Shown here: positions 1 to 64,000 of the stretch, piece by piece
Position numbering within the stretch: position 1 is the stretch's first letter
Layout: every line of letters starts with the position of its first letter
Assembly: GCA_035532215.1 (NCBI GenBank)
Contig: DATKRK010000356.1
Coordinates: forward strand, 1,682 to 65,681
From: Pirellulales bacterium
GTDB taxonomy: Bacteria > Planctomycetota > Planctomycetia > Pirellulales > JAICIG01
Length of the DNA: 64,000 bases
Direction of reading: 5' to 3'
Made by a program: the position numbers and the translations under genes
Notes under the pieces: model-generated
What the model saw: the letters and a program-made list of their open reading frames with translations, nothing else
The model's database searches: none
What the model was told of the DNA's origin: nothing

Positions 1-557
1 ATCAAGCCGAACCGATCGCCCAGCCGCTCCATGTGAATGCAGGCGCTGTCGTAGGTCGTGACCGAGACAGGCCGCACGCGAAACACGTTGTCGCCGATGA
101 TGCCCGCGTCGTAGCCCAGTCGCTCGTGAATTCGCCGCTGCCACTGATACATCAGGTCTCGCACAGGCGCCACGATCAGCGTCGAGACGGCCGTCTGGTG
201 CATGATTGCCAAGGCGACTTCGGTCTTGCCCGTGCCGGTGGGCATCACGATCAAGGCCCGCCGCGTCTGGTTCCAGGCCGCCACGGCGTCTTGCTGCTCG
301 GGCCGCAGCGCGTGCAGATCGACCTTCGGCCAGGCGATCGCGTGCCACTGCGGTACGCCATCTTCGATCGCTAGCCGGCATCGCTCGGCCCGCTCTCGCA
401 CGGCCGTATATTCCAGGGCATCGATGCGCCAGCCGCTGGCCCGCCGATCCCAGACCCACGGCAATTCGCCGAACGCCTTGCGCACCGCCGCCGCGTGCGC
501 CTGCTCCAAGAGCAGCGTTCCGGCGGCAAAAGACAATCGCGGCGTAGGGGCGTGCAT
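1..557 (-). CDS. SF2 DEAD/DEAH-box helicase, XPB/Rad25 (ERCC3)-like; 5' part only, gene continues past the window start
   Basis: Own reverse-strand translation from ATG at 555-557: MHAPTPRLSFAAGTLLLEQ...LRPEQQDAVAAWNQTRRALIVMPTGTGKTEVALAIMHQTAVSTLIVAPVRDLMYQWQRRI. It has Walker A/motif I (PTGTGKT) and motif Ia (LIVAP). It is absent from the ORF track because no stop codon lies in the window. Confidence 0.7.
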   Translation of the reverse strand, partial: MHAPTPRLSFAAGTLLLEQAHAAAVRKAFGELPWVWDRRASGWRIDALEYTAVRERAERCRLAIEDGVPQWHAIAWPKVDLHALRPEQQDAVAAWNQTRRALIVMPTGTGKTEVALAIMHQTAVSTLIVAPVRDLMYQWQRRIHERLGYDAGIIGDNVFRVRPVSVTTYDSACIHMERLGDRFGL

Positions 558-815
558 TGAGACGACCAGGCAAACCGCAAACAGGCGGCCAAACCTTCAG
601 AATAGCCGCGCGGGTCGGCATGCACTACTTTGGGACGCAAGAACGGCAATCAGTCGGCGAAACGCAAATCACAAACGACCGCCCGGCGATCGGAATCGAC
701 CGAGAGATCCGGCGTGCGGCGTAAAGCAAGGCGGAGATCGAAAACCTGGCTGGCCAGCCCGAGGCGGCAACGTGCAACATTCCGCCGATTCTAACTTGCG
801 AAACGCCCTGCCGCG

Positions 816-2465
816 CTATTTCGGCTGGTCAGAGCCGCGTGTTTCAGATTGAGGCGCAGCAGCGGGCGGCTTCGGGCGTTCGCGCGAGTCAACGCCGAAC
901 AGCGTTTCCACGCCCGCGGGCGAAGGAGCTGGCTCGCGTTGCGGCTCATCCTGCGGCTCGTCGCCGACCATCGGCGGTTCGGCTTCTCGCCGGGCCGTTT
1001 TGGCCTTTCGCTCGCGGGCCTCGACAAGCGCCTTGCGCCGGGCGGCGAAATTTTGACGTCGCTGCATCCGAGAAGATAAACGCCGCGGAGGCGGAGGGGG
1101 ATGCAGTACGAGATTCAGTTCCAAGTCGGCACTGGGTGCGCCAAGGATCGGAGGAACGTCGAGTAGCGGGCTCGGTTCTTCCTCATCGACCGCTGGCGCT
1201 GCTTCCGGGCTTTGAGGGGCTGCCAGGTCCGGTTTCCGCCTGGCTGCCGGCGGCAAAGGCGGCGCCCCGCCTTGCGAAACGGTCGGCCGTGGCTCGGCCT
1301 GTGGGCTTGTCCCGTCCTTCTCGGGCGGCGCGTCGGCGCCTTGCGAATTCGCCGGCTCGACGCGGCCTTCAGCTTGGGCGGAAGTTCGAACGCTCGCGGC
1401 GCCTTCGCTCGACGAGACAGTCTGATTTCCAACCGACCCAGGCGCTGCCAGCGGGGCCACGCGATCGGCCAAAGAGCGTTGCCCGGCGAACTCCGGCTCG
1501 ACGATTGCCGGGCGTTCGTCCGGCCCCGCCCTGTGGTCTTCCGTCAGGGCCTGCGTGCTTCTTTGCTCGATCATCGTCCGAGCGATGGAGCGATGCGGCG
1601 CCGCGGCGGGCGAATCGAGCTTGGCTGCGGCGACCAATCCTGCCGGCGCTCGATCCGCGGGCGCTTGCTCTGCCGGCGGCCGATGCGCGGCAAATTGCCA
1701 GCCGGCGAGTGCGCCGATGCCGGTCAAGGCGGCGGCGGCGATTTTGAATTTGCCGGCGGTCGCCAACCGGGCGAAGCCGGTGGGCGCGGCGGCGGCAAGT
1801 TTTTTCGCGGCGGCGGCCTTCAGCAATTCGCCCGCAGCGGGCAGAGCATCGGGCGCCGCCGCCGACGCGACATTTTCGATGAGCGCGGCGAAGACGGCCG
1901 CAGAAAGCACGAAGCCGCGCCGGGCCAGCCGGCTGTGCAACAGCGATCGGCCTCGCTCCAGCCGGCGGCGAATGGTGGCATGGCTCAGCCCTAGCAGTCT
2001 GGCCGCCTCTTGCTGCGTCTTGCCTTCCAAATGGCAGAGCACCAACGGCGACTGAAACTCTTCGGGCAGCGCGGCCAACTCCTGGTCGAGTGCTTTCAGG
2101 ATTTCGGTCTGGCTCGTTCGCTCGCGTTCAGCTTCCAGCCGATTGGCGGCGAAGGTTTGCTCCGTGCGTCGCCGCGACTGCTGTCGGCGGCACGATTCAA
2201 TCGCTTTGTTGAAAGCCACGCGATAGAGCCAGCTTCCGAGCGTTGCGCTGCGCCAACGGCGACGGCTCAGTTTGGGCGCCTTGACGGCCAGCATTACGAA
2301 TGTGGCCTGGCAAGCATCGTCGGCGCCGGCCGGGTCGCCCATCACGCGCTCGCAAATCCCCCGCACCATCGCCCCGTGCCGGCAGACGACGGTCGAAAAC
2401 GCCGCCTCATCCCCTTCGGCCACGAAGCTTTGCAATAGCTCGAAGTCGGTTTTGTCCATCCGCAC
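816..2465 (-). CDS. ECF (sigma-70 family, group 4) RNA polymerase sigma factor with ~350 aa C-terminal extension (TM segments, Ala/Pro-rich)
   Basis: N-terminus has region 2 (DDACQATFVMLAVKA, WLYRVAFNKAIE) and region 4 HTH (LCHLEGKTQQEAARLLGLSHATIRRRLERGRSLL). Hydrophobic stretches and low-complexity P/A-rich sequence follow. Confidence 0.85.
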   Translation of the reverse strand: MRMDKTDFELLQSFVAEGDEAAFSTVVCRHGAMVRGICERVMGDPAGADDACQATFVMLAVKAPKLSRRRWRSATLGSWLYRVAFNKAIESCRRQQSRRRTEQTFAANRLEAERERTSQTEILKALDQELAALPEEFQSPLVLCHLEGKTQQEAARLLGLSHATIRRRLERGRSLLHSRLARRGFVLSAAVFAALIENVASAAAPDALPAAGELLKAAAAKKLAAAAPTGFARLATAGKFKIAAAALTGIGALAGWQFAAHRPPAEQAPADRAPAGLVAAAKLDSPAAAPHRSIARTMIEQRSTQALTEDHRAGPDERPAIVEPEFAGQRSLADRVAPLAAPGSVGNQTVSSSEGAASVRTSAQAEGRVEPANSQGADAPPEKDGTSPQAEPRPTVSQGGAPPLPPAARRKPDLAAPQSPEAAPAVDEEEPSPLLDVPPILGAPSADLELNLVLHPPPPPRRLSSRMQRRQNFAARRKALVEARERKAKTARREAEPPMVGDEPQDEPQREPAPSPAGVETLFGVDSRERPKPPAAAPQSETRGSDQPK

Positions 2466-2933
2466 CGCGCTGCTCCTGAACCTGACGCCAAGTCCCCGTC
2501 GGCTTAGGCAATCATCCTATAGCTAGACGCGCCGCGGGGTCAAATTTGCGCAGTTTTTTTGGATGGCGTGGATGAGGATTACTGGAAAACGAGGAGTAGC
2601 GCCAGACTTGGCCGGTGGGATTGACCGACGAGCCGCTCCGAGGGGCGTGCTATACCTGGCGCGCGGGCGCGCCCAACCGCACTGGCTGGAGGCGCCGACA
2701 AAGCCCGCGGCCGAAGCGATGTAAATTCTCTGGCAGGAAAGCCTTCGATTCGACCTCCAAACTGCGTATCGCAGGAAGGCACGCCATTTGCCGCGGGTGG
2801 CAGTATTGACGAACCTGTTCCCCCTGCCAGGCGGGAACGCGTTCAAGGATTTTGGCTTGGGGCGAAAGACCGCGAATGGAGCGTTTCCCGCGGCGCCCCG
2901 TGCAAAATCACCTGCCAAAAAAGGAGGCGTAAC

Positions 2934-3389
2934 ATGGCCTTTTCGTTGATGCCGCGACGCGCGAGAACATTGCCTCGGCCGTTCGAACGAGTCGTCGAAG
3001 AAATGGAAGATTTGATGGAGCGTTTCTGGGAAGAAGGCGACGGTCGCCGGATGAAGCTGGAGGCATTCCATCCGCGAGTCAATCTGGCGGAAAAGGAGGG
3101 CGGCTTCGAGCTGACCGCCGATCTGCCAGGCATCAAGCCCGAAGACATCAAGGTCGAAATGCAAAACGGCAACTTGATGATTTCGGGCGAGCGCAAGGAA
3201 GAGAAAGAAGAGAAAGGCAAAACGTTCCACCTGGTGGAAAGCAGCTACGGCTCGTTTTACCGCTCGATTCCGCTTCCGACCCCCGTCGAAGAAGGCAAGA
3301 TTGCAGCGAAATTCACCGACGGCGTGCTGCACGTCACGCTGCCGAAGAGCGAGAAGGCAAAGCCCAAGCAGATCGCCGTCAAGAGCTGA
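2934..3389 (+). CDS. Hsp20/alpha-crystallin family small heat-shock protein
   Basis: 151 aa. Alpha-crystallin domain motifs are FELTADLPGIKPEDIKVEMQNGNLMISGERK and GSFYRSIPLP...AKFTDGVLHVTLPK. A strong AGGAGG Shine-Dalgarno precedes the ATG. Confidence 0.95.
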   Translation: MAFSLMPRRARTLPRPFERVVEEMEDLMERFWEEGDGRRMKLEAFHPRVNLAEKEGGFELTADLPGIKPEDIKVEMQNGNLMISGERKEEKEEKGKTFHLVESSYGSFYRSIPLPTPVEEGKIAAKFTDGVLHVTLPKSEKAKPKQIAVKS

Positions 3390-3463
3390 GCGGCGGCTCG
3401 CAGGCTGCCTGGCGTCCGGGCTTGTGCTGTCCGCGGGCGCCCACGAGACCTTGATGGAGCTTT

Positions 3464-3516
3464 GTGGGGCGGCCTTCCAGGCCGTCCATTGCCGACGGCC
3501 TGGAAAGCCGCCCCAC
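3464..3516. repeat. Palindromic repeat family D (GTGGGGCGGCCTTCC...GGAAGGCCGCCCCAC); likely bidirectional terminator between convergent genes
   Basis: A 23-bp stem with one mismatch (3464-3486 / 3494-3516) surrounds a 7-nt loop. A second family member lies at 50295-50349. Both follow stop codons of + strand genes and face a convergent - strand gene. Confidence 0.7.
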
Positions 3517-3603
3517 GACCAAACAAGCACGCCGTCGAGTCGCGGCCGAAAGTTGCGACTCGACGGCGTCTTGCCGTTTCGACGGTTCGAACGGCCCCGC
3601 GAA

Positions 3604-4080
3604 TTACCACGGGCCTCGAACGGAGTAGATGCCCAGTTGGTCGGTGCCGTGCGGCCAGACCGGGGCCGGCAGAAATCCGCGGCCGCCGGCAACATAAGGG
3701 CCGGGATAAGCGCGCTGGAATTGATGCCAGATCGGCGTGACGCTGGTCTGTGCAACGCCCCAGTTGTAATGCGTCTGCAACTCGGCGGTCGGCGGAACGA
3801 CCAGGGCCGCCGGTTCGCCCCACATCACGTCGTAGTAGCCGCCGTCCCAAGGCGTATAGGCCGACTCTCGCCGGGCGATGCGATCGGCCCGGCCTCCGTG
3901 GGCGCAATGTACCGGGTGCTGGCGGCAGCCGTGTTTGCCGCAGACGCCGCAGGCGTGAGCGCCGCAGCTTCCGTTTTCGCAACGTTTCTTGGCGAGCAAA
4001 CCGCCCGCATCAGCCTCGCTGCACAAGAGCGCCGCCGCGCAGGCCATCACCGCCGCGGCGCTTACGAATCGTGCTTGCAT
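3604..4080 (-). CDS. Secreted hypothetical protein (signal peptide, Cys/His-rich N-terminal segment)
   Basis: Internal ATG of ORF 3604..4605 gives MQARFVSAAAVMACAAALLCSEADA, a signal-peptide-like start. CENGSCGAHACGVCGKHGCRQHPVHCAHG follows. The upstream part of the long ORF is Arg/Pro-rich junk. Confidence 0.6.
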   Translation of the reverse strand: MQARFVSAAAVMACAAALLCSEADAGGLLAKKRCENGSCGAHACGVCGKHGCRQHPVHCAHGGRADRIARRESAYTPWDGGYYDVMWGEPAALVVPPTAELQTHYNWGVAQTSVTPIWHQFQRAYPGPYVAGGRGFLPAPVWPHGTDQLGIYSVRGPW

Positions 4081-4178
4081 GTTGGATGTTCCTTCCTGTT
4101 GTTCGCTGCCTGATCGCCTGCGACGCCGCATGCCGCTGCCACGAGACTCAGCGACGTCGAAATCGCGTTGGGCTCGGC

Positions 4179-4562
4179 TTAGTGGACGTTCATGAGATCG
4201 ATTTGCGGGGTGGGATAGCGATACCAAACCCGCCCCGGAAACCTCGCTCCGCCCCAACGCACCGTGGTCTTGTTCACCGGCAAGCGGTGCGCGCTGTCGT
4301 AGCGGCGGTACGTGCGTTTGTGCGGGTAGAGCATCTCGTGGGGCATCAGCGGCTGGTAGGTGATGTACGTATGCCCGACCAGAGGCGGCGTGGGCCGCGG
4401 GCTGATGTAGAGCTGCGCCGGCGGGCCGCCGTTGGCGCCGGGCACGTAGTAGTTGTAGAACAGATCGGCGGCGTGGGCGGCCTGGCTGCCGGCCCAACCG
4501 AGGGCCAGGGCCATCCCCAGGGCCGCCGCAGCCCATCGTATTGACGTCCGTGTAAACGACAT
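4179..4562 (-). CDS. Secreted hypothetical protein (Tyr/Pro-rich; resembles a planctomycete-conserved family)
   Basis: 127 aa. Signal peptide is MSFTRTSIRWAAAALGMALALGWAGSQAAHA. The mature part reads LFYNYYVPG...QLYISPRPTPPLVGHTYITYQPLMPHEMLYPH. Confidence 0.65.
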   Translation of the reverse strand: MSFTRTSIRWAAAALGMALALGWAGSQAAHAADLFYNYYVPGANGGPPAQLYISPRPTPPLVGHTYITYQPLMPHEMLYPHKRTYRRYDSAHRLPVNKTTVRWGGARFPGRVWYRYPTPQIDLMNVH

Positions 4563-4889
4563 TGATCGCTCCTTGCTGCGCGGGATCTCTGGCTCGGCGA
4601 GGCATGTTTGCCCCTAAAAATGTCTCGGCAAGGGGCGGCGGAACGAGTCAATCTTTATTTACCGGCCGTTGCGATCGTACCCAGTTTGCCGCACGCGTCC
4701 GCCAAAAGCCGCCTGGGAAGGGCTTTCGAAAGACGTTACAATCGGCGCAATCGAAAACTCTTTCGCCGGCCGCCCGGCTCGCCCTCTTTCAGCCCTGCGG
4801 CACGCCTTCGCCGCGTGAATAATATCCACGGGCGAAAGAGCGCCTGGGAACGGACACTCTCGCCACGGAAACGATACGGAGTTCATCTT

Positions 4890-7025
4890 TTGGCAAGCTT
4901 GAAAGACAGGAAGACTTTGACGGACGAAGCTCCGGTCGCCGATGCTTCCGCGAACGGCTCGTCGGAACATTTGGATTCTTCGGCAGAGTCTCATGCCGGC
5001 AACGGCGCCGCGAACGGCAACGGCGCCGCGAACGGCAACGGCGCCGCGGCAGGCGGCGCCGCGAGCCCCCGCCGCCGGGCTACGGCCGAGTCGATGGCCG
5101 CCAGCCAGCGCGATATTTCGGTCAGCGAGTTCTTCGCCAAGAATCGGCACCTGCTCGGCTTCGACAACCCGCGAAAAGCCCTGTTGACCACGATCAAGGA
5201 GGCGGTCGACAATTCGCTCGATGCCTGCGAGGAGGCCGGCATTCTGCCCGAGGTCTGGGTGCATATCGAACAGACCTCGCCGAACCGCTTCAAGGTCGGC
5301 GTGCAGGACAACGGGCCGGGCATTCTCAAGGCGCAAATTCCCAACATCTTCGGCAAGCTGCTCTACGGCTCGAAATTCCACCGGCTGCGAATGAGCCGCG
5401 GCCAGCAGGGCATCGGCATCAGCGCGGCCGGCATGTATGGCGTGCTCACGACCGGCAAGCCGGTGAAGATCATTTCGAAGGTTTCGCCGCGCAAGCCGGC
5501 CCACTACTACGAAATCCAGATCGACACCAAGAAGAACAAGCCCGAGATTCTCAACAATCGGGGGGAAGGCATCGACGTCCCCCCCGGCGAGGCGGGCCGG
5601 AAGGCGATCGAAAAGCACGGCATCGAGTGGATCGAGCAAGACCACGGCACGCGCGTGACCATCGAGTTGGAAGCCCGCTACACGCGCGGCCGCGGCAGCG
5701 TCGATGAGTATCTGGAACAGACGGCGATCGCCAACCCGCACGTCACGATCCGCTACAAGGACCCCGACGGCAACGAAACAAACTACGAGCGGGCCGCCGA
5801 GAAGCTGCCGGCCGAGCCCAAAGAGATCAAGCCGCACCCCTACGGCGTCGAACTGGGCATGCTGCTGACGATGCTCAAAGACACGAAGGCGAGCACGCTT
5901 TCGCAGTTTTTGACGCAGAGCTTTTCGCGCGTCAGCCCGGCCGTCGCCAGCAAGATTTGCGAAACGGCCAAGCTGGGCGTGCGGGCTTCGCCGACGCGGA
6001 TCGGGCGGCACGAGGCCGACTCGCTGTACCAGGCGATCCAGCAAACCAAGATCGGCGCGCCGACCACCGACTGCGTCGTGCCGATCGGCGAAGAACTGCT
6101 GCTCAAGGGCTTGCACAAGGTCGTGCCGGGCGAGTTTTACGTGGCCGCCACGCGTCCGCCGGCCGTGTATCGCGGCAACCCGTTCGTGATCGAGGCGGCG
6201 CTGGCCTATGGCGGCGTCTCGTCGGCCCAAAAGGTCTCGCTCGAAGCGCTCACCGAACTGCTCGGCGAAAGCGACGCCCGCACGCTGCGGCAGTTTCTGA
6301 TCGGCACGTTCAACGGGGTCGGCCCCGACGCGGCGGAGAAAATTCTCACCGAAGCCAACCTGGGGCCGCGCGCCACGCCGGCCAAGTTGAAGGCCGCCGA
6401 GATCGCCAAGCTGCACACGGCGATGCGCTCGGTGAGCCTGGAAGAAGGCCAGACGATGAACGTGCTGCGCTACGCCAACCGCGTGCCCTTGCAGTTCCAG
6501 CAGGGCGCCTGCGCGATCACGCAGACGATCACCAGCACCAACTGGCGGGCCTACGGGCTGAGCCAATCGCGCGGCGGGCTGCCCAGCGGGCCCGTCACGG
6601 TGATGGTCCACATCGCCAGCGTCTGGGTGCCGTTCACCAGCGAATCGAAAGAGGCGGTGGCTTCGTACCCGGAGATTCAAAAGGAACTGCGGCTCGCGCT
6701 GCAGGCGGTCGGACGCAAGTTGAACATGTACTTGCGGCGGCGGCTGAAGGTGAAGCAAGAAGGCGAGCGGCGGAGCCTGTTCCTGCGCTACCTGGGCGAG
6801 GTCGCCGGCGCTGTCAGCGAGATCAACCAGACCGACCGCAAGGCGCTTTACGACCGGCTGATGGACGTCGCCAAACGGAAGACGGCCGAGGCCGACGCCC
6901 GTTTCGACGACCGCGGCCGCAAAGTAGTCGAAGACGAGGAGGAGGATTTCGGCGACAACGTGTTGATCATCAAGCAGCCCGAAGAAGAACCGCCGGCGCC
7001 CGGCGCAGAAGCGAAGCCCGCCTAG
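4890..7025 (+). CDS. top6B: DNA topoisomerase VI subunit B (GHKL ATPase, type IIB topoisomerase)
   Basis: Bergerat-fold motifs are VSEFFAKNRHLLGFDNPRKALLTTIKEAVDNSLDACEEAG, VQDNGPGI and GQQGIGISAA, with a transducer region after them. Start is uncertain: TTG at 4890 has GGAG 8 nt upstream, and a conservative ATG lies at 5094. The ORF is open from 4608. Confidence 0.9.
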   Translation: MASLKDRKTLTDEAPVADASANGSSEHLDSSAESHAGNGAANGNGAANGNGAAAGGAASPRRRATAESMAASQRDISVSEFFAKNRHLLGFDNPRKALLTTIKEAVDNSLDACEEAGILPEVWVHIEQTSPNRFKVGVQDNGPGILKAQIPNIFGKLLYGSKFHRLRMSRGQQGIGISAAGMYGVLTTGKPVKIISKVSPRKPAHYYEIQIDTKKNKPEILNNRGEGIDVPPGEAGRKAIEKHGIEWIEQDHGTRVTIELEARYTRGRGSVDEYLEQTAIANPHVTIRYKDPDGNETNYERAAEKLPAEPKEIKPHPYGVELGMLLTMLKDTKASTLSQFLTQSFSRVSPAVASKICETAKLGVRASPTRIGRHEADSLYQAIQQTKIGAPTTDCVVPIGEELLLKGLHKVVPGEFYVAATRPPAVYRGNPFVIEAALAYGGVSSAQKVSLEALTELLGESDARTLRQFLIGTFNGVGPDAAEKILTEANLGPRATPAKLKAAEIAKLHTAMRSVSLEEGQTMNVLRYANRVPLQFQQGACAITQTITSTNWRAYGLSQSRGGLPSGPVTVMVHIASVWVPFTSESKEAVASYPEIQKELRLALQAVGRKLNMYLRRRLKVKQEGERRSLFLRYLGEVAGAVSEINQTDRKALYDRLMDVAKRKTAEADARFDDRGRKVVEDEEEDFGDNVLIIKQPEEEPPAPGAEAKPA
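4998..5048 (+). repeat. 18-nt in-frame tandem repeat (GGCAACGGCGCCGCGAAC x ~2.8) encoding GNGAAN repeats in the top6B N-terminal extension
   Basis: Direct reading gives units at 4998-5015 and 5016-5033, with a partial third unit. Confidence 0.85.
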
Positions 7026-7081
7026 AAGCAGACCGCGGGCTCGAAACCTAAAGGTTGAGCCGACAATGGGGGCGGGGCGGC

Positions 7082-7384
7082 ATGGCTGAGAAGCGGCGTA
7101 AGGCGGGCGGGCGTTATACTGAGCCCGATTTACCCGACCGAGTAATAGGTCGGCAAGGTGCAGTAACCATCGAGCATTTTTATCGCAGCGGAGATCATGG
7201 GCCGCCCCATCTGCACGTGAGCGGCGGCGGAGCATCGACTCGCATCGGCCAAAATGGACGGATCCTGAAAGGCGGCTCGTCGCTCACTGCCGTCCAACAG
7301 CAAGCCGTTGACGAATATCGAACGGCGATGCGCAAGGCTTTGAGAAAAATTGGGCGATGGCACTGGTTCGACCGCCTGCCATAA
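7082..7384 (+). CDS. Small hypothetical protein, DUF4160-like (HxPPHxHV motif)
   Basis: The segment IEHFYRSGDHGPPHLHVSGGGASTRIGQNGRILKGGSSLTAVQQQAVDEYRTAMRKAL resembles the DUF4160 layout. That layout is (F/Y)xxxxHxPPHxHV followed by a short beta region and a helix. The ORF is open from 7055. GC is lower than in neighbours. Confidence 0.45.
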   Translation: MAEKRRKAGGRYTEPDLPDRVIGRQGAVTIEHFYRSGDHGPPHLHVSGGGASTRIGQNGRILKGGSSLTAVQQQAVDEYRTAMRKALRKIGRWHWFDRLP

Positions 7385-7410
7385 TAAATTGAAACCGTGG
7401 GGATCATGCA

Positions 7411-8166
7411 GTGGCGATTGCCAACCCGAACAACGAGCCGATCACCGTCACCCCCGAGCCGGCGCCCGCGGCTTCGTTGATTCACGACTCGACGCACATT
7501 ATCCTGCGGGGAACGACTGGCGGAAAGCATCAAGCGATTGCGGCCGCGTTGATTCGCAACGCGGTGCATCAGCGGCTTGCCGCCGACGACCGCGAAGCCG
7601 TGCGCTGGTTCTGCCAGCACCCTGAAGCCCCTGAAGATCTGTTGGTGGAGCTTTGCGATCGAGGCGTATGCCTGGATGAACTCGGCCATCGCCAAGGTCC
7701 GCGAAAGCTGTTGGAAAAAATGGCCGACGAGCATCGCTATCCCGAGGCGATTCTTTCGTTGGCAATTTGCTTGTTCGAAGACTCCGGCGAGCCTGCCGAG
7801 CGGTTTGCCGAGTTCTTGAACCGCCATATCAAAAATGAATGGTTGCTCGAAACGCTGGCGCGTCGAGGCACGGCTTCGTCCGCCGAAAAGGAGGCGGCTT
7901 TCCGTATGGCGATCGCCGGCCATCCTCGCGAGAAGGAGTTCATGGACCTGCGCGAGATCGGCGCGTTCGCCCGGCGGGCGGCGGAAACGCGAGATGCGGC
8001 GGAAATGGAACGGCTATTCGCCGCGGACGATCCGCAGGTCTGGCGCGCGCTGGCGTCGAATCGCGCCGCGCCGCGCGAATTGCTGGAAAAGCTGGCCTCG
8101 GTCGAAGGCGTAAAGAACGCGCGCGAGATCCGCAACCTGGCGCGAGAGAGACTGAGGGGCCGCTAA
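7411..8166 (+). CDS. Hypothetical alpha-helical repeat protein (LRV/HEAT-like repeats)
   Basis: 251 aa. C-terminal units such as DDPQVWRALASNRAAPRELLEKLA resemble leucine-rich-repeat-variant motifs. No catalytic motif was recognised. Confidence 0.5.
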   Translation: MAIANPNNEPITVTPEPAPAASLIHDSTHIILRGTTGGKHQAIAAALIRNAVHQRLAADDREAVRWFCQHPEAPEDLLVELCDRGVCLDELGHRQGPRKLLEKMADEHRYPEAILSLAICLFEDSGEPAERFAEFLNRHIKNEWLLETLARRGTASSAEKEAAFRMAIAGHPREKEFMDLREIGAFARRAAETRDAAEMERLFAADDPQVWRALASNRAAPRELLEKLASVEGVKNAREIRNLARERLRGR

Positions 8167-8186
8167 GCCGATCGTAGGCTCGAAGT

Positions 8187-8432
8187 ATGCTGACCATCAG
8201 AAAACAAAAAACCGAAACGGGGTTTTATTACGAAGTCGAAGATTTCCCCGCCTATGCTCACGCGCTCGCCGAACGAGGACTAAAAGCTCCCGCAGCGCGC
8301 TATCGAGTCTTCATTTCGTTCGACGACGAGCGAGAATTTCGCGCCGCGGCGTGCGATTGGGAAGAACAAATCAAATCGTTTTTTACGCTCGGGACGGCGA
8401 CGAACATTCCCTGCGAAATCGTCGGTCCCTGA
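8187..8432 (+). CDS. Hypothetical small protein (81 aa)
   Basis: Clean ATG ORF in a lower-GC stretch just upstream of top6A. No recognisable motif. Confidence 0.45.
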   Translation: MLTIRKQKTETGFYYEVEDFPAYAHALAERGLKAPAARYRVFISFDDEREFRAAACDWEEQIKSFFTLGTATNIPCEIVGP

Positions 8433-8498
8433 GCGGGTTCGGTCGGCGACGCCGCTCGAACGTTCGGCATTCATCAAAAAAACAGAGAACGGAATCCT

Positions 8499-9638
8499 AT
8501 GGCCAAAAAATCACGCTCGACCGACAAAACAACCGCGGCGCCCAGCGCCCGCGATAAGAAAACGCTCAACGACTTGCGAGAACTCGCCGACGGCGTCGTC
8601 ACGGCGGCCGAACGCAAGAAGGAGCCGCATCTCGATATTCCGGCCCGGGCGCTGTCGAACGTCAAATACAACAAGACCAAGCGGTTCATCGAGATGGGCT
8701 CGAACAAGAACCGCCGGCAGTTGTTCAACGTCTCGCAGGCCAAGGCCTATATGCAAACGCTGCTGGTGGCCAGCGGCTGCAAAAAGCTGATCGATCAGCA
8801 AAAATCGACCAGCATCCGAGGTCTGTATTACCTGCTCAAGCACACGATCGAAGGCGCGAAGGAAGAAACGTTCGCCGATCAGGACGAGTGCGATCCGGTG
8901 ATCGAAGACGTCGAAGTGACGCTCGGCAGTCTGCGCGAAGAGCTGCACGTCTTCGCTTCGAACCGCGGCAACCTGGTCGGGCCGCTCACGCTGGTCGACA
9001 GCGGCGACGAGATCGATTGCATGCGGATGGGCTCGGCCGGCTACAGCATCCCGTCGATCGTCGAGCCGGACGTGATCCAATTCCGCAAGTGCGACGCCAA
9101 GTTCATCCTGCACGTCGAAAAGGACACGGTCTGGCGCCGCTTCAACGAAGACAAGTTCTGGCGCGAGCACAACTGCCTGCTGACGCACGGCGCCGGGCAG
9201 CCGCCGCGCGGGGTGCGGCGGCTATTGCACCGGATGCACAACGAGCTGAAGCTGCCGGTCTATTGCCTGCTCGACAACGATCCCTGGGGGTACTACATCT
9301 ACAGCGTGCTCAAGCAGGGTTCGATCAACCTGGCCTTCGAAAGCACGCGGATGGCAATCCCCGACGCCAAATACTTGGGCCTGCGTTCGATCGACTTCGA
9401 ACGCTGCAAGCTTTCCAACAGCGTCAAGATTCAGCTCAACGACACCGACGTGAAACGGGCCAAGCAGATCGCCGGCTATCCCTGGTTCGCCCATCACAAG
9501 GGCTGGCAGAAAGAAATCGAGCGGATGATCGCCAACGGCTTCAAGCTCGAAGTCGAATCGCTGGTCAGCAAGGACATCAGCTATGTCACCGAGGAGTACG
9601 TGCCCGAGCGGCTGAGGCTGAGGGACTGGCTGGATTGA
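8499..9638 (+). CDS. top6A: DNA topoisomerase VI subunit A (Spo11-like, type IIB topoisomerase)
   Basis: 379 aa. It has the catalytic-Tyr region (STSIRGLYYLLKH) and Toprim motifs (FILHVEKDTVW, THGAGQPPRGVRRLL, CLLDNDPWGYYIY). Confidence 0.92.
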   Translation: MAKKSRSTDKTTAAPSARDKKTLNDLRELADGVVTAAERKKEPHLDIPARALSNVKYNKTKRFIEMGSNKNRRQLFNVSQAKAYMQTLLVASGCKKLIDQQKSTSIRGLYYLLKHTIEGAKEETFADQDECDPVIEDVEVTLGSLREELHVFASNRGNLVGPLTLVDSGDEIDCMRMGSAGYSIPSIVEPDVIQFRKCDAKFILHVEKDTVWRRFNEDKFWREHNCLLTHGAGQPPRGVRRLLHRMHNELKLPVYCLLDNDPWGYYIYSVLKQGSINLAFESTRMAIPDAKYLGLRSIDFERCKLSNSVKIQLNDTDVKRAKQIAGYPWFAHHKGWQKEIERMIANGFKLEVESLVSKDISYVTEEYVPERLRLRDWLD

Positions 9639-9643
9639 GCGCG

Positions 9644-9681
9644 GAGGTCGGAAAAAAAACAGGGCTTCCGACCCCACCTCC
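9644..9681 (+). terminator. Hairpin after top6A (possible intrinsic terminator; no clear U-tract)
   Basis: GTCGGAA (9647-9653) pairs with TTCCGAC (9666-9672). Outer GGAG/CTCC pairing is also possible. Confidence 0.35.
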
Positions 9682-9692
9682 GGCTGACGCCA

Positions 9693-9930
9693 GTGGCGGA
9701 ACTACCTCGCGACCGCCTTTGGACGGCCAACGACGATGCGAGACATCTTTCGCCCTGGATCGGCTTGCCAGGCTACCGCGTTAGCGTCGGCATGACGCGG
9801 CATTGGCATTTTCTTAGCGCACTCGCGTGGGTCGTCAATGGCGCCCTCTTCGTGATCCTGTTGTTCTCCACGAGCCATTGGAAACGGCTTGTGCCCCAAT
9901 CATGGCAGATCGTACCCGACGCCTGGGCGG
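9693..9930 (+). pseudogene. N-terminal fragment of a cytochrome b561/PhsC-like membrane cytochrome b
   Basis: SPWIGLPGYRVSVGMTRHWHFLSALAWVVNGALFVILLFSTSHWKRLVP matches the first heme-ligand helix region of the cytochrome b family. Homology stops after about 80 aa, where the reading frame runs into the aceE fragment. Confidence 0.5.
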
Positions 9931-9942
9931 TCTTCGTACACA

Positions 9943-10470
9943 TTGAATCTCGGCGCTGTCGTCCGCCGGGCGATAAAAGGGCGCCTGCGAGACGGCGTCG
10001 TCCGGGATCGGAATGCCGAAGCGGCTGCGGAACTCGCGATATTCTTGTTCATTGAGCTGCTTCTGCTGGTAGGCGACGTTGCGGCCTTCTCCCGCCTCGC
10101 CAAGGCCATAACCCTTGATCGTGTGGGCCAGAACGACGGTAGGTTGCCCGACCGTCTCGACGGCTGCTTTGTACGCGGCGTAGACTTTCGCCGGGTCGTG
10201 TCCGCCGCGGAGCAGGCCGTGAAGTTCGTCGTCGGAAAGATGAGCGACCAGCTCGAGCAGTTCTGGATAGCCGCCGAAAAAATGCTCGCGCATGTAGGCG
10301 CCCGGCGAGACGCTGTACTTCTGAAATTCGCCATCGACGACTTCGCCCATCCGCTGGACGAGCAAGCCCGATTCGCCTTTGCCCCGGAAGAAGTGGTTCA
10401 ACCCGACTTCGAACAACGTTGCGGTCGAAGCATAGGTGGAGATGTGCCCGCCGAGTCCATGATGGCCGTG
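9943..10470 (-). pseudogene. aceE: Pyruvate dehydrogenase E1 (AceE-type) remnant, truncated at both ends with an internal deletion
   Basis: Reverse translation gives DHGHHGLGGHISTYASTATLFEVGLNHFFRGKGESG, joined directly to LLVQRMGEVVDGEFQKYSVSPGAYMREHFFGGYPEL...RGGHDPAKVYAAYKAA...VVLAHTIKGYGLGEAGEGRNVAYQQKQL. In E. coli AceE these two blocks are separated by well over 100 residues. There is no start, and the fragment begins right after the DUF488 stop. Confidence 0.7.
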
Positions 10471-10471
10471 G

Positions 10472-10864
10472 TCAGCGCTTGGCGCGAGCTTCTCGACGCC
10501 CGCCGGCGCGAGGTTGAGGCTTGCCTTGTTTGAGAAACTCCACGAGCGCCAGCGCGCCGCTGTGTTCCTGGTCGCGGGCCGCGTAGACGAGCGTGACTTT
10601 GCCTCCGCGCTCCTTGGCGCGCAGTTCGTCGACCGCTTGGCGATTCGATCGCAACTCTGCCCAGTAGCGCCGGCGGAACTCGTCCCAGCGAGCCGGATCG
10701 TGGCCGTACCATTTTCGCAACTCGCTGCTGGGCGCCACGTCTTTGAGCCAGGCGTCGATCGCCGCTCGCGATTTACTCACGCCGCGCGGCCAGAGCCGTT
10801 CGACCAACACGCGACAGCCGTCCGCCGGCGAAGCGGGTTCGTAAGCGCGTTTGAGTTGAAACAT
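10472..10864 (-). CDS. DUF488 family protein (YeaO-like)
   Basis: MFQLKRAYEPASPADGCRVLVERLWPRGVSK...DAWLKDVAPSSELRKWYGHDPARWDEFRRRYWAEL is typical DUF488. The start is the internal ATG (10864) of ORF 10472..10903. Confidence 0.85.
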   Translation of the reverse strand: MFQLKRAYEPASPADGCRVLVERLWPRGVSKSRAAIDAWLKDVAPSSELRKWYGHDPARWDEFRRRYWAELRSNRQAVDELRAKERGGKVTLVYAARDQEHSGALALVEFLKQGKPQPRAGGRREARAKR

Positions 10865-10868
10865 GCTC

Positions 10869-11195
10869 TCACCCCAGCAAGATCGTGACCAAAATGGAAG
10901 CATCCTCGATGCCGCGCAGCGCGTGCGTCGCGCCGCCCGCCAAGTACAGCATCTCTCCTTGAGTCAGTTCGCGCTCGGCGCCGTCCGCGTCGAAAGCGAT
11001 ACGGCCTTCCAGGCACTGCACGGTGATTTCTCCCTCCACTCGGTGTGGGGGCAATTGCTTGCCGGCCGGAATGACGATGCGGATCACTTCCAGCGCGTCG
11101 GTTTTCACCACGACAGCGGTTTTCGACCCTTTCAACTTCGCGCCCAACGGCCGAATGTCGATGATCTCCGTAGGGGCGGCATGATGGATAGCCAT
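10869..11195 (-). CDS. Cupin domain protein
   Basis: 108 aa. Cupin motifs are IPAGKQLPPHRVEGEITVQCLEGRIAF and MLYLAGGATHAL. The stop lies 4 nt before the DUF488 start. Confidence 0.85.
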   Translation of the reverse strand: MAIHHAAPTEIIDIRPLGAKLKGSKTAVVVKTDALEVIRIVIPAGKQLPPHRVEGEITVQCLEGRIAFDADGAERELTQGEMLYLAGGATHALRGIEDASILVTILLG

Positions 11196-11479
11196 GATGT
11201 GTTCCTCCTTTAAAGCAGATGATTAAATCCTATTGCATCAAAAAGTGCCGGGCGCAACTCATCTGGCCTCGCAAGAACGATGCCTGGGCGGATAATTGCA
11301 CCGAGTCGACATCTCAATCTCCCGCCAGCCCAGTGGTGCTGGTCCAACTCGGCGATAGATGCTGGTCGTGCGAGACCGATACCCAGATTGGGGCGCCTGA
11401 GGCGCCGCAATAATGCAGTTCTTTATCGGCTGGACCAGCCAGTACCTCTGCATAGGCAGGGGCGCGCGATAAATCTCGA

Positions 11480-11950
11480 TGCCCATGAATCAGGCAATCC
11501 AATCGCTCTCGCGGACGCTCACAGCGGCGGCTTATTGTGCCTGCTCCTGGCAAGTTGCTGTCGCCCCGAATCCTTGGCTGGCGAAATTATGGTTCTTAGA
11601 TTCCAAGCAAACAGGTCGGTAGTCGCACTTCGCGTGCCACAGTGCAAAGCTGGAAGCGGCGAACCTTAGCTGTATCGTTTTATAGGCGATGGTGAATGGG
11701 CGCATGAAATCCGCTCGCTGAGTGCGTCTTGGCACGGTTTTGCGCCGCGTCCAATTCCGCTTAAGAGCCGTCCGCCGCGCAACTGCTGGCCGACGGCTAC
11801 GACATTCCCACCCACGAGCAACTCCTGGGCCACAAGAACGTTCCACGGCGATGATTTACACCCATGTCCCAAACCGAGGCGGATGCGGAAACCGCAATCG
11901 CGCCGACAGAAGGGCTCCTGACCCCGACTGGGGACCAACTCCGACGTACC
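11480..11950 (+). pseudogene. Degraded tyrosine recombinase (XerC/D- or integron-integrase-like) remnant
   Basis: Three frames carry pieces of the C-terminal catalytic region. These are NPWLAKLWFLDSKQTGR*SHFACHSAKLEAA, then SAAQLLADGYDIPTHEQLLGHKNV, then after a frameshift STAMIYTHVPNRGG. Compare the IntI/Xer consensus HSFAT.LL..GYDIRT.QELLGH....TTMIYTHV. Stops and frameshifts interrupt it. Confidence 0.55.
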
Positions 11951-12074
11951 CAGGCATTGCTTGAGGAGGCTCACGGAATCGCCGTTCGGCGGCAAGAACG
12001 CAAGGAAAAGGCAAAGCAGCCAGAAGATGCAACAAGCCGCAAGTCGGGCGAAGCTCCACCGTTCTTTGCCAGCT

Positions 12075-13463
12075 TCAGGACGCTGCCACGACCGCTTGGT
12101 CCTCGATGCTCTCGAGTTCCCCTTCCACGTCCAACTCGGCGGGCGAGCGTTCGGCGATCTCGCGAATCTCGTCTTCGCTGGCCAGAAAGGCCGCGACGAC
12201 TTCGGGGTCGAATTGGCTGCCCGAGCCGGCGAGAATGATCGACTTCGCCTCGAAATGGCTCAACGCCGGCTTGTAAACGCGTTTGGACGTCAGCGCGTCG
12301 TAAACGTCGGCCAAGGCGACGATCCTGGCTGCCAGCGGGATATCATCTTCTTTCAAGCCGTGCGGGTAACCGCGTCCGTTGAAATGCTCGTGGTGCGAGT
12401 AGGCGATGGTCTTGGCCATTTCCAGGAAGTCGTCTTCGCCCAGCCGCCGGGCGATCGCCGTCAGGCAGTCGCCGCCGATTTCGGCGTGCCGCTGCATGAT
12501 CTGCCGTTCATCCTGGGTCAAAGGGCCGGGTTTGAGCAGAATCGAGTCGGGAATGCCGACCTTGCCGATGTCGTGCAGCGAAGAGGCCAGGCCCAGATTG
12601 GCGATGTAGGCAGGCATGATTTCGGGGTGGGTTTGCGCCAACTTGCCAACCAACAGCGTGACGTACGAGCGGATGCGCTCCAGATGGGCGCCCGTTTCGT
12701 TGTCGCGGGATTCGGCCAGCTTGGCCAGGCCGAAGATCACCGCATTGCGCGTCTTCATCAGGGCCTGCGTGCGCTTGTCGACCAATTGCTTGAGCAACAA
12801 GTTGACGTTGGCCACTTTGTTTTCGTAACGATACGCGATCAGCCCCGCCAGCGAGGCCGAGACCAAGACCATCATCGTCGCGGCCCAGGCCCCGATGCTC
12901 TGGACGGGATCGACGATGCTCGCAATTTCGGCTTCGACGCGGTGCGCATGCTGATGCGCGACGACCTTGGCGCCCAACGGCGGCAGATCGTAAACTGCGA
13001 CCAGGTGCGTGCCGTCGGGCATTTGCAGCCAGCCGCTGGCCCCGCTGCTAGCGTCGACTTCGACAATCGGCTTCCTGCCGGTTCCGTTGACCATGGGGGA
13101 CAGTCCGAGCCGCTGCCGGCCGAGCGCTGTGTTCTTGCGCAAATCGGGGTGGCAGAGCACCAACCCGGTCTCTCCGTCGATGACGTTCACGTAGCCATCG
13201 TTCGGCAGACGAATCTCTTCGACCGCCGTTTGCAACCGTTGCCAACCGTCGGAGCCGGGCTGCAACGTGTCGAGCTTCATGTGGCCGATCAGCGTGGCCA
13301 TCTGCCGGGCCAATAATTGGTTGTCGGCCAGCACCTGTTGGCGCAGCGTCGCCATCATGTTTCCGCGCAGCCAGCCGCTAAACCAGGCAACGCCGGGAAA
13401 CAAGCATGCCGCCTGGCTAGCCACCAGCAACAGGATCAGCAGCCAACGTTTGCTGATTCTCAT
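12075..13463 (-). CDS. HD-GYP domain cyclic-di-GMP phosphodiesterase with N-terminal TM/periplasmic sensor domain
   Basis: HD-GYP motifs are LHDIGKVGIPDSILLKPGPLTQDE, AYSHHEHFNGRGYPHGL and ALADVYDALTSKRVYK. An N-terminal TM helix, an extracytoplasmic segment of about 170 aa and a second TM precede them. Confidence 0.9.
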   Translation of the reverse strand: MRISKRWLLILLLVASQAACLFPGVAWFSGWLRGNMMATLRQQVLADNQLLARQMATLIGHMKLDTLQPGSDGWQRLQTAVEEIRLPNDGYVNVIDGETGLVLCHPDLRKNTALGRQRLGLSPMVNGTGRKPIVEVDASSGASGWLQMPDGTHLVAVYDLPPLGAKVVAHQHAHRVEAEIASIVDPVQSIGAWAATMMVLVSASLAGLIAYRYENKVANVNLLLKQLVDKRTQALMKTRNAVIFGLAKLAESRDNETGAHLERIRSYVTLLVGKLAQTHPEIMPAYIANLGLASSLHDIGKVGIPDSILLKPGPLTQDERQIMQRHAEIGGDCLTAIARRLGEDDFLEMAKTIAYSHHEHFNGRGYPHGLKEDDIPLAARIVALADVYDALTSKRVYKPALSHFEAKSIILAGSGSQFDPEVVAAFLASEDEIREIAERSPAELDVEGELESIEDQAVVAAS

Positions 13464-13651
13464 ACGAAGCGAGATTCCCAGCCGATTTCGCGCCCCCGTG
13501 AGCCCGCCACAACGCCGCGCCCAAGCACACCGCCATCCCCCTTATCAACTAACTTTAGTTCACGACGGGAGTAAGCGCGCTCCGTCGCGGCGAAATTGCA
13601 CCGGCCGCTTTGTAGGGATTCGAGGGACCGAATGGATAAAACAGGCGCAAC

Positions 13652-14134
13652 CTAATGCGCCGCGGAGTGTACTAATGGCCTGATGAAGATCCGCTCGACT
13701 TGGTGCTGGCGATAATCGAAAATCTTGTCCAGCGTGCGGCGGACGAACAGAGAATGGGCCAGCGCGCCGAGCGGTCCCAGAGGCATCTCGTAATCGACGC
13801 GATCAATCATCTGCGTGCCGCCCGGGACGTCGCCAAACTCGTGCAGGTGTCGCCAGCGGCGATAGGGACCGCGAATCTGCACGTCGACGAACTGCTTGCC
13901 CGGCTCGAACGATTCGATCAGCGACTGCCAGTGCAAGGGAATGCCGAACAGCCTCAGTCGGTAATCGACCCGCATTCCCTCGTGCATGGCGGTCGAGCCG
14001 GCGTTGAGCACGTGAAAGTGCAGGAACTCGGGCGTGATCCGTTGCAGGTTTCTGGCGTCGGAAAAAAACGCGAACACTGCGTCGCGAGACCGCGGCACGA
14101 ATTGCTTCCGCTCGAGACGATAGCTGCGGTTCAT
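13652..14134 (-). CDS. SRPBCC (START/polyketide-cyclase-like) family protein
   Basis: Internal ATG (MNRSYRLERKQFVPRSRDAVFAFFSDARNLQRITPEF...) of ORF 13652..14653. It has a 4-nt ATGA overlap with the upstream epimerase gene, the usual partner arrangement. Confidence 0.85.
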   Translation of the reverse strand: MNRSYRLERKQFVPRSRDAVFAFFSDARNLQRITPEFLHFHVLNAGSTAMHEGMRVDYRLRLFGIPLHWQSLIESFEPGKQFVDVQIRGPYRRWRHLHEFGDVPGGTQMIDRVDYEMPLGPLGALAHSLFVRRTLDKIFDYRQHQVERIFIRPLVHSAAH

Positions 14135-15081
14135 CGAGACCCGGCCGGTTCGGGTTGCGGGCGTTCGACGGGGGCCGTCGGCGGCTGTTCGAGGATGGCC
14201 CGCAAAGCGCCGCCCAACTCGGGATATCGATAGTGGTATCCGGTTTGTTCTGCGACGTGCGGAACGACGCGCTGTGAAGCCAATAACACCTCGGCGAACT
14301 CGCCGATGGCTAGCTTCAACAGCAGCCCCGGCGCCGGCAGAAATGCCGGCCGGTGCAGGGCAGCCGCCAAGGTGCGCGTGAATTCGCGATTGGTCACGGG
14401 GTTCGGCGCCACGGCGTTCAGCGGGCCGCTCAGTTCCGAATGGCTTGCGGCGTGCAGGAACAAGCCGGTCAGATCGTCGAGGTGAATCCAGGGCATCCAT
14501 TGATTGCCGCTGGCCAGCCGACCGCCCAGCCCCAGCTTGAACGGCAGCAGCATCTTGGCCAAGGCCCCGCCGCCGCGGCCGAGCACGATGCCGATGCGCG
14601 GATTGACGACGCGGATGCCAAGCGAGGCCGCTTGTTGGGCCGCTTGTTCCCACTCAAGGCAAACCTGCGCCAGAAAGTCGCCGGCCGGCGCCGCCCGCTC
14701 GTCGAGGGTTTCCTCGCCTCGGTCGCCGTAATAGCCGACTGCTGAAGCTGAAACCAATACGGCTGGGCGTTCGGAAAGTTGTTCCAACCCCTTCACCAAG
14801 TTCGCCGTACCAACTCGGCGGCTGTCCATGATTCGCCGCTTCTTGTCGGCCGTCCAGCGTCCTTCGGCGACCGGTTCGCCCGCCAGATGAAACACCGCTT
14901 CGACTCCCAGAATCGCCTCGGCCGGCGGCGGGCCGGACATCGGATCCCAGGCATGAGCTTCTGCCCCGGCAATCTGCCGCCGGGCGCGCTCGGGATTGCG
15001 CGACAGCACGACCGGCTCGTCGATCTGCTGTAATAATCGCTGGCCGATAAAGCCGGTAGCGCCGGTGATTAAGGCTCGCAT
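14131..15081 (-). CDS. TIGR01777-family NAD-dependent epimerase/dehydratase (YfcH-like, DUF1731 C-terminus)
   Basis: Motifs are MRALITGATGFIGQRL (Rossmann), VSASAVGYYG, and WIHLDDL...GPLNAVAPNPVTNREFT. Confidence 0.9.
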   Translation of the reverse strand: MRALITGATGFIGQRLLQQIDEPVVLSRNPERARRQIAGAEAHAWDPMSGPPPAEAILGVEAVFHLAGEPVAEGRWTADKKRRIMDSRRVGTANLVKGLEQLSERPAVLVSASAVGYYGDRGEETLDERAAPAGDFLAQVCLEWEQAAQQAASLGIRVVNPRIGIVLGRGGGALAKMLLPFKLGLGGRLASGNQWMPWIHLDDLTGLFLHAASHSELSGPLNAVAPNPVTNREFTRTLAAALHRPAFLPAPGLLLKLAIGEFAEVLLASQRVVPHVAEQTGYHYRYPELGGALRAILEQPPTAPVERPQPEPAGSR

Positions 15082-15283
15082 GACGGTACCTCGTGAGTGC
15101 GGTTGAGGCTGATTGCGGCCGCCCTCAGTATCTTATTGCGTTTTGTCTTGTTTGGGGATCCGCCGCCTGGGGCGTTCGTGCGGTCGAAGAGTCGGGGAGC
15201 GCAAAAGCTTACGCCAAGCTGTCGTGCGATTGCGTTTTTTGCAACACCCCCGGGGGCCGCCTACGGGCCTCTCCGGCTCGAAA

Positions 15284-15313
15284 TTGCGTGCCCCTTCGTT
15301 TCCAGGCTACAAT
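15284..15313 (+). promoter_or_regulatory. Possible sigma-70-type promoter for the 15362 gene
   Basis: TTGCGT (15284-15289), an 18-nt spacer, then TACAAT (15308-15313), about 48 nt before the ATG. Confidence 0.35.
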
Positions 15314-15361
15314 AGCGGCTTCCCTACCTGCCTAACCGCTCTTTCCTGCTGGGATTAACGT

Positions 15362-18300
15362 ATGCCGTCTCGATCTTTCCTCCCCTGTTTGCTGGCCTTC
15401 GGTTTTTGGGCGGTCTTGGGGCTTCCGGCCCAGGCCAAAAAATCGCCCGAAGAGGAACTGAAAAGCTTGAAAGTTCCGCAGGGGATCGAGATTTCGCTCT
15501 TCGCCAGCGAGCCGCTGATCACCAACCCTGCGGCAATTGACGTCGATACGCACGGCCGCGTGTGGGTCGCCGAGATTCAGAATTATCGCAAGGCCAAGGA
15601 GCCGACCGAGAAGATCAAGGTGCTGGAAGACACCGACGGCGACGGCAAGGCCGATAAGGTCACCGTGTTCGCCGACGACCTGTTCGCCCCGATGAGCATC
15701 TGCGTGGCCGGCGACAAGGTTTACGTCGCCACCAGTCCCGATTTGTGGGTTTATGAAGACAAGAACGGGGACTTGAAGGCCGACGGCCCGCCGAAGAAAC
15801 TACTGACCGGCTTCGGCGGCAAAAATCACGACCACGGCGCCCATAGCTTGGTGCTTGGGCCGGACCATAAATGGTGGATGAGCCACGGCGATACCGGCTT
15901 TGACGTGACCGGCACGGACGGCTCGCAGATCAAGTTCCGCTGGGGCGCGGTGCTCCGCGGCGAGCTCGACGGCGGCAAGCTGGAGACGGCGGCGGTCAAC
16001 TTCCGCAACCCGTATGAAGTTTGCGTCAGTTCGTTCGGCGAGCCGTATTGCAGCGACAACGACAACGACGGCAACTTCAGCGTCCGCATTTGCTGGATCA
16101 TGGAAGGCGGCGACTACGGCTGGTTCGGCGGCCCGCCGCCGAAAGTTCCGCCCGGCACGCCGTTCGGCGAGCATTGGCACTTCCGCGGGCACATCCCCGG
16201 CTATGTGCCGGCGACGCTGGTGACCGGCTTCGGCTCGCCCTGCGGCATCTGTTATTACGAAGGGGACGCCTTCGGCGCGGCGTTCAAGAACATGCCGCTG
16301 CACGCCGATGCCGGCCCGCGCGAAGTGCGGATGTACCCGCACCAAAATGCCGGCTACGGACAGAAAGCCGCCAGCCGGGTCTGGATCTCGAGTAAGGACG
16401 ACAACTATTTCCGGCCCGACGATATTTGTGCGGCGCCCGATGGCAGCCTGTTCGTCTCCGACTGGTACGACGGGGGCGTGGGCGGTCACGCTTACAACAA
16501 TCCCGATCAAGGCCGCATCTTCCTCGTCCGGCCGAGCGGCAAGAAGCTCGCTCGAGTCGGCAAGCCGGGGCCTTATGCAAACACTGCCGACGCCATCGAG
16601 GGGCTGAAGAGCCCGAACCTGGCGACGCAGTATCTGGCTCGCGAGCGTCTGTTGGCTGAAGGCCAGGCGAGCGTGCGGGCCTTGAAGGCGTTGCTGATGG
16701 CCGAGGATCCCAATTTTGGCGCCCGGGCGATGTGGGTGCTCGACCGCATCGGCGGCGAGGCACGGAAGTTGGTCGTCGAAGCGCTCAAGAGCCCCGACGC
16801 GGCGTTTCGCGCCTTGGCCGTGCGGATTCTGCGGCGGCACGGCGCCGAGCATGGCGAAGCCTTGCTGGCGATGGCCGACGACGCTTCGCCCGAGGTCCGC
16901 CGCGAAGTGCTGTTGGCCTTGCCCAAGCTCGCCGGTTCGCAGGCCGAAGGCGTGCTCGTCAAACTGGCCTCGACCTACGACGGCTCGGACCGTTATCAGC
17001 TCGAAGCGATCAACATCGCCGCCGGCGAGCGAAAGGCGGAGTTATATGCCGACTTGGAAAAAGCGGGCCGGCTTTCGATCGACAAAATCCAACTGATGCA
17101 AGTCTTGAACCCCAAGGCTGCGGCGGAGTTCGTCGTCAAGAGTCTCTCGGCGCCAAGCGTGGACGACGCGCAGCGAATCAGATTGCTCACGCATCTGGCA
17201 GGAATCCCTTCCGTTGAGGCTGCGCAGGCCGTGCTCAAGCTGGCGGCGGACGGTAAAGCCAACGACGAGATTCGTCAGTTGGCGCTCAAGATGCTCTCTG
17301 CGAACCTGGCCGGCGCCTGGAAAGATCTTAAGGGCCATCCCGAGTTGGCGGCCGGCATCAAAACCTTGTTAGGCGACAACAGCATGCAGAGGGCTGCGCT
17401 GGCGGCGATCGGCGAGAACCAACTCGGCAACCTCGGCCAGGAAGTGTTGGCGTTGGCTACGTCGGATAAAAATGCCTCGGCGGCTCGCCGCAAGGCGATC
17501 GAGATCGCGGCGCAATTGCGTTTCGGCGGCGCGGCGGCGGCGCTCGAAAAGTTGTCTTCCGACCCGAACGCCGAAGTGCGCAAAGCGGCCGTCGCGGGAC
17601 TCGTCGATCTGCAAGACTGGCCGGCGATCAAGAAACTGCTGGCCCAAGACGCCGTGCCGCCCGACGTGCAAAGCGACGTGGTCAGCCGCTCGATGGCCAC
17701 GAGCGCCGGCGCGCTGGTGCTGCTCAAGGCGATCGACGACAAATCGCTGGCGGAGCCGCTGACGAAAGCGGCGATCGCCCTGGCGACCAAACATCCCGAC
17801 TCGAACGTCCGCGTGCTCTACGAAAAGTTCATTCCCGAAGCTGAACGCCCGCAACGGCTGGGCGAGGCGATCAAGCCGGCCGAGTTGCTGGCGATGAAGG
17901 CCGACGAAAAGCGCGGCGAGCAGATCTTTTTTCGAAGCTCGGCGGCCCAGTGCAAGAACTGCCACCGCGTGCGCGGCAATGGCAATACGGTCGGCCCCGA
18001 CCTGAGCCAGATCGGCAAGAAGTACGAACGCGGCACGCTGCTCGAGACGATCCTCGATCCGTCGAAAGCCATCGCGCCGGAATATGTCCCGTACTTGCTC
18101 GAAACCGAGAGCGGGCAGGTTTACGTCGGCTACGTGGCCGAGAAGACCGACGAGCGAGTCGTGCTCAAAGACGCCCAGGGCAAGCTCGTCAGCGTGGCGG
18201 CAGCCGAAATCGAAACGCTCGAACCGCAGCAGAAATCGCTGATGCCCGAGTTGGTGCTGCGCGACGTAACGGCCCAGGACGCCGCCGACTTGCTGGCGTT

Positions 18301-18835
18301 TCTCGTTTCGCTCAAGGAAGCGGTGCAGCCCGTGACGCAGTTCCGCGTGCTCGGGCCCTTCGCCAGCCCCGACCTGAAGGGCGTTGATAAGGATTACGGC
18401 ATCGAAAGCCAACTTGCCGCGCCCGACCTGAACTTGAAGCGCACGGGCGCCGACGGCAAGCCGGTGCGCTGGGAGCTAGTCGAGATCGATCCGTCGCTCG
18501 GTTTTCCCGGCGTCGATCAGGTGAAATACGCTCGCCAACGCCGCGTGCGAGGCGAGGCCGTAACGAACTATTTTCTGGTCTTCGCCGACAGCGCGGCGGA
18601 TCAAGACGTTTCGCTGTTGTTGGGCAGCGACGATAGTTGCAAGGTCTGGGTCAACGGCCGACAGGTCCACGAGTATCGCGGCAATCGGGCGCTCGCGCCC
18701 GGCGCCGATCAGGTCAAGGCGCCGCTCAAGAGCGGTCGCAACGCGATCGTCGTCAAGGTCGAGAACCACCAAGGCCCCGGCGGCGTAAGCCTGTCGATCG
18801 GCAGTCAGGCGAACGTGCAATTGCGGACGGAATAA
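15362..18835 (+). CDS. PVC-type heme-binding CxxCH protein: membrane-bound dehydrogenase-like beta-propeller domain + HEAT repeats + cytochrome c domain + C-terminal beta-sandwich
   Basis: 1157 aa with a signal peptide. The N-terminus reads LKVPQGIEISLFASEPLITNPAAIDVDTHGRVWVAE. HEAT-like repeats include PEVRREVLLAL and PNAEVRKAAV. The heme site is QCKNCHRVRGNGNTVGPDLSQIG, followed by SLMPE. Confidence 0.88.
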   Translation: MPSRSFLPCLLAFGFWAVLGLPAQAKKSPEEELKSLKVPQGIEISLFASEPLITNPAAIDVDTHGRVWVAEIQNYRKAKEPTEKIKVLEDTDGDGKADKVTVFADDLFAPMSICVAGDKVYVATSPDLWVYEDKNGDLKADGPPKKLLTGFGGKNHDHGAHSLVLGPDHKWWMSHGDTGFDVTGTDGSQIKFRWGAVLRGELDGGKLETAAVNFRNPYEVCVSSFGEPYCSDNDNDGNFSVRICWIMEGGDYGWFGGPPPKVPPGTPFGEHWHFRGHIPGYVPATLVTGFGSPCGICYYEGDAFGAAFKNMPLHADAGPREVRMYPHQNAGYGQKAASRVWISSKDDNYFRPDDICAAPDGSLFVSDWYDGGVGGHAYNNPDQGRIFLVRPSGKKLARVGKPGPYANTADAIEGLKSPNLATQYLARERLLAEGQASVRALKALLMAEDPNFGARAMWVLDRIGGEARKLVVEALKSPDAAFRALAVRILRRHGAEHGEALLAMADDASPEVRREVLLALPKLAGSQAEGVLVKLASTYDGSDRYQLEAINIAAGERKAELYADLEKAGRLSIDKIQLMQVLNPKAAAEFVVKSLSAPSVDDAQRIRLLTHLAGIPSVEAAQAVLKLAADGKANDEIRQLALKMLSANLAGAWKDLKGHPELAAGIKTLLGDNSMQRAALAAIGENQLGNLGQEVLALATSDKNASAARRKAIEIAAQLRFGGAAAALEKLSSDPNAEVRKAAVAGLVDLQDWPAIKKLLAQDAVPPDVQSDVVSRSMATSAGALVLLKAIDDKSLAEPLTKAAIALATKHPDSNVRVLYEKFIPEAERPQRLGEAIKPAELLAMKADEKRGEQIFFRSSAAQCKNCHRVRGNGNTVGPDLSQIGKKYERGTLLETILDPSKAIAPEYVPYLLETESGQVYVGYVAEKTDERVVLKDAQGKLVSVAAAEIETLEPQQKSLMPELVLRDVTAQDAADLLAFLVSLKEAVQPVTQFRVLGPFASPDLKGVDKDYGIESQLAAPDLNLKRTGADGKPVRWELVEIDPSLGFPGVDQVKYARQRRVRGEAVTNYFLVFADSAADQDVSLLLGSDDSCKVWVNGRQVHEYRGNRALAPGADQVKAPLKSGRNAIVVKVENHQGPGGVSLSIGSQANVQLRTE

Positions 18836-18852
18836 TTACCAGAAAAACCGCC

Positions 18853-19332
18853 ATGAAAAACCGCTCGCGATATCGCTTGTATCTGGCAGGCGTTTTAGGC
18901 GCAATTTTTTTGCCGCTAGGCGGCTGCGGCGCCGCCGCTTCGCCCGAGCAGCCGGTGATCGCGGCCATCGAACAGCTCGGCGGCAGCGTCCGCCGCGACA
19001 AGGGCCATGTGGTCAAAGTCGATCTGCACAAGGGCCGAGCGACGGAGTCCGACCTGGAACAGCTCGAAAAACTGGCCCATCTCGACCGGCTCTATCTGCC
19101 CCCGGCGGCCAACGATGCCTGGCTGGCCCATTTGCAAGGCCTGAACGAGCTGACCAAGCTCGATTTGCAATACACCCAAGTCACCGATGCCGGGCTGGCC
19201 CAGTTAGCGAGCCTGCCGAAGCTCGTGCAACTCTACACCTACGGCAGCCAGGTCACCGCCGCTGGCATCGAGCAACTGCAGAAAGCCCGGCCTCAGTTGA
19301 CGGTCGAGGTTTTCCCGATCGAACGACCGTGA
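18853..19332 (+). CDS. Leucine-rich-repeat lipoprotein
   Basis: Internal ATG gives MKNRSRYRLYLAGVLGAIFLPLGGC (lipobox). LRR units include LTKLDLQYTQVTDAGLAQLASLPKLVQLYTYGSQVT. Confidence 0.7.
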   Translation: MKNRSRYRLYLAGVLGAIFLPLGGCGAAASPEQPVIAAIEQLGGSVRRDKGHVVKVDLHKGRATESDLEQLEKLAHLDRLYLPPAANDAWLAHLQGLNELTKLDLQYTQVTDAGLAQLASLPKLVQLYTYGSQVTAAGIEQLQKARPQLTVEVFPIERP

Positions 19333-19478
19333 ACCTAAACTCTTCTTCATCTTGAATTGACCGTCGGCGGCGCAGCGACTAGGCTCTGGAAGAACGAAGG
19401 CGGAAAAGCCGAGGGGAGCGATCTTGTTACAATGACTGCCGAATTGATGTCAAATCTGTTGCGCCGGCCTCTCCTGCC

Positions 19479-19773
19479 TGCCACCAGCTTTAGCGGGTGG
19501 TTTTTGGCGGACGAGGCAATTCGCCAAGCCGGGGCAATTACGGGTTCCTCTTCTCTGTTGCGGCTGCCGCAGGCGCCGTTGGCGGCAAGCAGAGCTGCGT
19601 CGAGAACGATAACATGCGACCGAAGTGCGCAACTGAGAACCGCCTGGAACAGAGAAGAGGAACCCGTAATCCAATGCGGCGGCAAGGACAGGGAGATCCC
19701 GGCGATGATTTCTCGCATCAAAAAGAGCGAGATGGAGCGTAGGAAAGCAGGACGTTCTCTAAAGCTGGCGGCG
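19479..19773. repeat. Repeat family F element (ends related to the 30-nt TIR TGCCACCAGCTTTAGAGATCGTCCTGCTTT)
   Basis: Left end TGCCACCAGCTTTAG (19479-19493) matches 55821-55835 at 15/15. Right end AAAGCAGGACGTTCTCTAAAGCTGGCGGCG (19744-19773) matches the reverse complement of 55821-55850 at 27/30. It ends 12 nt before the adaptor gene ATG. Confidence 0.6.
19537..19670. repeat. Repeat family E: perfect 23-bp inverted repeat flanking an 88-nt core
   Basis: ATTACGGGTTCCTCTTCTCTGTT (19537-19559) pairs with AACAGAGAAGAGGAACCCGTAAT (19648-19670). The same 21-nt arm recurs at 43597-43715. Confidence 0.9.
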
Positions 19774-19785
19774 ATCAGGTCGAGC

Positions 19786-21051
19786 ATGAATTCTTCGCCG
19801 CGCCGGCTCTTCGCGGCGTCGCTATTGATGTTGGCGGCCGCGACCGGCTGCCAGCGTCCGGCTCATAGCGCGACCAAGGCGGAACCGCCGGCCAAAGTCG
19901 CGCAAACGGCCAACGAAACGAAACTCAACACCGTCGAACTCACGCCGGAAGCCGAGACGCGGCTGGGGCTCGAGACGGCGGCGGTCGAATCGCGGCGCGT
20001 TGCGCGGCAGCGGACTTACGGCGGCGAAATCACGCTGCCCACGGGCGCTTCGCTGGTCGTATTGGCGCCGATCAACGGCACGCTGAAGCCGGCCAAGACC
20101 GACAAACCGCTGGCTGTCGGCGAGAAAGTCGCCCGCGGGCAGTCGGTGTTCGTGCTTTCGCCGCTGTTGTCGCCCGAGCGCGACGTGCTGACGCCCGCAG
20201 AGAGGGTGGCCTACGCCCAGGCCCAGATGCAGCTTTCGCAGGCCCAGGTCGATGCCGAGGGACAATTGCAGCAGGCCAAGGTGCAAGTCGACGCGGCGCA
20301 AATCGCGCTCGATCGCGCCGAGCGCTTGCTCCGCGAGCAGTCCGGCACTGCCCGGGTGGTCGACGAAGGCCGGGCGCAGCTCGAATTGGCGCAGAAGACG
20401 CACGAGGCCGCCAGCGCCCGCAAGCAGTTGGTCGACAGCGTCAAGCTCGACGCCGAGAGCGGCCAGGCCGAGCCGCTGGCGATTCCTTCGCCGCGCGAGG
20501 GCATCATCCGCGCCGAGTTCGCGGCGCCCGGCGAGGTCGTGCCGGCCGGGGCGCCACTGTTCGAAGTGGTGGATCTCGACCGCGTCTGGGTTCGCGTGCC
20601 GGTCTACGCGGGCGAGGTGGCCGAGGTTTCGCAGTCGGCGCCGGCGCAAGTGAAAGGCCTGTCCGAGCCGCCTGGATCGCCGGGATTAACGGCACGGCCG
20701 GTTAGCGCTCCGCCGACGGCCGTGCCGCAAGCGGCCGCCGTCGACTTGTATTACGAACTGGAGAACCGCGACGGCAAGTTCCGCCCCGGTCAGCGCGTGA
20801 GCGCAACCCTGACGCTCGAAGCCCAGCAAGACAGCCTGGGCATCCCTTGGTCGGCGGTCGTGCAAGATATTTACGGCGGCACGTGGGTCTACGAGCAAAC
20901 GGCCGAACACACCTTCGTCCGCCGCCGCGTCGAAGTTCCCTACGTCGTCGACAACTGGGCCGTGCTCTCGGCCGGGCCTGCCGAGGGCGCCAAGATCGTC
21001 ACCGCCGGCGTGGCGGAATTGTTCGGGGCGGAATTTGGGTTTGGAAAGTAA
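19786..21051 (+). CDS. Efflux RND transporter periplasmic adaptor subunit (HlyD/MFP family), lipoprotein
   Basis: Internal ATG gives MNSSPRRLFAASLLMLAAATGC (lipobox). Also present are a coiled-coil hairpin (AQMQLSQAQVDAEGQLQQAKVQVDAAQIALDRAERL) and a beta-barrel (APLFEVVDLDRVWVRVPVY). The ORF portion upstream of 19786 is repeat sequence. Confidence 0.88.
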   Translation: MNSSPRRLFAASLLMLAAATGCQRPAHSATKAEPPAKVAQTANETKLNTVELTPEAETRLGLETAAVESRRVARQRTYGGEITLPTGASLVVLAPINGTLKPAKTDKPLAVGEKVARGQSVFVLSPLLSPERDVLTPAERVAYAQAQMQLSQAQVDAEGQLQQAKVQVDAAQIALDRAERLLREQSGTARVVDEGRAQLELAQKTHEAASARKQLVDSVKLDAESGQAEPLAIPSPREGIIRAEFAAPGEVVPAGAPLFEVVDLDRVWVRVPVYAGEVAEVSQSAPAQVKGLSEPPGSPGLTARPVSAPPTAVPQAAAVDLYYELENRDGKFRPGQRVSATLTLEAQQDSLGIPWSAVVQDIYGGTWVYEQTAEHTFVRRRVEVPYVVDNWAVLSAGPAEGAKIVTAGVAELFGAEFGFGK

Positions 21052-21062
21052 GTAGATTGGCG

Positions 21063-21134
21063 GGGCGCCTGGCGGCAGAGCGCAGCGATGCCCCAGCAAC
21101 CTGGGGCTTCGCCTAGGCTCGGCCCCAGCCACCC
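21063..21134. repeat. Repeat family B (72-nt palindromic element, reverse orientation) in the adaptor-pump intergenic spacer
   Basis: Reverse complement reads GGGTGGCTGGGGCCGAGCCTAGGCGAAGCCCCAGGTTGCTGGGGCATCGCTGCGCTCTGCCGCCAGGCGCCC. Related copies lie at 35344-35415, 39798-39870 and 36246-36283 (partial). Confidence 0.85.
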
Positions 21135-21155
21135 GCTTGCCCTTTGGAACAAAGC

Positions 21156-24100
21156 ATGACCTGGCTCGTCTCCACTTCGCTGCGGCTTCGCGTGCTGGTG
21201 CTCGCCGTCTCGGCGCTGTTGATCGTGTTCGGCGTTCAGACGCTCAAGACCAGCCCGCTCGACGTGTTTCCGGAGTTCGCGCCGCCGATGGTCGAAATTC
21301 AGACCGAGGCGCCGGGCTTATCGACCGTCGAAGTCGAGAGCATGATCAGCATGCCGCTGGAAAACGCGCTGAACGGCACGCCGTTCTTGCAGACGATCCG
21401 CTCGAAATCGGTGCTGGGGCTGTCGAGCGTGAAGCTGGTCTTCGAGGAAGGGACCGACCTGATCCGCGCGCGGCAGTTGGTGCAAGAGCGGCTGTCGGTC
21501 GAAGCCGCGCGGCTGCCGGTGGTCGCCAGGCCGCCGGTGATGATGTCGCCCCATTCGTCGACCGCCCGCGTGCTGAAAATCGGCGTGACGTCGAAGAAGC
21601 TGTCGCAGATGGACCTGACGATCCTGGCCCGCTGGACGATCCGCCCGCACCTGATGGCCATTCCCGGCGTGGCCAACGTGGCGATCTGGGGGCAGCGCGA
21701 CCGGCAATTCCAGGTGCTGGTCGATCCCGACCGTCTGCGGGCCCACCAGGTGACGCTGGCCGACGTCGAACGGGCGGCGGCCGATGCGGCCACGCTCAGC
21801 GGCGGCGGCTTCGTTGATACGCCCAACCAGCGCTTGCCGGTGCGGCAGCTCACCGGCATCCGCGACCCCGAAGACATCGCCGACACGATCGTCGGCTTCC
21901 GCGGGGGGGCCCCGCTCAGGATCGGCGACGTGGCCGACGTGGTCGAAGGCTTTCCGGCCCCGATCGGCGACGCCGTGATCGACGACGGCCCCGGTTTATT
22001 GTTGATCGTCGAGAAGCAGCCCTGGGGCAACACGCTCGACATCACGCGCAACGTCGAACAGACGATCGACCTGTTGCGGCCCGGGCTGGCCGACGTGAAG
22101 CTCGATACGACGATCTTTCGTCCGGCCACGTTCATCGAACGCTCGCTCGACAATCTCTCGCACGCGATGCTCGTCGGTTGCGTGCTGGTGATCGTGGTGC
22201 TGGTCGCGTTTCTGTTCGATTGGCGAACCTCGATCATCAGCGTCACGGCGATTCCGCTCTCGCTGGTCGCCGCCGCGCTGGTGCTGCACTACTGGGGCGG
22301 CACGACGATCAACACGATGGTCATCGCAGGGCTGGTCATCGCCCTGGGCGAAGTGGTCGACGACGCGATCATCGACGTCGAAAACATCTTGCGGCGGCTG
22401 AAGCTGAACCAGCAGGCCGCCGAGCCGCTGCCGGCCTATCAAGTCGTGCTGGCCGCCTCGCTCGAAGTCCGCAGCGCCGTCGTTTACGCCAGCCTGATCG
22501 TGACCTTGGTCTTCGTGCCGGTGCTGTTTTTGGAAGGGCTTCCTGGCTCGTTCTTCCGCCCCCTGGCCATTTCTTACATGCTGGCGATCCTGGCCTCGCT
22601 GTTGGTCGCGCTGACCGTCACGCCCGCCATGTCGCTGCTGTTGCTGCCTGGCGCCGCCCACCGCCGGCACGAGGCGCCGCTGACCGTCTGGCTCAAAAAC
22701 GCCTATCGCCGCATGCTGCCGTTTTTCGTCGTGCGGCCGAGGTCGGCCGTGGCCGCGATCACCGGGCTGTTTGCGCTCAGCCTGTTCGCCGTCTCGACGC
22801 TGGGCGAGGAGTTCCTGCCCGACTTCAAAGAGACCGATTTTCTGATGCACTGGATCGAAAAGCCCGGCACTTCGCTGGAGGCCATGACGCGGATCACGAC
22901 TCGCGTCAGCAAGGACCTGCGGAAGATCGACGGCGTGCGGAATTTCGGTTCGCACATCGGCCGGGCCGAAGTGGCCGACGAGGTCGTCGGGCCGAACTTC
23001 ACCGAGTTGTGGATCAGCGTCGAACCGACCGCCGATCTCGATGCCACCGTCGCCAAGATTCAACGGACCGTCGACAGCTATCCGGGCCTGTATCGCGACG
23101 TGTTGACTTATCTCAAGGAGAGCATCAAGGAGGTGCTGACCGGCGCCAAGGCCACGATCGTGGTTCGCATCTTCGGCCCCGATCTGGCCACGTTACGCGC
23201 CAAGGCCGAAGAAGTGTTTGGCCAGATCGAGAATATCGAAGGCGTCCACACGCCGAAGGTCGAGCCGCAAACGCTGGTGCCTCAGTTACAAGTTCGCCTG
23301 CGGCCCGAAGCGGCGGCCCAGTACGGTTTCACGCCCGGTCACGTCCGCCGGGCGGTCGAAACGCTGGTCCGCGGCACACAGGTGGGCGAGGTGTACTACG
23401 ACCAAAAAAGCTTCGCCGTGGTGGTCTGGGGCAAGCCTGAGTTGCGCAGCGACTTGTCGGCCTTGCGGCGGCTGCCGATCGATCTGCCCGCCGGCGGCGC
23501 CCCGACGCCGAACCCGCCGCGAGCGGGCGCGGCGCCCGGGCCCAACGGAGCCGCAGGCGCGGCGGCCAATCCCGGCAGTTTGGGCCTGGCGGCCGGCACG
23601 ATGAACGGCTACGTGCCGCTAGGCGACATTGCCGACGTCGAAACCGTGCCCACGCCGAACGAAGTCTTGCGAGAATCGGTCTCGCGCCGCATCGACGTGA
23701 CCTGTAACGTGCAAGGCCGCGACTTGGGCTCCGTCGCGCGGGAAATCGAAGACCGCGTCAAGCAACTCTCGTTCGAGCGCGGCTATCACCCGGAGTTTCT
23801 CGGCGAGTACGCGGCCCGGCAGGAATCGCGGCGCCGTCTGTTCGCCTTGGCCGCCCTGTCGCTGGTCGGCATTTTGCTGTTGCTGCACGTCGACTTTCAA
23901 TCGTGGCGCCTGACGCTGTTGGTGGCGCTGACGATTCCTTTTGCCCTGGTTGGCGGCGTGTTCGCCGCGGCGCTGGCCGGCGGCGTGTTGTCGCTCGGTT
24001 CGCTGGTCGGCTTCGTCACCGTACTGGGCATCGCCGCCCGCAATGGAATCATGCTCGTCAGCCATTACCGGCACCTGGAAGAAATTGAAGGCGAAAGCTT

Positions 24101-24338
24101 CGGGCTCGGCCTGGTGATGCGCGGCAGCGAAGAGCGGTTGGCGCCAATCTTGATGACCGTGCTGACCACCAGCCTGGCGCTTGCGCCGCTGGTGGTCGGC
24201 GGCAATCTGCCAGGGCACGAGATCGAATACCCGATGGCAGTCGTCATTCTCGGCGGCCTGGCGACTTCGACGGTATTGAATCTCTTTTTACTGCCGCCGA
24301 TCTATCTGGCTTTCGGCCGCAACACCGATGCTGCCTGA
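21156..24338 (+). CDS. Efflux RND transporter permease, CusA/CzcA heavy-metal-efflux family
   Basis: About 1060 aa with 12-TM RND architecture. The N-terminus reads [54 protein letters not shown]. Other motifs are [18 protein letters not shown] and a Gly/Pro/Ala-rich insert ([30 protein letters not shown]). Confidence 0.93.
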
Positions 24339-24346
24339 GCATACTG

Positions 24347-24427
24347 GCGAGCCGGAGGCGTGAGCCTCCGTGTCGTCGCGAGGCGCCATAGCGTCGCACA
24401 ACCGGAGGCTTACGCCTCCGGCTCGCC
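24347..24427. repeat. Repeat family A: two inverted copies of the hairpin element CCGGAGGC-NNNN-GCCTCCGGCTCGCC
   Basis: 24347-24370 is GGCGAGCCGGAGGCGTGAGCCTCCG (reverse orientation). 24402-24427 is CCGGAGGCTTACGCCTCCGGCTCGCC. The spacer follows the pump gene stop. Confidence 0.85.
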
Positions 24428-24619
24428 GTTTCATTTCCGGCTCGCCGTTTTATGGCGAGCTTTCGCACACCAAGCGCGCCATCGGGCTCGGGCGACGGTT
24501 CGCGATGGCCGTATCATGCGGTCTGCAGCTTTGGCACGTTTTCTGCGGTTTGCGAGATAGGCGTACAAAACGCGCCGTAACCTTGGAAGGGTTGAAGCCT
24601 TGGCCACAGGAGAACCGCC

Positions 24620-25141
24620 ATGCGAGTCCTGACGCTCTCGATGCTTTTGGCTTTGTTCGCCTGGCAGATGAGGCCGGCCGTGGCTCAAAATCCGGCGGGC
24701 GCTCGATCCGCGGCGGTCGCGAGTGCGCGGCAGTCCATGCCGATGGTCCTGCCTAGTCTCGACGGAACCAACAATCCCGGCAACCCGAATCTTCCACCCG
24801 TTTTGCCTCAATCGCGCTACCGTTATCAATCTGGCCACTGGTGGTATCGCAGTCCGAGCGGGCTTACCTCGGCTGGGAGAGGCCGCGAAATGGAAGAGTA
24901 CGAGCCGCCCGTCTACGGACAGTGGTCTAGAAATGGGCTCCGCCCGTCGGCGTTCAGCCACTATTCGTTCGGGTATCGTCCGCAGTGGAATCCGTATAGC
25001 GGCTATAGCTACGGGTATAACGGAGGCTTCGGCAGGAGCTTGTACGGGCGCGGAAACGGCTATTATGGCTTGAAGAACGGGTACCTCGGCTTCGGCGGAA
25101 ACGGGTACTTCAGCAACGGCGCTTACAGCACCGGCAACTAG
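24620..25141 (+). CDS. Secreted Gly/Tyr/Asn-rich hypothetical protein
   Basis: 173 aa. The signal peptide is MRVLTLSMLLALFAWQMRPAVAQ. The C-terminus is low complexity (YSYGYNGGFGRSLYGRGNGYYGLKNGYLGFGGNGYFSNGAYSTGN). Confidence 0.6.
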   Translation: MRVLTLSMLLALFAWQMRPAVAQNPAGARSAAVASARQSMPMVLPSLDGTNNPGNPNLPPVLPQSRYRYQSGHWWYRSPSGLTSAGRGREMEEYEPPVYGQWSRNGLRPSAFSHYSFGYRPQWNPYSGYSYGYNGGFGRSLYGRGNGYYGLKNGYLGFGGNGYFSNGAYSTGN

Positions 25142-25390
25142 GCGGCAGCCGATCCAGGGCCTGCATCCTAGATAAGTTCGGCCTAATCGGCGCTTCGCGA
25201 CTCATCGTAAGCGGCGTCTTGCGCCGACAATCTCGTAGGGTGCCGTATCGGCTGGAATGTTCAGAAATCGCGCCAGGTTTTGAGCATTTCACGCAGCCGG
25301 CAAGTTGCTCCTAATCGCTAAATCTTACCGCGGCCATAGAACCTTCATGCGGGGCGAGGCAACTGCGCCACGCTGACGAGGACGATTATC

Positions 25391-27109
25391 GTGAACAAGC
25401 TACGCAACATCCTGGCGGTTTTCATTGCGACCGCGCCGCTGTTCGCCCAGCGCGGCAGCGGCCAGGAGCGCGCCGGGCCGCTCCTTCCGCGACTGCCGGT
25501 CATTTCGCCGACCAACAACGTACGCTTGCGGGCGCCGGTGGCGGTGGTCGATCGAGCGCGCGGCCCCGAACGCGCCCGGCAATACCAGGCGTCGCCTCGC
25601 GACCGCGTCGCCTCCTCGCAGCCCGCTCTTTCTCCTCCTCCTCCGCCGGGCCAGGCGCCAACGTCGTCAAGGGCCTACCGCCTGCCCGGCTCGCCCTCGG
25701 CGCCGCCGCTCGATGGAGGGCCGGGCGCCCCCGCCCGGCAACAAGCGCGGGTCGATTCGCAAGCGTATCTGCTGACGCTTCCGCGGGCCTTCGAACTGGC
25801 CTTGACGCAAAACCCCGACGTGGTGGCGCAACGCGCCGCGGAAGGGGTCGGCGCGGCGGCAATCGGCGTCGCTCGCCGCTATCCGTTCAATCCGTTCTTT
25901 CAGTTCCAAGCCACGCCTTACCAGCAGGCGCCTGCGTCGGCCATCGCGGTCGAACCGAACGCGGCGAGCAAGACTTTTCAATATTACCTGGTGATGGTTA
26001 ACTTCGAACTGGCGCACCAACGGCGTTACCGCGAACGCAACGCGACGGCCTCGCTCTCCGGAGTGCGCTGGACGATCCAGCAGGTAGAACTGCAAAGCCT
26101 GGCGCTGACCGAGCAATTGTTCTTTACCGCGCTCTACCGCCGCGGCCTGCGCGATCTGGCTCGGGCGAACGCCGAGTTGAACGACTCGCTGCTGTCGATC
26201 CTCCAGAGCCAGTTGGCCGCCGGTCAGGCGTCGGCCGCCGACGTGGCGATGGTCCGGCTCGATACGCGTTCGACCTTGCAGCAACAGCGGCTGGCCGAGA
26301 CGAACTATCAGACGGCGCTGTTGGACCTGGGCCGGCAACTCAACATCTCGCCGCGCGTGCCGATGCAGTTGGTCGGCGAGATGCAGGACTGGCAATGGAT
26401 GCCCGCCAGCGGCGCCCACCTGTCGCGGGTGGTCGGATTGCGCAGCGCGATCCCCAATACGGCCGACGTGGAAACCATCGCCGAGGAACTGGCCCGCGGC
26501 CGGCCCGACGTGCTCGCCGCGCAAGCCAACATCACGGCCGCTCGGGCGAACATCAGTCTCGCTCAGGCGAACCGGCTGCCGACGTTGCAAGTCGGTCCTT
26601 ACTATCAATCCGACGATTTCGGCATCAAGTATTTCGGCTTTCGCGGCCATATTCAGACGCCGGCGATCAACGGCGGGCTGCCGCTGGTCCGCCAGCGCAA
26701 CGCTGAAATGCGGCAGCAGCGGATCACCCACGAGCAACTGCAGGCTCGCGCCAAGCTGGAGGCCCTGAGCGCCATCGACCGCTACGAGCGGGCCCGCCGG
26801 CTAGTGGAAGAAACCGGCGCCGAGTCGCAGTTCGACGTGCCGATCGAATTGAAAAAGCTCGAAGAGCAGTTCCTTGCCGGGGAAGTCGATGCGATGCTGA
26901 TCTTCAATGCGCGAACGAGCCTGATTCGTTTCCAGCAAGCCAATCTCGACATGCTCAACGAGGCGGCGCAAGCCGCCGCGGTCGTGACCCTCGCGACCGG
27001 CCTGCCGCCCGACGCCTTGGTGCAAGCCGTCGCGCGCGATGCTCGCGAGCCCATGCCTCCGCCTCCTCTGCCGCCGCTCGAGCAGCCGCAACCGCGCAGA
27101 TCGCGGTAG
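25391..27109 (+). CDS. TolC-family outer membrane efflux protein
   Basis: 572 aa with a GTG start and signal peptide. A Pro-rich linker comes first, then OEP repeats (LTLPRAFELALTQNPDVVAQRAA, RPDVLAAQANITAARANISLAQANRLP). Confidence 0.85.
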   Translation: MNKLRNILAVFIATAPLFAQRGSGQERAGPLLPRLPVISPTNNVRLRAPVAVVDRARGPERARQYQASPRDRVASSQPALSPPPPPGQAPTSSRAYRLPGSPSAPPLDGGPGAPARQQARVDSQAYLLTLPRAFELALTQNPDVVAQRAAEGVGAAAIGVARRYPFNPFFQFQATPYQQAPASAIAVEPNAASKTFQYYLVMVNFELAHQRRYRERNATASLSGVRWTIQQVELQSLALTEQLFFTALYRRGLRDLARANAELNDSLLSILQSQLAAGQASAADVAMVRLDTRSTLQQQRLAETNYQTALLDLGRQLNISPRVPMQLVGEMQDWQWMPASGAHLSRVVGLRSAIPNTADVETIAEELARGRPDVLAAQANITAARANISLAQANRLPTLQVGPYYQSDDFGIKYFGFRGHIQTPAINGGLPLVRQRNAEMRQQRITHEQLQARAKLEALSAIDRYERARRLVEETGAESQFDVPIELKKLEEQFLAGEVDAMLIFNARTSLIRFQQANLDMLNEAAQAAAVVTLATGLPPDALVQAVARDAREPMPPPPLPPLEQPQPRRSR

Positions 27110-27318
27110 CTTTGGATCGCGTTCGGCTCGGCGATGGCGCGAAATTGCGTATGGGCGGAGAATTGAAACAGAAGGCAACGCAGGGAACCAAGGATTGAGA
27201 AAGGGGAGAGAGAGCAAGTAGAAACGTTGGCAATCCCCTGCATTCCCTGTTTCTTGGTTTGCTTCGTTTGCTTCTGTTCGGTTTGTCAAGCCGCGCAGGA
27301 CTAAGGTTAAGTTGCCGA

Positions 27319-27900
27319 CTAGGCGGTTGAAGCGGCCCCCGACCGCTGCCGCCGGGCAAACAGTCCGCCGGCCAGGCCGATGTAGAACGCAAGCAGCCAG
27401 TGGGCGATCTTCTGGAATTGGTTCTTGTCGGGAAGCGTCGTCGGCCCACGGCCAAAGCTGTAGCTTATCCCACGGGTCATGCCCGCCATGCCGCTCATGC
27501 CGCCCATGCCCGTCGCGCTTGGCGCTGACGGCGCCGAGCTGGCCGCAGGACTTGCCGCGGGACTTGCCGCCGGCGCTTCGTGCTTGATTAGATCGTAAAA
27601 CTTGTCGACGATGCGAAACGTCAACAGGTCGCGCTCGTCCAAGAGCACCCGACGTTGCATGGAGGACGCCTGCCACAGCAAGAGATAGCCCAGCGCGCCG
27701 ATCAGGAACCCAACGGCAAACGCACGGCGGCGGCCTTCGCCGGCCGCCGCCACGACGGCGGCCGCGAACAGCGAAATGCAGATCGCGGTAATGATCGCCA
27801 TCGCCCATGCCGGCGAAGCGCCCGCCAAGGCGGCGGCCGAGATCGCCGCCAGCGCCACGCCGCCCATCAGCCATTTCAGCGAGAAGCGGATTGCAGTCAT
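27319..27900 (-). CDS. Hypothetical integral membrane protein
   Basis: 193 aa with four hydrophobic helices. A low-complexity loop reads APAASPAASPAASSAPSAPSATGMGGMSGMAGM. Confidence 0.6.
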   Translation of the reverse strand: MTAIRFSLKWLMGGVALAAISAAALAGASPAWAMAIITAICISLFAAAVVAAAGEGRRRAFAVGFLIGALGYLLLWQASSMQRRVLLDERDLLTFRIVDKFYDLIKHEAPAASPAASPAASSAPSAPSATGMGGMSGMAGMTRGISYSFGRGPTTLPDKNQFQKIAHWLLAFYIGLAGGLFARRQRSGAASTA

Positions 27901-28142
27901 GATCGCGCATTATACGCCCCGTGCGACCGGCTGCGAGAGTTCGAGCGGTTTCAGCCGCTTTTTGGGGTGCTTAGGGAATGAGTTCGATTTCAAACGCGCG
28001 GAAAAGAAATGGTCCTCGCGTACTTTCCACCCGAGACCGATTGCGCGGGCTGCGCCGATTCTGCGATCCGCCCAAGGCGGCGAACAGCCAGCCGAGGGCG
28101 ATGCAAAGCGTTTGCGATGCGAGAGCGACGTATATTTCCACT

Positions 28143-28709
28143 ATGTCGCCGCAAAAGATACCCGCCATCTTGCTGGTCGATGAGCACCTGGTCGTGGGCG
28201 AAGTGCAGACCCGCGGCCAGCGGCTGCTCGAAGTGCTGAACGACCATCTGACCGACTGGCTGCACGTTTACGACGTTCATCTTGCGCGCCGCGAGGCGAA
28301 GACGAGTAGCGTCGAAGCCTTGAACGAGGTGGCGATTCGCAAGTCGGAGCTGAAGCTCGCGCTGTTGGGCGGCGGCAAGCACGAGTCGCCCGAGAAGCGG
28401 CGGTTTTCCTTCGTCGACAAAAGACTGCACTTCGCCGTGGCGCTGGTCGGCGGATATGAAGTTCGCGGGCGGCTGCACCTGAAAGGCAGTTCCGACGTCG
28501 ACCGCGTGCTGGTGGAAATGAGCAACTTCGTGCCGCTGACGGAGGCCACGGTGGCGCACGCCGGAATGGCCGGCGAAAAGCTCGACGCTTCGGTCGTGCT
28601 GATCAACAAGGCGGCGATTTCCATGTTTCACGTGGGCGACAGTCTTCCCTTGGCGCCGGCCGCCGAGCCCTCGGCCGGGCCCGAGTTAGCGGAAAATCTC
28701 TCGCGTTAG
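28143..28709 (+). CDS. Hypothetical protein
   Basis: Internal ATG (MSPQKIPAILLVDEHLVVGEVQTRGQRLLEVLND...) of ORF 27978..28709. Codon usage looks coding. No motif was recognised. Confidence 0.55.
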   Translation: MSPQKIPAILLVDEHLVVGEVQTRGQRLLEVLNDHLTDWLHVYDVHLARREAKTSSVEALNEVAIRKSELKLALLGGGKHESPEKRRFSFVDKRLHFAVALVGGYEVRGRLHLKGSSDVDRVLVEMSNFVPLTEATVAHAGMAGEKLDASVVLINKAAISMFHVGDSLPLAPAAEPSAGPELAENLSR

Positions 28710-28838
28710 GCGGTCGGGCCGCGACGGCGCCGAGCGCATGCTGCGAATCCGGTTGCCCGAGTCTCGCGTCCAGGCTACCTTGCAAGAAGCTCGACCGACG
28801 CTCCGTTCATCCCACTTCCAACGCCGCCCCCTCCCCCC

Positions 28839-29684
28839 GTGCTGCTCGAAGACTTGAACCTCGAATCGCTGTTGGCCTCGGGACTGCTGGCGCGCGTGGA
28901 ACACCACCCCAGGTTGACCTCGACGAACGACCATGCACGGTTGGCCGCGACCGAAGCGGGCGAGTTGCCGCTGCTGGTAATCGCCGACGAGCAGACCGCT
29001 GGGCGAGGCCGGGGAGCGAATCGCTGGTGGACCGGCCGGGGAAGCTTGGCCTGCAGCCTGCTCTTCGAGCCGGCAGCCAGCGGCATCGAGCGGCGATATT
29101 TTTCGATGATTTCGCTGGCTGCGGCCGTGGCGATCGTCGAGACGGCGGCGCCGCTCGTGGCTCAGCGGCCGATCGGCGTGCACTGGCCTAATGACGTATT
29201 CGTATCGGACCGCAAGCTGGCCGGCATCCTGGTCGAGGCGTTGCCCGACGGCAAGCACATCGTCGGCATCGGCTGCAACGTGAACAACTCGCTGGCCGAG
29301 GCGCCGGCCGAGCTACAGAAGATCGTCACATCATTGGCCGATCTGACCGGACGATCGCAGCATCGCGCGGCCTTTTTGCTGGAGCTGCTGGAAAGGTTGC
29401 AGGCGAATCTGGGCACGCTGGCCGCGGCGCCCGAGTCGCTTGGCGAGCGCGCAAATGAATTGTGCTTGCAACGCGGCCGGCGTTTGACGTTGCAAACCGG
29501 GCAATGCGCCGGGCGAGGGCGCCCGGCCCTCCATCGCAATGCGCCGGGCGAGGGCGCCCGGCCCTCCATGAGAATCTTGGCCAGCGGCGTTTGCGCGGGG
29601 ATCGCACCCGATGGGGCGCTGCTCCTGGAGACGCCGACGGGCCTCCAGACGCACTACTCGGGCGTGCTCGTTCACGACGCGTAG
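28839..29684 (+). CDS. birA: Biotin--[acetyl-CoA-carboxylase] ligase (BirA, group I, no HTH)
   Basis: Motifs are LVIADEQTAGRGRGANRWW (GRGRxGR biotin-binding loop), HWPNDVFVSDRKLAGILVE, and C-terminal GIAPDGALLLETPTG...YSG. The C-terminal domain is interrupted in-frame by repeat family C. Confidence 0.88.
   Translation: MLLEDLNLESLLASGLLARVEHHPRLTSTNDHARLAATEAGELPLLVIADEQTAGRGRGANRWWTGRGSLACSLLFEPAASGIERRYFSMISLAAAVAIVETAAPLVAQRPIGVHWPNDVFVSDRKLAGILVEALPDGKHIVGIGCNVNNSLAEAPAELQKIVTSLADLTGRSQHRAAFLLELLERLQANLGTLAAAPESLGERANELCLQRGRRLTLQTGQCAGRGRPALHRNAPGEGARPSMRILASGVCAGIAPDGALLLETPTGLQTHYSGVLVHDA
29501..29569 (+). repeat. Repeat family C: two tandem copies (period 35 nt) of GCAATGCGCCGGGCGAGGGCGCCCGGCCCTCCAT inside birA
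   Basis: 29501-29534 and 29536-29569 are identical 34-mers. Each holds an 8-bp stem GCCGGGCG/CGCCCGGC with loop AGGG. They translate as QCAGRGRPALHRNAPGEGARPSM. Confidence 0.9.
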
Positions 29685-29702
29685 TCGAAGCCGGCGATTC
29701 CT

Positions 29703-29825
29703 ATGGAGGTCCGGGCGCCCTCGCCCGCATCGCCGAGTGCAATCTTGCAGAGGATGCACCGCGCCGGGCGAGGGCGCCCGAACCTCCAGGATAACGCGCC
29801 GGGCGAGGGCGCCCGGCCCTCCAGG
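29703..29825. repeat. Repeat family C: three more copies (one inverted) in the birA / ThuA-fusion convergent spacer
   Basis: Copies lie at 29703-29730 (inverted), 29761-29790 and 29796-29825. Confidence 0.85.
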
Positions 29826-29851
29826 TAATTGAATTCCGATCAGCTTGGTCG

Positions 29852-31426
29852 CTAAGGTTTCGCAACCGCCCAGAAAATGCCGTTGCGCAATAGGCGGCGG
29901 AAGAACGGCAGTTCGAAATCGTCGGGGTGGCCGAGCGACGTGTAAAATACGCGGCCGCCTTTCGCCGTGCGGTTCGTCCAAGCCGTCGGTTCGCCGCGCT
30001 CTTGACCTTCGACGCGGCCCATCGCCAGAGCTACGGCTGACGGCGCCAAGGGGCTGGTTTTGTAGAGCGAAGAACCGACAGCAATTTCGCCACCGGGAAT
30101 GCCGGCCAAGAGTGGATCGAGCGACTCTAGACTGGCAACGAACGTCCGCGGCTTGCCGGGAGCGGGTTCGGCGTGATGTCCGGTGTAGTGGCCGCCGAGC
30201 ACCTCGGCGTCGAATTCGGTCCAGGCCGCGTGACCTGGCGGCGGCGGTTGGTTGTTGCGCAGCGAAAAAGCGTGGCTCGCCGTGCGAATGCCGACCACCG
30301 GCTTGCCCGCGGCGACGAACGCCCGGATCCGCTCAAGCTGTTCCACAGGCGGCGTGCGGCGGCGGACGCTGACCACGAGCAAATCGGCCGTATCGAGCGC
30401 CTCCAAGCCGGGAAAATCGTTGGGGTCGCGCGGATTGGCGTGGATTACCGTGATGCGCAAGCCGCGGTCGGCCAGTTCGGCGTCGGCGAAAGCCGGCAGC
30501 GTGAGGTCAGTCTGGTATTCATCCTCGCCGATCAACAGCACGACGTGCGGCCGAGGATCGCCGCGGAACTCGAACGCCGCACCGCCCAAAAAGTCCTGGC
30601 TGGTGATCGTCGGGCGCCAATACTTCTCGATGTGCTCGATCACCCGCTCGGTGGCCCGAAAATGATCGAGCCCCGCAGGCGGCGAGCCCGAGTCGTGCAT
30701 GCTGTCGGTCATGTCGCGCATCACCACGACCTGCAGTCCTTGGGCGCAAAGCTGTCGCACGGCGAACGGCCGCCGCAGCACGCAAATATTGGCGTGCACG
30801 CCCATCACGATCACGCGATCGATGCCGCGCTGCCGCATCAGATAGATCGCCTCGGCGTTGTCGGTAATCGCGTCGCCGTCGGCGATCTCCAGCGTTTCGA
30901 TCTGCCGCTTCCACGGATGTCCGTGCGGGCATTGCGGCGTGCAGTCGCAGCGATCCTTGCGGTTCTCGAACGGCAGCGGCGGCTCTTTGCCGCCGGCGAG
31001 CGGACACCAGCCGACAGCGAGCGGCTTGAGTTCCAGCGGCGGCGCCTGTTGGGCCAGCTTCCGCCCAGGCGCGCCTTCATAAAACTTCATCGTGTCGCTG
31101 GGGCAATGGATGATAAGCACGCCGCGGCGACGGGCGGCCTTGAGCACCTCGTTCATCCGCGGCGCCATTTCAGCCACGCGCTCGGTCGCTCCGCGGCACC
31201 AATGCTGATCCCACATATCGCAAACGATGATCGCCGTCTTGGCCGGGTCCCACTCGGCCTCGCCGACGGCGACTTGAAACTTGCCGCTGCCGGCGGCCGT
31301 TTCCGCGCGGCTCCGCAAGTGCAGCCGTAGCGGCTCGGCGCCGCGAACCGGCGCCGCGATTGTCAGCACGGGAAACGCGCTCGTCAGGAACGCAACGACA
31401 AGGATCGAAAAGCTGCGAAGTTTCAT
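29852..31426 (-). CDS. Secreted fusion protein: isochorismatase-like cysteine hydrolase domain + ThuA-like (class I glutamine-amidotransferase-like) domain
   Basis: 524 aa with a signal peptide. The N-terminal half has TAIIVCDMWDQHWC, VLIIHCPSD and VIVMGVHANICV. The C-terminal half has VVLLIGEDEY, LLVVSVRRR and FYTSLGHPDDF...FRRLLRNGIFWA, typical of ThuA. Confidence 0.8.
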   Translation of the reverse strand: MKLRSFSILVVAFLTSAFPVLTIAAPVRGAEPLRLHLRSRAETAAGSGKFQVAVGEAEWDPAKTAIIVCDMWDQHWCRGATERVAEMAPRMNEVLKAARRRGVLIIHCPSDTMKFYEGAPGRKLAQQAPPLELKPLAVGWCPLAGGKEPPLPFENRKDRCDCTPQCPHGHPWKRQIETLEIADGDAITDNAEAIYLMRQRGIDRVIVMGVHANICVLRRPFAVRQLCAQGLQVVVMRDMTDSMHDSGSPPAGLDHFRATERVIEHIEKYWRPTITSQDFLGGAAFEFRGDPRPHVVLLIGEDEYQTDLTLPAFADAELADRGLRITVIHANPRDPNDFPGLEALDTADLLVVSVRRRTPPVEQLERIRAFVAAGKPVVGIRTASHAFSLRNNQPPPPGHAAWTEFDAEVLGGHYTGHHAEPAPGKPRTFVASLESLDPLLAGIPGGEIAVGSSLYKTSPLAPSAVALAMGRVEGQERGEPTAWTNRTAKGGRVFYTSLGHPDDFELPFFRRLLRNGIFWAVAKP

Positions 31427-31554
31427 GGCAATCGGTCTCGGCGTTGCAGTCGGGCGCCAGTGTCGTTCTGCCTCGCAATCACTTTAACGCAGCCGCTGGC
31501 GCGAAGCTACCATCAGCAAGCGACGTTCACCACCGCCGCTCGACGCCCACTTCG

Positions 31555-32442
31555 TCAATATTCGACGCGCAAAAAGAACCCGGCGGCGGTCCACTCGCGG
31601 AACCAGCGCTGGAGATCGGCCGCCAGCGCCTCGATTCCGTCGGGCGAGACGCGAGCCGCGCGTTCGATCGCCTCGCTCAGCGTCTGCCCTGTCGCGAGAG
31701 CGCCGAGCAACTCGAACTGCGGCCGCTGGAGCGCATGCCGGCGCACGACGTATTCCCGGCGCGTCAACGCCAGGCAGCTCTCGGCCGGCTCGGGAATCTC
31801 GGGCGATTCGTCGTTGCGCACCGCCGTGAAGTAATCGTTGAGCGGAAACTTGAGCGCCAACAGCCGCAGGCACGGCGCCGTGACGAGCCGCGCCTGCGGC
31901 CAACGTTCGACGGGAACGGCGTTCAAGTCGTCGGCCGAGAGCAGCGGCCGGCCTTCGACGCCGGGCCCGTCGAAGACTTCGCCGATCGCCCGTTCGAGCC
32001 CGGCCAACTCGATCAAAAAGTCGGGCCAAGTCTCGGTCGATCGCCCTTGGTCGTCGCGGTCGGGCCGCGTTTCTTCCAAGTACCTCGCAAACTCGGCGCC
32101 CAGGCGGTCGAGCGTGTAGCTGCGCGACGGATACCGTTCGAGATACCCCAGGGCCAATTCGTCGAACGCGTCCTCGCCGATCGTCTTGAGCGTGCAGGGA
32201 AAAACCGACTGCATGCACTCCAGCAACCGAGCGAAATAGGCGTTGGCGTAAATCGCCAGGCGCTCCTCGCCCGACAGTCGCCGAGAAGGAGCAATGACCT
32301 GTTCGATCTCGTCGGGCGAAACGGAAAGATGCCGCTGGGCCTCGTCCGACTCGACGCCGGGGCCAATGCCGCCAGGGTGCGAAATGACGGCCTGCATCCA
32401 GCGTTGCACGCGAGCAAGAGGGCTGTCGCCGTCCGGCGTCAT
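31555..32442 (-). CDS. DUF2063 domain protein (HvfC/BufC-like partner of MNIO enzymes)
   Basis: Internal ATG ([25 protein letters not shown]...[24 protein letters not shown]...[34 protein letters not shown]) of ORF 31555..33360. It has a 4-nt ATGA overlap with the DUF692 stop. Confidence 0.85.
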
Positions 32443-33458
32443 TGGACTTCTCGCGGCACGAAGTGGATCGGATGAGGGGTCGTCTCCGCGGCGGCCCCGA
32501 CCTCGAGCCGGTGCGGCCTTCTCGCCTCGGCGAACACCTCCTCCGGCGAGCGGGGGGCGTAAGCCCCCCGGTCTTTCGGCGCCGCGGCAGCATTTGCCCA
32601 CCCGGAGGCTGACGCCTCCGGCTCGCCTTCGGCCGACGTCATATACTGCCGCGCCTTCAGCACCTCGGCATGCACCACGGGAAACGGCGGAATGCGGGCG
32701 TCCCATTCCAGCAGCGTCGCCATGCCGCCGGTCAACGCGTGGGCGCGGCGATACAGCCGCCAAACCGCGTCGATCACGTGGTTGTCGTGCGTGTCGATCA
32801 AATGCGTTTCGCAGTTCGTGTGCCCGGCCAGGTGGCATTGCACGATCCGCTCGTGCGGCACGCGTTCGATGTATTCCAGCGGATCGAAGTCGTGATTCAC
32901 GCTTGAAACGTAGACGTTGTTCACGTCCAGCAACAATCCGCAATCGGCCTCGTCCGCCATCCGCGACAGAAATTCCCACTCGCTGATGGTCGAACTGGCG
33001 AACGTCACGTAGCTGCTCGGGTTCTCCAGCACCAGCGGGCGCTCGAGATAGTCTTGCACCGTGCGAATCCGCCGGACGACGTGAGCCAGCGTCTCTTCGT
33101 TGAGCGGCAAAGGCAACAAGTCGTGAGCGTTGAGCCCCAGGACGCCCGTCCAGCAGAGATGGTCGGAAATCCAGTGCGGGCGGATCGCGTCGGCCAGGCG
33201 CTTGAGCCGCGACAGGTAATCGAAGTCGAGCGGATCGGTGCTGCCGATCGACAGCGAAACGCCGTGCATGACGACCGGATAACGCTCGACGATCTGGTCG
33301 AGCACGTATCGCGGCCGTCCCTGCGAGTCCATGAAGTTCTCGGAAATGATCTCGAACCAATCGACTTGGGGCGCATGCTCGAGGAGATAGGCGAAGTGAG
33401 CCGTGCGCAACCCTACGCCCAAACCGAGATTGGCGTGTCCAAGCCGAGGAGCGGTCAT
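32439..33458 (-). CDS. DUF692 family multinuclear non-heme iron oxidative enzyme (MNIO; MbnB/HvfB/BufB-like)
   Basis: Internal ATG gives [22 protein letters not shown]...[12 protein letters not shown]...[12 protein letters not shown]...ISDHLCW...HDLLPLP...LVLENPSSY...[17 protein letters not shown]...QCHLAGH. A C-terminal tail of about 65 aa contains repeat family A. Confidence 0.9.
32602..32627. repeat. Repeat family A copy inside the 3' tail of the DUF692 gene
   Basis: CCGGAGGCTGACGCCTCCGGCTCGCC is identical to 39909-39934. It is read on the - strand as GEPEASASG. Confidence 0.9.
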
Positions 33459-33523
33459 CGCGTGAGAACTCGAGTCATTGACCCGGTGCAGAGCGTGGTT
33501 ATCAAGCGGCAAGGGCGCCGCTT

Positions 33524-33976
33524 CTACTTCTTTTCCTTCGGCGCCGGTCCGACCTTCTTGCCGTCTTTCTTCATCAACTCTTCGAACCGCTTGCGGGCTT
33601 TGTCCCACGCCTTGCCGTGCAAAGGCACCGCGCACTCGCCCTTGCCTTTGCAGGCGTTCTCGCCCGGATGGGCGCCGCAGCCGCCTTGGCCCTTGCACTG
33701 GTTGTCGGTGTGGCAGCTATGCTCCTTGGCCGTGGCGCAGGCGCCTTGCCCGGCGCAGGCGTTTTTCTTGCCGGCGCCCTTGCCCTTGCAGGTGTTCAAG
33801 CCGCGGCAAACGTGCGGATCGCTCAGCAGCGGATTCTTTTCTTTGCCTTTGCCCTTGCCTTCATCCTTGCCTTTGTCCTCAGCGGCCCCGGCGGCGCTGA
33901 TGCCGACGAGCATCCCGCCAAAAGCGGCCATCGAAAGCCGCTGAAAGTCGCGGCGGTTCAGTTCCGAGTTGTCCAT
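33524..33976 (-). CDS. Tat-signal Cys-rich repeat protein, putative MNIO substrate (DUF2282/bufferin-related?)
   Basis: 150 aa. The twin-arginine leader is [32 protein letters not shown], followed by a Lys/Gly/Glu-rich linker. Nine Cys then sit in repeated N-x-C-[KA]-G-x-G-x-C units ([60 protein letters not shown]). It lies 65 nt upstream of the DUF692 gene. Confidence 0.7.
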
Positions 33977-34248
33977 TTAACTCTCCTTTGTTAGCAGGCG
34001 GGTCGACAAGGTTTGCTTGATTGGCGCAATTAACCACCCCATATCATACCTCGCCGGCGCGGGCCATGTCGAAAAAAGCGGCTGGCCTCTCGTCATGGGC
34101 GGAAAGCAGCGGTTGAGGAGATGAGGCATTGGCTCTTCTCGCAAACTTCCTCTAGCCCTCGGCGGGCCTTTTTGCGAAACTTGCCGCCTTACCCAGCTTA
34201 GCGGATCAGTTTTTTCGCAAACGCTTGACGAATGCTGGAAGAATTTGC

Positions 34249-36087
34249 ATGGATGCATCTATCTTGCCGCCGGACGGCCGACGCCGCTGGTTTTTCGAGC
34301 CGCAAATTGGGCTGCTCGCGTTGTTGGTCTTCGGGATTTATTTCACCCGGCTGGCCGATTTGACGCTGCGCGGCGAAGAAACGCGCCGGGCCCGGGTGGC
34401 GATCGAGATGCTCGAAACGGGCGATTTCATTGTCCCTCGCGAGCAAGGCCGGCTGTTCCCCGATCGGCCGCCGCTGGGCAATTGGGTGATCGCGCTGAGC
34501 ATGCTGGCCTGCGGCAATCACGACGTCGTCGCCGTGCGGCTGCCGACCGTGCTGGCCACGCTCTTGACGACGATCTTGATCTACGGCTACTCGCGCAGGT
34601 TTTTGTCCGCCCTGGGCTCGATGGCGGCCGGCGCCGCCTACGCCACGATGGGGCAGGTGCTGCAACTCGGCTTTCTGGCCGAGACCGAGGCCACGCTCAC
34701 GCTGTTCGTCGGAGCGTCGCTGTTGGTCTGGCACGGGGGCTATGCGAGCGGCTGGCCGAAGCTTGTCACATGGACCGCCGGCTATGCCTTGGTTGGTCTG
34801 GCGGCGCTGGCCAAAGGGCCGCAGGGGCCGATTTATTTTGGCGGCGCCGTCGCGGTCTACCTGGCGCTCAAGCGTGATTGGCGAATGTTGTTTTCCTGGT
34901 CGCACCTCGCCGGGCTAGCCGTGTTCGCGGCGGTCGTCGGCGTCTGGCAGATTCCCTATTCGTCGCAAGTCGAATGGGAAAAAGTCTTGCAGACCTGGGG
35001 CCACACTTCCGCCGCGCGGTTCGATTACTCCAATCTATGGCCGGTCGTGAAGCATCTGCTGACTTATCCTTGGGAGATTCTCGGCTGCCTGTTGCCCTGG
35101 TCGCCTTGGCTGGCCGCGTTTTCGAATCGCGACTTTCGCCGCTCGCTCGGCGCCGCGCGCGACCCGGCGATCTTTCTGACGGTCGCCATTCTCGTGGCCT
35201 TTCCGACCTGCTGGCTGGCCCCGCAGGCCCGCGGCCGGTACTTCATGCCGCTCTATCCGTGCTTTGCTCCGCTGGTCGGCTTGGCGATCGAGCGGGCGCT
35301 GGCGGCGTCGCGCGTTGTCTCTCGGGCGGCAACTGGAAATGTCGGGTGGCTGGGGCTGAGCCAAGGCGAAGCCCCAGTTCGCTGGGGCATCGCTTCGCTC
35401 TGCCGCCAGCCACCCTCGACAAGTCAAAAACTGGCGCGAATGTGGCGCGTGTACTTCACCGCGGCGGCGAGCCTGCTCGTGCTGGCGGGCGCCGCCGTAC
35501 CGGCGATCAGCGTCGCCGGCCTGGCTCAAGAAGCGCCCTTTTCGCAGCCGCTCGGTTTCGCCGCAGCCTATGCGGCACTGGCCTGGCTGGCGGCCGCGGT
35601 TGTCTGGAAGGCAAGCAGCGGCGAGCGGCCGCGGCAAGCCGCGGCCGGCCTGCTGGCCCTGGCCGGCTTTTTGGGGCTGACCTTTAGCGGCTTGATGATG
35701 AACGATTGGATCCGCCGCAGCGAAGACATCGCGGGACACGTGGCGGCGCTCAAGACGCGGCTGCCGCCGGATGTGCGGCTGGTCAGCTTCGGCCGCGCAC
35801 ATCACCCGTTCGTCTACTATTACGGCGAGACGATCCCCTGGCTCGATTGGCCGACGAAGGCCGACGCAAGCGCGCCGGAAGCGGTCGGCCCGGGCGACTA
35901 TTTCTGCTTTCACTCGGTGCGCGGCCGCCGCAAGCCGCTGCCGTTCGACTGGGTCGAGGTCGCAGAGATTTCTTGCGACCGTTATCGCCGCGAGCAGCCG
36001 GTCGACGCAATGGTCATCGGCCGGCGAGTCGCATCAAGCGAGCACGACCTGGCCAAGGTCGACGACGAAAAACAGTCGCGAAAATAG
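34249..36087 (+). CDS. ArnT/PMT-like glycosyltransferase (GT39/GT83-type, dolichyl/undecaprenyl-phosphate-sugar dependent)
   Basis: Multi-TM protein. The N-terminal motif region reads RGEETRRARVAIEMLETGDFIVPREQGRLFPDRPPLGNWVIAL, followed by GLAALAKGPQGPIYF. ATG is at 34249 and the ORF is open from 34225. It contains an in-frame family B repeat. Confidence 0.85.
   Translation: MDASILPPDGRRRWFFEPQIGLLALLVFGIYFTRLADLTLRGEETRRARVAIEMLETGDFIVPREQGRLFPDRPPLGNWVIALSMLACGNHDVVAVRLPTVLATLLTTILIYGYSRRFLSALGSMAAGAAYATMGQVLQLGFLAETEATLTLFVGASLLVWHGGYASGWPKLVTWTAGYALVGLAALAKGPQGPIYFGGAVAVYLALKRDWRMLFSWSHLAGLAVFAAVVGVWQIPYSSQVEWEKVLQTWGHTSAARFDYSNLWPVVKHLLTYPWEILGCLLPWSPWLAAFSNRDFRRSLGAARDPAIFLTVAILVAFPTCWLAPQARGRYFMPLYPCFAPLVGLAIERALAASRVVSRAATGNVGWLGLSQGEAPVRWGIASLCRQPPSTSQKLARMWRVYFTAAASLLVLAGAAVPAISVAGLAQEAPFSQPLGFAAAYAALAWLAAAVVWKASSGERPRQAAAGLLALAGFLGLTFSGLMMNDWIRRSEDIAGHVAALKTRLPPDVRLVSFGRAHHPFVYYYGETIPWLDWPTKADASAPEAVGPGDYFCFHSVRGRRKPLPFDWVEVAEISCDRYRREQPVDAMVIGRRVASSEHDLAKVDDEKQSRK
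35344..35415 (+). repeat. Repeat family B copy (72 nt, 10-bp terminal inverted repeats GGGTGGCTGG/CCAGCCACCC) inside the glycosyltransferase ORF
   Basis: GGGTGGCTGGGGCTGAGCCAAGGCGAAGCCCCAGTTCGCTGGGGCATCGCTTCGCTCTGCCGCCAGCCACCC is exactly 24 codons and is translated as GWLGLSQGEAPVRWGIASLCRQPP. Confidence 0.88.
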
Positions 36088-36108
36088 CCCCTGAAGAAAA
36101 GCAGTGGG

Positions 36109-36325
36109 CTTAAGAGATCACGAAAGCGCGAGAACACGAAAGTTAAGTTAGGACTTATGACGCCCGGACGATCTCGTTGATGGCTTTGCCGTCCTTTCGC
36201 GTTTTCGTGATTTGCCTTCGTCTGCCAGCGCCTAATTGCGCTCGGTTCGCTGGGGCATCGCTTCGCTCTGCCGCCAGCCACCCCTGCCGCCGAAGTTGGC
36301 AGCGCACTTAAGAGATCACGAAAAG
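36109..36325. repeat. Repeat-filled convergent spacer: 17-nt direct repeat CTTAAGAGATCACGAAA at both ends, partial family B copy inside
   Basis: The direct repeats lie at 36109-36125 and 36307-36323. The partial family B copy lies at 36246-36283. CACGAAAG / CTTTCGCG(T)TTTCGTG motifs lie between them. Confidence 0.7.
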
Positions 36326-36356
36326 GCCATGCACAGCGCTGCCTAGTCCATGCTGC

Positions 36357-37652
36357 CTAGTCCATGTGCATGGCCTTGGCGCCGCTGATCAGGTTGATGA
36401 AGTCGCGGTTGCACTTGAACCGCGAGAGCTGCTTGGTGAGCTGCTCCATCGCGTCGACGTGGTGCATGCTCGACAGCGTCCGCCGCAGCATGGTCACCGC
36501 GTGCAGCGTGTCGGGATCGAGCAGCTTTTCTTCGCGCCGCGTACCCGACTGGCTGATGTCGATGGCGGGCCAGACGCGGCGGTCGGCCAGCTTGCGGTCG
36601 AGCACCAGTTCCATGTTGCCGGTGCCCTTGAACTCCTGGAAGATCAGTTCGTCCATGCGGCTGCCGGTGTCGACCAGGGCCGTAGCGACGATCGTCAGCG
36701 AGCCCCCTTCCTCGAACACGCGGGCCGTGGCGAACAGCTTCTTGGGGATGTCGAGCGCCTTGATGTCGACGCCGCCCGACATCGTGCGGCCCGTATTGCC
36801 GACCCACTTGTTGAAGGCTCGGGCCATGCGAGTGATGGAATCCATCAGCAAGAACACGTCGTGGCCCATCTCCACGAGCCGCTTGCAACGCTCGATCGCC
36901 AGTTGCGAGAGTCGCACGTGGCTTTCCACGTCGCGGTCGAGGCTGCTGGCGATCACCTCGCCGTTGACGTTGCGGCGCATGTCGGTGACTTCTTCGGGCC
37001 GCTCGTCGACCAGCAGCACGAACAGCTTGACCTCGGGATAGTTGGTCGAGATCGACTGGCTGATCTGCTGCAAGAGGATCGTCTTGCCGGTCCGCGGCGG
37101 GGCGACGATCAACGCCCGCTGGCCCTTGCCTAGCGGCGTGAGCAAGTCCATCACGCGCGGGCTAAGCGGCGTGGCGCCGGTTTCCAGTTGCAGCCAGCTT
37201 TCGGGGTTGATTGGCGTCATCGCGTCGAAGCTTTTGACGTTGACGTATTCCTCCGGCTTCATGCCGTCGATATCGAGGATTTCGCGGAGCCGCGGGCCTT
37301 GCTGCTTGCGGCTGGGCTGCACCATGCCGTTGATCAGCAAGCCCTCGCGCAAACCGAACTTGTCGATCATCGTGCCGGGCACGAAGGGGTCGGTGCGCTC
37401 GCGTTGATAGTTGTTCGTCGTGTCGCGAAGAAAGCCGTAGCCGTTGGGGTGCAGTTCCAACACGCCGGAGGCCGGTACGGTGGGGACCGGTTCGCCATTT
37501 TCCAGGACCTCCGGCTCGTTCTGCGGGGGACGATCGCCCTGCGGGCGTTGTCGCCGGCCGCGTCCACGTTGCTGGTGGCCGTTTTGATGATGGAACCCGC
37601 CATGCCCACCGGCGGGACCTCGCCCGCCGCGACTACGTTTCTTCTTCGCCAT
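36357..37652 (-). CDS. rho: Transcription termination factor Rho (with Arg/Gly-rich N-terminal extension)
   Basis: 431 aa. The RNA-binding domain has GVLELHPNGYGFLRD. Walker A is GKGQRALIVAPPRTGKT, Walker B is FVLLVDERPEEV, and the Q and R loops are present. Confidence 0.95.
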   Translation of the reverse strand: MAKKKRSRGGRGPAGGHGGFHHQNGHQQRGRGRRQRPQGDRPPQNEPEVLENGEPVPTVPASGVLELHPNGYGFLRDTTNNYQRERTDPFVPGTMIDKFGLREGLLINGMVQPSRKQQGPRLREILDIDGMKPEEYVNVKSFDAMTPINPESWLQLETGATPLSPRVMDLLTPLGKGQRALIVAPPRTGKTILLQQISQSISTNYPEVKLFVLLVDERPEEVTDMRRNVNGEVIASSLDRDVESHVRLSQLAIERCKRLVEMGHDVFLLMDSITRMARAFNKWVGNTGRTMSGGVDIKALDIPKKLFATARVFEEGGSLTIVATALVDTGSRMDELIFQEFKGTGNMELVLDRKLADRRVWPAIDISQSGTRREEKLLDPDTLHAVTMLRRTLSSMHHVDAMEQLTKQLSRFKCNRDFINLISGAKAMHMD

Positions 37653-38373
37653 TTCTCACCACAAAAAGAATGTTCACGCTCTGCGAATCGTTCGCGAGTT
37701 CGACATAGGCGCAATCAATCGCCGAAGTTTGGGGGCGAACCCAAAATAGATTCGGATGAACCTTCGGCGCCTAGCCTCAGGCCCTAACTAAAAGAAGTCA
37801 ATTCTCGCCCGACGACGAAAACTGGATCGAAACTAGGTCGACTCGGAAGTTCGCATCCGAAAATGCTTCGCTCTCGCTGCCAACGAGAACCCCCTGCCGA
37901 TCGAGCACCAGGGTATCCCAACGAGCACGGCCCGCCGAAATAGCGACTACCGCCCAGAGTCGTCAAAAAGCAGGAGACTCAAGGCCAGAAGCGGCTCATG
38001 CCCCCCCGAACTCATCGGCCTCATTCAAGGCGGCGGCCTCAATCAAGGCGTCTGTCCAGGGGCACCCCTACGATTACCTCATCGTCTGGGCAACATGCCT
38101 ATCTGTCAGGCAAGACGTAAAACTAAGCAAATCTTACCCGGCTGCTCGGCTGTGTCAAGCGATCTATCGGCGATTCCCGCTAAAATTCCGCTTCGGGGGC
38201 CGTGTTTCTTCCCTGGATTCTCGGCGAAACCTCTGTACCGAAGCGGCAGATCGGTTCCCAATTAGGCAGGGCCGTCAAGATTGTTGCAACCCGTTCTATC
38301 CCGCCGACCGATACAAACATCGGTTCCGCGAATTTCGCGGGAAATGCCCGGACTTTTTTTCGAGATACTATCG

Positions 38374-39717
38374 ATGAAACCGGTACTAAGCTGGGGGGTA
38401 TACGCGGCGCTGGCAGCTTTGGCCGGCGCTGTTCCTGCAATCGCTGCCGATGGATTTCGTTGGGAGAGGGATCTGGCGAGCGCTCAGCTTGAAGCGCGCC
38501 AGTCGGGCCGCCTGGTCTGGATCCATTTCGGCGGCCCGTGGTGCGGGCCTTGCCAGTTCTTGGAACGCAATGTCTTCAGCCAGCCGGGATTTGGCCGCGA
38601 GCTGGCGGCGGACTACGTGGCCGTGAAGATCGACCCGCGCAGCTCCCCGGAAGCCAAAGAGATTGCCGCAAAGTACGGGGTCGAGCGCGTGCCGTTCGAC
38701 GTGATTGCGCGGCCTAGCGGCCAACTGGTGTTGCCCGTCCAGAGCCCGACTACGGCGGCGGCTTATGCGAGCATCTGGTCGAATGTCGCCCGTCAGGAGC
38801 GTCTTGATGCACCGCCCGCGTCTGGCCCTGCAACGACTCCCTCGAATCCGCCGCCCCAGGTTGCGAGCCAAGGCGCCCGCGGCGATCGATTGGCTGCGCG
38901 GCCTGCCGACAACCGCTACGCCGACTACTACAACGGGGGGCAAGGCGTCGAGCGCGAGCCTTACCAACCGCCCGTAGGCAATCGGCCCCCGCAAACGGCA
39001 TCCCAGCCGCCAGTTCAAACCGCTTCGGCGCCGGCGGATCGCTATGCGGATCGTTCCGCCAACCGTTATCAAAATCAGTCAGTCGACCCGTCGCGTCCAA
39101 TTTCCGAGGACCGCTATTCTACCGAGAATCGATACCCCCCGTCGCAAGATCGCTACGCGCCGCAGCCGGCGAATTCGAGCTTCCCGAGCCGCGCCGATGC
39201 GGCGAATCAAGCGCAAGCGAACGCGGACGCGCGCTATGGCGCCGCCGCGCAAACGCAGAGTGCGGCCCAATCGCAGCCGCAGCAGCAACCGTCCGACGAG
39301 CCGCCGGCCGACGAGCAGTTGGCCAACGAGACGCCCTCGCTCGAATCAAAGCTGCCGCCGGGCAGCCCGCCGCTGGCGTTAGACGGGTACTGCGTGGTCT
39401 CGCTGTTCGAGAATAGAAAGCAATGGCAACAAGGCGACGTCAAGTGGGGCGTCATTCATCGCGGGCAGTTGTACCTGTTCGTCAGCCAAGAGGCACAGCA
39501 GAAATTCATGGCCAATCCCGACAATTACTGCCCGGTTTGTCGGGGTCACGATCCGGTGCTCGTCTTGGATCAAAATCAGGCCGTGCCGGGACGCCGCCAA
39601 TACGGCGTTTTCTATGGAGAGCGGATTTTCCTGTTTGCCAACGAATCCACGCTCGAGCAATTCTCGCAAAATCCGAAGCGTTACAGCGCGGAGATTTTGC
39701 AGGCCATGCGCCAATAA
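38374..39717 (+). CDS. Secreted thioredoxin-fold protein with Gln/Pro-rich linker and two C-terminal YHS-like repeats
   Basis: Internal ATG gives MKPVLSWGVYAALAALAGAVPAIAA (signal). The thioredoxin motif is LVWIHFGGPWCGPCQ. The C-terminus reads DGYCVVSL...GQLYLFVSQEAQQKFMANPDNYCPVCRGHDPV...GERIFLFANESTLEQFSQNPKRY. Confidence 0.8.
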   Translation: MKPVLSWGVYAALAALAGAVPAIAADGFRWERDLASAQLEARQSGRLVWIHFGGPWCGPCQFLERNVFSQPGFGRELAADYVAVKIDPRSSPEAKEIAAKYGVERVPFDVIARPSGQLVLPVQSPTTAAAYASIWSNVARQERLDAPPASGPATTPSNPPPQVASQGARGDRLAARPADNRYADYYNGGQGVEREPYQPPVGNRPPQTASQPPVQTASAPADRYADRSANRYQNQSVDPSRPISEDRYSTENRYPPSQDRYAPQPANSSFPSRADAANQAQANADARYGAAAQTQSAAQSQPQQQPSDEPPADEQLANETPSLESKLPPGSPPLALDGYCVVSLFENRKQWQQGDVKWGVIHRGQLYLFVSQEAQQKFMANPDNYCPVCRGHDPVLVLDQNQAVPGRRQYGVFYGERIFLFANESTLEQFSQNPKRYSAEILQAMRQ

Positions 39718-39797
39718 CGCGGCGGGCCGATTCAAACGGGCTCGTCCAAACGCCGCGAACTAAGCATAGAGGATTAAATAACCTCCCAATTTACCGT

Positions 39798-39870
39798 GGG
39801 TGCCTGGCGGCTGAGCCTAGGCGAAGCCCCAGATCGCTGGGGCATCGCTTCGCTCTGCCACCAGGCGCCC
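39798..39870 (+). repeat. Repeat family B copy (73 nt) in a convergent spacer
   Basis: GGGTGCCTGGCGGCTGAGCCTAGGCGAAGCCCCAGATCGCTGGGGCATCGCTTCGCTCTGCCACCAGGCGCCC. Confidence 0.85.
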
Positions 39871-39904
39871 GTTGCAGCGTAGGGAAATTATTTAATCCTC
39901 GATG

Positions 39905-40861
39905 CTAACCGGAGGCTGACGCCTCCGGCTCGCCTGGTGAAGCATCGCTGTTGTCGTGCGTCACGCGCAGGAAGAATTGCTCCAAGTCTTCCTCGTCGGG
40001 CTTAAGGTGCTTGAGCGTCACGCCGCTGTCGGCAGCCAAGCGAAAGAATTCGAGCGTGCTCCACCCCGGCGGCACGGCGGCGATCGCTCGCGCCCCGTTG
40101 CGTCCGCTCAATTCGGCGCCCGCCGCGGCGAGTGCGGCCAAGAATCGCTCGCTCGGCCCTTCCCAGCCCAACTCGTAGCGGTTGCCGCCGCTGGCTCGCA
40201 GGTCTTCCATCGTGCCCGAGCGCACGATCGTGCCGCGGTCGAGCACGACGATTTGCCGGCAGAGCCGCTCAACGTCGCCCAGCAAATGCGTGCAGAGGAT
40301 CACGCTCTTGCCGGTCTCGGCGATCAAGTCGTCGAGCAGTTCGAGCATCGCCGCGCGACCCGCGGGGTCGAGTCCGTTGGTCGGCTCATCCAGCAAGAGC
40401 AGTTCGGGATCGTGAACCAGCGCGGCGGCCAGCTTGAGCCGCTGCAGATTGCCGGTCGAGTATTCTTCCAGCCGGCGATAGCGTAACTCGCCGAGGCCGA
40501 CGTAATTGAGCACTTCGTGCGCGCGGCGCTTGGCGTCGCGATGCGGCATGCCGTACAGGTCGCCGGCCAGGGCTACGAACTCGACGCCGCGAAGCACGGG
40601 CACGATGGCGGCCGATTCCGACATGTAGCCGATACGGCCGCGCAATTCGGTGCTGGAGCGGAGCAGGTCGCAACCCAAAATCTCGCCCTGGCCGGCGTCG
40701 GGCTTGAGCAGACCGAGCAAAATCTTGAGCAACGTCGACTTGCCTGCCCCATTGTTGCCGACCAGGCCGATCGTGCCGGGCTCGAGCGAGAGCGTCACGT
40801 CGTGCAAGGCACGTACAGGGCCGTAGCTGCGGCTGAGTTGGCGGACGTCGACCAGCGGCAT
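39905..40861 (-). CDS. ABC transporter ATP-binding protein (ABC-2/DrrA-like)
   Basis: Walker A is GNNGAGKSTLL, the signature is YSTGNLQRLKLA, and Walker B is LLLLDEPTNGLD. The C-terminal tail [11 protein letters not shown] is encoded by repeat family A (39909-39934). Confidence 0.92.
   Translation of the reverse strand: MPLVDVRQLSRSYGPVRALHDVTLSLEPGTIGLVGNNGAGKSTLLKILLGLLKPDAGQGEILGCDLLRSSTELRGRIGYMSESAAIVPVLRGVEFVALAGDLYGMPHRDAKRRAHEVLNYVGLGELRYRRLEEYSTGNLQRLKLAAALVHDPELLLLDEPTNGLDPAGRAAMLELLDDLIAETGKSVILCTHLLGDVERLCRQIVVLDRGTIVRSGTMEDLRASGGNRYELGWEGPSERFLAALAAAGAELSGRNGARAIAAVPPGWSTLEFFRLAADSGVTLKHLKPDEEDLEQFFLRVTHDNSDASPGEPEASASG
39909..39934. repeat. Repeat family A copy forming the last codons of the ABC ATPase gene
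   Basis: CCGGAGGCTGACGCCTCCGGCTCGCC is identical to 32602-32627. The stop codon TAG lies immediately after it. Confidence 0.9.
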
Positions 40862-40865
40862 GCGG

Positions 40866-41126
40866 TCAGGATTTGGCGAGCAGTTCTTCGAGCAATTTGG
40901 CCACCAGCGACGGATTATCGCTCTCGATAATGTGTGTTACCCGCGATGCCGGAATCTTGAGCTTTTCGAGCGAAGCTTTCACTCGCTCCCATTGCTTGGC
41001 TCGGGCTTTGCCTTCGGCCAGGTAAAGCTCGGTCACCTGTTCGCCGAGTCGCTGCAGCAGGATGGCATCGTGGTTCTGGTAATAGTTGCGGATGATCTTT
41101 GCTTGGTATTTGGTCCGTTCCGCCAT
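40866..41126 (-). CDS. Hypothetical small helical protein (86 aa)
   Basis: MAERTKYQAKIIRNYYQNHDAILLQRLGEQVTELYLAEGKARAKQWERVKASLEKL... The stop lies 4 nt upstream of the ABC ATPase start, so it is probably co-transcribed. Confidence 0.6.
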   Translation of the reverse strand: MAERTKYQAKIIRNYYQNHDAILLQRLGEQVTELYLAEGKARAKQWERVKASLEKLKIPASRVTHIIESDNPSLVAKLLEELLAKS

Positions 41127-41342
41127 AGGTTGGGCGCTTTCGAAAAACTTTGAGTGTTGAGTGCCGGCGGGCGATTGAGCGAACTCGGCCGGCGATCATA
41201 GCCCTGCCGGCATCCTGTTTCAGTTTACCGGCGAGCCCGCCACGCTGGCAAATCGGCTGGCGGCTTCCGCCGACTTGACAAAAGCCGCTCGGCGCCGTTC
41301 GCCCTCGCCGAATGGCCGCCAGAACTCTAAGATGGGCCGCTC

Positions 41343-42962
41343 ATGGCCAGCGCGGAACGAAGTCAATTATTCGCCGGTTTACGCGTCACCAGCTTCGGCA
41401 CGCTGGCCAGCCGCGTGCTGGGCATGCTCCGCGACGTGGCGACGGCGGCTTTGCTGGGCCTCTCGGGCGATGGCGTGATGGACGCCTTCGTGATCGCATT
41501 TCGCATTCCCAACCTGTTCCGCCGGCTGTTTGGCGAAGGCGCCTTGGCCGCCAGCTACCTGCCCGTCCTGTCGACCAAGCTCGAGCACGACCGCCGGGCG
41601 GCCTGGCAACTGGCCAGCGTCACGCTGGTCTGGCTGGCCATGATCCTGGCCGCCGTCGTGCTGGCAGCCGAAGGCGTTTGCGCCGGCGTTTGGCTGTTTT
41701 ACGGCGATGTGCCGGGCATGAAGCTGCTCGTCGGCTTGTCGGCCGTGATGCTGCCCTATCTGTTTTTCATTTGCCTGGCGGCGCAGGTGTCGGGCACACT
41801 GCACGCTCTGGCCCATTTCAGCACTCCAGCCCTGGCGCCTACGCTGTTGAACATCTGCTGGCTGGCGGCGATTTGGCTCTTTGCGCCGCGCTGGAGCGAC
41901 GATAAGCACGTTCAAGCCTATGTGTTGGCCTTGGCGGTGCTCGTCGCCGGAGTGCTGCAACTGGCCGCGCAACTTCCGGTGCTGCGCCGGTTGGGCTTCC
42001 GTTTCGATTACAATTGGCCGGCCAGCCGCGAGGCAGTCGGTCAGATCGTCCGCTCGATGGGCCCGATGGTAGTCGGACTGGCGGTCACGCAGATCAATTC
42101 CTTTTTCGACAGTATCCTTGCCTGGGGGCTGGCCGCCCCCGCCGACGGGGCAGCGCAAATTGCTTGGTTGGGAGGCGCCATTGAATATCCGCTGAAACAA
42201 GGCGCGGCGGCTGCAATTTACTACGGCGAACGGTTGTATCAATTCCCGCTGGGCTTGCTCGGCATGGCGGTGGCCACGGTGATCTTTCCCGCCCTCAGCC
42301 GCCACGCCGCCCGCGGCCAGTTCGATCGCCTGGGCGAGGATCTGACACTGGGCGTGCGGCTAGTATTGTTTCTGGCAGTTCCGGCCGGCGCGGGTTTGAT
42401 GCTCATCAGCGAACCGCTAGCACGACTGCTGTTCCAGCACGGCGCCTTTACCGCACAGGACGCGGCTCGGGTGGCGCGGATGATCGCCTGCTATGGTCTG
42501 GGCGTGTGGGCTTTTTGTGCTGCGCCGGTGGTCGTGCGCGGCTATTACGCCTTGGGCGATCGAACCACGCCGCTGAGAGTAGGAATGGTCTCGATGCTGG
42601 TCAATCTGGCGTTGAATCTGGCGCTGGTTTGGCCGCTGGCAGAGGCCGGGTTGGCCCTTGCCACCTCGCTGTCCGCCATGCTGCAAGTGGCGTTGCTCTT
42701 AAGCCGGTTCTCGCGACACGGCGGTTGTCTGGGTTGGGCCGAAATCGGCCGGACCACGATCCTGACGCTGGCGGCGACCGCCTGCATGCTGGCCGCCGGG
42801 TACGCCGCGATGGCCTGGGCGCCGCACGATTTCGGCCTCGGCAAAGAATTTGCCCGCGTCGCGGCGCCAATCGTCGCCGGCTCGGCCGCGTTTCTGGCCG
42901 TCAGCCGGTTGCTCAAGGCCGAGGAATTGCGGTTGTTGCTCGTCTCCCGCGGTAGGAGATAG
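41343..42962 (+). CDS. murJ: Lipid II flippase MurJ (MviN family)
   Basis: 539 aa. The N-terminus reads SFGTLASRVLGMLRDVATAALLGLSGDGVMDAFVIAFRIPNLFRRLFGEGALAASYLPV. The topology has about 14 TM helices. Confidence 0.92.
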   Translation: MASAERSQLFAGLRVTSFGTLASRVLGMLRDVATAALLGLSGDGVMDAFVIAFRIPNLFRRLFGEGALAASYLPVLSTKLEHDRRAAWQLASVTLVWLAMILAAVVLAAEGVCAGVWLFYGDVPGMKLLVGLSAVMLPYLFFICLAAQVSGTLHALAHFSTPALAPTLLNICWLAAIWLFAPRWSDDKHVQAYVLALAVLVAGVLQLAAQLPVLRRLGFRFDYNWPASREAVGQIVRSMGPMVVGLAVTQINSFFDSILAWGLAAPADGAAQIAWLGGAIEYPLKQGAAAAIYYGERLYQFPLGLLGMAVATVIFPALSRHAARGQFDRLGEDLTLGVRLVLFLAVPAGAGLMLISEPLARLLFQHGAFTAQDAARVARMIACYGLGVWAFCAAPVVVRGYYALGDRTTPLRVGMVSMLVNLALNLALVWPLAEAGLALATSLSAMLQVALLLSRFSRHGGCLGWAEIGRTTILTLAATACMLAAGYAAMAWAPHDFGLGKEFARVAAPIVAGSAAFLAVSRLLKAEELRLLLVSRGRR

Positions 42963-43148
42963 GCAGTAGGCGGTAGGAGGCAGATTGTAAACGGCACGCG
43001 GGAGACGCTTGGGGACGGGCCTTCGCGCCAGGCTCTCTCGGCGCCTTTCGCCGCCCGATTTTCCGCGGCATTCTTCGCGCGGACGGCCAAACGGATTAAA
43101 ATTCGGGCTTTGACACTGTTCGCATTTTTCCAGCACGCAGGGACTTCG

Positions 43149-43529
43149 ATGCCGATCGTCAACTTTGTCAATGAAAAGAAGCAGGTGCAGGTCGCCGAAG
43201 GGGCGAATCTGCGGCAGGAGGCCCTGAAGGCGGGCATCAAGCTCTACAACGGCATCAACGGCTACGGCGCCAAGCTCAACGAGATTCTCAACTGCCATGG
43301 CCTCGGCCACTGCGGCACCTGCCGGGTGTTGATCGCCAAGGGCATGGAACATGCCAGCAGCCCGAGCCTGATGGAGCGGTTCACCTTCTGTTGCAATCCG
43401 GGCGCCATGTTCGCGCGGATTGGCAACGAAGAAAAGATGCGGCTGGCCTGCTGCACGAAGGTGATGGGCGACATGGACGTGGTCACCTGCCCGCCGATGA
43501 ACCTGACCGGCGAAAGCTTTTTCAGCTAA
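43149..43529 (+). CDS. 2Fe-2S ferredoxin-like protein
   Basis: Internal ATG gives MPIVNFVNEKKQVQVAEGANLRQEAL. The Cys cluster is CHGLGHCGTCRV, with LACC further downstream. Confidence 0.75.
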   Translation: MPIVNFVNEKKQVQVAEGANLRQEALKAGIKLYNGINGYGAKLNEILNCHGLGHCGTCRVLIAKGMEHASSPSLMERFTFCCNPGAMFARIGNEEKMRLACCTKVMGDMDVVTCPPMNLTGESFFS

Positions 43530-43596
43530 TCTTTTTGTCGGCAGTGGATCGTTGGCAAGATTGGAGCGTTTTGGCAAGCTGTCAGACCGACGCAAC

Positions 43597-43715
43597 TACG
43601 GGTTCCTCTTCTCTGTTCGCGTACGACCGCAACCGGTCGACGAATCGGCCGATCATCCCTGGCCAACAACGCGTCCTCTAAACCAGGATCCCCGAACAGA
43701 GAAGAGGAACCCGTA
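43597..43715. repeat. Repeat family E: second perfect 23-bp inverted repeat, flanking a 73-nt unrelated core
   Basis: TACGGGTTCCTCTTCTCTGTTCG (43597-43619) pairs with CGAACAGAGAAGAGGAACCCGTA (43693-43715). Confidence 0.9.
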
Positions 43716-43823
43716 AACCGACGCGGCAGCGCGGCGGTTGTCCCGCTGCATGGCAGCCAGCCGGGCATGCGAACCGTTGTCGGGGATCATGCCCGCGCCG
43801 TTTGCGGTCGGCAAAGGCGCGCC

Positions 43824-44189
43824 ATGCAACCCCTGAAATCCGCGCCGCTCCTTTCAAACCGAAGCTATCTTGTGAAACAAATCGTCGCCATCGTCAAACC
43901 GTTTCTGGCCGAGAAGGTGCTCGAAGGTCTCAAGCGGGCGCCGCTGGAGGCCGTGAGCATTCGCGAAGTAAAAGGCTACGGGCGGCAGAAGAACTATCTC
44001 GACCAGTATCAAGGCAGCGAGTACTCGCTGGCCTTTCTGCCCAAGGTCGAGATCAATCTCTGGGTCGACGACGCCCGCGTCGAAGAAATCATCCGCAAGA
44101 TCGTCGAAGTCGCCCGCACCGGCCGCATGGGCGACGGCAAGATTTTCGTGTTGCCGGCCGAGGTTTGCGAGCGGGAAGTGGAAATCTAA
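43824..44189 (+). CDS. glnB: P-II family nitrogen regulatory protein
   Basis: KQIVAIVKPFLAEKVLEGLKRAPLEAVSIREVKGYGRQKNY...YSLAFLPKVEINLWV...ARTGRMGDGKIFVLP aligns along its length with GlnB/GlnK. The true start may be GTG 43872 (VKQIVAIVKPF). Confidence 0.85.
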   Translation: MQPLKSAPLLSNRSYLVKQIVAIVKPFLAEKVLEGLKRAPLEAVSIREVKGYGRQKNYLDQYQGSEYSLAFLPKVEINLWVDDARVEEIIRKIVEVARTGRMGDGKIFVLPAEVCEREVEI

Positions 44190-44335
44190 TTCGGAAGTCG
44201 GAAGCAGGAGGCGTGATTGCCGACGCTCCGGCTTTTGATCGTCGCGCTTCAGACGGGCAGCCGCGAGTTAAGATCGACTCGCCGCCGCAGAAGACTGTCT
44301 GGCGCGCGAGAGCAGGCGAATTAGCGGGAAGACTC

Positions 44336-44830
44336 ATGCGTCTGACTATTTTCGACTTGCTTCATGGCATGGCGATCGTCGCCGGCGGCACGATCGGCGC
44401 TCGGGCCGGCTTTAAATGGTTCGGCTATCCCGGCGGAGCCGTCGGTTGCGTTCTTGGCGCCACACTCGGCTTTCTGGTGGGATATGCCTCTTATCGTCTT
44501 CTCGACCTCTTGATGGTGCGTCGCATCAGGAGCAAATCGACTGCCGAGCTGAGAGCCAAGTTAGTCGACGACGACATCCCTGGGACCTATGTTTCGAGGC
44601 TGATCATTTCCGTGCTCCTTGAGCGCGGCGAACCGGTCGAGAGCTTTCGCGAATACGTCTTCCGGCAACTTCGTTCCGAGGACGTGACCTGGAGGAGGGC
44701 GGGGTTGTGCAACCTGGGGCTCTGCTACCCAGACTTGGCGGCGAAACTCGAAGCTTTCGATGCTTTCCAACCGACCAAGGAAGATCTGCAAAGATTGAAG
44801 GAAATCGAGCCGGCGCCCGACGACGGCTAA
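44336..44830 (+). CDS. Hypothetical membrane protein
   Basis: Internal ATG gives MRLTIFDLLHGMAIVAGGTIGARAGFKWFGYPGGAVGCVLGATLGFLVGYASY (two TM helices), followed by a soluble domain of about 100 aa. Confidence 0.55.
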   Translation: MRLTIFDLLHGMAIVAGGTIGARAGFKWFGYPGGAVGCVLGATLGFLVGYASYRLLDLLMVRRIRSKSTAELRAKLVDDDIPGTYVSRLIISVLLERGEPVESFREYVFRQLRSEDVTWRRAGLCNLGLCYPDLAAKLEAFDAFQPTKEDLQRLKEIEPAPDDG

Positions 44831-45379
44831 TTGCCCCGCCCGCCGGTCAGTGTTGCGAGCGTTGCAGCTTCAAAAGCGCGGCCTCATACTGGCAAGTATC
44901 CGGCCCTGGGGCATGGATAGGGCTCCGTAGTGTTGTACAGCAGTGGACCGCACGCTCGGCCTCCCTTGTTCGGCAGGTCGTCTTGATGCTGATCTTATTC
45001 AACATGCACTGTCAAGCAGATCTCGGCATGTCAGGCGTCGTCCGTCAACTCAACGCAGTTTGTGAGCCGGGATATTGATGAGGTCCGCCATTTGTCCTAG
45101 CCCGTTGAAATTAGCTTCGCTTCGCCCCTCAAGCGGCTCACTCCTTCGAGCATGACCCGCCGACGCTGCAAAATCGTTTGCTGGCAGTTCAATCCGATCG
45201 CACGGAGATCGTATTTCCAACAAGAACTGCACCCCGCGCGTCGCACTTTCGGGGTTGGCATTGTTACCGCCCGTCTGGCTTGTCAAGTGCCGTGCGGGGT
45301 AATAGGCAAGTCATCCGGTCGAGCAATTCCGCTTGCGTGAGAAGTGGCGCCATGCCCCCCCTTCTCGCGGCGTGTTGCT

Positions 45380-46402
45380 CTACGAAGTCGCCGTAACCGC
45401 CGCCTGCGGCTGGCTCGCCTCGCAATCGATCCACCAGCGGTCGCCTGCCGATTGGACGACAGTTCCGAATTCCATCGACAAGGCGGCGATGCGGCGTGCA
45501 ATCGCCTGGCGCTCTTCGCCTTCGGCGAGATTCACCTGACAATCGTCGATGATCGTCGGCGAAAGGCCGATGCGCCGCACTCCGTGCCGTCCCAGTGAAA
45601 GCTCGAACAGCAGCCCGCGATCGTTGCGCAGCTCGGGGTCGACCGCGTAGTCGTCGACGAAGTCTCCCGCGTCGTAGATGATCGGGCGGCCGCGGTAGAG
45701 TTCGACGCCCTGAAACAGATGCGAGCTGTGGCCAAAGTAGATGTCCGCTCCGGCATCGATGACCGCATGCGCAAACTGCCGAAACAGCGCCGAGGGACGC
45801 TCGACCATGTTCGGCCCCCAATGGTTGGAAACGAGCACGGCGTCGGCGCCGCCTTGCCGCGCGGCTGCAATGCTTTGCCGCACGATGGCCAGCGATTCTT
45901 CGCCCAGCGAAACTTCCAGCCAGTTCGTACCGGGGCTCGTCGCCGTGGCGGCCCAGCCCGGTTCGTTGTCGGTGAACGCGACGATCGCCAGCCGCAGCCC
46001 GCGAGCTTCGAGGAAAGCAGGCCGCCTGGCTTCCTCCAGATTGCGACCTGCTCCTGCGAAGGCGATGTCTGCGCGGCTCAAGCTCGTCAACATCTCGAGC
46101 AAGGCCGGCTCCTCGTAATCGAGCACGTGATTGTTGGCCAACGTCACGGCGTCGATGCCCGCCAGGCGGAGAGCGTGAATTGCGTGGGGCGCAGCGCGAA
46201 AATGAAACGTCTTCGACCAGCGCGACCAAGGGCGCCCGCTGCGACTGACCACGCACTCGAGGTTGACCACCGTCAAATCGGCGGCCTTCAATCGCGGCAG
46301 CACGTTGCCCCAAGGATAGTTCAGGCCGCGTTGGCGTAACGCGTGGTCGGTCAAACGCCCGAGCATCACATCGCCCGCCAGCGCCAACCGAATTGACTCC
46401 AT
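45380..46402 (-). CDS. CapA family protein (PGA_cap metallophosphoesterase-like)
   Basis: 340 aa. Motifs are LALAGDVMLGR, VVNLECV, DAVTLANNHVLDY, AFAGAG, VSNHWGPN and YFGHSSH. Confidence 0.88.
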   Translation of the reverse strand: MESIRLALAGDVMLGRLTDHALRQRGLNYPWGNVLPRLKAADLTVVNLECVVSRSGRPWSRWSKTFHFRAAPHAIHALRLAGIDAVTLANNHVLDYEEPALLEMLTSLSRADIAFAGAGRNLEEARRPAFLEARGLRLAIVAFTDNEPGWAATATSPGTNWLEVSLGEESLAIVRQSIAAARQGGADAVLVSNHWGPNMVERPSALFRQFAHAVIDAGADIYFGHSSHLFQGVELYRGRPIIYDAGDFVDDYAVDPELRNDRGLLFELSLGRHGVRRIGLSPTIIDDCQVNLAEGEERQAIARRIAALSMEFGTVVQSAGDRWWIDCEASQPQAAVTATS

Positions 46403-46457
46403 CGGCGTTCTCCCGTCAGGCGGCGGAGCCTCGCAGGCAGAGGGGATTTCGCTCTGC

Positions 46458-46682
46458 TCACCGGGGACGGCGAGGGACCGATCTCAATTCGGCTTCGGCC
46501 GCCAGCCAATCGTGAAACGCCGTTCCCGCGGGGCGACCGTGGCGCAGCCAAATCTCATAAGCCCGCCGCGCGATCAACTCCCGGTCGGGCAGGCGATACT
46601 CGGTCGGTTGACCATGACCCGGCAAAACGGTCTCCTGGCGAGCAACCGCAGCTTCACGCTCGCCGTTGCGAATTGCTTTCAT
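46458..46682 (-). CDS. DUF2934 domain protein
   Basis: The C-terminus IARRAYEIWLRHGRPAGTAFHDWLAAEAEL matches the DUF2934 signature (IAxRAYxxWxxxGxPxGxxxxDWxxAE). Confidence 0.75.
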   Translation of the reverse strand: MKAIRNGEREAAVARQETVLPGHGQPTEYRLPDRELIARRAYEIWLRHGRPAGTAFHDWLAAEAELRSVPRRPR

Positions 46683-46825
46683 CGTCTTTCTCCTCGCGCT
46701 GACTCTGACATCTGCCTACATGAGCAGTTTTTGCGCCGCGGGTAAAAAATTGGCCGGGGCCGTCCGTTGCCAATCGAGCCGGTTTACGGACGGTCCCGGC
46801 GCAAAATCGCGATCGCACTCGCCGT

Positions 46826-47191
46826 TTAGGGGGCCTTTCGCAAGGCAACGGGCTTGGCATCGGAGCGCGGCGCGGCCGCGGAGGGGGGCGGGGCGGGCGG
46901 AGCAGGGGGCGGTTCGGCGGGGGCGGCTTTCGCGCCGTCGCACCCGCAGCACCCATTGCAATTATGGCGCCCGCGGCAGCCCTGACAGCCGTAGCATCCA
47001 TGGCAGCGACGCCGTCCGCGGCATCCATAGCAACCGCTGCAATAGCTACCCGAGCAGTCGCAACCGTCGCAGCCCGAACAAGCGCAATCCCGGCGCCCGT
47101 GACCTGCTTGAGCGACGTTGTCGGTCGAGATCAGTGAGATGCCGACGACCGCAAAAAAGAGAGCCACGGCCAATCCAAGCATACGATTCAT
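46826..47191 (-). CDS. Secreted Cys/Gly-rich small protein (16 Cys in a 52-residue stretch) with Pro/Ala-rich tail
   Basis: MNRMLGLAVALFFAVVGISLISTDNVAQA (signal), then DCACSGCDGCDCSGSYCSGCYGCRGRRRCHGCYGCQGCRGRHNCNGCCGCDG. ATG at 47191 lies inside ORF 46826..47209. Confidence 0.6.
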   Translation of the reverse strand: MNRMLGLAVALFFAVVGISLISTDNVAQAGHGRRDCACSGCDGCDCSGSYCSGCYGCRGRRRCHGCYGCQGCRGRHNCNGCCGCDGAKAAPAEPPPAPPAPPPSAAAPRSDAKPVALRKAP

Positions 47192-47639
47192 AGCAACACC
47201 CTTTCGCAAAAGATCCCCAGAGAGAGAAACGACGCTGGTGCTCCTGCCGCCTGCTGCAAGCGCTAATTTCGCATTTGTCGCCCGCGAGCCTGCGGCGCGC
47301 TTCCGTATCCGCCGAGAGGCGACTAATCCTCCTTCGCTGATGAGCTTGCCAAAGCAGATCGCGCATGAGCCGCATCCCCAGGAAGCAAGTCACGTGCCGG
47401 TCTTGGCTTCGTGGCTGAAAGCCTCTCGAGATTCGATGCCGGCGTCGATCGCTGCGCTGCGTTCGGCATCCGGCTCGCAGGAAGCTTCTTGAGAAATGCG
47501 GTCGCTCATGGCACGAAACATGTTCAAGCGAGCCATGGCATCGGGAGGGATCGACAAAGACATACGAACCTTTCTTAGCAAGCGGTCTGAACGGAAGGGC
47601 GGTCTCAACGGAAGCGACGTTTTCGCGGCAAAGCGGCGA

Positions 47640-48002
47640 TCAATGTTCTTGGCAGCAAGGCGGCTCGACGACGGTAGCCGCGGCCTGCTCCGCTGGCGAA
47701 CCGCAAAGTCCGAGAAACATGTCGAAGATCGAACCGGCCAGTGCGGATGCCTGGTCGTCGGTCATGTCGCGGATTTTTTTTGCGGCCCGTTCCCCCGAGC
47801 CGTAGGGCACGTCCGCATCGCTGATCGCGTTGCGAAACTCGTAATAGTCCGGGAGCAGATCCGCCGGCAAATCGTCTCTGGGGTTAACGCGGCTCAACTG
47901 GGCCGCATAAGCCGTCAACAGGCGTTCTTTGACTTCCGCCTTCTCGTCCGCCAGAATTCGCACCGCGCGCGTGAACCGCGCTCGTCCTTCGCTCAAGGCC
48001 AT
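47640..48002 (-). CDS. Hypothetical protein (120 aa)
   Basis: ATG ORF with coding-like composition. No motif was recognised. Confidence 0.5.
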   Translation of the reverse strand: MALSEGRARFTRAVRILADEKAEVKERLLTAYAAQLSRVNPRDDLPADLLPDYYEFRNAISDADVPYGSGERAAKKIRDMTDDQASALAGSIFDMFLGLCGSPAEQAAATVVEPPCCQEH

Positions 48003-48094
48003 GTTCGTTTCTCCGTATTCAAGCTGCCGTCGGTTAGTGGTTGCGACCGTAGCGACCGGAATGCGATTCGAGCCCGCGTCGAGCCGGCCGATGT

Positions 48095-48616
48095 TTAGCT
48101 CACGGCGACCTCGGGCGCCTCGGAACTCGTCCGCGCATGCACGCGCACTTCGGCGGCATCGGTCTCTTGAAGAATCCGTTTGGCGTCCACCAATTCAAGC
48201 GGGCTGCCGTTGGCGACGACCAATACGCTGCCGTTTTTGATGCAATGTTCGTAGTGTTCGATATCCCGGCGATGGACGCCCCAGCCGGCCAATCCGCCGA
48301 GGTAGGCGCCCACGGTCGCCGCGGTCAGGGCTACCGCGACCGGGCCGAACATGAAAATGGCGCCGACGCCGGAAACCGCGACGGCGCCGAGCCCTGCCAG
48401 CACTCCGACGACGCCGCCAAGACCGGCGCCGATGGCCGCATCGCGAACTGAATCGTCTCCCATTTCAAGCTCTCGCGTCAGCTCGGGTTTTTCGGTCAGG
48501 CCCGACGAAACAAGCGAGATTTGCTGCTGGGGAAAGTCGCCGCGCCGTAAAATCCAAACGGCCTGTTCCGCCTTGTGGAGCGACTCGTACACGCCGACCA
48601 CGCATTCTTCGTTCAT
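48095..48616 (-). CDS. YflT/general-stress-protein-17M-like domain membrane protein
   Basis: The N-terminus reads VVGVYESLHKAEQAVWILRRGDFPQQQISLV. A Gly-rich double TM segment follows (AAIGAGLGGVVGVLAGLGAVAVSGVGAIFMFGPVAVALTAATVGAYLGGLAGWG), then HYEHCIKNGSVLVV. Confidence 0.65.
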   Translation of the reverse strand: MNEECVVGVYESLHKAEQAVWILRRGDFPQQQISLVSSGLTEKPELTRELEMGDDSVRDAAIGAGLGGVVGVLAGLGAVAVSGVGAIFMFGPVAVALTAATVGAYLGGLAGWGVHRRDIEHYEHCIKNGSVLVVANGSPLELVDAKRILQETDAAEVRVHARTSSEAPEVAVS

Positions 48617-48979
48617 GACTTTCGCTCCTTGACTACCGCTGCCTGACTACGTTTAGCGGCGGCGCCCGCGCCCGAAGAGAACATTTGCACCCTCGGTCGA
48701 AGCGCCAGGCCAAAACCGCAGGTACAACTTGCCGATGAGCAAGTAGCGTGCCGGATAGCAAACGCGGAAGAACGACGGGGCAGAGCATTGAAAGGACATC
48801 GCGACAGCGCGCTCTCGAGCGCGCATCGGTGTGCGATGCACACTGCCAGGCTCGCCGTTCGTTGTATCGGGCGCAATGACAAGCGGATTGGCAATTTTTC
48901 CCGAGCGAACGATAATCGTGCTCTGGGGGAGCCCGCATCTCGGGCAGTTCCAAGGCATTGCAATTAGGGAGGTTCTGTT

Positions 48980-50287
48980 GTGAGCGGTAAGCAATCCAAC
49001 ACTCGGCGGGAGTTCTTGCGACGCGCGGCGGCGATGTCGTCGGCAGCCGCGTTGCCGTGGATCGTGTCTTCAAGCGCGCTGGGCGGCGCGGGCCGAGCGG
49101 CGGCGAGCGAAAGGATCACGCTCGGCGTCATCGGAATCGGTCCGCGATGCACTTACGACCTGACGTCCATGCTCTCGCTTCCCGACGTGCAATGCGTGGC
49201 GATCGCCGACGTCCAGGCCAGCCGCCGCGACGCGGGCAAGGCGCTTGTCGACAAGCACTATGGCAACTCCGATTGCCGGCTCTATCGAGATTTTCGGGAA
49301 CTCCTCGATCGCAAGGACATCGACGCCGTGTTGATTGCGACCGGCGATCGCTGGCACGCGACGGCGTCGATGCTGGCGGCGCAGGCCGGCAAGGATGTTT
49401 ACAGCGAGAAACCGTGCGGCCTGACCATCGAACTCTGCCAGCAATTGGCCGACACGATGAAAGCCGCCGGACGGATTTTTCAAGCGGGAACGCAGCGGCG
49501 GAGCGTGCCGAACTTCCAGCAGGCGGTGCGTCTGGCACGGGAAGGAAAGCTAGGCAAGCTGCAAACGCTTTACGCCTCGGTCTACATCCCAACGCTGGAC
49601 AATAGCTGGCTGGCCGGCGAGCCCACGCCGCCCCGCGACGTCGTCGACTGGAACCTGTGGCTGGGTCCGGCGCCCTGGCGTCCTTACAACAGCAAGTACG
49701 TGGCCGGCAAATGGCGAGGGTATTACGACTTCGATTCCGGCGCCCGATTGCTCGACTGGGGCGCCCATACGGTCGATTTGTGTCAGTGGGCCAACCAGGC
49801 CGACCACACCACGCCCATCGTTTTCGAGCCGTCGGAAAAAAACATCACCTGCACCTACGAGAACGGCGTGAAGCTGGTGCTCGACTTTCTGCCCATGCCG
49901 TTTGGCGATCGCGGTCCCCACTGGATTACCAGGCTCGGCACTTGCCCGGTGCGGTTTGTCGGCGCCGAAGGCTGGCTGGAGACAGGCGACAGCGGCGAAA
50001 CCGAGGTTTCCTCCGAGGCGCTCCGCGGCGAGTTGCAAGCCTCGGCCGGCAGGGTCAAGGGGTTGGACGTCTCGGCCCACGCCAGAAACTTCTTCGATTG
50101 CATCAAATCGCGGCAACCCACCGTGGCGAATCCCGACGTGATGCGGAACTCGCATGTTGCTTGCCACGCTGCGGCGCTAGCCTGGATCCTCCATCGCAAG
50201 CTGTCGTTCGATCCGGTGAAACAGGAGTTCATCGATGATGACGAAGCCAACCGGCTGCGTTCTCGCGCAGCCCGGGCGTGGAGTTGA
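48980..50287 (+). CDS. Gfo/Idh/MocA family oxidoreductase with twin-arginine signal
   Basis: GTG start after GGGAGG. The Tat leader is TRREFLRRAAAMSSAAALP and the Rossmann motif is LGVIGIGPRC. The C-terminal alpha/beta domain is typical of the family. Confidence 0.9.
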   Translation: MSGKQSNTRREFLRRAAAMSSAAALPWIVSSSALGGAGRAAASERITLGVIGIGPRCTYDLTSMLSLPDVQCVAIADVQASRRDAGKALVDKHYGNSDCRLYRDFRELLDRKDIDAVLIATGDRWHATASMLAAQAGKDVYSEKPCGLTIELCQQLADTMKAAGRIFQAGTQRRSVPNFQQAVRLAREGKLGKLQTLYASVYIPTLDNSWLAGEPTPPRDVVDWNLWLGPAPWRPYNSKYVAGKWRGYYDFDSGARLLDWGAHTVDLCQWANQADHTTPIVFEPSEKNITCTYENGVKLVLDFLPMPFGDRGPHWITRLGTCPVRFVGAEGWLETGDSGETEVSSEALRGELQASAGRVKGLDVSAHARNFFDCIKSRQPTVANPDVMRNSHVACHAAALAWILHRKLSFDPVKQEFIDDDEANRLRSRAARAWS

Positions 50288-50294
50288 GTTCGCG

Positions 50295-50349
50295 GTGGGG
50301 CGGCCTTCCTCACCCGTCCGGCGATTGACGGCCTGGAAGGCCGCCCCAC
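50295..50349. repeat. Palindromic repeat family D copy; likely bidirectional terminator
   Basis: A perfect 15-bp outer stem GTGGGGCGGCCTTCC (50295-50309) / GGAAGGCCGCCCCAC (50335-50349) encloses an inner CCGTC/GACGG stem. It sits between convergent genes. Confidence 0.7.
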
Positions 50350-50389
50350 GATGAGCCCGCAAGCGATGGTCAGCCGGGCTCGGTATGAC

Positions 50390-53272
50390 CTATTGTTCTT
50401 CGCTGGCTTCGCCGCTGCCGCGCTGGTTCGAAAACTGCCGACTGGCGACGATCGACTCGACGAGGTCGCCAAAACGGTAGCCGTCGGCCGCCAACCGGGT
50501 GCGCATCTCGTCGAGCAAGGGCTCGTCGGAAAGCAACAGCCCGCGGCCGAGCGCGTAGGCCAACAGCTTGCGGCAGAGATTGTCGACGAAGTCTTCCTGC
50601 CGCCGCTCGCGCAGGTAGCGGCGCAGGCCCGCGAGGCCGTCGCCCTGGCTGCCGTCGGGAAAGACGGCGTGCGTCTCGACCGCCCGGCCGCCGAGATCGC
50701 GCTGGCGGCGCTCGCCGATCGGTCCGTAGCCCTCGAAGGCCAGGCCGATCGAGTCGAAGCGGTCGTGGCAGCCGGCGCAGGCATTGTGCTCGCGGTGTTT
50801 GGCCAAGACTTGCGGCAGCGTCAACTCGCCGAGCTGCGCTTCGTCTTTCGGCAGTTCCGGCACTTCCGGCGGCGGCGGGGGAATGTGTTCGCCCAACAAG
50901 CGCCGCACGACCCAATAGCCGCGCTTCACGGGGCTGGTGCGCAAGCCCGGCGAATTCTTGGTCAAAAACGCGGCCATCGGCAGCAGCCCGCCGCGGCCGT
51001 AGCGCGAGGCGTCGTCGACCTGCAACCACTCGTTCGGCCCGTCGGCCGGCGCCGGCATGCCGTAGTGCCGCGCCAACGCCGGATTGACGAACGTGCGATC
51101 GGCGTAAAGAAAATCGAGCACCGAGCGGTTCTGTCGGGCGACGTCGATGAAAAACTTGAGCGGCTCTTCGAACATCGCCTGCCGCAACTCGCTGGTGAAG
51201 CTGGCGAACCGCTCGCGATCGACGCTGTTGTGTTCCTCGAAACGGCGAAACTCCAGCCAGTTGCCGGCGAACTCCGCCGCCAGTCCGCGGATGCGATCGT
51301 CGGCGAGCATCCGCCTGGTTTGCGCCAGCAGCACTTCCGGTTGTTGCAAATCGCCGGCGGCCGCATGGGCCAGCAGTTCATCATCGGGCATGCTCGACCA
51401 GAGAAAATAGCTCAGCCGGCTGGCCAGGGCGTAAGGCGGCAGCGGCTGCATCTCTGGGCCCTCGGCGGCCAAGTCGAAGCGATAACAAAAATACGGCGAG
51501 ACCAGCACGCTGGCCAGCGCGTCGCGGATCGCGTCTTCGTGCGAAAGCTCGTCTTGTTCCCGCAGCAAGCGATAGAAGGCCAGCAGTTCCTCTCGCTCGT
51601 CGGCGGCTAGCGGCCGGCGATAGGCCCGCTCGGCGAACCGCAGCAGGGCTTCGAGGTGGCTCGGCTCGGCCGCCCGCCGTGCTTCGTCGACCCAGCGGAT
51701 GAGGGCCGAGATATCGGTGAAATAGGTTTCGATGGCTTCGATCGCTTCGGGGCTGGCTTCAAGCTTCTTGGCCTTCGCCAGATAAGCCGCGGCAAGCTGC
51801 GAGATCTTAGCCGGCGAGGTCGCGTCCTTGTCTTCCGAGCGGGCGAAGTCGAACGCGCTTTCGCCCATGAATCGCGGCGGCTCGGCCCGCTCGAAAAAGA
51901 TGAAATCCTTGTACTGCCGCGCAGGAACCGAGGTGATGAAATTCAACTCTTGCCACAGTTCATCCAATTCGCGCCGCTCGGCTTCGTCCAATACGAGATC
52001 GTAGAGCGGCTGGTCGTCGCGGAAGTAGCCTTGCATCAAGTGAAAGCCCGCCGTCAGCAGCCGGCCTTGACCCGCCGCTTTCGGATCGAAATAAGGGCCG
52101 CGATCGGAGACGACAAAGGCATCGGGGAAGATGCGGCAGAATTGCGACCAGGCTGCTCGCAACGCCTCGTCGTCGGCGTCGCCTGAATACTCGCGATGCA
52201 GCGCCGCCAGCCGCCGGTTTCGCCACAGCACGAGCGGCTGGCTGCCGGACGAGATGCCCGGCGCCAGAAGTTTTTCGATCTTCGGCGCGCACTTTTTGCG
52301 CTCGCTGACGACGAAATCGCGCATCGCTTCCGCGCGGCGGCGAAGTGCGTCGCGTTCATTAGCGAGCGCGGGCAACTCGCGCCACATCGCCCGCAGCGCC
52401 ACGACCGGCCCAGTCGCTGGTTCGTCGCCATCATTCAACGTCGCCCAAAGAGACTTCAAGTACTTGGGACTCAATTTGCTCTCTCGCCCCAGTCGATCGA
52501 GCGACACGTCCAAATTCGCCGTTTCATCGCCTTGCCGGCTGCGCCGCAGGGCCAAGGCATGAAAATAATCGGCGTAATCGACGCGGCGCCGAGCGTAAAA
52601 ATCGATGATCCGCTGCACGCAGTACTTGTCGCGATCGGTCTCGGTAACGACCGCGTGCGGGGCAAACACGAAGCCGTGCGGCTTGAGCGCCAGATGATCG
52701 GCGACCAGCCGCGCGGCGGCCAAATACTTTTTCGCCAGCGCCGGCGACATGGTCAGCGATTCGCCCGAATTGTCGAAGCCCGCCTCGTTGGCCGGATCGA
52801 CGGGAAACTCTCGCGTCGGCCGAATATCGACGCCGGTCAGATCGCGGATCGTATAGTCGAACTCGGCGTTGCTCAGCCGCCGCGCCAACACCGGCCCAGG
52901 GTCGCCGGCGTGGCGCCGCGCTTCTGCGTCGCGCATCGCCTCGATCCAGGCGACGACGGCCTGGCGCTCGTCGGCCGCCGGCTGCCGCTCGGCGTCTTCG
53001 GGCGGCATTTCATGGGCGGCAAGTCGATCGAGCGCCAACTCCCACGTGCGATGCTGTTGGGCGACCGCCGCCAACGACGCGTAGCCGCTCAAATCGAGCT
53101 TGGCCTCTCGTTTCGCCTCGCCATGACAAGCGAGGCAATATCTTTGCAAGAAGGGCCGCACGGTCTGCGTGAAGCGGGCGTCCAGCATTGGCTCGGGCGG
53201 TTCGGCGGCATCTGATTGTGCTAGAGCAAAGGCGACCCAGACCGTTCCAGCAGCCAGTGCCGATCGTTTCAT
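50390..53272 (-). CDS. DUF1592/DUF1588/DUF1587/DUF1585/DUF1595 multidomain protein with planctomycete-type cytochrome c motif
   Basis: About 960 aa with a signal peptide (MKRSALAAGTVWVAFALAQSDA). The N-terminal heme site is RYCLACHGE and the C-terminal one is NACAGCHDRFDSIGLAFEGYGPIG. ATG is at 53272 and the ORF is open from 53311. Confidence 0.88.
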   Translation of the reverse strand: MKRSALAAGTVWVAFALAQSDAAEPPEPMLDARFTQTVRPFLQRYCLACHGEAKREAKLDLSGYASLAAVAQQHRTWELALDRLAAHEMPPEDAERQPAADERQAVVAWIEAMRDAEARRHAGDPGPVLARRLSNAEFDYTIRDLTGVDIRPTREFPVDPANEAGFDNSGESLTMSPALAKKYLAAARLVADHLALKPHGFVFAPHAVVTETDRDKYCVQRIIDFYARRRVDYADYFHALALRRSRQGDETANLDVSLDRLGRESKLSPKYLKSLWATLNDGDEPATGPVVALRAMWRELPALANERDALRRRAEAMRDFVVSERKKCAPKIEKLLAPGISSGSQPLVLWRNRRLAALHREYSGDADDEALRAAWSQFCRIFPDAFVVSDRGPYFDPKAAGQGRLLTAGFHLMQGYFRDDQPLYDLVLDEAERRELDELWQELNFITSVPARQYKDFIFFERAEPPRFMGESAFDFARSEDKDATSPAKISQLAAAYLAKAKKLEASPEAIEAIETYFTDISALIRWVDEARRAAEPSHLEALLRFAERAYRRPLAADEREELLAFYRLLREQDELSHEDAIRDALASVLVSPYFCYRFDLAAEGPEMQPLPPYALASRLSYFLWSSMPDDELLAHAAAGDLQQPEVLLAQTRRMLADDRIRGLAAEFAGNWLEFRRFEEHNSVDRERFASFTSELRQAMFEEPLKFFIDVARQNRSVLDFLYADRTFVNPALARHYGMPAPADGPNEWLQVDDASRYGRGGLLPMAAFLTKNSPGLRTSPVKRGYWVVRRLLGEHIPPPPPEVPELPKDEAQLGELTLPQVLAKHREHNACAGCHDRFDSIGLAFEGYGPIGERRQRDLGGRAVETHAVFPDGSQGDGLAGLRRYLRERRQEDFVDNLCRKLLAYALGRGLLLSDEPLLDEMRTRLAADGYRFGDLVESIVASRQFSNQRGSGEASEEQ

Positions 53273-53569
53273 GAACAAGTTCATCCGGAGCCTGAGTCGT
53301 CCTACTTGCATGGATAGAGCGTGCTGCTATAATGGGGTCGTTGCCTTCGGGCGACATCCCCCGCGTCAGGTACCTGCCCCGCCTGACGCGGGTTTTTTCA
53401 TGCGCGAGCCGAATTCTCCGGGCGGCAACACACGGTTAGCACACGCCCCTCGGCTCGACCAGCATGGACCCATCCACCGATACGGATATAATAACAGGCG
53501 TTTATGAATATTGCCTGCCGATAATCCCGCCCGACCGGCGACCGCCCAATATCCCACGGAGAACGCACC

Positions 53570-54934
53570 ATGTTGACGATTCTTGGCCAGCGAAACGCAC
53601 GGCGTTCGTTCTGCGATGGCGTCAGCCGCCGCAGCTTTTTGAAGATCGGCGGCACGGCGCTCGGCGGGCTGTCGCTGCCGCAATTGCTGGCGGCCGAAGC
53701 GAAGGCGGGCGGCGGCAGGCACAAATCGGTCATCAATGTCTTCCTGCCCGGCGGCCCGCCACACCAGGATATGTGGGATATCAAGACCGAGGCCCCGGCC
53801 GAGATTCGCGGCGAGTTCGAGGCCATCAAGACCAACGTGCCGGGCATCGAAATCTGCGAGCTATTTCCGCGGATCGCCGCGATGATGGACAAGTTCGTGC
53901 CGGTCCGCACCGTGGTCGGTTCGTTCGGCGGGCACGACGGCTACCAGTGCATGACCGGCCGCACGCCGAACAACCCGCCGCAAGGCGACTGGCCGGCGAT
54001 GGGCGGCTGGGTCTCGAAGGTGCAAGGCGCCGTACATCCGGGCGTGCCGGCCCACTTGTCGCTGATGTACAAGACGGGCGCCAGCGGCTGGGGCAACCCG
54101 CGCGACGGCGGCTTTTTGGGCGCCGCGCACGCTCCGTTCCGCCTCGTCGGCGACAAGGCGGGCAGCGTGGCCGATAACATGACGCTCCGCGATCTCACGC
54201 TCGAACGCCTCGCCGATCGCCAGAGCCTGCTCAAATCGTTTGACAACTTCCGCCGCGAGGCCGACAGCTCGCGAATGATGACCGGCATGGACGTCTACTT
54301 GCAACAGGCCGTCGGCATTCTCACATCGTCGGCCCTGCGCGACGCGCTCGACCTGTCGAAGGAAGACCCGCAAATCCTGGCCCGCTACGGCCAGAACGAT
54401 CCGACGTTCCAGCGCGACGGCGCCCCGCGGATGGTGCAGAACTTCTGCGTCGCTCGGCGGCTGGTCGAAGCCGGGGCTCGCGTCGTCTCGATGAATTACA
54501 GCCGCTGGGACTGGCACGGGCCCGACGGCAAGAACTTCGTGCAGGCGCGCGAAGACATGCCGCTGTTGGATCAGGGGTTGTCGGCCCTGGTGACGGATCT
54601 GCACGAACGCGGGCTCGAGCGCGATGTCTCGGTCGTGGTCTGGGGCGAGTTCGGCCGCACGCCGCGGATCAACAACACGGCCGGCCGCGACCACTGGCCG
54701 CAGAACTCGTGCGCCATGCTGGCCGGCGGCGGGATGCGCACCGGCCAGGTGCTCGGCGTCACCGACCGCCTCGGCGGCGAAGCGAAGGTGCGGCCCGTCA
54801 GCTTCCAAGAGATCTTCGCCACGCTCTACCACAATCTCGGCATCGACGTGAACACCGTCACCGCGCTGGACCTGCACGGCCGGCCGCAATATCTGGTCGA
54901 CAACGGCGTGCAGCCGATCCGCGAGTTGATTTGA
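53570..54934 (+). CDS. DUF1501 domain protein (sulfatase-like, Tat signal)
   Basis: 454 aa. The Tat leader is SRRSFLKIGGTALGGLSLPQLL. Other motifs are INVFLPGGPPHQDMWD and GEFGRTPRINNTAGRDHWP. Confidence 0.93.
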   Translation: MLTILGQRNARRSFCDGVSRRSFLKIGGTALGGLSLPQLLAAEAKAGGGRHKSVINVFLPGGPPHQDMWDIKTEAPAEIRGEFEAIKTNVPGIEICELFPRIAAMMDKFVPVRTVVGSFGGHDGYQCMTGRTPNNPPQGDWPAMGGWVSKVQGAVHPGVPAHLSLMYKTGASGWGNPRDGGFLGAAHAPFRLVGDKAGSVADNMTLRDLTLERLADRQSLLKSFDNFRREADSSRMMTGMDVYLQQAVGILTSSALRDALDLSKEDPQILARYGQNDPTFQRDGAPRMVQNFCVARRLVEAGARVVSMNYSRWDWHGPDGKNFVQAREDMPLLDQGLSALVTDLHERGLERDVSVVVWGEFGRTPRINNTAGRDHWPQNSCAMLAGGGMRTGQVLGVTDRLGGEAKVRPVSFQEIFATLYHNLGIDVNTVTALDLHGRPQYLVDNGVQPIRELI

Positions 54935-55083
54935 GGCAGGATGCGCGTTCAGCAACTCTCGGCGTCAGACTAGCCCAAAGACGACGGACTGCTTGTCGCT
55001 TTTCTTGCTTGGAACGTTTCGGCGATGATACGCTGAGACGGGGGGCGATTCGTTCGCAGGGCCGCCTTGTGGCATCCGATCGC

Positions 55084-55515
55084 ATGCCAACTCGTCGCCG
55101 TTGGTTTCAATTCAGCCTCGCTACGCTGCTGGCGGGTACGGCGGTCGCCGCATGCGCCACGTTCGCCGTGCAATGGTTCGCCTTATGGCGCCGCGCTGAA
55201 GCGGCCGAGCATGCTTTTGTAGCGGCGGAATCAAATTGGGAGGCCGGAACCGGCCGTTTTGAGGAGGTCCGTGAGGCGTCAAGCAGATGGCTCGATGCCG
55301 AGTCGGCCGTGCCGTTTTCGGATCAGCGCGCGGCGCAAATCGCCTATTTAAACCGCACCGCCCGACTGGAAAGACGAGCCACCGGCAGGGCCGTGTACGC
55401 CCTGTTCGGCTCAGAGGAAGCGTTGCATGAGCATGAGCAATGGGCGTTGCAATTGCGCGCCGATCGCAAGGAATTGGAGTCTCGTTTGGGCGTCAAGGCG
55501 GTCGACGAAGAGTGA
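55084..55515 (+). CDS. Hypothetical membrane-anchored protein
   Basis: Internal ATG gives MPTRRRWFQFSLATLLAGTAVAACATFAV, the N-terminal motif common in planctomycete hypotheticals. A helical domain follows. Confidence 0.5.
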   Translation: MPTRRRWFQFSLATLLAGTAVAACATFAVQWFALWRRAEAAEHAFVAAESNWEAGTGRFEEVREASSRWLDAESAVPFSDQRAAQIAYLNRTARLERRATGRAVYALFGSEEALHEHEQWALQLRADRKELESRLGVKAVDEE

Positions 55516-55820
55516 GCATCGCGGACCGCTTTTGCTATTGACGTCGCCTCTGGGGAAAAAGGGCTCTTCCGCGGAATCTGTGGGGCAATTTGGCGCTGAT
55601 TTGCGGGGCTCCGGTTGCGTTTTCCGAGGCATGGCCGGGCAAATAAATGAGGTGCTCGCAAAGTGCAACAGGCGACGAGGATTCTATCGCCAATGGTCGC
55701 AACTCGCCTGCCGCTCGTCATAAGTCGCGGAATCACCAAGTATTGGGCAGGCGGTGCTAGCGCGAAATAGACCGGTGTGCTTGGCAGGGCGGCGATGATC
55801 GGCGATAGACGAAGCTCGTT

Positions 55821-56178
55821 TGCCACCAGCTTTAGAGATCGTCCTGCTTTTTACGCGGCGTTTTCCGCAGTGAATTCCGACCCCGAAGGGGTCAGATTCG
55901 ATAGCCCAGGGCGCAGCCCTGGGAATCCGAACGACGCAACATTGTTCACCCCGACGGGGTGAAACCGGCCGCCGCATCGACCAGTGATTGTAAATTGAGC
56001 AGAGGGCCTTGGGATGAGAACCAACGAGTTACGCCCTTTCAGGGCGGACGCGCCGTTGGTTGGACGAGTCCCCCAGGGCTGCGCCCTGGGCTATCGAATG
56101 ACGCACCTTCGGTGCTACGGCGGCCTTCGGCCTTATCCATCTTTCCAGAAAGCAGGACGATCTCTTTAGCTGGTGGCA
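55821..56178. mobile_element. MITE-like 358-bp element bounded by 30-bp terminal inverted repeats (repeat family F)
   Basis: TGCCACCAGCTTTAGAGATCGTCCTGCTTT (55821-55850) matches the reverse complement of 56149-56178 at 28/30. An inner inverted pair ATTCGATAGCCCAGGGCGCAGCCCTGGG (55897-55924 / 56071-56098) is present. No transposase ORF. Confidence 0.55.
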
Positions 56179-56684
56179 GACACGATAGGAAGACTGCGTA
56201 ACGGCGGAGCGCGAGTTGCAACCCTCGCCAATTATCTCGTCCGTGCATTGCGACGTGCATTTATTTGCCCGGATATGCCTTGAAAACGCACGCCTCCACT
56301 TGCTCTGCAAGCCGGAATGACGCATAAATTCTGCCGAGGAACAATCTTTTCAAAGCGTCGGCGAGGGTTAAGTCGATGGACACGATTCTCGCTTGCGATT
56401 GCGAGCAAGCCGCCGGGGCGATAAGGTCGGTTCGCCCGTCGGTCTAAAAACTGCGCGAAGTCGTTCGACGGCTGGCGCAGCGGCGCCGAGCGCAGCTTGC
56501 CGAAAACGCACGTTTGGCGGCCGGAGAGCCGCGGCGTGAAAGCGAAAAATCATGATTTATACGCCCCGCGAGATGATAAACCGCCGCCGTGCCAGAAAAG
56601 GGCCAAAACCTCGGCCCGCAGGCGAAAATGCCGAGGGCGATGATTTATCGAAAGGCGTCGAAACGGGCGCGAAACGGGCGCCGA

Positions 56685-57040
56685 TCAGGCATGAAACGCC
56701 CTGTTTTGCGCCGCCGCTATGGCCCCGCGAGGCGCGAACCGCGTGTTTTCTCGGAGAATCTCGCGATGCGGCGCCGATTTGCACGCTTGCACGCGCAGCG
56801 ATATAAATAAATCGGCCGGAATATAAATCACCGTCGCCGTCATCGCGGAGAAAGAAAGCCGCTGGTGAACGGCCAGATACTTTCGCGCCGAGACCAGCAC
56901 CTGCGGATGCTTGCCTTTGATCACTTCGGAGAGGATATCCGTGTCGATCAGCGCCGCATCCATGTCTACGGAAGATCACGCGAAAGGTTAGCCCTGGTTT
57001 TCGCGACCTTATTGATCGCCTCGATCTCTTCCTCGGTCAT
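56685..57040 (-). pseudogene. vapC: Degraded type II toxin-antitoxin pair: truncated PIN-domain VapC plus short antitoxin remnant
   Basis: MDAALIDTDILSEVIKGKHPQVLVSARKYLAVHQRLSFSAMT is a typical VapC N-terminus, but PIN homology is lost after about 47 aa. Fragments resembling the C-terminal region appear in other frames. Upstream, ...MTEEEIEAINKVAKTRANLSRDLP ends 2 nt before the vapC ATG and overlaps the GNAT gene start region. Confidence 0.5.
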
Positions 57041-57068
57041 CTTCTGAAAAAAGCGGCGCAGACGCGAA

Positions 57069-58034
57069 ATGCCGCGGCGCGATATTCTGAAGGCTATGGA
57101 GCTTGTTCCCGTCGACAACTTGCAAATTGGTCTGGCGCCGGCGGAACGCCGCGCGGAGGCGTTCGAGCTGGCCTTTAGCTCGCTGCCCGAGACCGAACGG
57201 CGAGGGTTGGCGGAGCAGGCGCTGCGGAAGGCCGCCGTGGCGGACGCCGCGGCGCTGTTCGAAGCGCGGCGCGACGGGCGCTTGCTCGGCGCGCTGTATT
57301 GCGAACTGCAACTCGGCGGCAGCGCCGGGCTCTGGGCGCCGCAAATCGCCGCCGAAGCCGCGGACGATGCCGCCTTCGCCGAGCGTTGCGCCGGCGAGCT
57401 GTTGCAGGCGGCGATCGCTTGGCTCGCCGCGCGGCGCGTGCGGGTGGTGCAATCGCTGCTGACGACCGACTCGGGCCGCGACGCCGAGCGGCTGCGGGCG
57501 GCCGGCTTTACGCATCCGGCCGACTTGCTGTATCTGGTCAGCCTGGCCAACAGCTTTCCAGCGGCGCCGATCGAGACGGATTTATCGTTCGAACCGCTCA
57601 CCGCCCGTAGCGACGACGAACTGGCGGAATTGCTGGAAGGCACTTACGAACAAACGCTCGATTGCCCGGCGCTCAACGGCGTGCAAGACTGTCGCGAAGT
57701 GCTGGCCGGCTATCGGGCGACCGGCTCGTTCGATCACGCGAACTGGTTCTTCGTTCGTCGCGACGGGCAGGACGTGGGCTGCTTGCTGCTGGCCGACTTT
57801 CCCGACGTCAATCAATATCTGCTGGTCTACATGGGGCTGCTGCCCGCGGCTCGCGGACAGGGCCTGGGGATCGAACTGGTACGCCATGCGCAATGGCTGT
57901 GCGGGCGAGCGGGCCGGGCGCGGTTGGTGCTGGCGGTCGACGCCGAGAATTCGCCCGCCATCAACATTTACGCTGCCGCCGGTTTTATCGCCTGGGATCG
58001 TCGCAGCGTCTGGCTGCGCGTGCTGGAAAGCTAA
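57069..58034 (+). CDS. GNAT family N-acetyltransferase (two-domain)
   Basis: The C-terminal acetyl-CoA motif is LVYMGLLPAARGQGLGIELVRHA...LAVDAENSPAINIYAAAGF. Confidence 0.8.
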   Translation: MPRRDILKAMELVPVDNLQIGLAPAERRAEAFELAFSSLPETERRGLAEQALRKAAVADAAALFEARRDGRLLGALYCELQLGGSAGLWAPQIAAEAADDAAFAERCAGELLQAAIAWLAARRVRVVQSLLTTDSGRDAERLRAAGFTHPADLLYLVSLANSFPAAPIETDLSFEPLTARSDDELAELLEGTYEQTLDCPALNGVQDCREVLAGYRATGSFDHANWFFVRRDGQDVGCLLLADFPDVNQYLLVYMGLLPAARGQGLGIELVRHAQWLCGRAGRARLVLAVDAENSPAINIYAAAGFIAWDRRSVWLRVLES

Positions 58035-58295
58035 CAGCAAGCTTTCGCGGCAGTTTTCCAGGCTGCGGTTCAGGCAATTCCGCGAGGCGTTGGGGCATAA
58101 GGCTTTGCGCTTGGGAACCGTTCGGGCCCCGCACGGCGCCGCGGTCGATCCGACAGTTTTTCCACGGCCGGTTGCGCGGCCAAAAATATTTTTCTAATGG
58201 AGAGGACACCCGCGGCTAACGGAGTTTTTCGGCGAATTTGCGCGCCTCGCGCGAGCGGTCGCCAAGGGCGAGCGCCGACGCGCCGATGAAACTCT

Positions 58296-58323
58296 TTGAC
58301 AGCGCTGCTAGCACGCGTACAAT
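58296..58323 (+). promoter_or_regulatory. Near-consensus sigma-70 promoter upstream of dnaA
   Basis: TTGACA (58296-58301), a 16-nt spacer, then TACAAT (58318-58323), about 145 nt before the dnaA start region. Confidence 0.5.
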
Positions 58324-58467
58324 CGACGCCTCGGGTGACATTCAACAATCCTTTAGGCGGCTGTCGCGGACACGCCTCTTCCCAATTCCCATAGCCGTGA
58401 CAAACGGCACGAATCGACCGCGCCATGACGGTGAGGCTCGGGGTAGGGGAGTTTGTGCGCTGAGGAC

Positions 58468-59880
58468 ATGCAGGAAGTGACCAAGGACGATATGGAGATC
58501 GTGTCAGCTTTGCAGATTGCGCTTGCTGATAAGGTCGGTCAGGAGCGGTTCGAGTTGTGGTTCGGCGCGAACACGCGTCTCGAAGTGAGCGACGGCGCCC
58601 TGACGGTCCGCGTGCCCAACCAGTTCTTCCAAGACTGGCTGCGGAAGAACTACCGCCAGCAGATCGAAGCCGCCTGCCAAGAGACGCTCGGCTGGCCGGC
58701 GCCGGTCAACTTCCGCGTCGATCCGTCGCTGGCCGAGGCCGTCGCCGCGGCGGCCTCGCCAGGGCCGCAGGCATCCCAGGTCAAGGATTCGTTGGCCGGG
58801 GTTTCGGCGGCGCCCGCGCCGCCGGCCCCGGCAGGCGCCGCGCGGCGGCGCTTCGCCGCGCTCGATTCGTTCGTGGTCGGTTCGACAAATCGCCTGGCCC
58901 GCGTGGCCGTGCAAACGATGGTCTCGGGGCATGGCGCCACGTCGCCCTTGCTGCTCTATGGTCCGACGGGCGTGGGCAAAACCCACTTGCTCGAGGCTCT
59001 GTGGACCGAAGCCCGCAAGACGCGAGCCGGTTGCCAGGCCGTTTATCTGTCGGCCGAGCAGTTCACCACGCAGTTCCTCGGCGCCTTGCACGGCAGCGGC
59101 TTGCCGAGCTTCCGCAGCAAGCACCGCGGGCTCGATCTGCTGCTGATCGACGACCTCCAATTTCTGGCCGGCAAGCGAGCGACGCTGGTCGAGCTGTTGC
59201 ACACGATCGACGCCTTTGCCCGCGCCGGCCGGCAATTGGCCTTCGCGGCCGACCGCCCGCCGGCGGAACTCGGCGAGTTGGGGCCCGAACTGGTGACGCG
59301 GCTGCAAGGCGGCCTGGTTTGCGGCATCCAACCGCCCGAATACGAAACGCGGCTGGGCATCGTCGGCCGCATGGCGGCGCGTTTCGAGTTGGCCGTGCCC
59401 GGCGACGTGCAAGCTTATGTCGCGGCCCATTTCACTTCGCACGCCCGCGAGTTGGCCGGGGCCTTGAACCGGCTGCACGCCACGAGTTTGGCGCTCGAGC
59501 GGCCGATCACGCTCGAATTGGCCGAGGAGGCCTTGGCCGAAGTGCTCCAACAAAACTCCCGCAGCGTGCGGCTGGCGGATATCGAACAAGCGGTGTGCCA
59601 GGTGTTCGGCCTCGAACCGCAGAGCCTGCAATCGCGGCGAAAGGGCAAGCAAGTCAGTCATCCGCGGATGTTGGCCATGTGGCTGGCCCGCAAGCACACG
59701 CGAGCCGCGCTCAGCGAGATCGGCTGTTACTTCGGCGGCCGCAGCCACACCACGGTGATCTCGGCCCAGAAGAAGATCAACGCCTGGATGGCCGGCCGCG
59801 CCTCGCTCGACGTCAGCCACGGGCAATGCGACGTCGAAGAAGCCGTGCGCCGCATCGAGCAAACGCTGCAAGCGGGGTAG
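58468..59880 (+). CDS. dnaA: Chromosomal replication initiator protein DnaA
   Basis: Domain I is FELWFGANTRLEVSDGALTVRVPNQFFQDWL. The AAA+ module has PLLLYGPTGVGKTHLL, LLLIDDLQFLAGK and box VII. Domain IV is HPRMLAMWLARKHTRAALSEIGCYFGGRSHTTV. Alternative starts are 58453 (TTG) and 58492 (ATG). Confidence 0.93.
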   Translation: MQEVTKDDMEIVSALQIALADKVGQERFELWFGANTRLEVSDGALTVRVPNQFFQDWLRKNYRQQIEAACQETLGWPAPVNFRVDPSLAEAVAAAASPGPQASQVKDSLAGVSAAPAPPAPAGAARRRFAALDSFVVGSTNRLARVAVQTMVSGHGATSPLLLYGPTGVGKTHLLEALWTEARKTRAGCQAVYLSAEQFTTQFLGALHGSGLPSFRSKHRGLDLLLIDDLQFLAGKRATLVELLHTIDAFARAGRQLAFAADRPPAELGELGPELVTRLQGGLVCGIQPPEYETRLGIVGRMAARFELAVPGDVQAYVAAHFTSHARELAGALNRLHATSLALERPITLELAEEALAEVLQQNSRSVRLADIEQAVCQVFGLEPQSLQSRRKGKQVSHPRMLAMWLARKHTRAALSEIGCYFGGRSHTTVISAQKKINAWMAGRASLDVSHGQCDVEEAVRRIEQTLQAG

Positions 59881-59966
59881 GGCCGAAGTTCCGCGCCCAA
59901 GCGGCCCGCCTATCGGGGAGCCGTTGCATCTGAGATAATCGCGCGTTTGAGCCATAGGGACGCGAA

Positions 59967-60494
59967 ATGCCGCCGAATCAAAAGATGCTGTTCGACGCCG
60001 GACCGGCGATCAAGCGCACGCAGCGCAGCGGATCGTTCGTCGACAACATGCAGTTGCCGGTGCATCGCTGGTTCCGCTACTCGGCGGGTTTTTCGGCGGA
60101 GTGGGTCGGCGATTTGATTCGTTCGGCTGCTCGCGGCGGCGGTCGCGTACTCGACCCGTTTGCGGGATCGGGCACGGTGGTTTTAGAGGCCGAACGGGCG
60201 AACGCTTCGAGCATCGGCTTGGAAGCCCACCCATTTCTTGCGCGCCTTGCGCGAGCGAAGCTCGGTTGGCGCGAGGCGCCGGAAGACTTGCGCCGCCGGG
60301 CCAAGCTGATTCTTTCGACGGCCGAGTCGGCCAGCGAGCCGAAGCTTGCCGCATATCCCGCCTTGATGCGCAAGTGTTTTCCCGACGAAACGCTGGGCAA
60401 GCTCGACTATTACGTGACAAATCGTCAGACATCGGGGTTCGCGGGGGCCATCGAGTCCATGGCTCCGCCGCTTCCCATGGCGAATATCAGGTGA
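59967..60494 (+). pseudogene. N-terminal fragment of a DNA methyltransferase (motif I only), apparently truncated
   Basis: LPVHRWFRYSAGFSAEWVGDLI...RVLDPFAGSGTVVLEAERANASSIGLEAHPF carries the SAM-binding motif I (DPFxGSGT). No catalytic (D/N)PPY motif follows. The ORF ends after 175 aa exactly where GC content drops. Confidence 0.65.
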
Positions 60495-60499
60495 CATCC

Positions 60500-61600
60500 A
60501 TGGCGTTGCAAGATGAAATCGCAAAAGAAGCTGCACAAATTCGGACGGATTCCTATCCAATGTCCATCGGTGAATTGCTTAACCTTTATCGTGACGATGA
60601 GTTAGACGTTCACCCCGAATTTCAGAGAGTATTTCGCTGGACGCCAACCCAGAAAACAAAGCTTATCGAGTCCATTCTGCTTGGTATCCCGATGCCGCCA
60701 ATCTTTGTGGCGCAGCAGAAGACTGGCGTCTGGGATGTTGTTGATGGCCAGCAAAGACTGTCAACGATTCTCCAATTTGTGGGCGAGCTAAAAGACGAGA
60801 AGGGCGAGCTAGTGACGCCCCTAGTCCTAGAGAGGACGAAGTTCTTGCCATCGTTGGCAGGAAAGGTCTGGAGCGGCGGAGAGAATGCTTTCACGCGCGA
60901 CCAGCAGCTTTTTGTTAAGCGAGCAAAAATCGACGTAAACATCGTCCTGAAAGAGAGTGACGAGACGACGAAATTTGAGCTATTTATGCGGCTTAACACG
61001 GGCGGAACGCCCCTAATGCCACAGGAAGTTAGAAACTGCCTGATGATTATGGCATTTCGCGATACCTATGTCTGGATAAGGACGCTCGCGGAAGACGCGA
61101 ATTTCTCGAACGCGGTCTCGCTGTCCGAACGGCTTATTACCGAGCAGTACCCCATGGAATTAGTGACTCGTTTCATTATTTTCCGGACCATGGCAAAAGC
61201 GGACCTAGAGCAGGTCGGCGACATCGGCGAGTTCTTGAACAATAACCTCAAATCCCTCCACGAGCTTAACCGGGCACAAAAAGCGGTCGAAGAACGAGCC
61301 TTTCGCGAAACCTTTCAGCTCATTAACCAGCAAATGCAGTCTGACGCATTTCACCGATACGATCCGTTGCAGGATCGATTCCTTGGAAGCTTTTCGATCG
61401 CTGCGTTTGAAACCGTCGCTCTTGGGATTGGCTTTAATACTGACCCAAATGGCGGGTTGAGGCCCATATCTGACTTGCAGAAAAAGGTGAAGGCTGTGCT
61501 CTCCGATCCAACATTTACCGATAATTCCGGCTCCGGAGTGCGAGCGTCAACCAGGATTCCAAGAATTGTTCCGCTCGGGCGCGCGACTTTTGAAAAATGA
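60500..61600 (+). CDS. DUF262 (ParB-like/GmrSD N-terminal) domain protein
   Basis: Internal ATG gives MALQDEIAKEAAQIRTDSYPMSIGELLNLYRDDELDVHPEFQRVFRWTPTQKTKLIESILLGIPMPPIFV...WDVVDGQQRLSTI (DGQQR motif). The C-terminal half has no His-Me/DUF1524 motif. GC is markedly lower than in flanks. Confidence 0.88.
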   Translation: MALQDEIAKEAAQIRTDSYPMSIGELLNLYRDDELDVHPEFQRVFRWTPTQKTKLIESILLGIPMPPIFVAQQKTGVWDVVDGQQRLSTILQFVGELKDEKGELVTPLVLERTKFLPSLAGKVWSGGENAFTRDQQLFVKRAKIDVNIVLKESDETTKFELFMRLNTGGTPLMPQEVRNCLMIMAFRDTYVWIRTLAEDANFSNAVSLSERLITEQYPMELVTRFIIFRTMAKADLEQVGDIGEFLNNNLKSLHELNRAQKAVEERAFRETFQLINQQMQSDAFHRYDPLQDRFLGSFSIAAFETVALGIGFNTDPNGGLRPISDLQKKVKAVLSDPTFTDNSGSGVRASTRIPRIVPLGRATFEK

Positions 61601-62274
61601 CAAAGCTGCGCACGCTATCCGACCTGAATGACGCCATGGCGGCCGACTTTGCTTGGCGCAAAAAGGAGCTTCACAGCATCAAATCCGCCGTCTTTGACAA
61701 TGAGAAGACGGCCAAGCGCGACACCTATATACGTGCCGCCATGGCGATGCTCTATGCACACTGGGAGGGGTTTATTAGAAACGCGGGAACGATGTATTTG
61801 AACTTTGTCGCCCACCAAAGGCTCCGAAACAACGAGCTTTCCCGTGCCATGCTTGCCCTATCAGCGGGTCGGGTTATCGAGGAAGCCGTGGCTGGCGGCA
61901 AGTCGGCGGCCAGAATGCGCGTCGTGGACTTCTTTGCTGGACAGATGGCGGACCGTTGCAAGATCAACCATCAACGATCAATCAATACCAGGTCGAATCT
62001 CTCGTCAACGGTTCTGCGAGAGATTGTCGAAACCATGGGCTTGGATTACCGCTCGTTTGAAAGCAGGGAGAAGCTCATAGACGAGAAGCTGTTGAAGAAC
62101 CGCAATCACATCGCCCACGGGCATTATTTGACGGTTACTGTGACCGAATATGAGCAAATCCACAGCACCATTTTCAGCATGATGCAGGAATTCTCCGACC
62201 AAGTATACGTCGCTGCCAGTTCCGGGGCATTTAAGGCAGCTCCCATGGCAGAATTTCCAGCAACAACGCTTTAG
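61597..62274 (+). CDS. HEPN-like nuclease (Rx4H motif), recalls the MAE_28990/MAE_18760 / RiboL-PSP-type HEPN family
   Basis: 225 aa with a 4-nt ATGA overlap with the DUF262 gene. Motifs are MLYAHWEGFIRNAG and the HEPN signature KNRNHIAHGHY. GC is low. Confidence 0.8.
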   Translation: MTKLRTLSDLNDAMAADFAWRKKELHSIKSAVFDNEKTAKRDTYIRAAMAMLYAHWEGFIRNAGTMYLNFVAHQRLRNNELSRAMLALSAGRVIEEAVAGGKSAARMRVVDFFAGQMADRCKINHQRSINTRSNLSSTVLREIVETMGLDYRSFESREKLIDEKLLKNRNHIAHGHYLTVTVTEYEQIHSTIFSMMQEFSDQVYVAASSGAFKAAPMAEFPATTL

Positions 62275-62447
62275 CCCACTACCTCGCGTGCCGCGATTAG
62301 ACAAACATCGATGAGTCTGAGATAATAGGCGGCTTCAATCCTTGCGACTTTCACGAGAAAGCCGCCGCGATCGATTTCCTGCGCGCGATGAGTTGAAAGC
62401 TCCATTGAATCGGCGCATTTAGAATGACCTGCGAGACGCAGCAGCCT

Positions 62448-63749
62448 TCACGCGAACTGCGTGATCCCCGGCATCGCGACCGGCGCGACGGCCAAGGGAC
62501 CAAACTCGTACTTGGCGGGCGAGAGATCTTCCTTTGAGTTCAGCGCCTGCTCCCAGGTGATCGTCTGGCCGGTGTAGGTGGCCATGCGGCCGAGGATGGC
62601 CAGCATCGTGCTGCGGCACATGTACTGGCTGTTGTCGATCGCCTTGCCCGAGCGGATGCTGGCGAACAACTCGTCGTGCTCGACTTGGTACATGTTCGGC
62701 TTCTCGCCGCGGTAGCTCCATTTCGATTCGCCCTGAATCTTGTGGTGCATCACGTCGGCCGTGCCCTTCGTGCCCATCACGTAATCCGACACGTCGACGC
62801 TGCAACCGGCCTGTTGCCGCGTGTAGGCGAACAGCTTGACGCCGCTGGCGTATTCGTAGACCACGGCGTGGTGATCGAAAATCTGCCCGAACTCCGCCTG
62901 CACGCGCACCTGCCGCCCGCCCAGGCCGTAGGCTTTGACCGGCGGCTCGTCCTTCATCGCCCAGGCGGCCTTGTCGAGGCTGTGGACGTGCTGCTCGACG
63001 TTGTGGTCGCCCGACAGCCAGGTGAAATAGAGCCAGTTGCGCAACTGCCATTCCATGTCGCTCCACTCGGGCTTGCGCGGGTGCATCCAGAGCGTGCCGG
63101 TGTTGTAGTTGACGTTGATGGCCACGATCTCGCCGACCGCGCCGTCGTGAATGCGCTGCATCGTCTCGCGCTTCGGCAAATCGTAGCGGTAGCACAGCCC
63201 GGAAACGACCGAGAGGCCTTTCTGCTTGGCTTCTTCGGCGGTGGCCAGCACGCTGCGCACGCCGGGAGCGTCGACGGCCACCGGCTTCTCGACGAACACG
63301 TGCTTGCCGGCCGCGATCGCCGCGCGGAAGTGCTCGGGGCGGAAATGGGGCGGCGTGCAGAGCAGCACGACGTCGACGCCGCTGTCGATCACCTTCTGAT
63401 AGGCATCGAAGCCCGTAAAGCAGTTTTCTTTGGTCACTTCGACCTTGCCGGCCGGCGCTTGCTGCTTCAGATTCGCCAGGCTGCCGATCAGGCGGTCTTC
63501 GAAGGCGTCGCCCATCGCCACGAGCTTGACGTTCTGGTCGGCGTTCAAGGCCTGCGCCGCGGCGCCCGTGCCGCGACCGCCACAGCCAACCAGGCCGATC
63601 TTCAGCACGTCGCTGCCGGCCGCATGGACGCTTTGCGAGAGTGCCAAGCCGCCGAGCAAACTGCCGCCCGCTGCGACCGCCGTCGAAGTTTTGAGGAATT
63701 CGCGTCGCGACGGGACGCAAGGCTGCGAAGGGCGGGCCGAATCGGTCAT
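62448..63749 (-). CDS. Gfo/Idh/MocA family oxidoreductase with twin-arginine signal
   Basis: Internal ATG gives MTDSARPSQPCVPSRREFLKTSTAVAAGGSL (Tat). The Rossmann motif is IGLVGCGGRGTGA, followed by EKPVAVD. The ORF is open to 63794. Confidence 0.9.
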   Translation of the reverse strand: MTDSARPSQPCVPSRREFLKTSTAVAAGGSLLGGLALSQSVHAAGSDVLKIGLVGCGGRGTGAAAQALNADQNVKLVAMGDAFEDRLIGSLANLKQQAPAGKVEVTKENCFTGFDAYQKVIDSGVDVVLLCTPPHFRPEHFRAAIAAGKHVFVEKPVAVDAPGVRSVLATAEEAKQKGLSVVSGLCYRYDLPKRETMQRIHDGAVGEIVAINVNYNTGTLWMHPRKPEWSDMEWQLRNWLYFTWLSGDHNVEQHVHSLDKAAWAMKDEPPVKAYGLGGRQVRVQAEFGQIFDHHAVVYEYASGVKLFAYTRQQAGCSVDVSDYVMGTKGTADVMHHKIQGESKWSYRGEKPNMYQVEHDELFASIRSGKAIDNSQYMCRSTMLAILGRMATYTGQTITWEQALNSKEDLSPAKYEFGPLAVAPVAMPGITQFA

Positions 63750-64000
63750 GGCAGACTCCTTGAAAACGACTCTTGGGGCGGGCTGGGCGGGCAAGAATGC
63801 AAGCGTTTACTATAACATCGCCGCCCGGGGCAAGCGAACCGTTTGGCAGCGGCGGCAAGGATTCCAACGGCGCCGGCGAAACCGCCCCATCGAAAGAAAC
63901 CGCCGCAACTCGCGCGGAAATACGTGGCCAGCGAGTTGCCAGCGGGTACAATCCAGGCGGCCTCGTGGCCAACGGCCTTAAGTTGGAAGACGCGGTGAAA

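Follow-up and report, generated by a model that had tools for sequence, protein, structure and literature searches.

What is the short low-GC segment that lies behind dnaA in this Pirellulales contig, do its two genes, for a DUF262 protein and a HEPN protein, correspond to a described system, and what occupied their place before them? In the window, i.e., the whole stretch of 64 kb that was analysed, a sequence-only reading had seen a cassette inserted immediately downstream of dnaA which could not be assigned to a named system. Neither point held. The cassette sits inside a decapitated restriction-modification (R-M) module downstream of dnaA, and the pair is an unremarkable representative of a widely distributed two-gene module, the DUF262+HEPN architecture of which was already recognised, both as that of PD-T4-2 and as a HEPN–ParB operon tabulated in 2013.

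The low GC that had been noticed at about 60410 to 62300 relative to its flanks was borne out by a windowed calculation, in which positions 60409-62400 have 51.8% GC against a mean of 63.5% (sd 1.9, minimum 58.8) for the other 1,992-nt windows of the 64 kb, giving the lowest z value found anywhere in them (-6.2). The third codon positions follow the same trend, with a GC3 of 0.58 in the DUF262 gene and 0.66 in the HEPN gene versus 0.84-0.88 in dnaA and the oxidoreductase gene. The drop starts at the left junction, 60408/60409. The interval earlier taken as the cassette started at 59967, which is the first position of a previously unrecognised methyltransferase (MTase) relic; the cassette itself spans 60409-62343, and its junctions could be mapped to a precision of a few bases (Table 1).

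Table 1. Features of the variable site between dnaA and the oxidoreductase gene, in window coordinates.
Feature	Position	Strand	Remarks
dnaA	58453-59880	+	Pfam Bac_DnaA 6.4e-40, Bac_DnaA_C 5.1e-22, DnaA_N 4.9e-12; left border of the variable site
Promoter-like region 5' of the MTase relic	59903-59939	+	Extended -10 TGAGATAAT at 59931-59939
Relic ORF, 175 aa	59967-60494	+	Codons 1-147 encode the N-terminal part of a type II DNA methyltransferase with the SAM motif DPFAGSGT
Cassette leader, 91 nt	60409-60499	+	AGGTGA 6 nt 5' of the ATG; left junction 60408/60409
DUF262/ParB-type NTPase, 366 aa, predicted sensor	60500-61600	+	Helical C-terminal (ParBDB-like) domain; true start is the ATG at 60500
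HEPN protein, MAE_28990/RiboL-PSP family, 225 aa, predicted RNase effector	61597-62274	+	Rx4H is R169-H174
Cassette 3' tail	62275-62343	+	Second promoter-like element TAGACA-17-GATAAT at 62298-62326; right junction near 62343/62344
Restriction endonuclease relic	62344-62396	+	Final 16 codons and stop, DFHEKAAAIDFLRAMS followed by the stop
TAT-signal GFO/IDH/MocA oxidoreductase	62448-63794	-	Pfam GFO_IDH_MocA 5.8e-14, TAT_signal; right border of the variable site

The relic ORF matches the PADLOC model MTase_II PDLC03306 (9.3e-36), confined to model positions 11-136 of 422, and Pfam N6_N4_Mtase (1.5e-9). Its terminal 28 codons are cassette DNA, and its stop, TGA at 60492-60494, lies 5 nt ahead of the DUF262 start. 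Similarity to intact MTases breaks off at 60407/60408 by both tblastn and blastn, and the C-terminal part of the enzyme was not found anywhere within the 64-kb window. The complete counterpart is carried by a related contig, L095, with a 433-aa MTase (PDLC03306, 3.9e-144) and a 290-aa restriction endonuclease (REase; PDLC03525, 4.9e-72). The MTase stub, which has host-like GC, is homologous to and contiguous with this R-M module; homology between the window and L095 is lost after 60408 and regained from 62344, where positions 62344-62386 are 81% identical to 3542-3584 of L095 (blastn), and the translated REase relic matches the C-terminus (...DFTDKAAAITFLRAMT, then the stop) of the 290-aa ORF. 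The type II R-M module of the window is therefore incomplete, only MTase codons 1-147 and the final 16 REase codons being left. In three further contigs (L094, L096 and L097) the dnaA–oxidoreductase site is empty. The borders are well conserved: the window DnaA is 76-80% identical to that of L093-L095, and the oxidoreductase shares 88-91% identity with its counterpart, which directly adjoins dnaA in L094 and comes after the R-M module in L095.

Comparison of these contigs shows that the site between dnaA and the convergent oxidoreductase gene is variable, being empty, occupied by an intact type II MTase and REase, or occupied by DUF262-HEPN, and that in the window a DUF262-HEPN segment of 1.9 kb (60409-62343) has replaced all of the R-M module from behind MTase codon 147 up to the final 16 REase codons. 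The empty and R-M-occupied related contigs support a foreign origin of the pair at this site, so the horizontal acquisition proposed from sequence alone stands in part. Its other leg, the GC dip, says little about recency. In all other genomes compared (78 of 78) the pair lies about 11 GC points under the surrounding sequence, and its GC follows that of the host (r = 0.895); with a family-wide offset, the dip is no proof of recent transfer. We also considered whether MTase genes of this type are systematically split, because the top 120 homologues of the stub were all short, and rejected this idea, as the list was biased: the same search missed the intact, 81%-identical MTase of L095.

The promoter-like region ahead of the stub has an aligned counterpart in L095, between dnaA and the MTase gene. 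This putative promoter is the probable driver of a relic-DUF262-HEPN operon, in which DUF262 and HEPN, with the MTase stub as the first of three cistrons, probably use the old R-M promoter. The second element, in the 3' tail, scored 10/12 with TG in the promoter scan and resembles the MTase promoter region of L095. An 11-nt direct repeat, TCTGAGATAAT, flanks the entire block of relic and cassette. It was rejected as an att site or target-site duplication because it coincides with promoter-like sequence shared with L095 and is absent from the empty sites.

The description of the first gene product as a DUF262 protein with DGQQR and without DUF1524 proved correct. GmrSD_N (6.7e-27) was its sole Pfam match at E <= 0.1, with no DUF1524 and no other nuclease domain, and the three motifs I-III, QRvfRW, DGQQR and FmrLN, are invariant across 113 homologues. 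In the AF2 model (pLDDT 91) the N-terminal domain is ParB-like and the C-terminal one helical. Its top structural match in the PDB is BrxU (7P9K, E = 1.3e-4), followed by the ParB/PadC/KorB/Noc CTPases at non-significant E values of 0.011 to about 0.7, and phmmer against the PDB returned no usable solved relative for either protein. The PADLOC search that had been recommended was informative for this half of the pair only: the best model was NsnA of Menshen (8.8e-61, model positions 34-323 of 385), PD-T4-2_A (PDLC04027) also matched (2.4e-31, model positions 40-339 of 363), and the SspE and HEC-05/06 models matched the short DUF262 core alone, whereas the HEPN protein was matched by no PADLOC model.

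The second protein was likewise correctly recognised as a 225-aa HEPN protein with RNHIAH, coupled to the first through an ATGA at 61597-61600, where the HEPN start can be read to overlap the DUF262 stop. Both families suggested for it were recovered, i.e., HEPN_RiboL-PSP PF18735 (1.4e-32, 113.6 bits, gathering cut-off 28.4) and HEPN_MAE_28990 PF18737 (3.4e-32, 112.8 bits, gathering cut-off 26.8), in keeping with the NCBI name 'MAE_28990/MAE_18760 family HEPN-like nuclease'. Among 120 homologues the invariant residues are W20, R21, E24, R46, YAHWEG53-58 and RN..HG169-175, so that R169, N170, H174 and G175 of the RNHIAHG motif are all retained. The AF2 model is all-alpha (pLDDT 94); a Foldseek search of the PDB with it gave nothing significant, HEPN toxins appearing solely at E > 2.

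The two genes are strictly paired, as the proposed check of neighbour conservation established. DUF262 is followed immediately by a HEPN gene on the same strand in 80 of 80 species-level genomes; both genes are intact in 76 of these loci, 55 have the 4-nt overlap, and in three HEPN is frameshifted or IS-broken. On plasmids, the seven DUF262 matches at 37% identity or more coincide with the seven HEPN matches, and in metagenomes the pair was present in all six places examined. The pairwise identities of the two proteins are correlated (r = 0.84), a value reached in none of 999 Mantel permutations. No third conserved gene was found beside the pair in the 80 loci. These come from more than 10 phyla, archaea among them, and sequence identity across the two domains is 46-68%. 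The clade occurs in at least 552 of 185,579 species genomes and comprises about 2,100 HEPN clusters at E <= 1e-10. The pair is carried by small plasmids and, beside a BsuBI/PstI REase, by a plasmid of B. cereus, and was found on about 40 predicted viral contigs of IMG/VR. Its neighbours elsewhere are mostly housekeeping genes, with scattered Type III REase, Hma, BrxH, Drm, Dpd and AriA/OLD types; in Nostocales it is syntenic beside pheS, and thus not invariably within a defence island.

Among named systems, PD-T4-2 carries the entry 'DUF262, HEPN' and comprises two CDS in 1,540 bp (Vassallo 2022, Table S1), and its deletion from E. coli ECOR65 restores plaquing of T4 (Vassallo 2022). Its HEPN component, PD-T4-2B, was linked by HHpred to PF18735 (97.8%), the family also given for PD-T4-2 in PMC10952713. 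Like the window pair, PD-T4-2 has two adjacent, co-oriented genes and no further component: its DUF262/ParB-type protein, which is about 365 aa long and lacks DUF1524, is followed directly by a small PF18735 HEPN protein. It differs in the effector half, where the 225-aa HEPN protein of the window is missed by the 168-position PD-T4-2_B model (PDLC04028), which at E <= 10 matched neither this protein nor six homologues. As a partial stand-in for the PD-T4-2 sequences we used the E. coli plasmid pair L009 (PD-T4-2_A 4e-50, PD-T4-2_B 4e-4). Its DUF262 protein is 25% identical to that of the window, and the HEPN proteins have the RNxxAHG motif alone in common; hhalign of the window HEPN profile with the L009 HEPN protein aligned only this catalytic motif, with a probability of 24%. 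Given this and the PD-T4-2_B miss, homology of the effector halves rests on shared Pfam membership. To judge from these matches, the window pair has the PD-T4-2 architecture and is in the MAE_28990/MAE_18760 HEPN + DUF262 clade of NCBI, a clade separate from PD-T4-2, and PADLOC rules would not call PD-T4-2 here.

The operon link of MAE_28990/RiboL-PSP HEPN genes with ParB was tabulated, with DNA methylase genes also listed, by Anantharaman et al. 2013, and the window pair belongs to this family itself. The methylase genes are a point of difference, as the methylase stub of the window is part of the overwritten R-M module and not of the cassette. A three-gene methylase-ParB-HEPN operon was accordingly rejected for this clade, there being no conserved methylase neighbour in the 80 loci and the stub being of the L095 R-M type. 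GmrSD, BrxU and SspE share the DUF262 NTPase domain with DGQQR, and BrxU is the nearest structure, but in them a DUF1524 His-Me nuclease is fused to it, while the predicted effector of the window is a separate HEPN protein. Dazbog (DzbAB) likewise has two genes and a DUF262 domain without DUF1524; no Dzb model was among the PADLOC matches of either window protein or of the B. cereus homologues.

Menshen, suggested by the top PADLOC match, shares with the pair the ParB-DUF262 plus helical DNA-binding layout of NsnA and a predicted RNase effector, but it has an NsnB ABC-ATPase and an inPIN-type NsnC where the window has a single HEPN protein. No ORF for NsnB (AAA_15/DUF3696) occurs between 61600 and the oxidoreductase gene and none is a conserved neighbour in the 80 loci, and the downstream protein, a single-domain HEPN, does not match NsnC with its N-terminal inPIN. 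With NsnB and NsnC missing from the window and the 80 related loci, assignment to Menshen itself was rejected. The pair could still be a 'minimal Menshen', a distinct family missed by the HMM sets in which an NsnA-type sensor would directly activate a 215-225-aa HEPN RNase without an ABC-ATPase; we take this possibility seriously but lean slightly against it.

We consider a two-gene DUF262 + HEPN defence-type module with a history of R-M replacement to be the probable explanation of the locus as a whole. By analogy, we infer an anti-phage mechanism in which the DUF262 protein, a ParB-fold NTPase in which the QRxxxW, DGQQR and FxxxN motifs are intact and which has an NsnA-like helical DNA-binding domain, would sense invading DNA, and its NTP-dependent switching would license the co-translated HEPN partner. 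The HEPN protein may then dimerise to form the Rx4H RNase site and cut RNA, which would arrest phage growth and probably sacrifice the infected cell. A published mechanism of PD-T4-2 was not found in the literature searched, and the chain from sensor to RNase is thus taken over from GmrSD/BrxU/SspE and the general behaviour of HEPN systems.

The same two genes could be read as a toxin-antitoxin or addiction unit, with a constitutively toxic HEPN RNase restrained by DUF262, which would mainly stabilise plasmids or islands rather than sense phages. Anantharaman et al. 2013 interpret HEPN-MNT and HEPN-ParA/Soj dyads in this way, the tight overlap of 4 nt suggests a fixed stoichiometry, and the pair is nearly the sole cargo of a 5.7-kb Enterobacter plasmid, as is a related pair of a 3.9-kb E. 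coli plasmid. We nevertheless regard this as improbable, because all NTPase motifs are kept in DUF262, which a simple antitoxin would not need, and because PD-T4-2 guards its native host against T4. Moreover, at locus L034 and on a Leptospira noguchii plasmid an intact HEPN gene accompanies a DUF262 gene with an in-frame stop, a combination that an antitoxin role of DUF262 should make lethal, unless the stops are sequencing errors. Quite improbable, in our view, is a type IV-like restriction in which DUF262 itself nicks or cuts (modified) foreign DNA and HEPN serves as an accessory or back-up abortive arm. It would fit the label 'ParB nuclease' that Anantharaman et al. 2013 gave the partner, the type IV enzyme BrxU as top structural match, and the position of the cassette where an R-M system was. 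However, no His-Me/DUF1524 or other nuclease domain was detected, GmrSD, BrxU and SspE cut via DUF1524 and their DUF262 half is the NTPase/sensor, and the invariant partner is a HEPN protein with a perfectly conserved Rx4H site.

That the pair has a housekeeping or regulatory role, with an intrinsically low GC and an incidental presence at this site, seems very unlikely to us, even though its GC offset extends across the family and follows host GC, and many of its neighbours are housekeeping genes, with synteny by pheS in Nostocales. The distribution speaks against it, being patchy over more than 10 phyla with identities of 46-68% over bacteria and archaea, as do the copies on plasmids and viral contigs, the presence or absence of the pair at the dnaA–oxidoreductase site among close relatives, and the validated system of the same architecture, PD-T4-2.

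For annotation, the consequence of a large, strictly paired clade whose HEPN protein has no PADLOC model is that its loci go unannotated, and such a model could easily be added. The GC deficit seen in every genome examined warns that a dip in GC does not prove a recent transfer. In related Pirellulales, the three states of the site provide a clean natural case of defence-system turnover at a hotspot. If the pair is indeed a 'minimal Menshen', its spread through bacteria and archaea would add a sizeable unannotated arm to prokaryotic immunity, and the replacement of the R-M module would be the displacement of one immune system by another at a fixed site by dnaA.

The cassette at 60409-62343 consists of two genes, for a DUF262 protein and a HEPN protein, lying between dnaA and a convergent oxidoreductase gene. 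The sequence-only reading had described a visible drop in base composition, a DUF262 protein devoid of DUF1524 and a translationally coupled HEPN protein with an RNHIAH motif, and all of these were confirmed. The stretch 60409-62400 has 51.8% GC, the lowest within 64 kb, against 63.5±1.9% (minimum 58.8%) in all other stretches of equal length (z = -6.2). In the DUF262 protein Pfam recognizes only GmrSD_N, with neither DUF1524 nor another nuclease domain, and the HEPN ATG overlaps the DUF262 stop codon (ATGA). Homologue starts place the DUF262 start at ATG 60500, where the ORF map had listed GTG 60101. None of the three NTPase motifs varies among 113 homologues, and the very strongly conserved C-terminal tail, with invariant G346, R348 and R352, may contact the HEPN protein or DNA. 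NCBI names the HEPN product, from a Pirellulales MAG, an MAE_28990/MAE_18760 family HEPN-like nuclease. Two further features lie upstream of dnaA, an Acido-Lenti-1 sRNA match at about 2.3 kb and a pair of ORFs without a Pfam match at E <= 0.01 that, judged by VapC N-termini, looks like a decayed VapBC-type toxin-antitoxin pair.

Features of the dnaA-proximal locus (window positions; strand where reported)
Feature	Position	Match or content
Acido-Lenti-1 sRNA	56072-56116 (+)	Rfam, 49.2 bits (gathering score 37), E = 4.4e-8
Short ORF, then 92-aa ORF	56685-57040 (-)	MTEEEIEAINKVAKTRANLSRDLP; 92-aa ORF starts MDAALIDTDILSEVIKGK
dnaA	58453-59880	Pfam Bac_DnaA 6.4e-40
Promoter-like region, left copy	59903-59939 (+)	
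R-M remnant, MTase	59967-60494 (+)	175-aa ORF, codons 1-147 = type II MTase N-terminus; PADLOC MTase_II PDLC03306 9.3e-36 (model positions 11-136 of 422 only); Pfam N6_N4_Mtase 1.5e-9
DUF262 protein gene	60500-61600	Pfam GmrSD_N 6.7e-27
DUF262 C-terminal tail	61526-61582	Residues 343-361, SGSGVRASxRIPKIVPLGR
HEPN gene, 225 aa	61597-62274	Pfam HEPN_RiboL-PSP 1.4e-32, HEPN_MAE_28990 3.4e-32; RNHIAH
Promoter-like region, right copy	62293-62326 (+)	
R-M remnant, REase	62344-62396 (+)	Last 16 codons

The low-GC pair is real, but the interval of 59967-62310 originally assigned to it begins too early, at the start of a methyltransferase relic outside the cassette. The methyltransferase part of this ORF has a host-like GC content of 64%, and its homology to intact enzymes stops at 60407/60408. 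A metagenome scan with DnaA recovered relatives, and the site is seen in three states. It is empty in L094 (DnaA 76% identical), L096 and L097, where dnaA has the convergent oxidoreductase gene as its immediate neighbour, while L095 (DnaA 76% identical) carries between them, at 1411-3594, an intact R-M module of a 433-aa MTase (PDLC03306, 3.9e-144) and a 290-aa REase (PDLC03525, 4.9e-72). Alignment of the window with L095 runs from dnaA as far as MTase codon 147, at 60408, and resumes at 62344, taking in the closing 16 codons of the REase gene (DFHEKAAAIDFLRAMS*) and continuing into the oxidoreductase gene; the 1,935-bp segment 60409-62343 has therefore taken the place of the inner part of a type II R-M module. 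Only 5 nt separate the end of the stub ORF from the start of DUF262, and the former R-M promoter therefore probably drives the pair. A region that looks like a promoter (GATTAGACA-N17-GATAAT and an extended -10, TGAGATAAT) occurs twice, each copy being similar to the L095 MTase promoter region; the right copy is directed solely towards the remnant of the REase gene and the oxidoreductase gene, which is convergent. Campbell-type integration followed by deletion could have caused this duplication.

The proposed horizontal acquisition is upheld by the empty and R-M-occupied sites in relatives, but not by the GC dip on which it had partly leaned. In 78/78 other genomes carrying it, the pair has a GC content below that of the flanking DNA (mean -11 points), and its GC follows that of the host (r = 0.895); this offset is family-wide, and the dip of -11.7 points in the window is the family norm, hence no proof of recent transfer by itself. 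The nearest MTase relic homologues, in L010 (5001-6284), L011 (5001-6293) and L012 (5001-6300), are also disrupted, by a TGA in place of the conserved Trp165, a TAG in codon 220 and a frameshift close to codon 243. Each has an ORF on its 3' side, of REase_II type in L010 (PDLC03541, 5.8e-76), to which that of L011 is 73% and that of L012 about 30% identical. That the top 120 MTase hits were all short is probably a search bias, because the intact L095 enzyme was missed as well.

Within the orthologous clade, the pairing of DUF262 with HEPN is without exception. The hit lists of the two proteins share contigs, and both genes occurred in 6/6 metagenomic places fetched. Among 72,556 plasmids, the 7 DUF262 matches at >=37% identity were the same 7 as for HEPN, all adjacent, in Bacillus, Psychrobacter, Enterobacter, Corynebacterium and Leptospira; on the 5.7-kb Enterobacter plasmid CP056768.1 the pair spans the origin. 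Scanning a single genome from each species yielded at least 552 relatives; the 80 best of them (46-68% identity) represent Planctomycetota, Acidobacteriota, Cyanobacteria, Chloroflexota, Bacteroidota, Proteobacteria, Verrucomicrobiota, Actinobacteriota and Chlorobi, as well as two ANME archaea. In all 80 loci a same-strand HEPN gene lies directly 3' of DUF262, with a 4-nt overlap in 55, and no third gene recurs beside them. Both genes are intact in 76; HEPN is broken within its 5' part by a frameshift or insertion in three, including two tandem IS630-type elements in L028 (6201-8689) and a ~2-kb insert in L039 (about 4130-6031). Pairwise identities of the two proteins are correlated (r = 0.84; 0/999 Mantel permutations as high). 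The pair is also found on about 40 predicted viral contigs, and the HEPN profile matches 2,142 clusters at E <= 1e-10 among 1.84 billion representatives. In eight Nostocales genomes (L025, L027, L030, L035, L036, L041, L047, L048) it is syntenic, just downstream of pheS, which suggests vertical retention in that order.

The claim that no named system could be assigned did not hold, and the earlier interpretation was largely right, yet incomplete. PD-T4-2 is listed as 'DUF262, HEPN', two CDS in 1,540 bp of ECOR65, was validated against T4, also via deletion in the native strain, and its B protein was placed in PF18735 by HHpred (Vassallo et al. 2022). Anantharaman et al. 2013 had already recorded this HEPN family in operons with ParB genes. 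By domain content the window pair has this architecture, and judged by profiles it appears to belong to PD-T4-2 proper by one half only: the PD-T4-2_A model matches the DUF262 protein (2.4e-31), whereas PD-T4-2_B matches neither the window HEPN nor six homologues. The NsnA model of Menshen fits DUF262 even better (8.8e-61), but NsnB and NsnC are absent and this identity was rejected, as were GmrSD, BrxU and SspE for lack of DUF1524. Nearer to PD-T4-2 is the main cargo of the 3,948-bp E. coli plasmid pLR-27_3, a DUF262 and HEPN pair at 52-1755 (A 4e-50, B 4e-4), with 25% identity to the window DUF262 and a HEPN likeness confined to the catalytic motif. The predicted DUF262 structure (pLDDT 91) has BrxU as its top match (E = 1.3e-4), followed by ParB-family CTPases such as ParB, PadC, KorB and Noc at non-significant E of 0.011 to ~0.7. 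The all-helical HEPN model (pLDDT 94) has no significant PDB neighbour, so that the HEPN family lacks a solved representative.

DUF262 is an NTP-driven sensor in GmrSD, BrxU and SspE; the literature searched gives no mechanism for PD-T4-2. By analogy with these enzymes and with HEPN effectors generally, the DUF262 protein would respond to foreign DNA by switching on the predicted HEPN RNase, with a probably abortive outcome. Reading the pair as a toxin-antitoxin system is weakly countered by two loci, L034 and the Leptospira plasmid, in which an intact HEPN gene accompanies a nonsense-interrupted DUF262. The module is a normal member of a known and widespread DUF262 and HEPN kind, in a clade for which PADLOC has no model.
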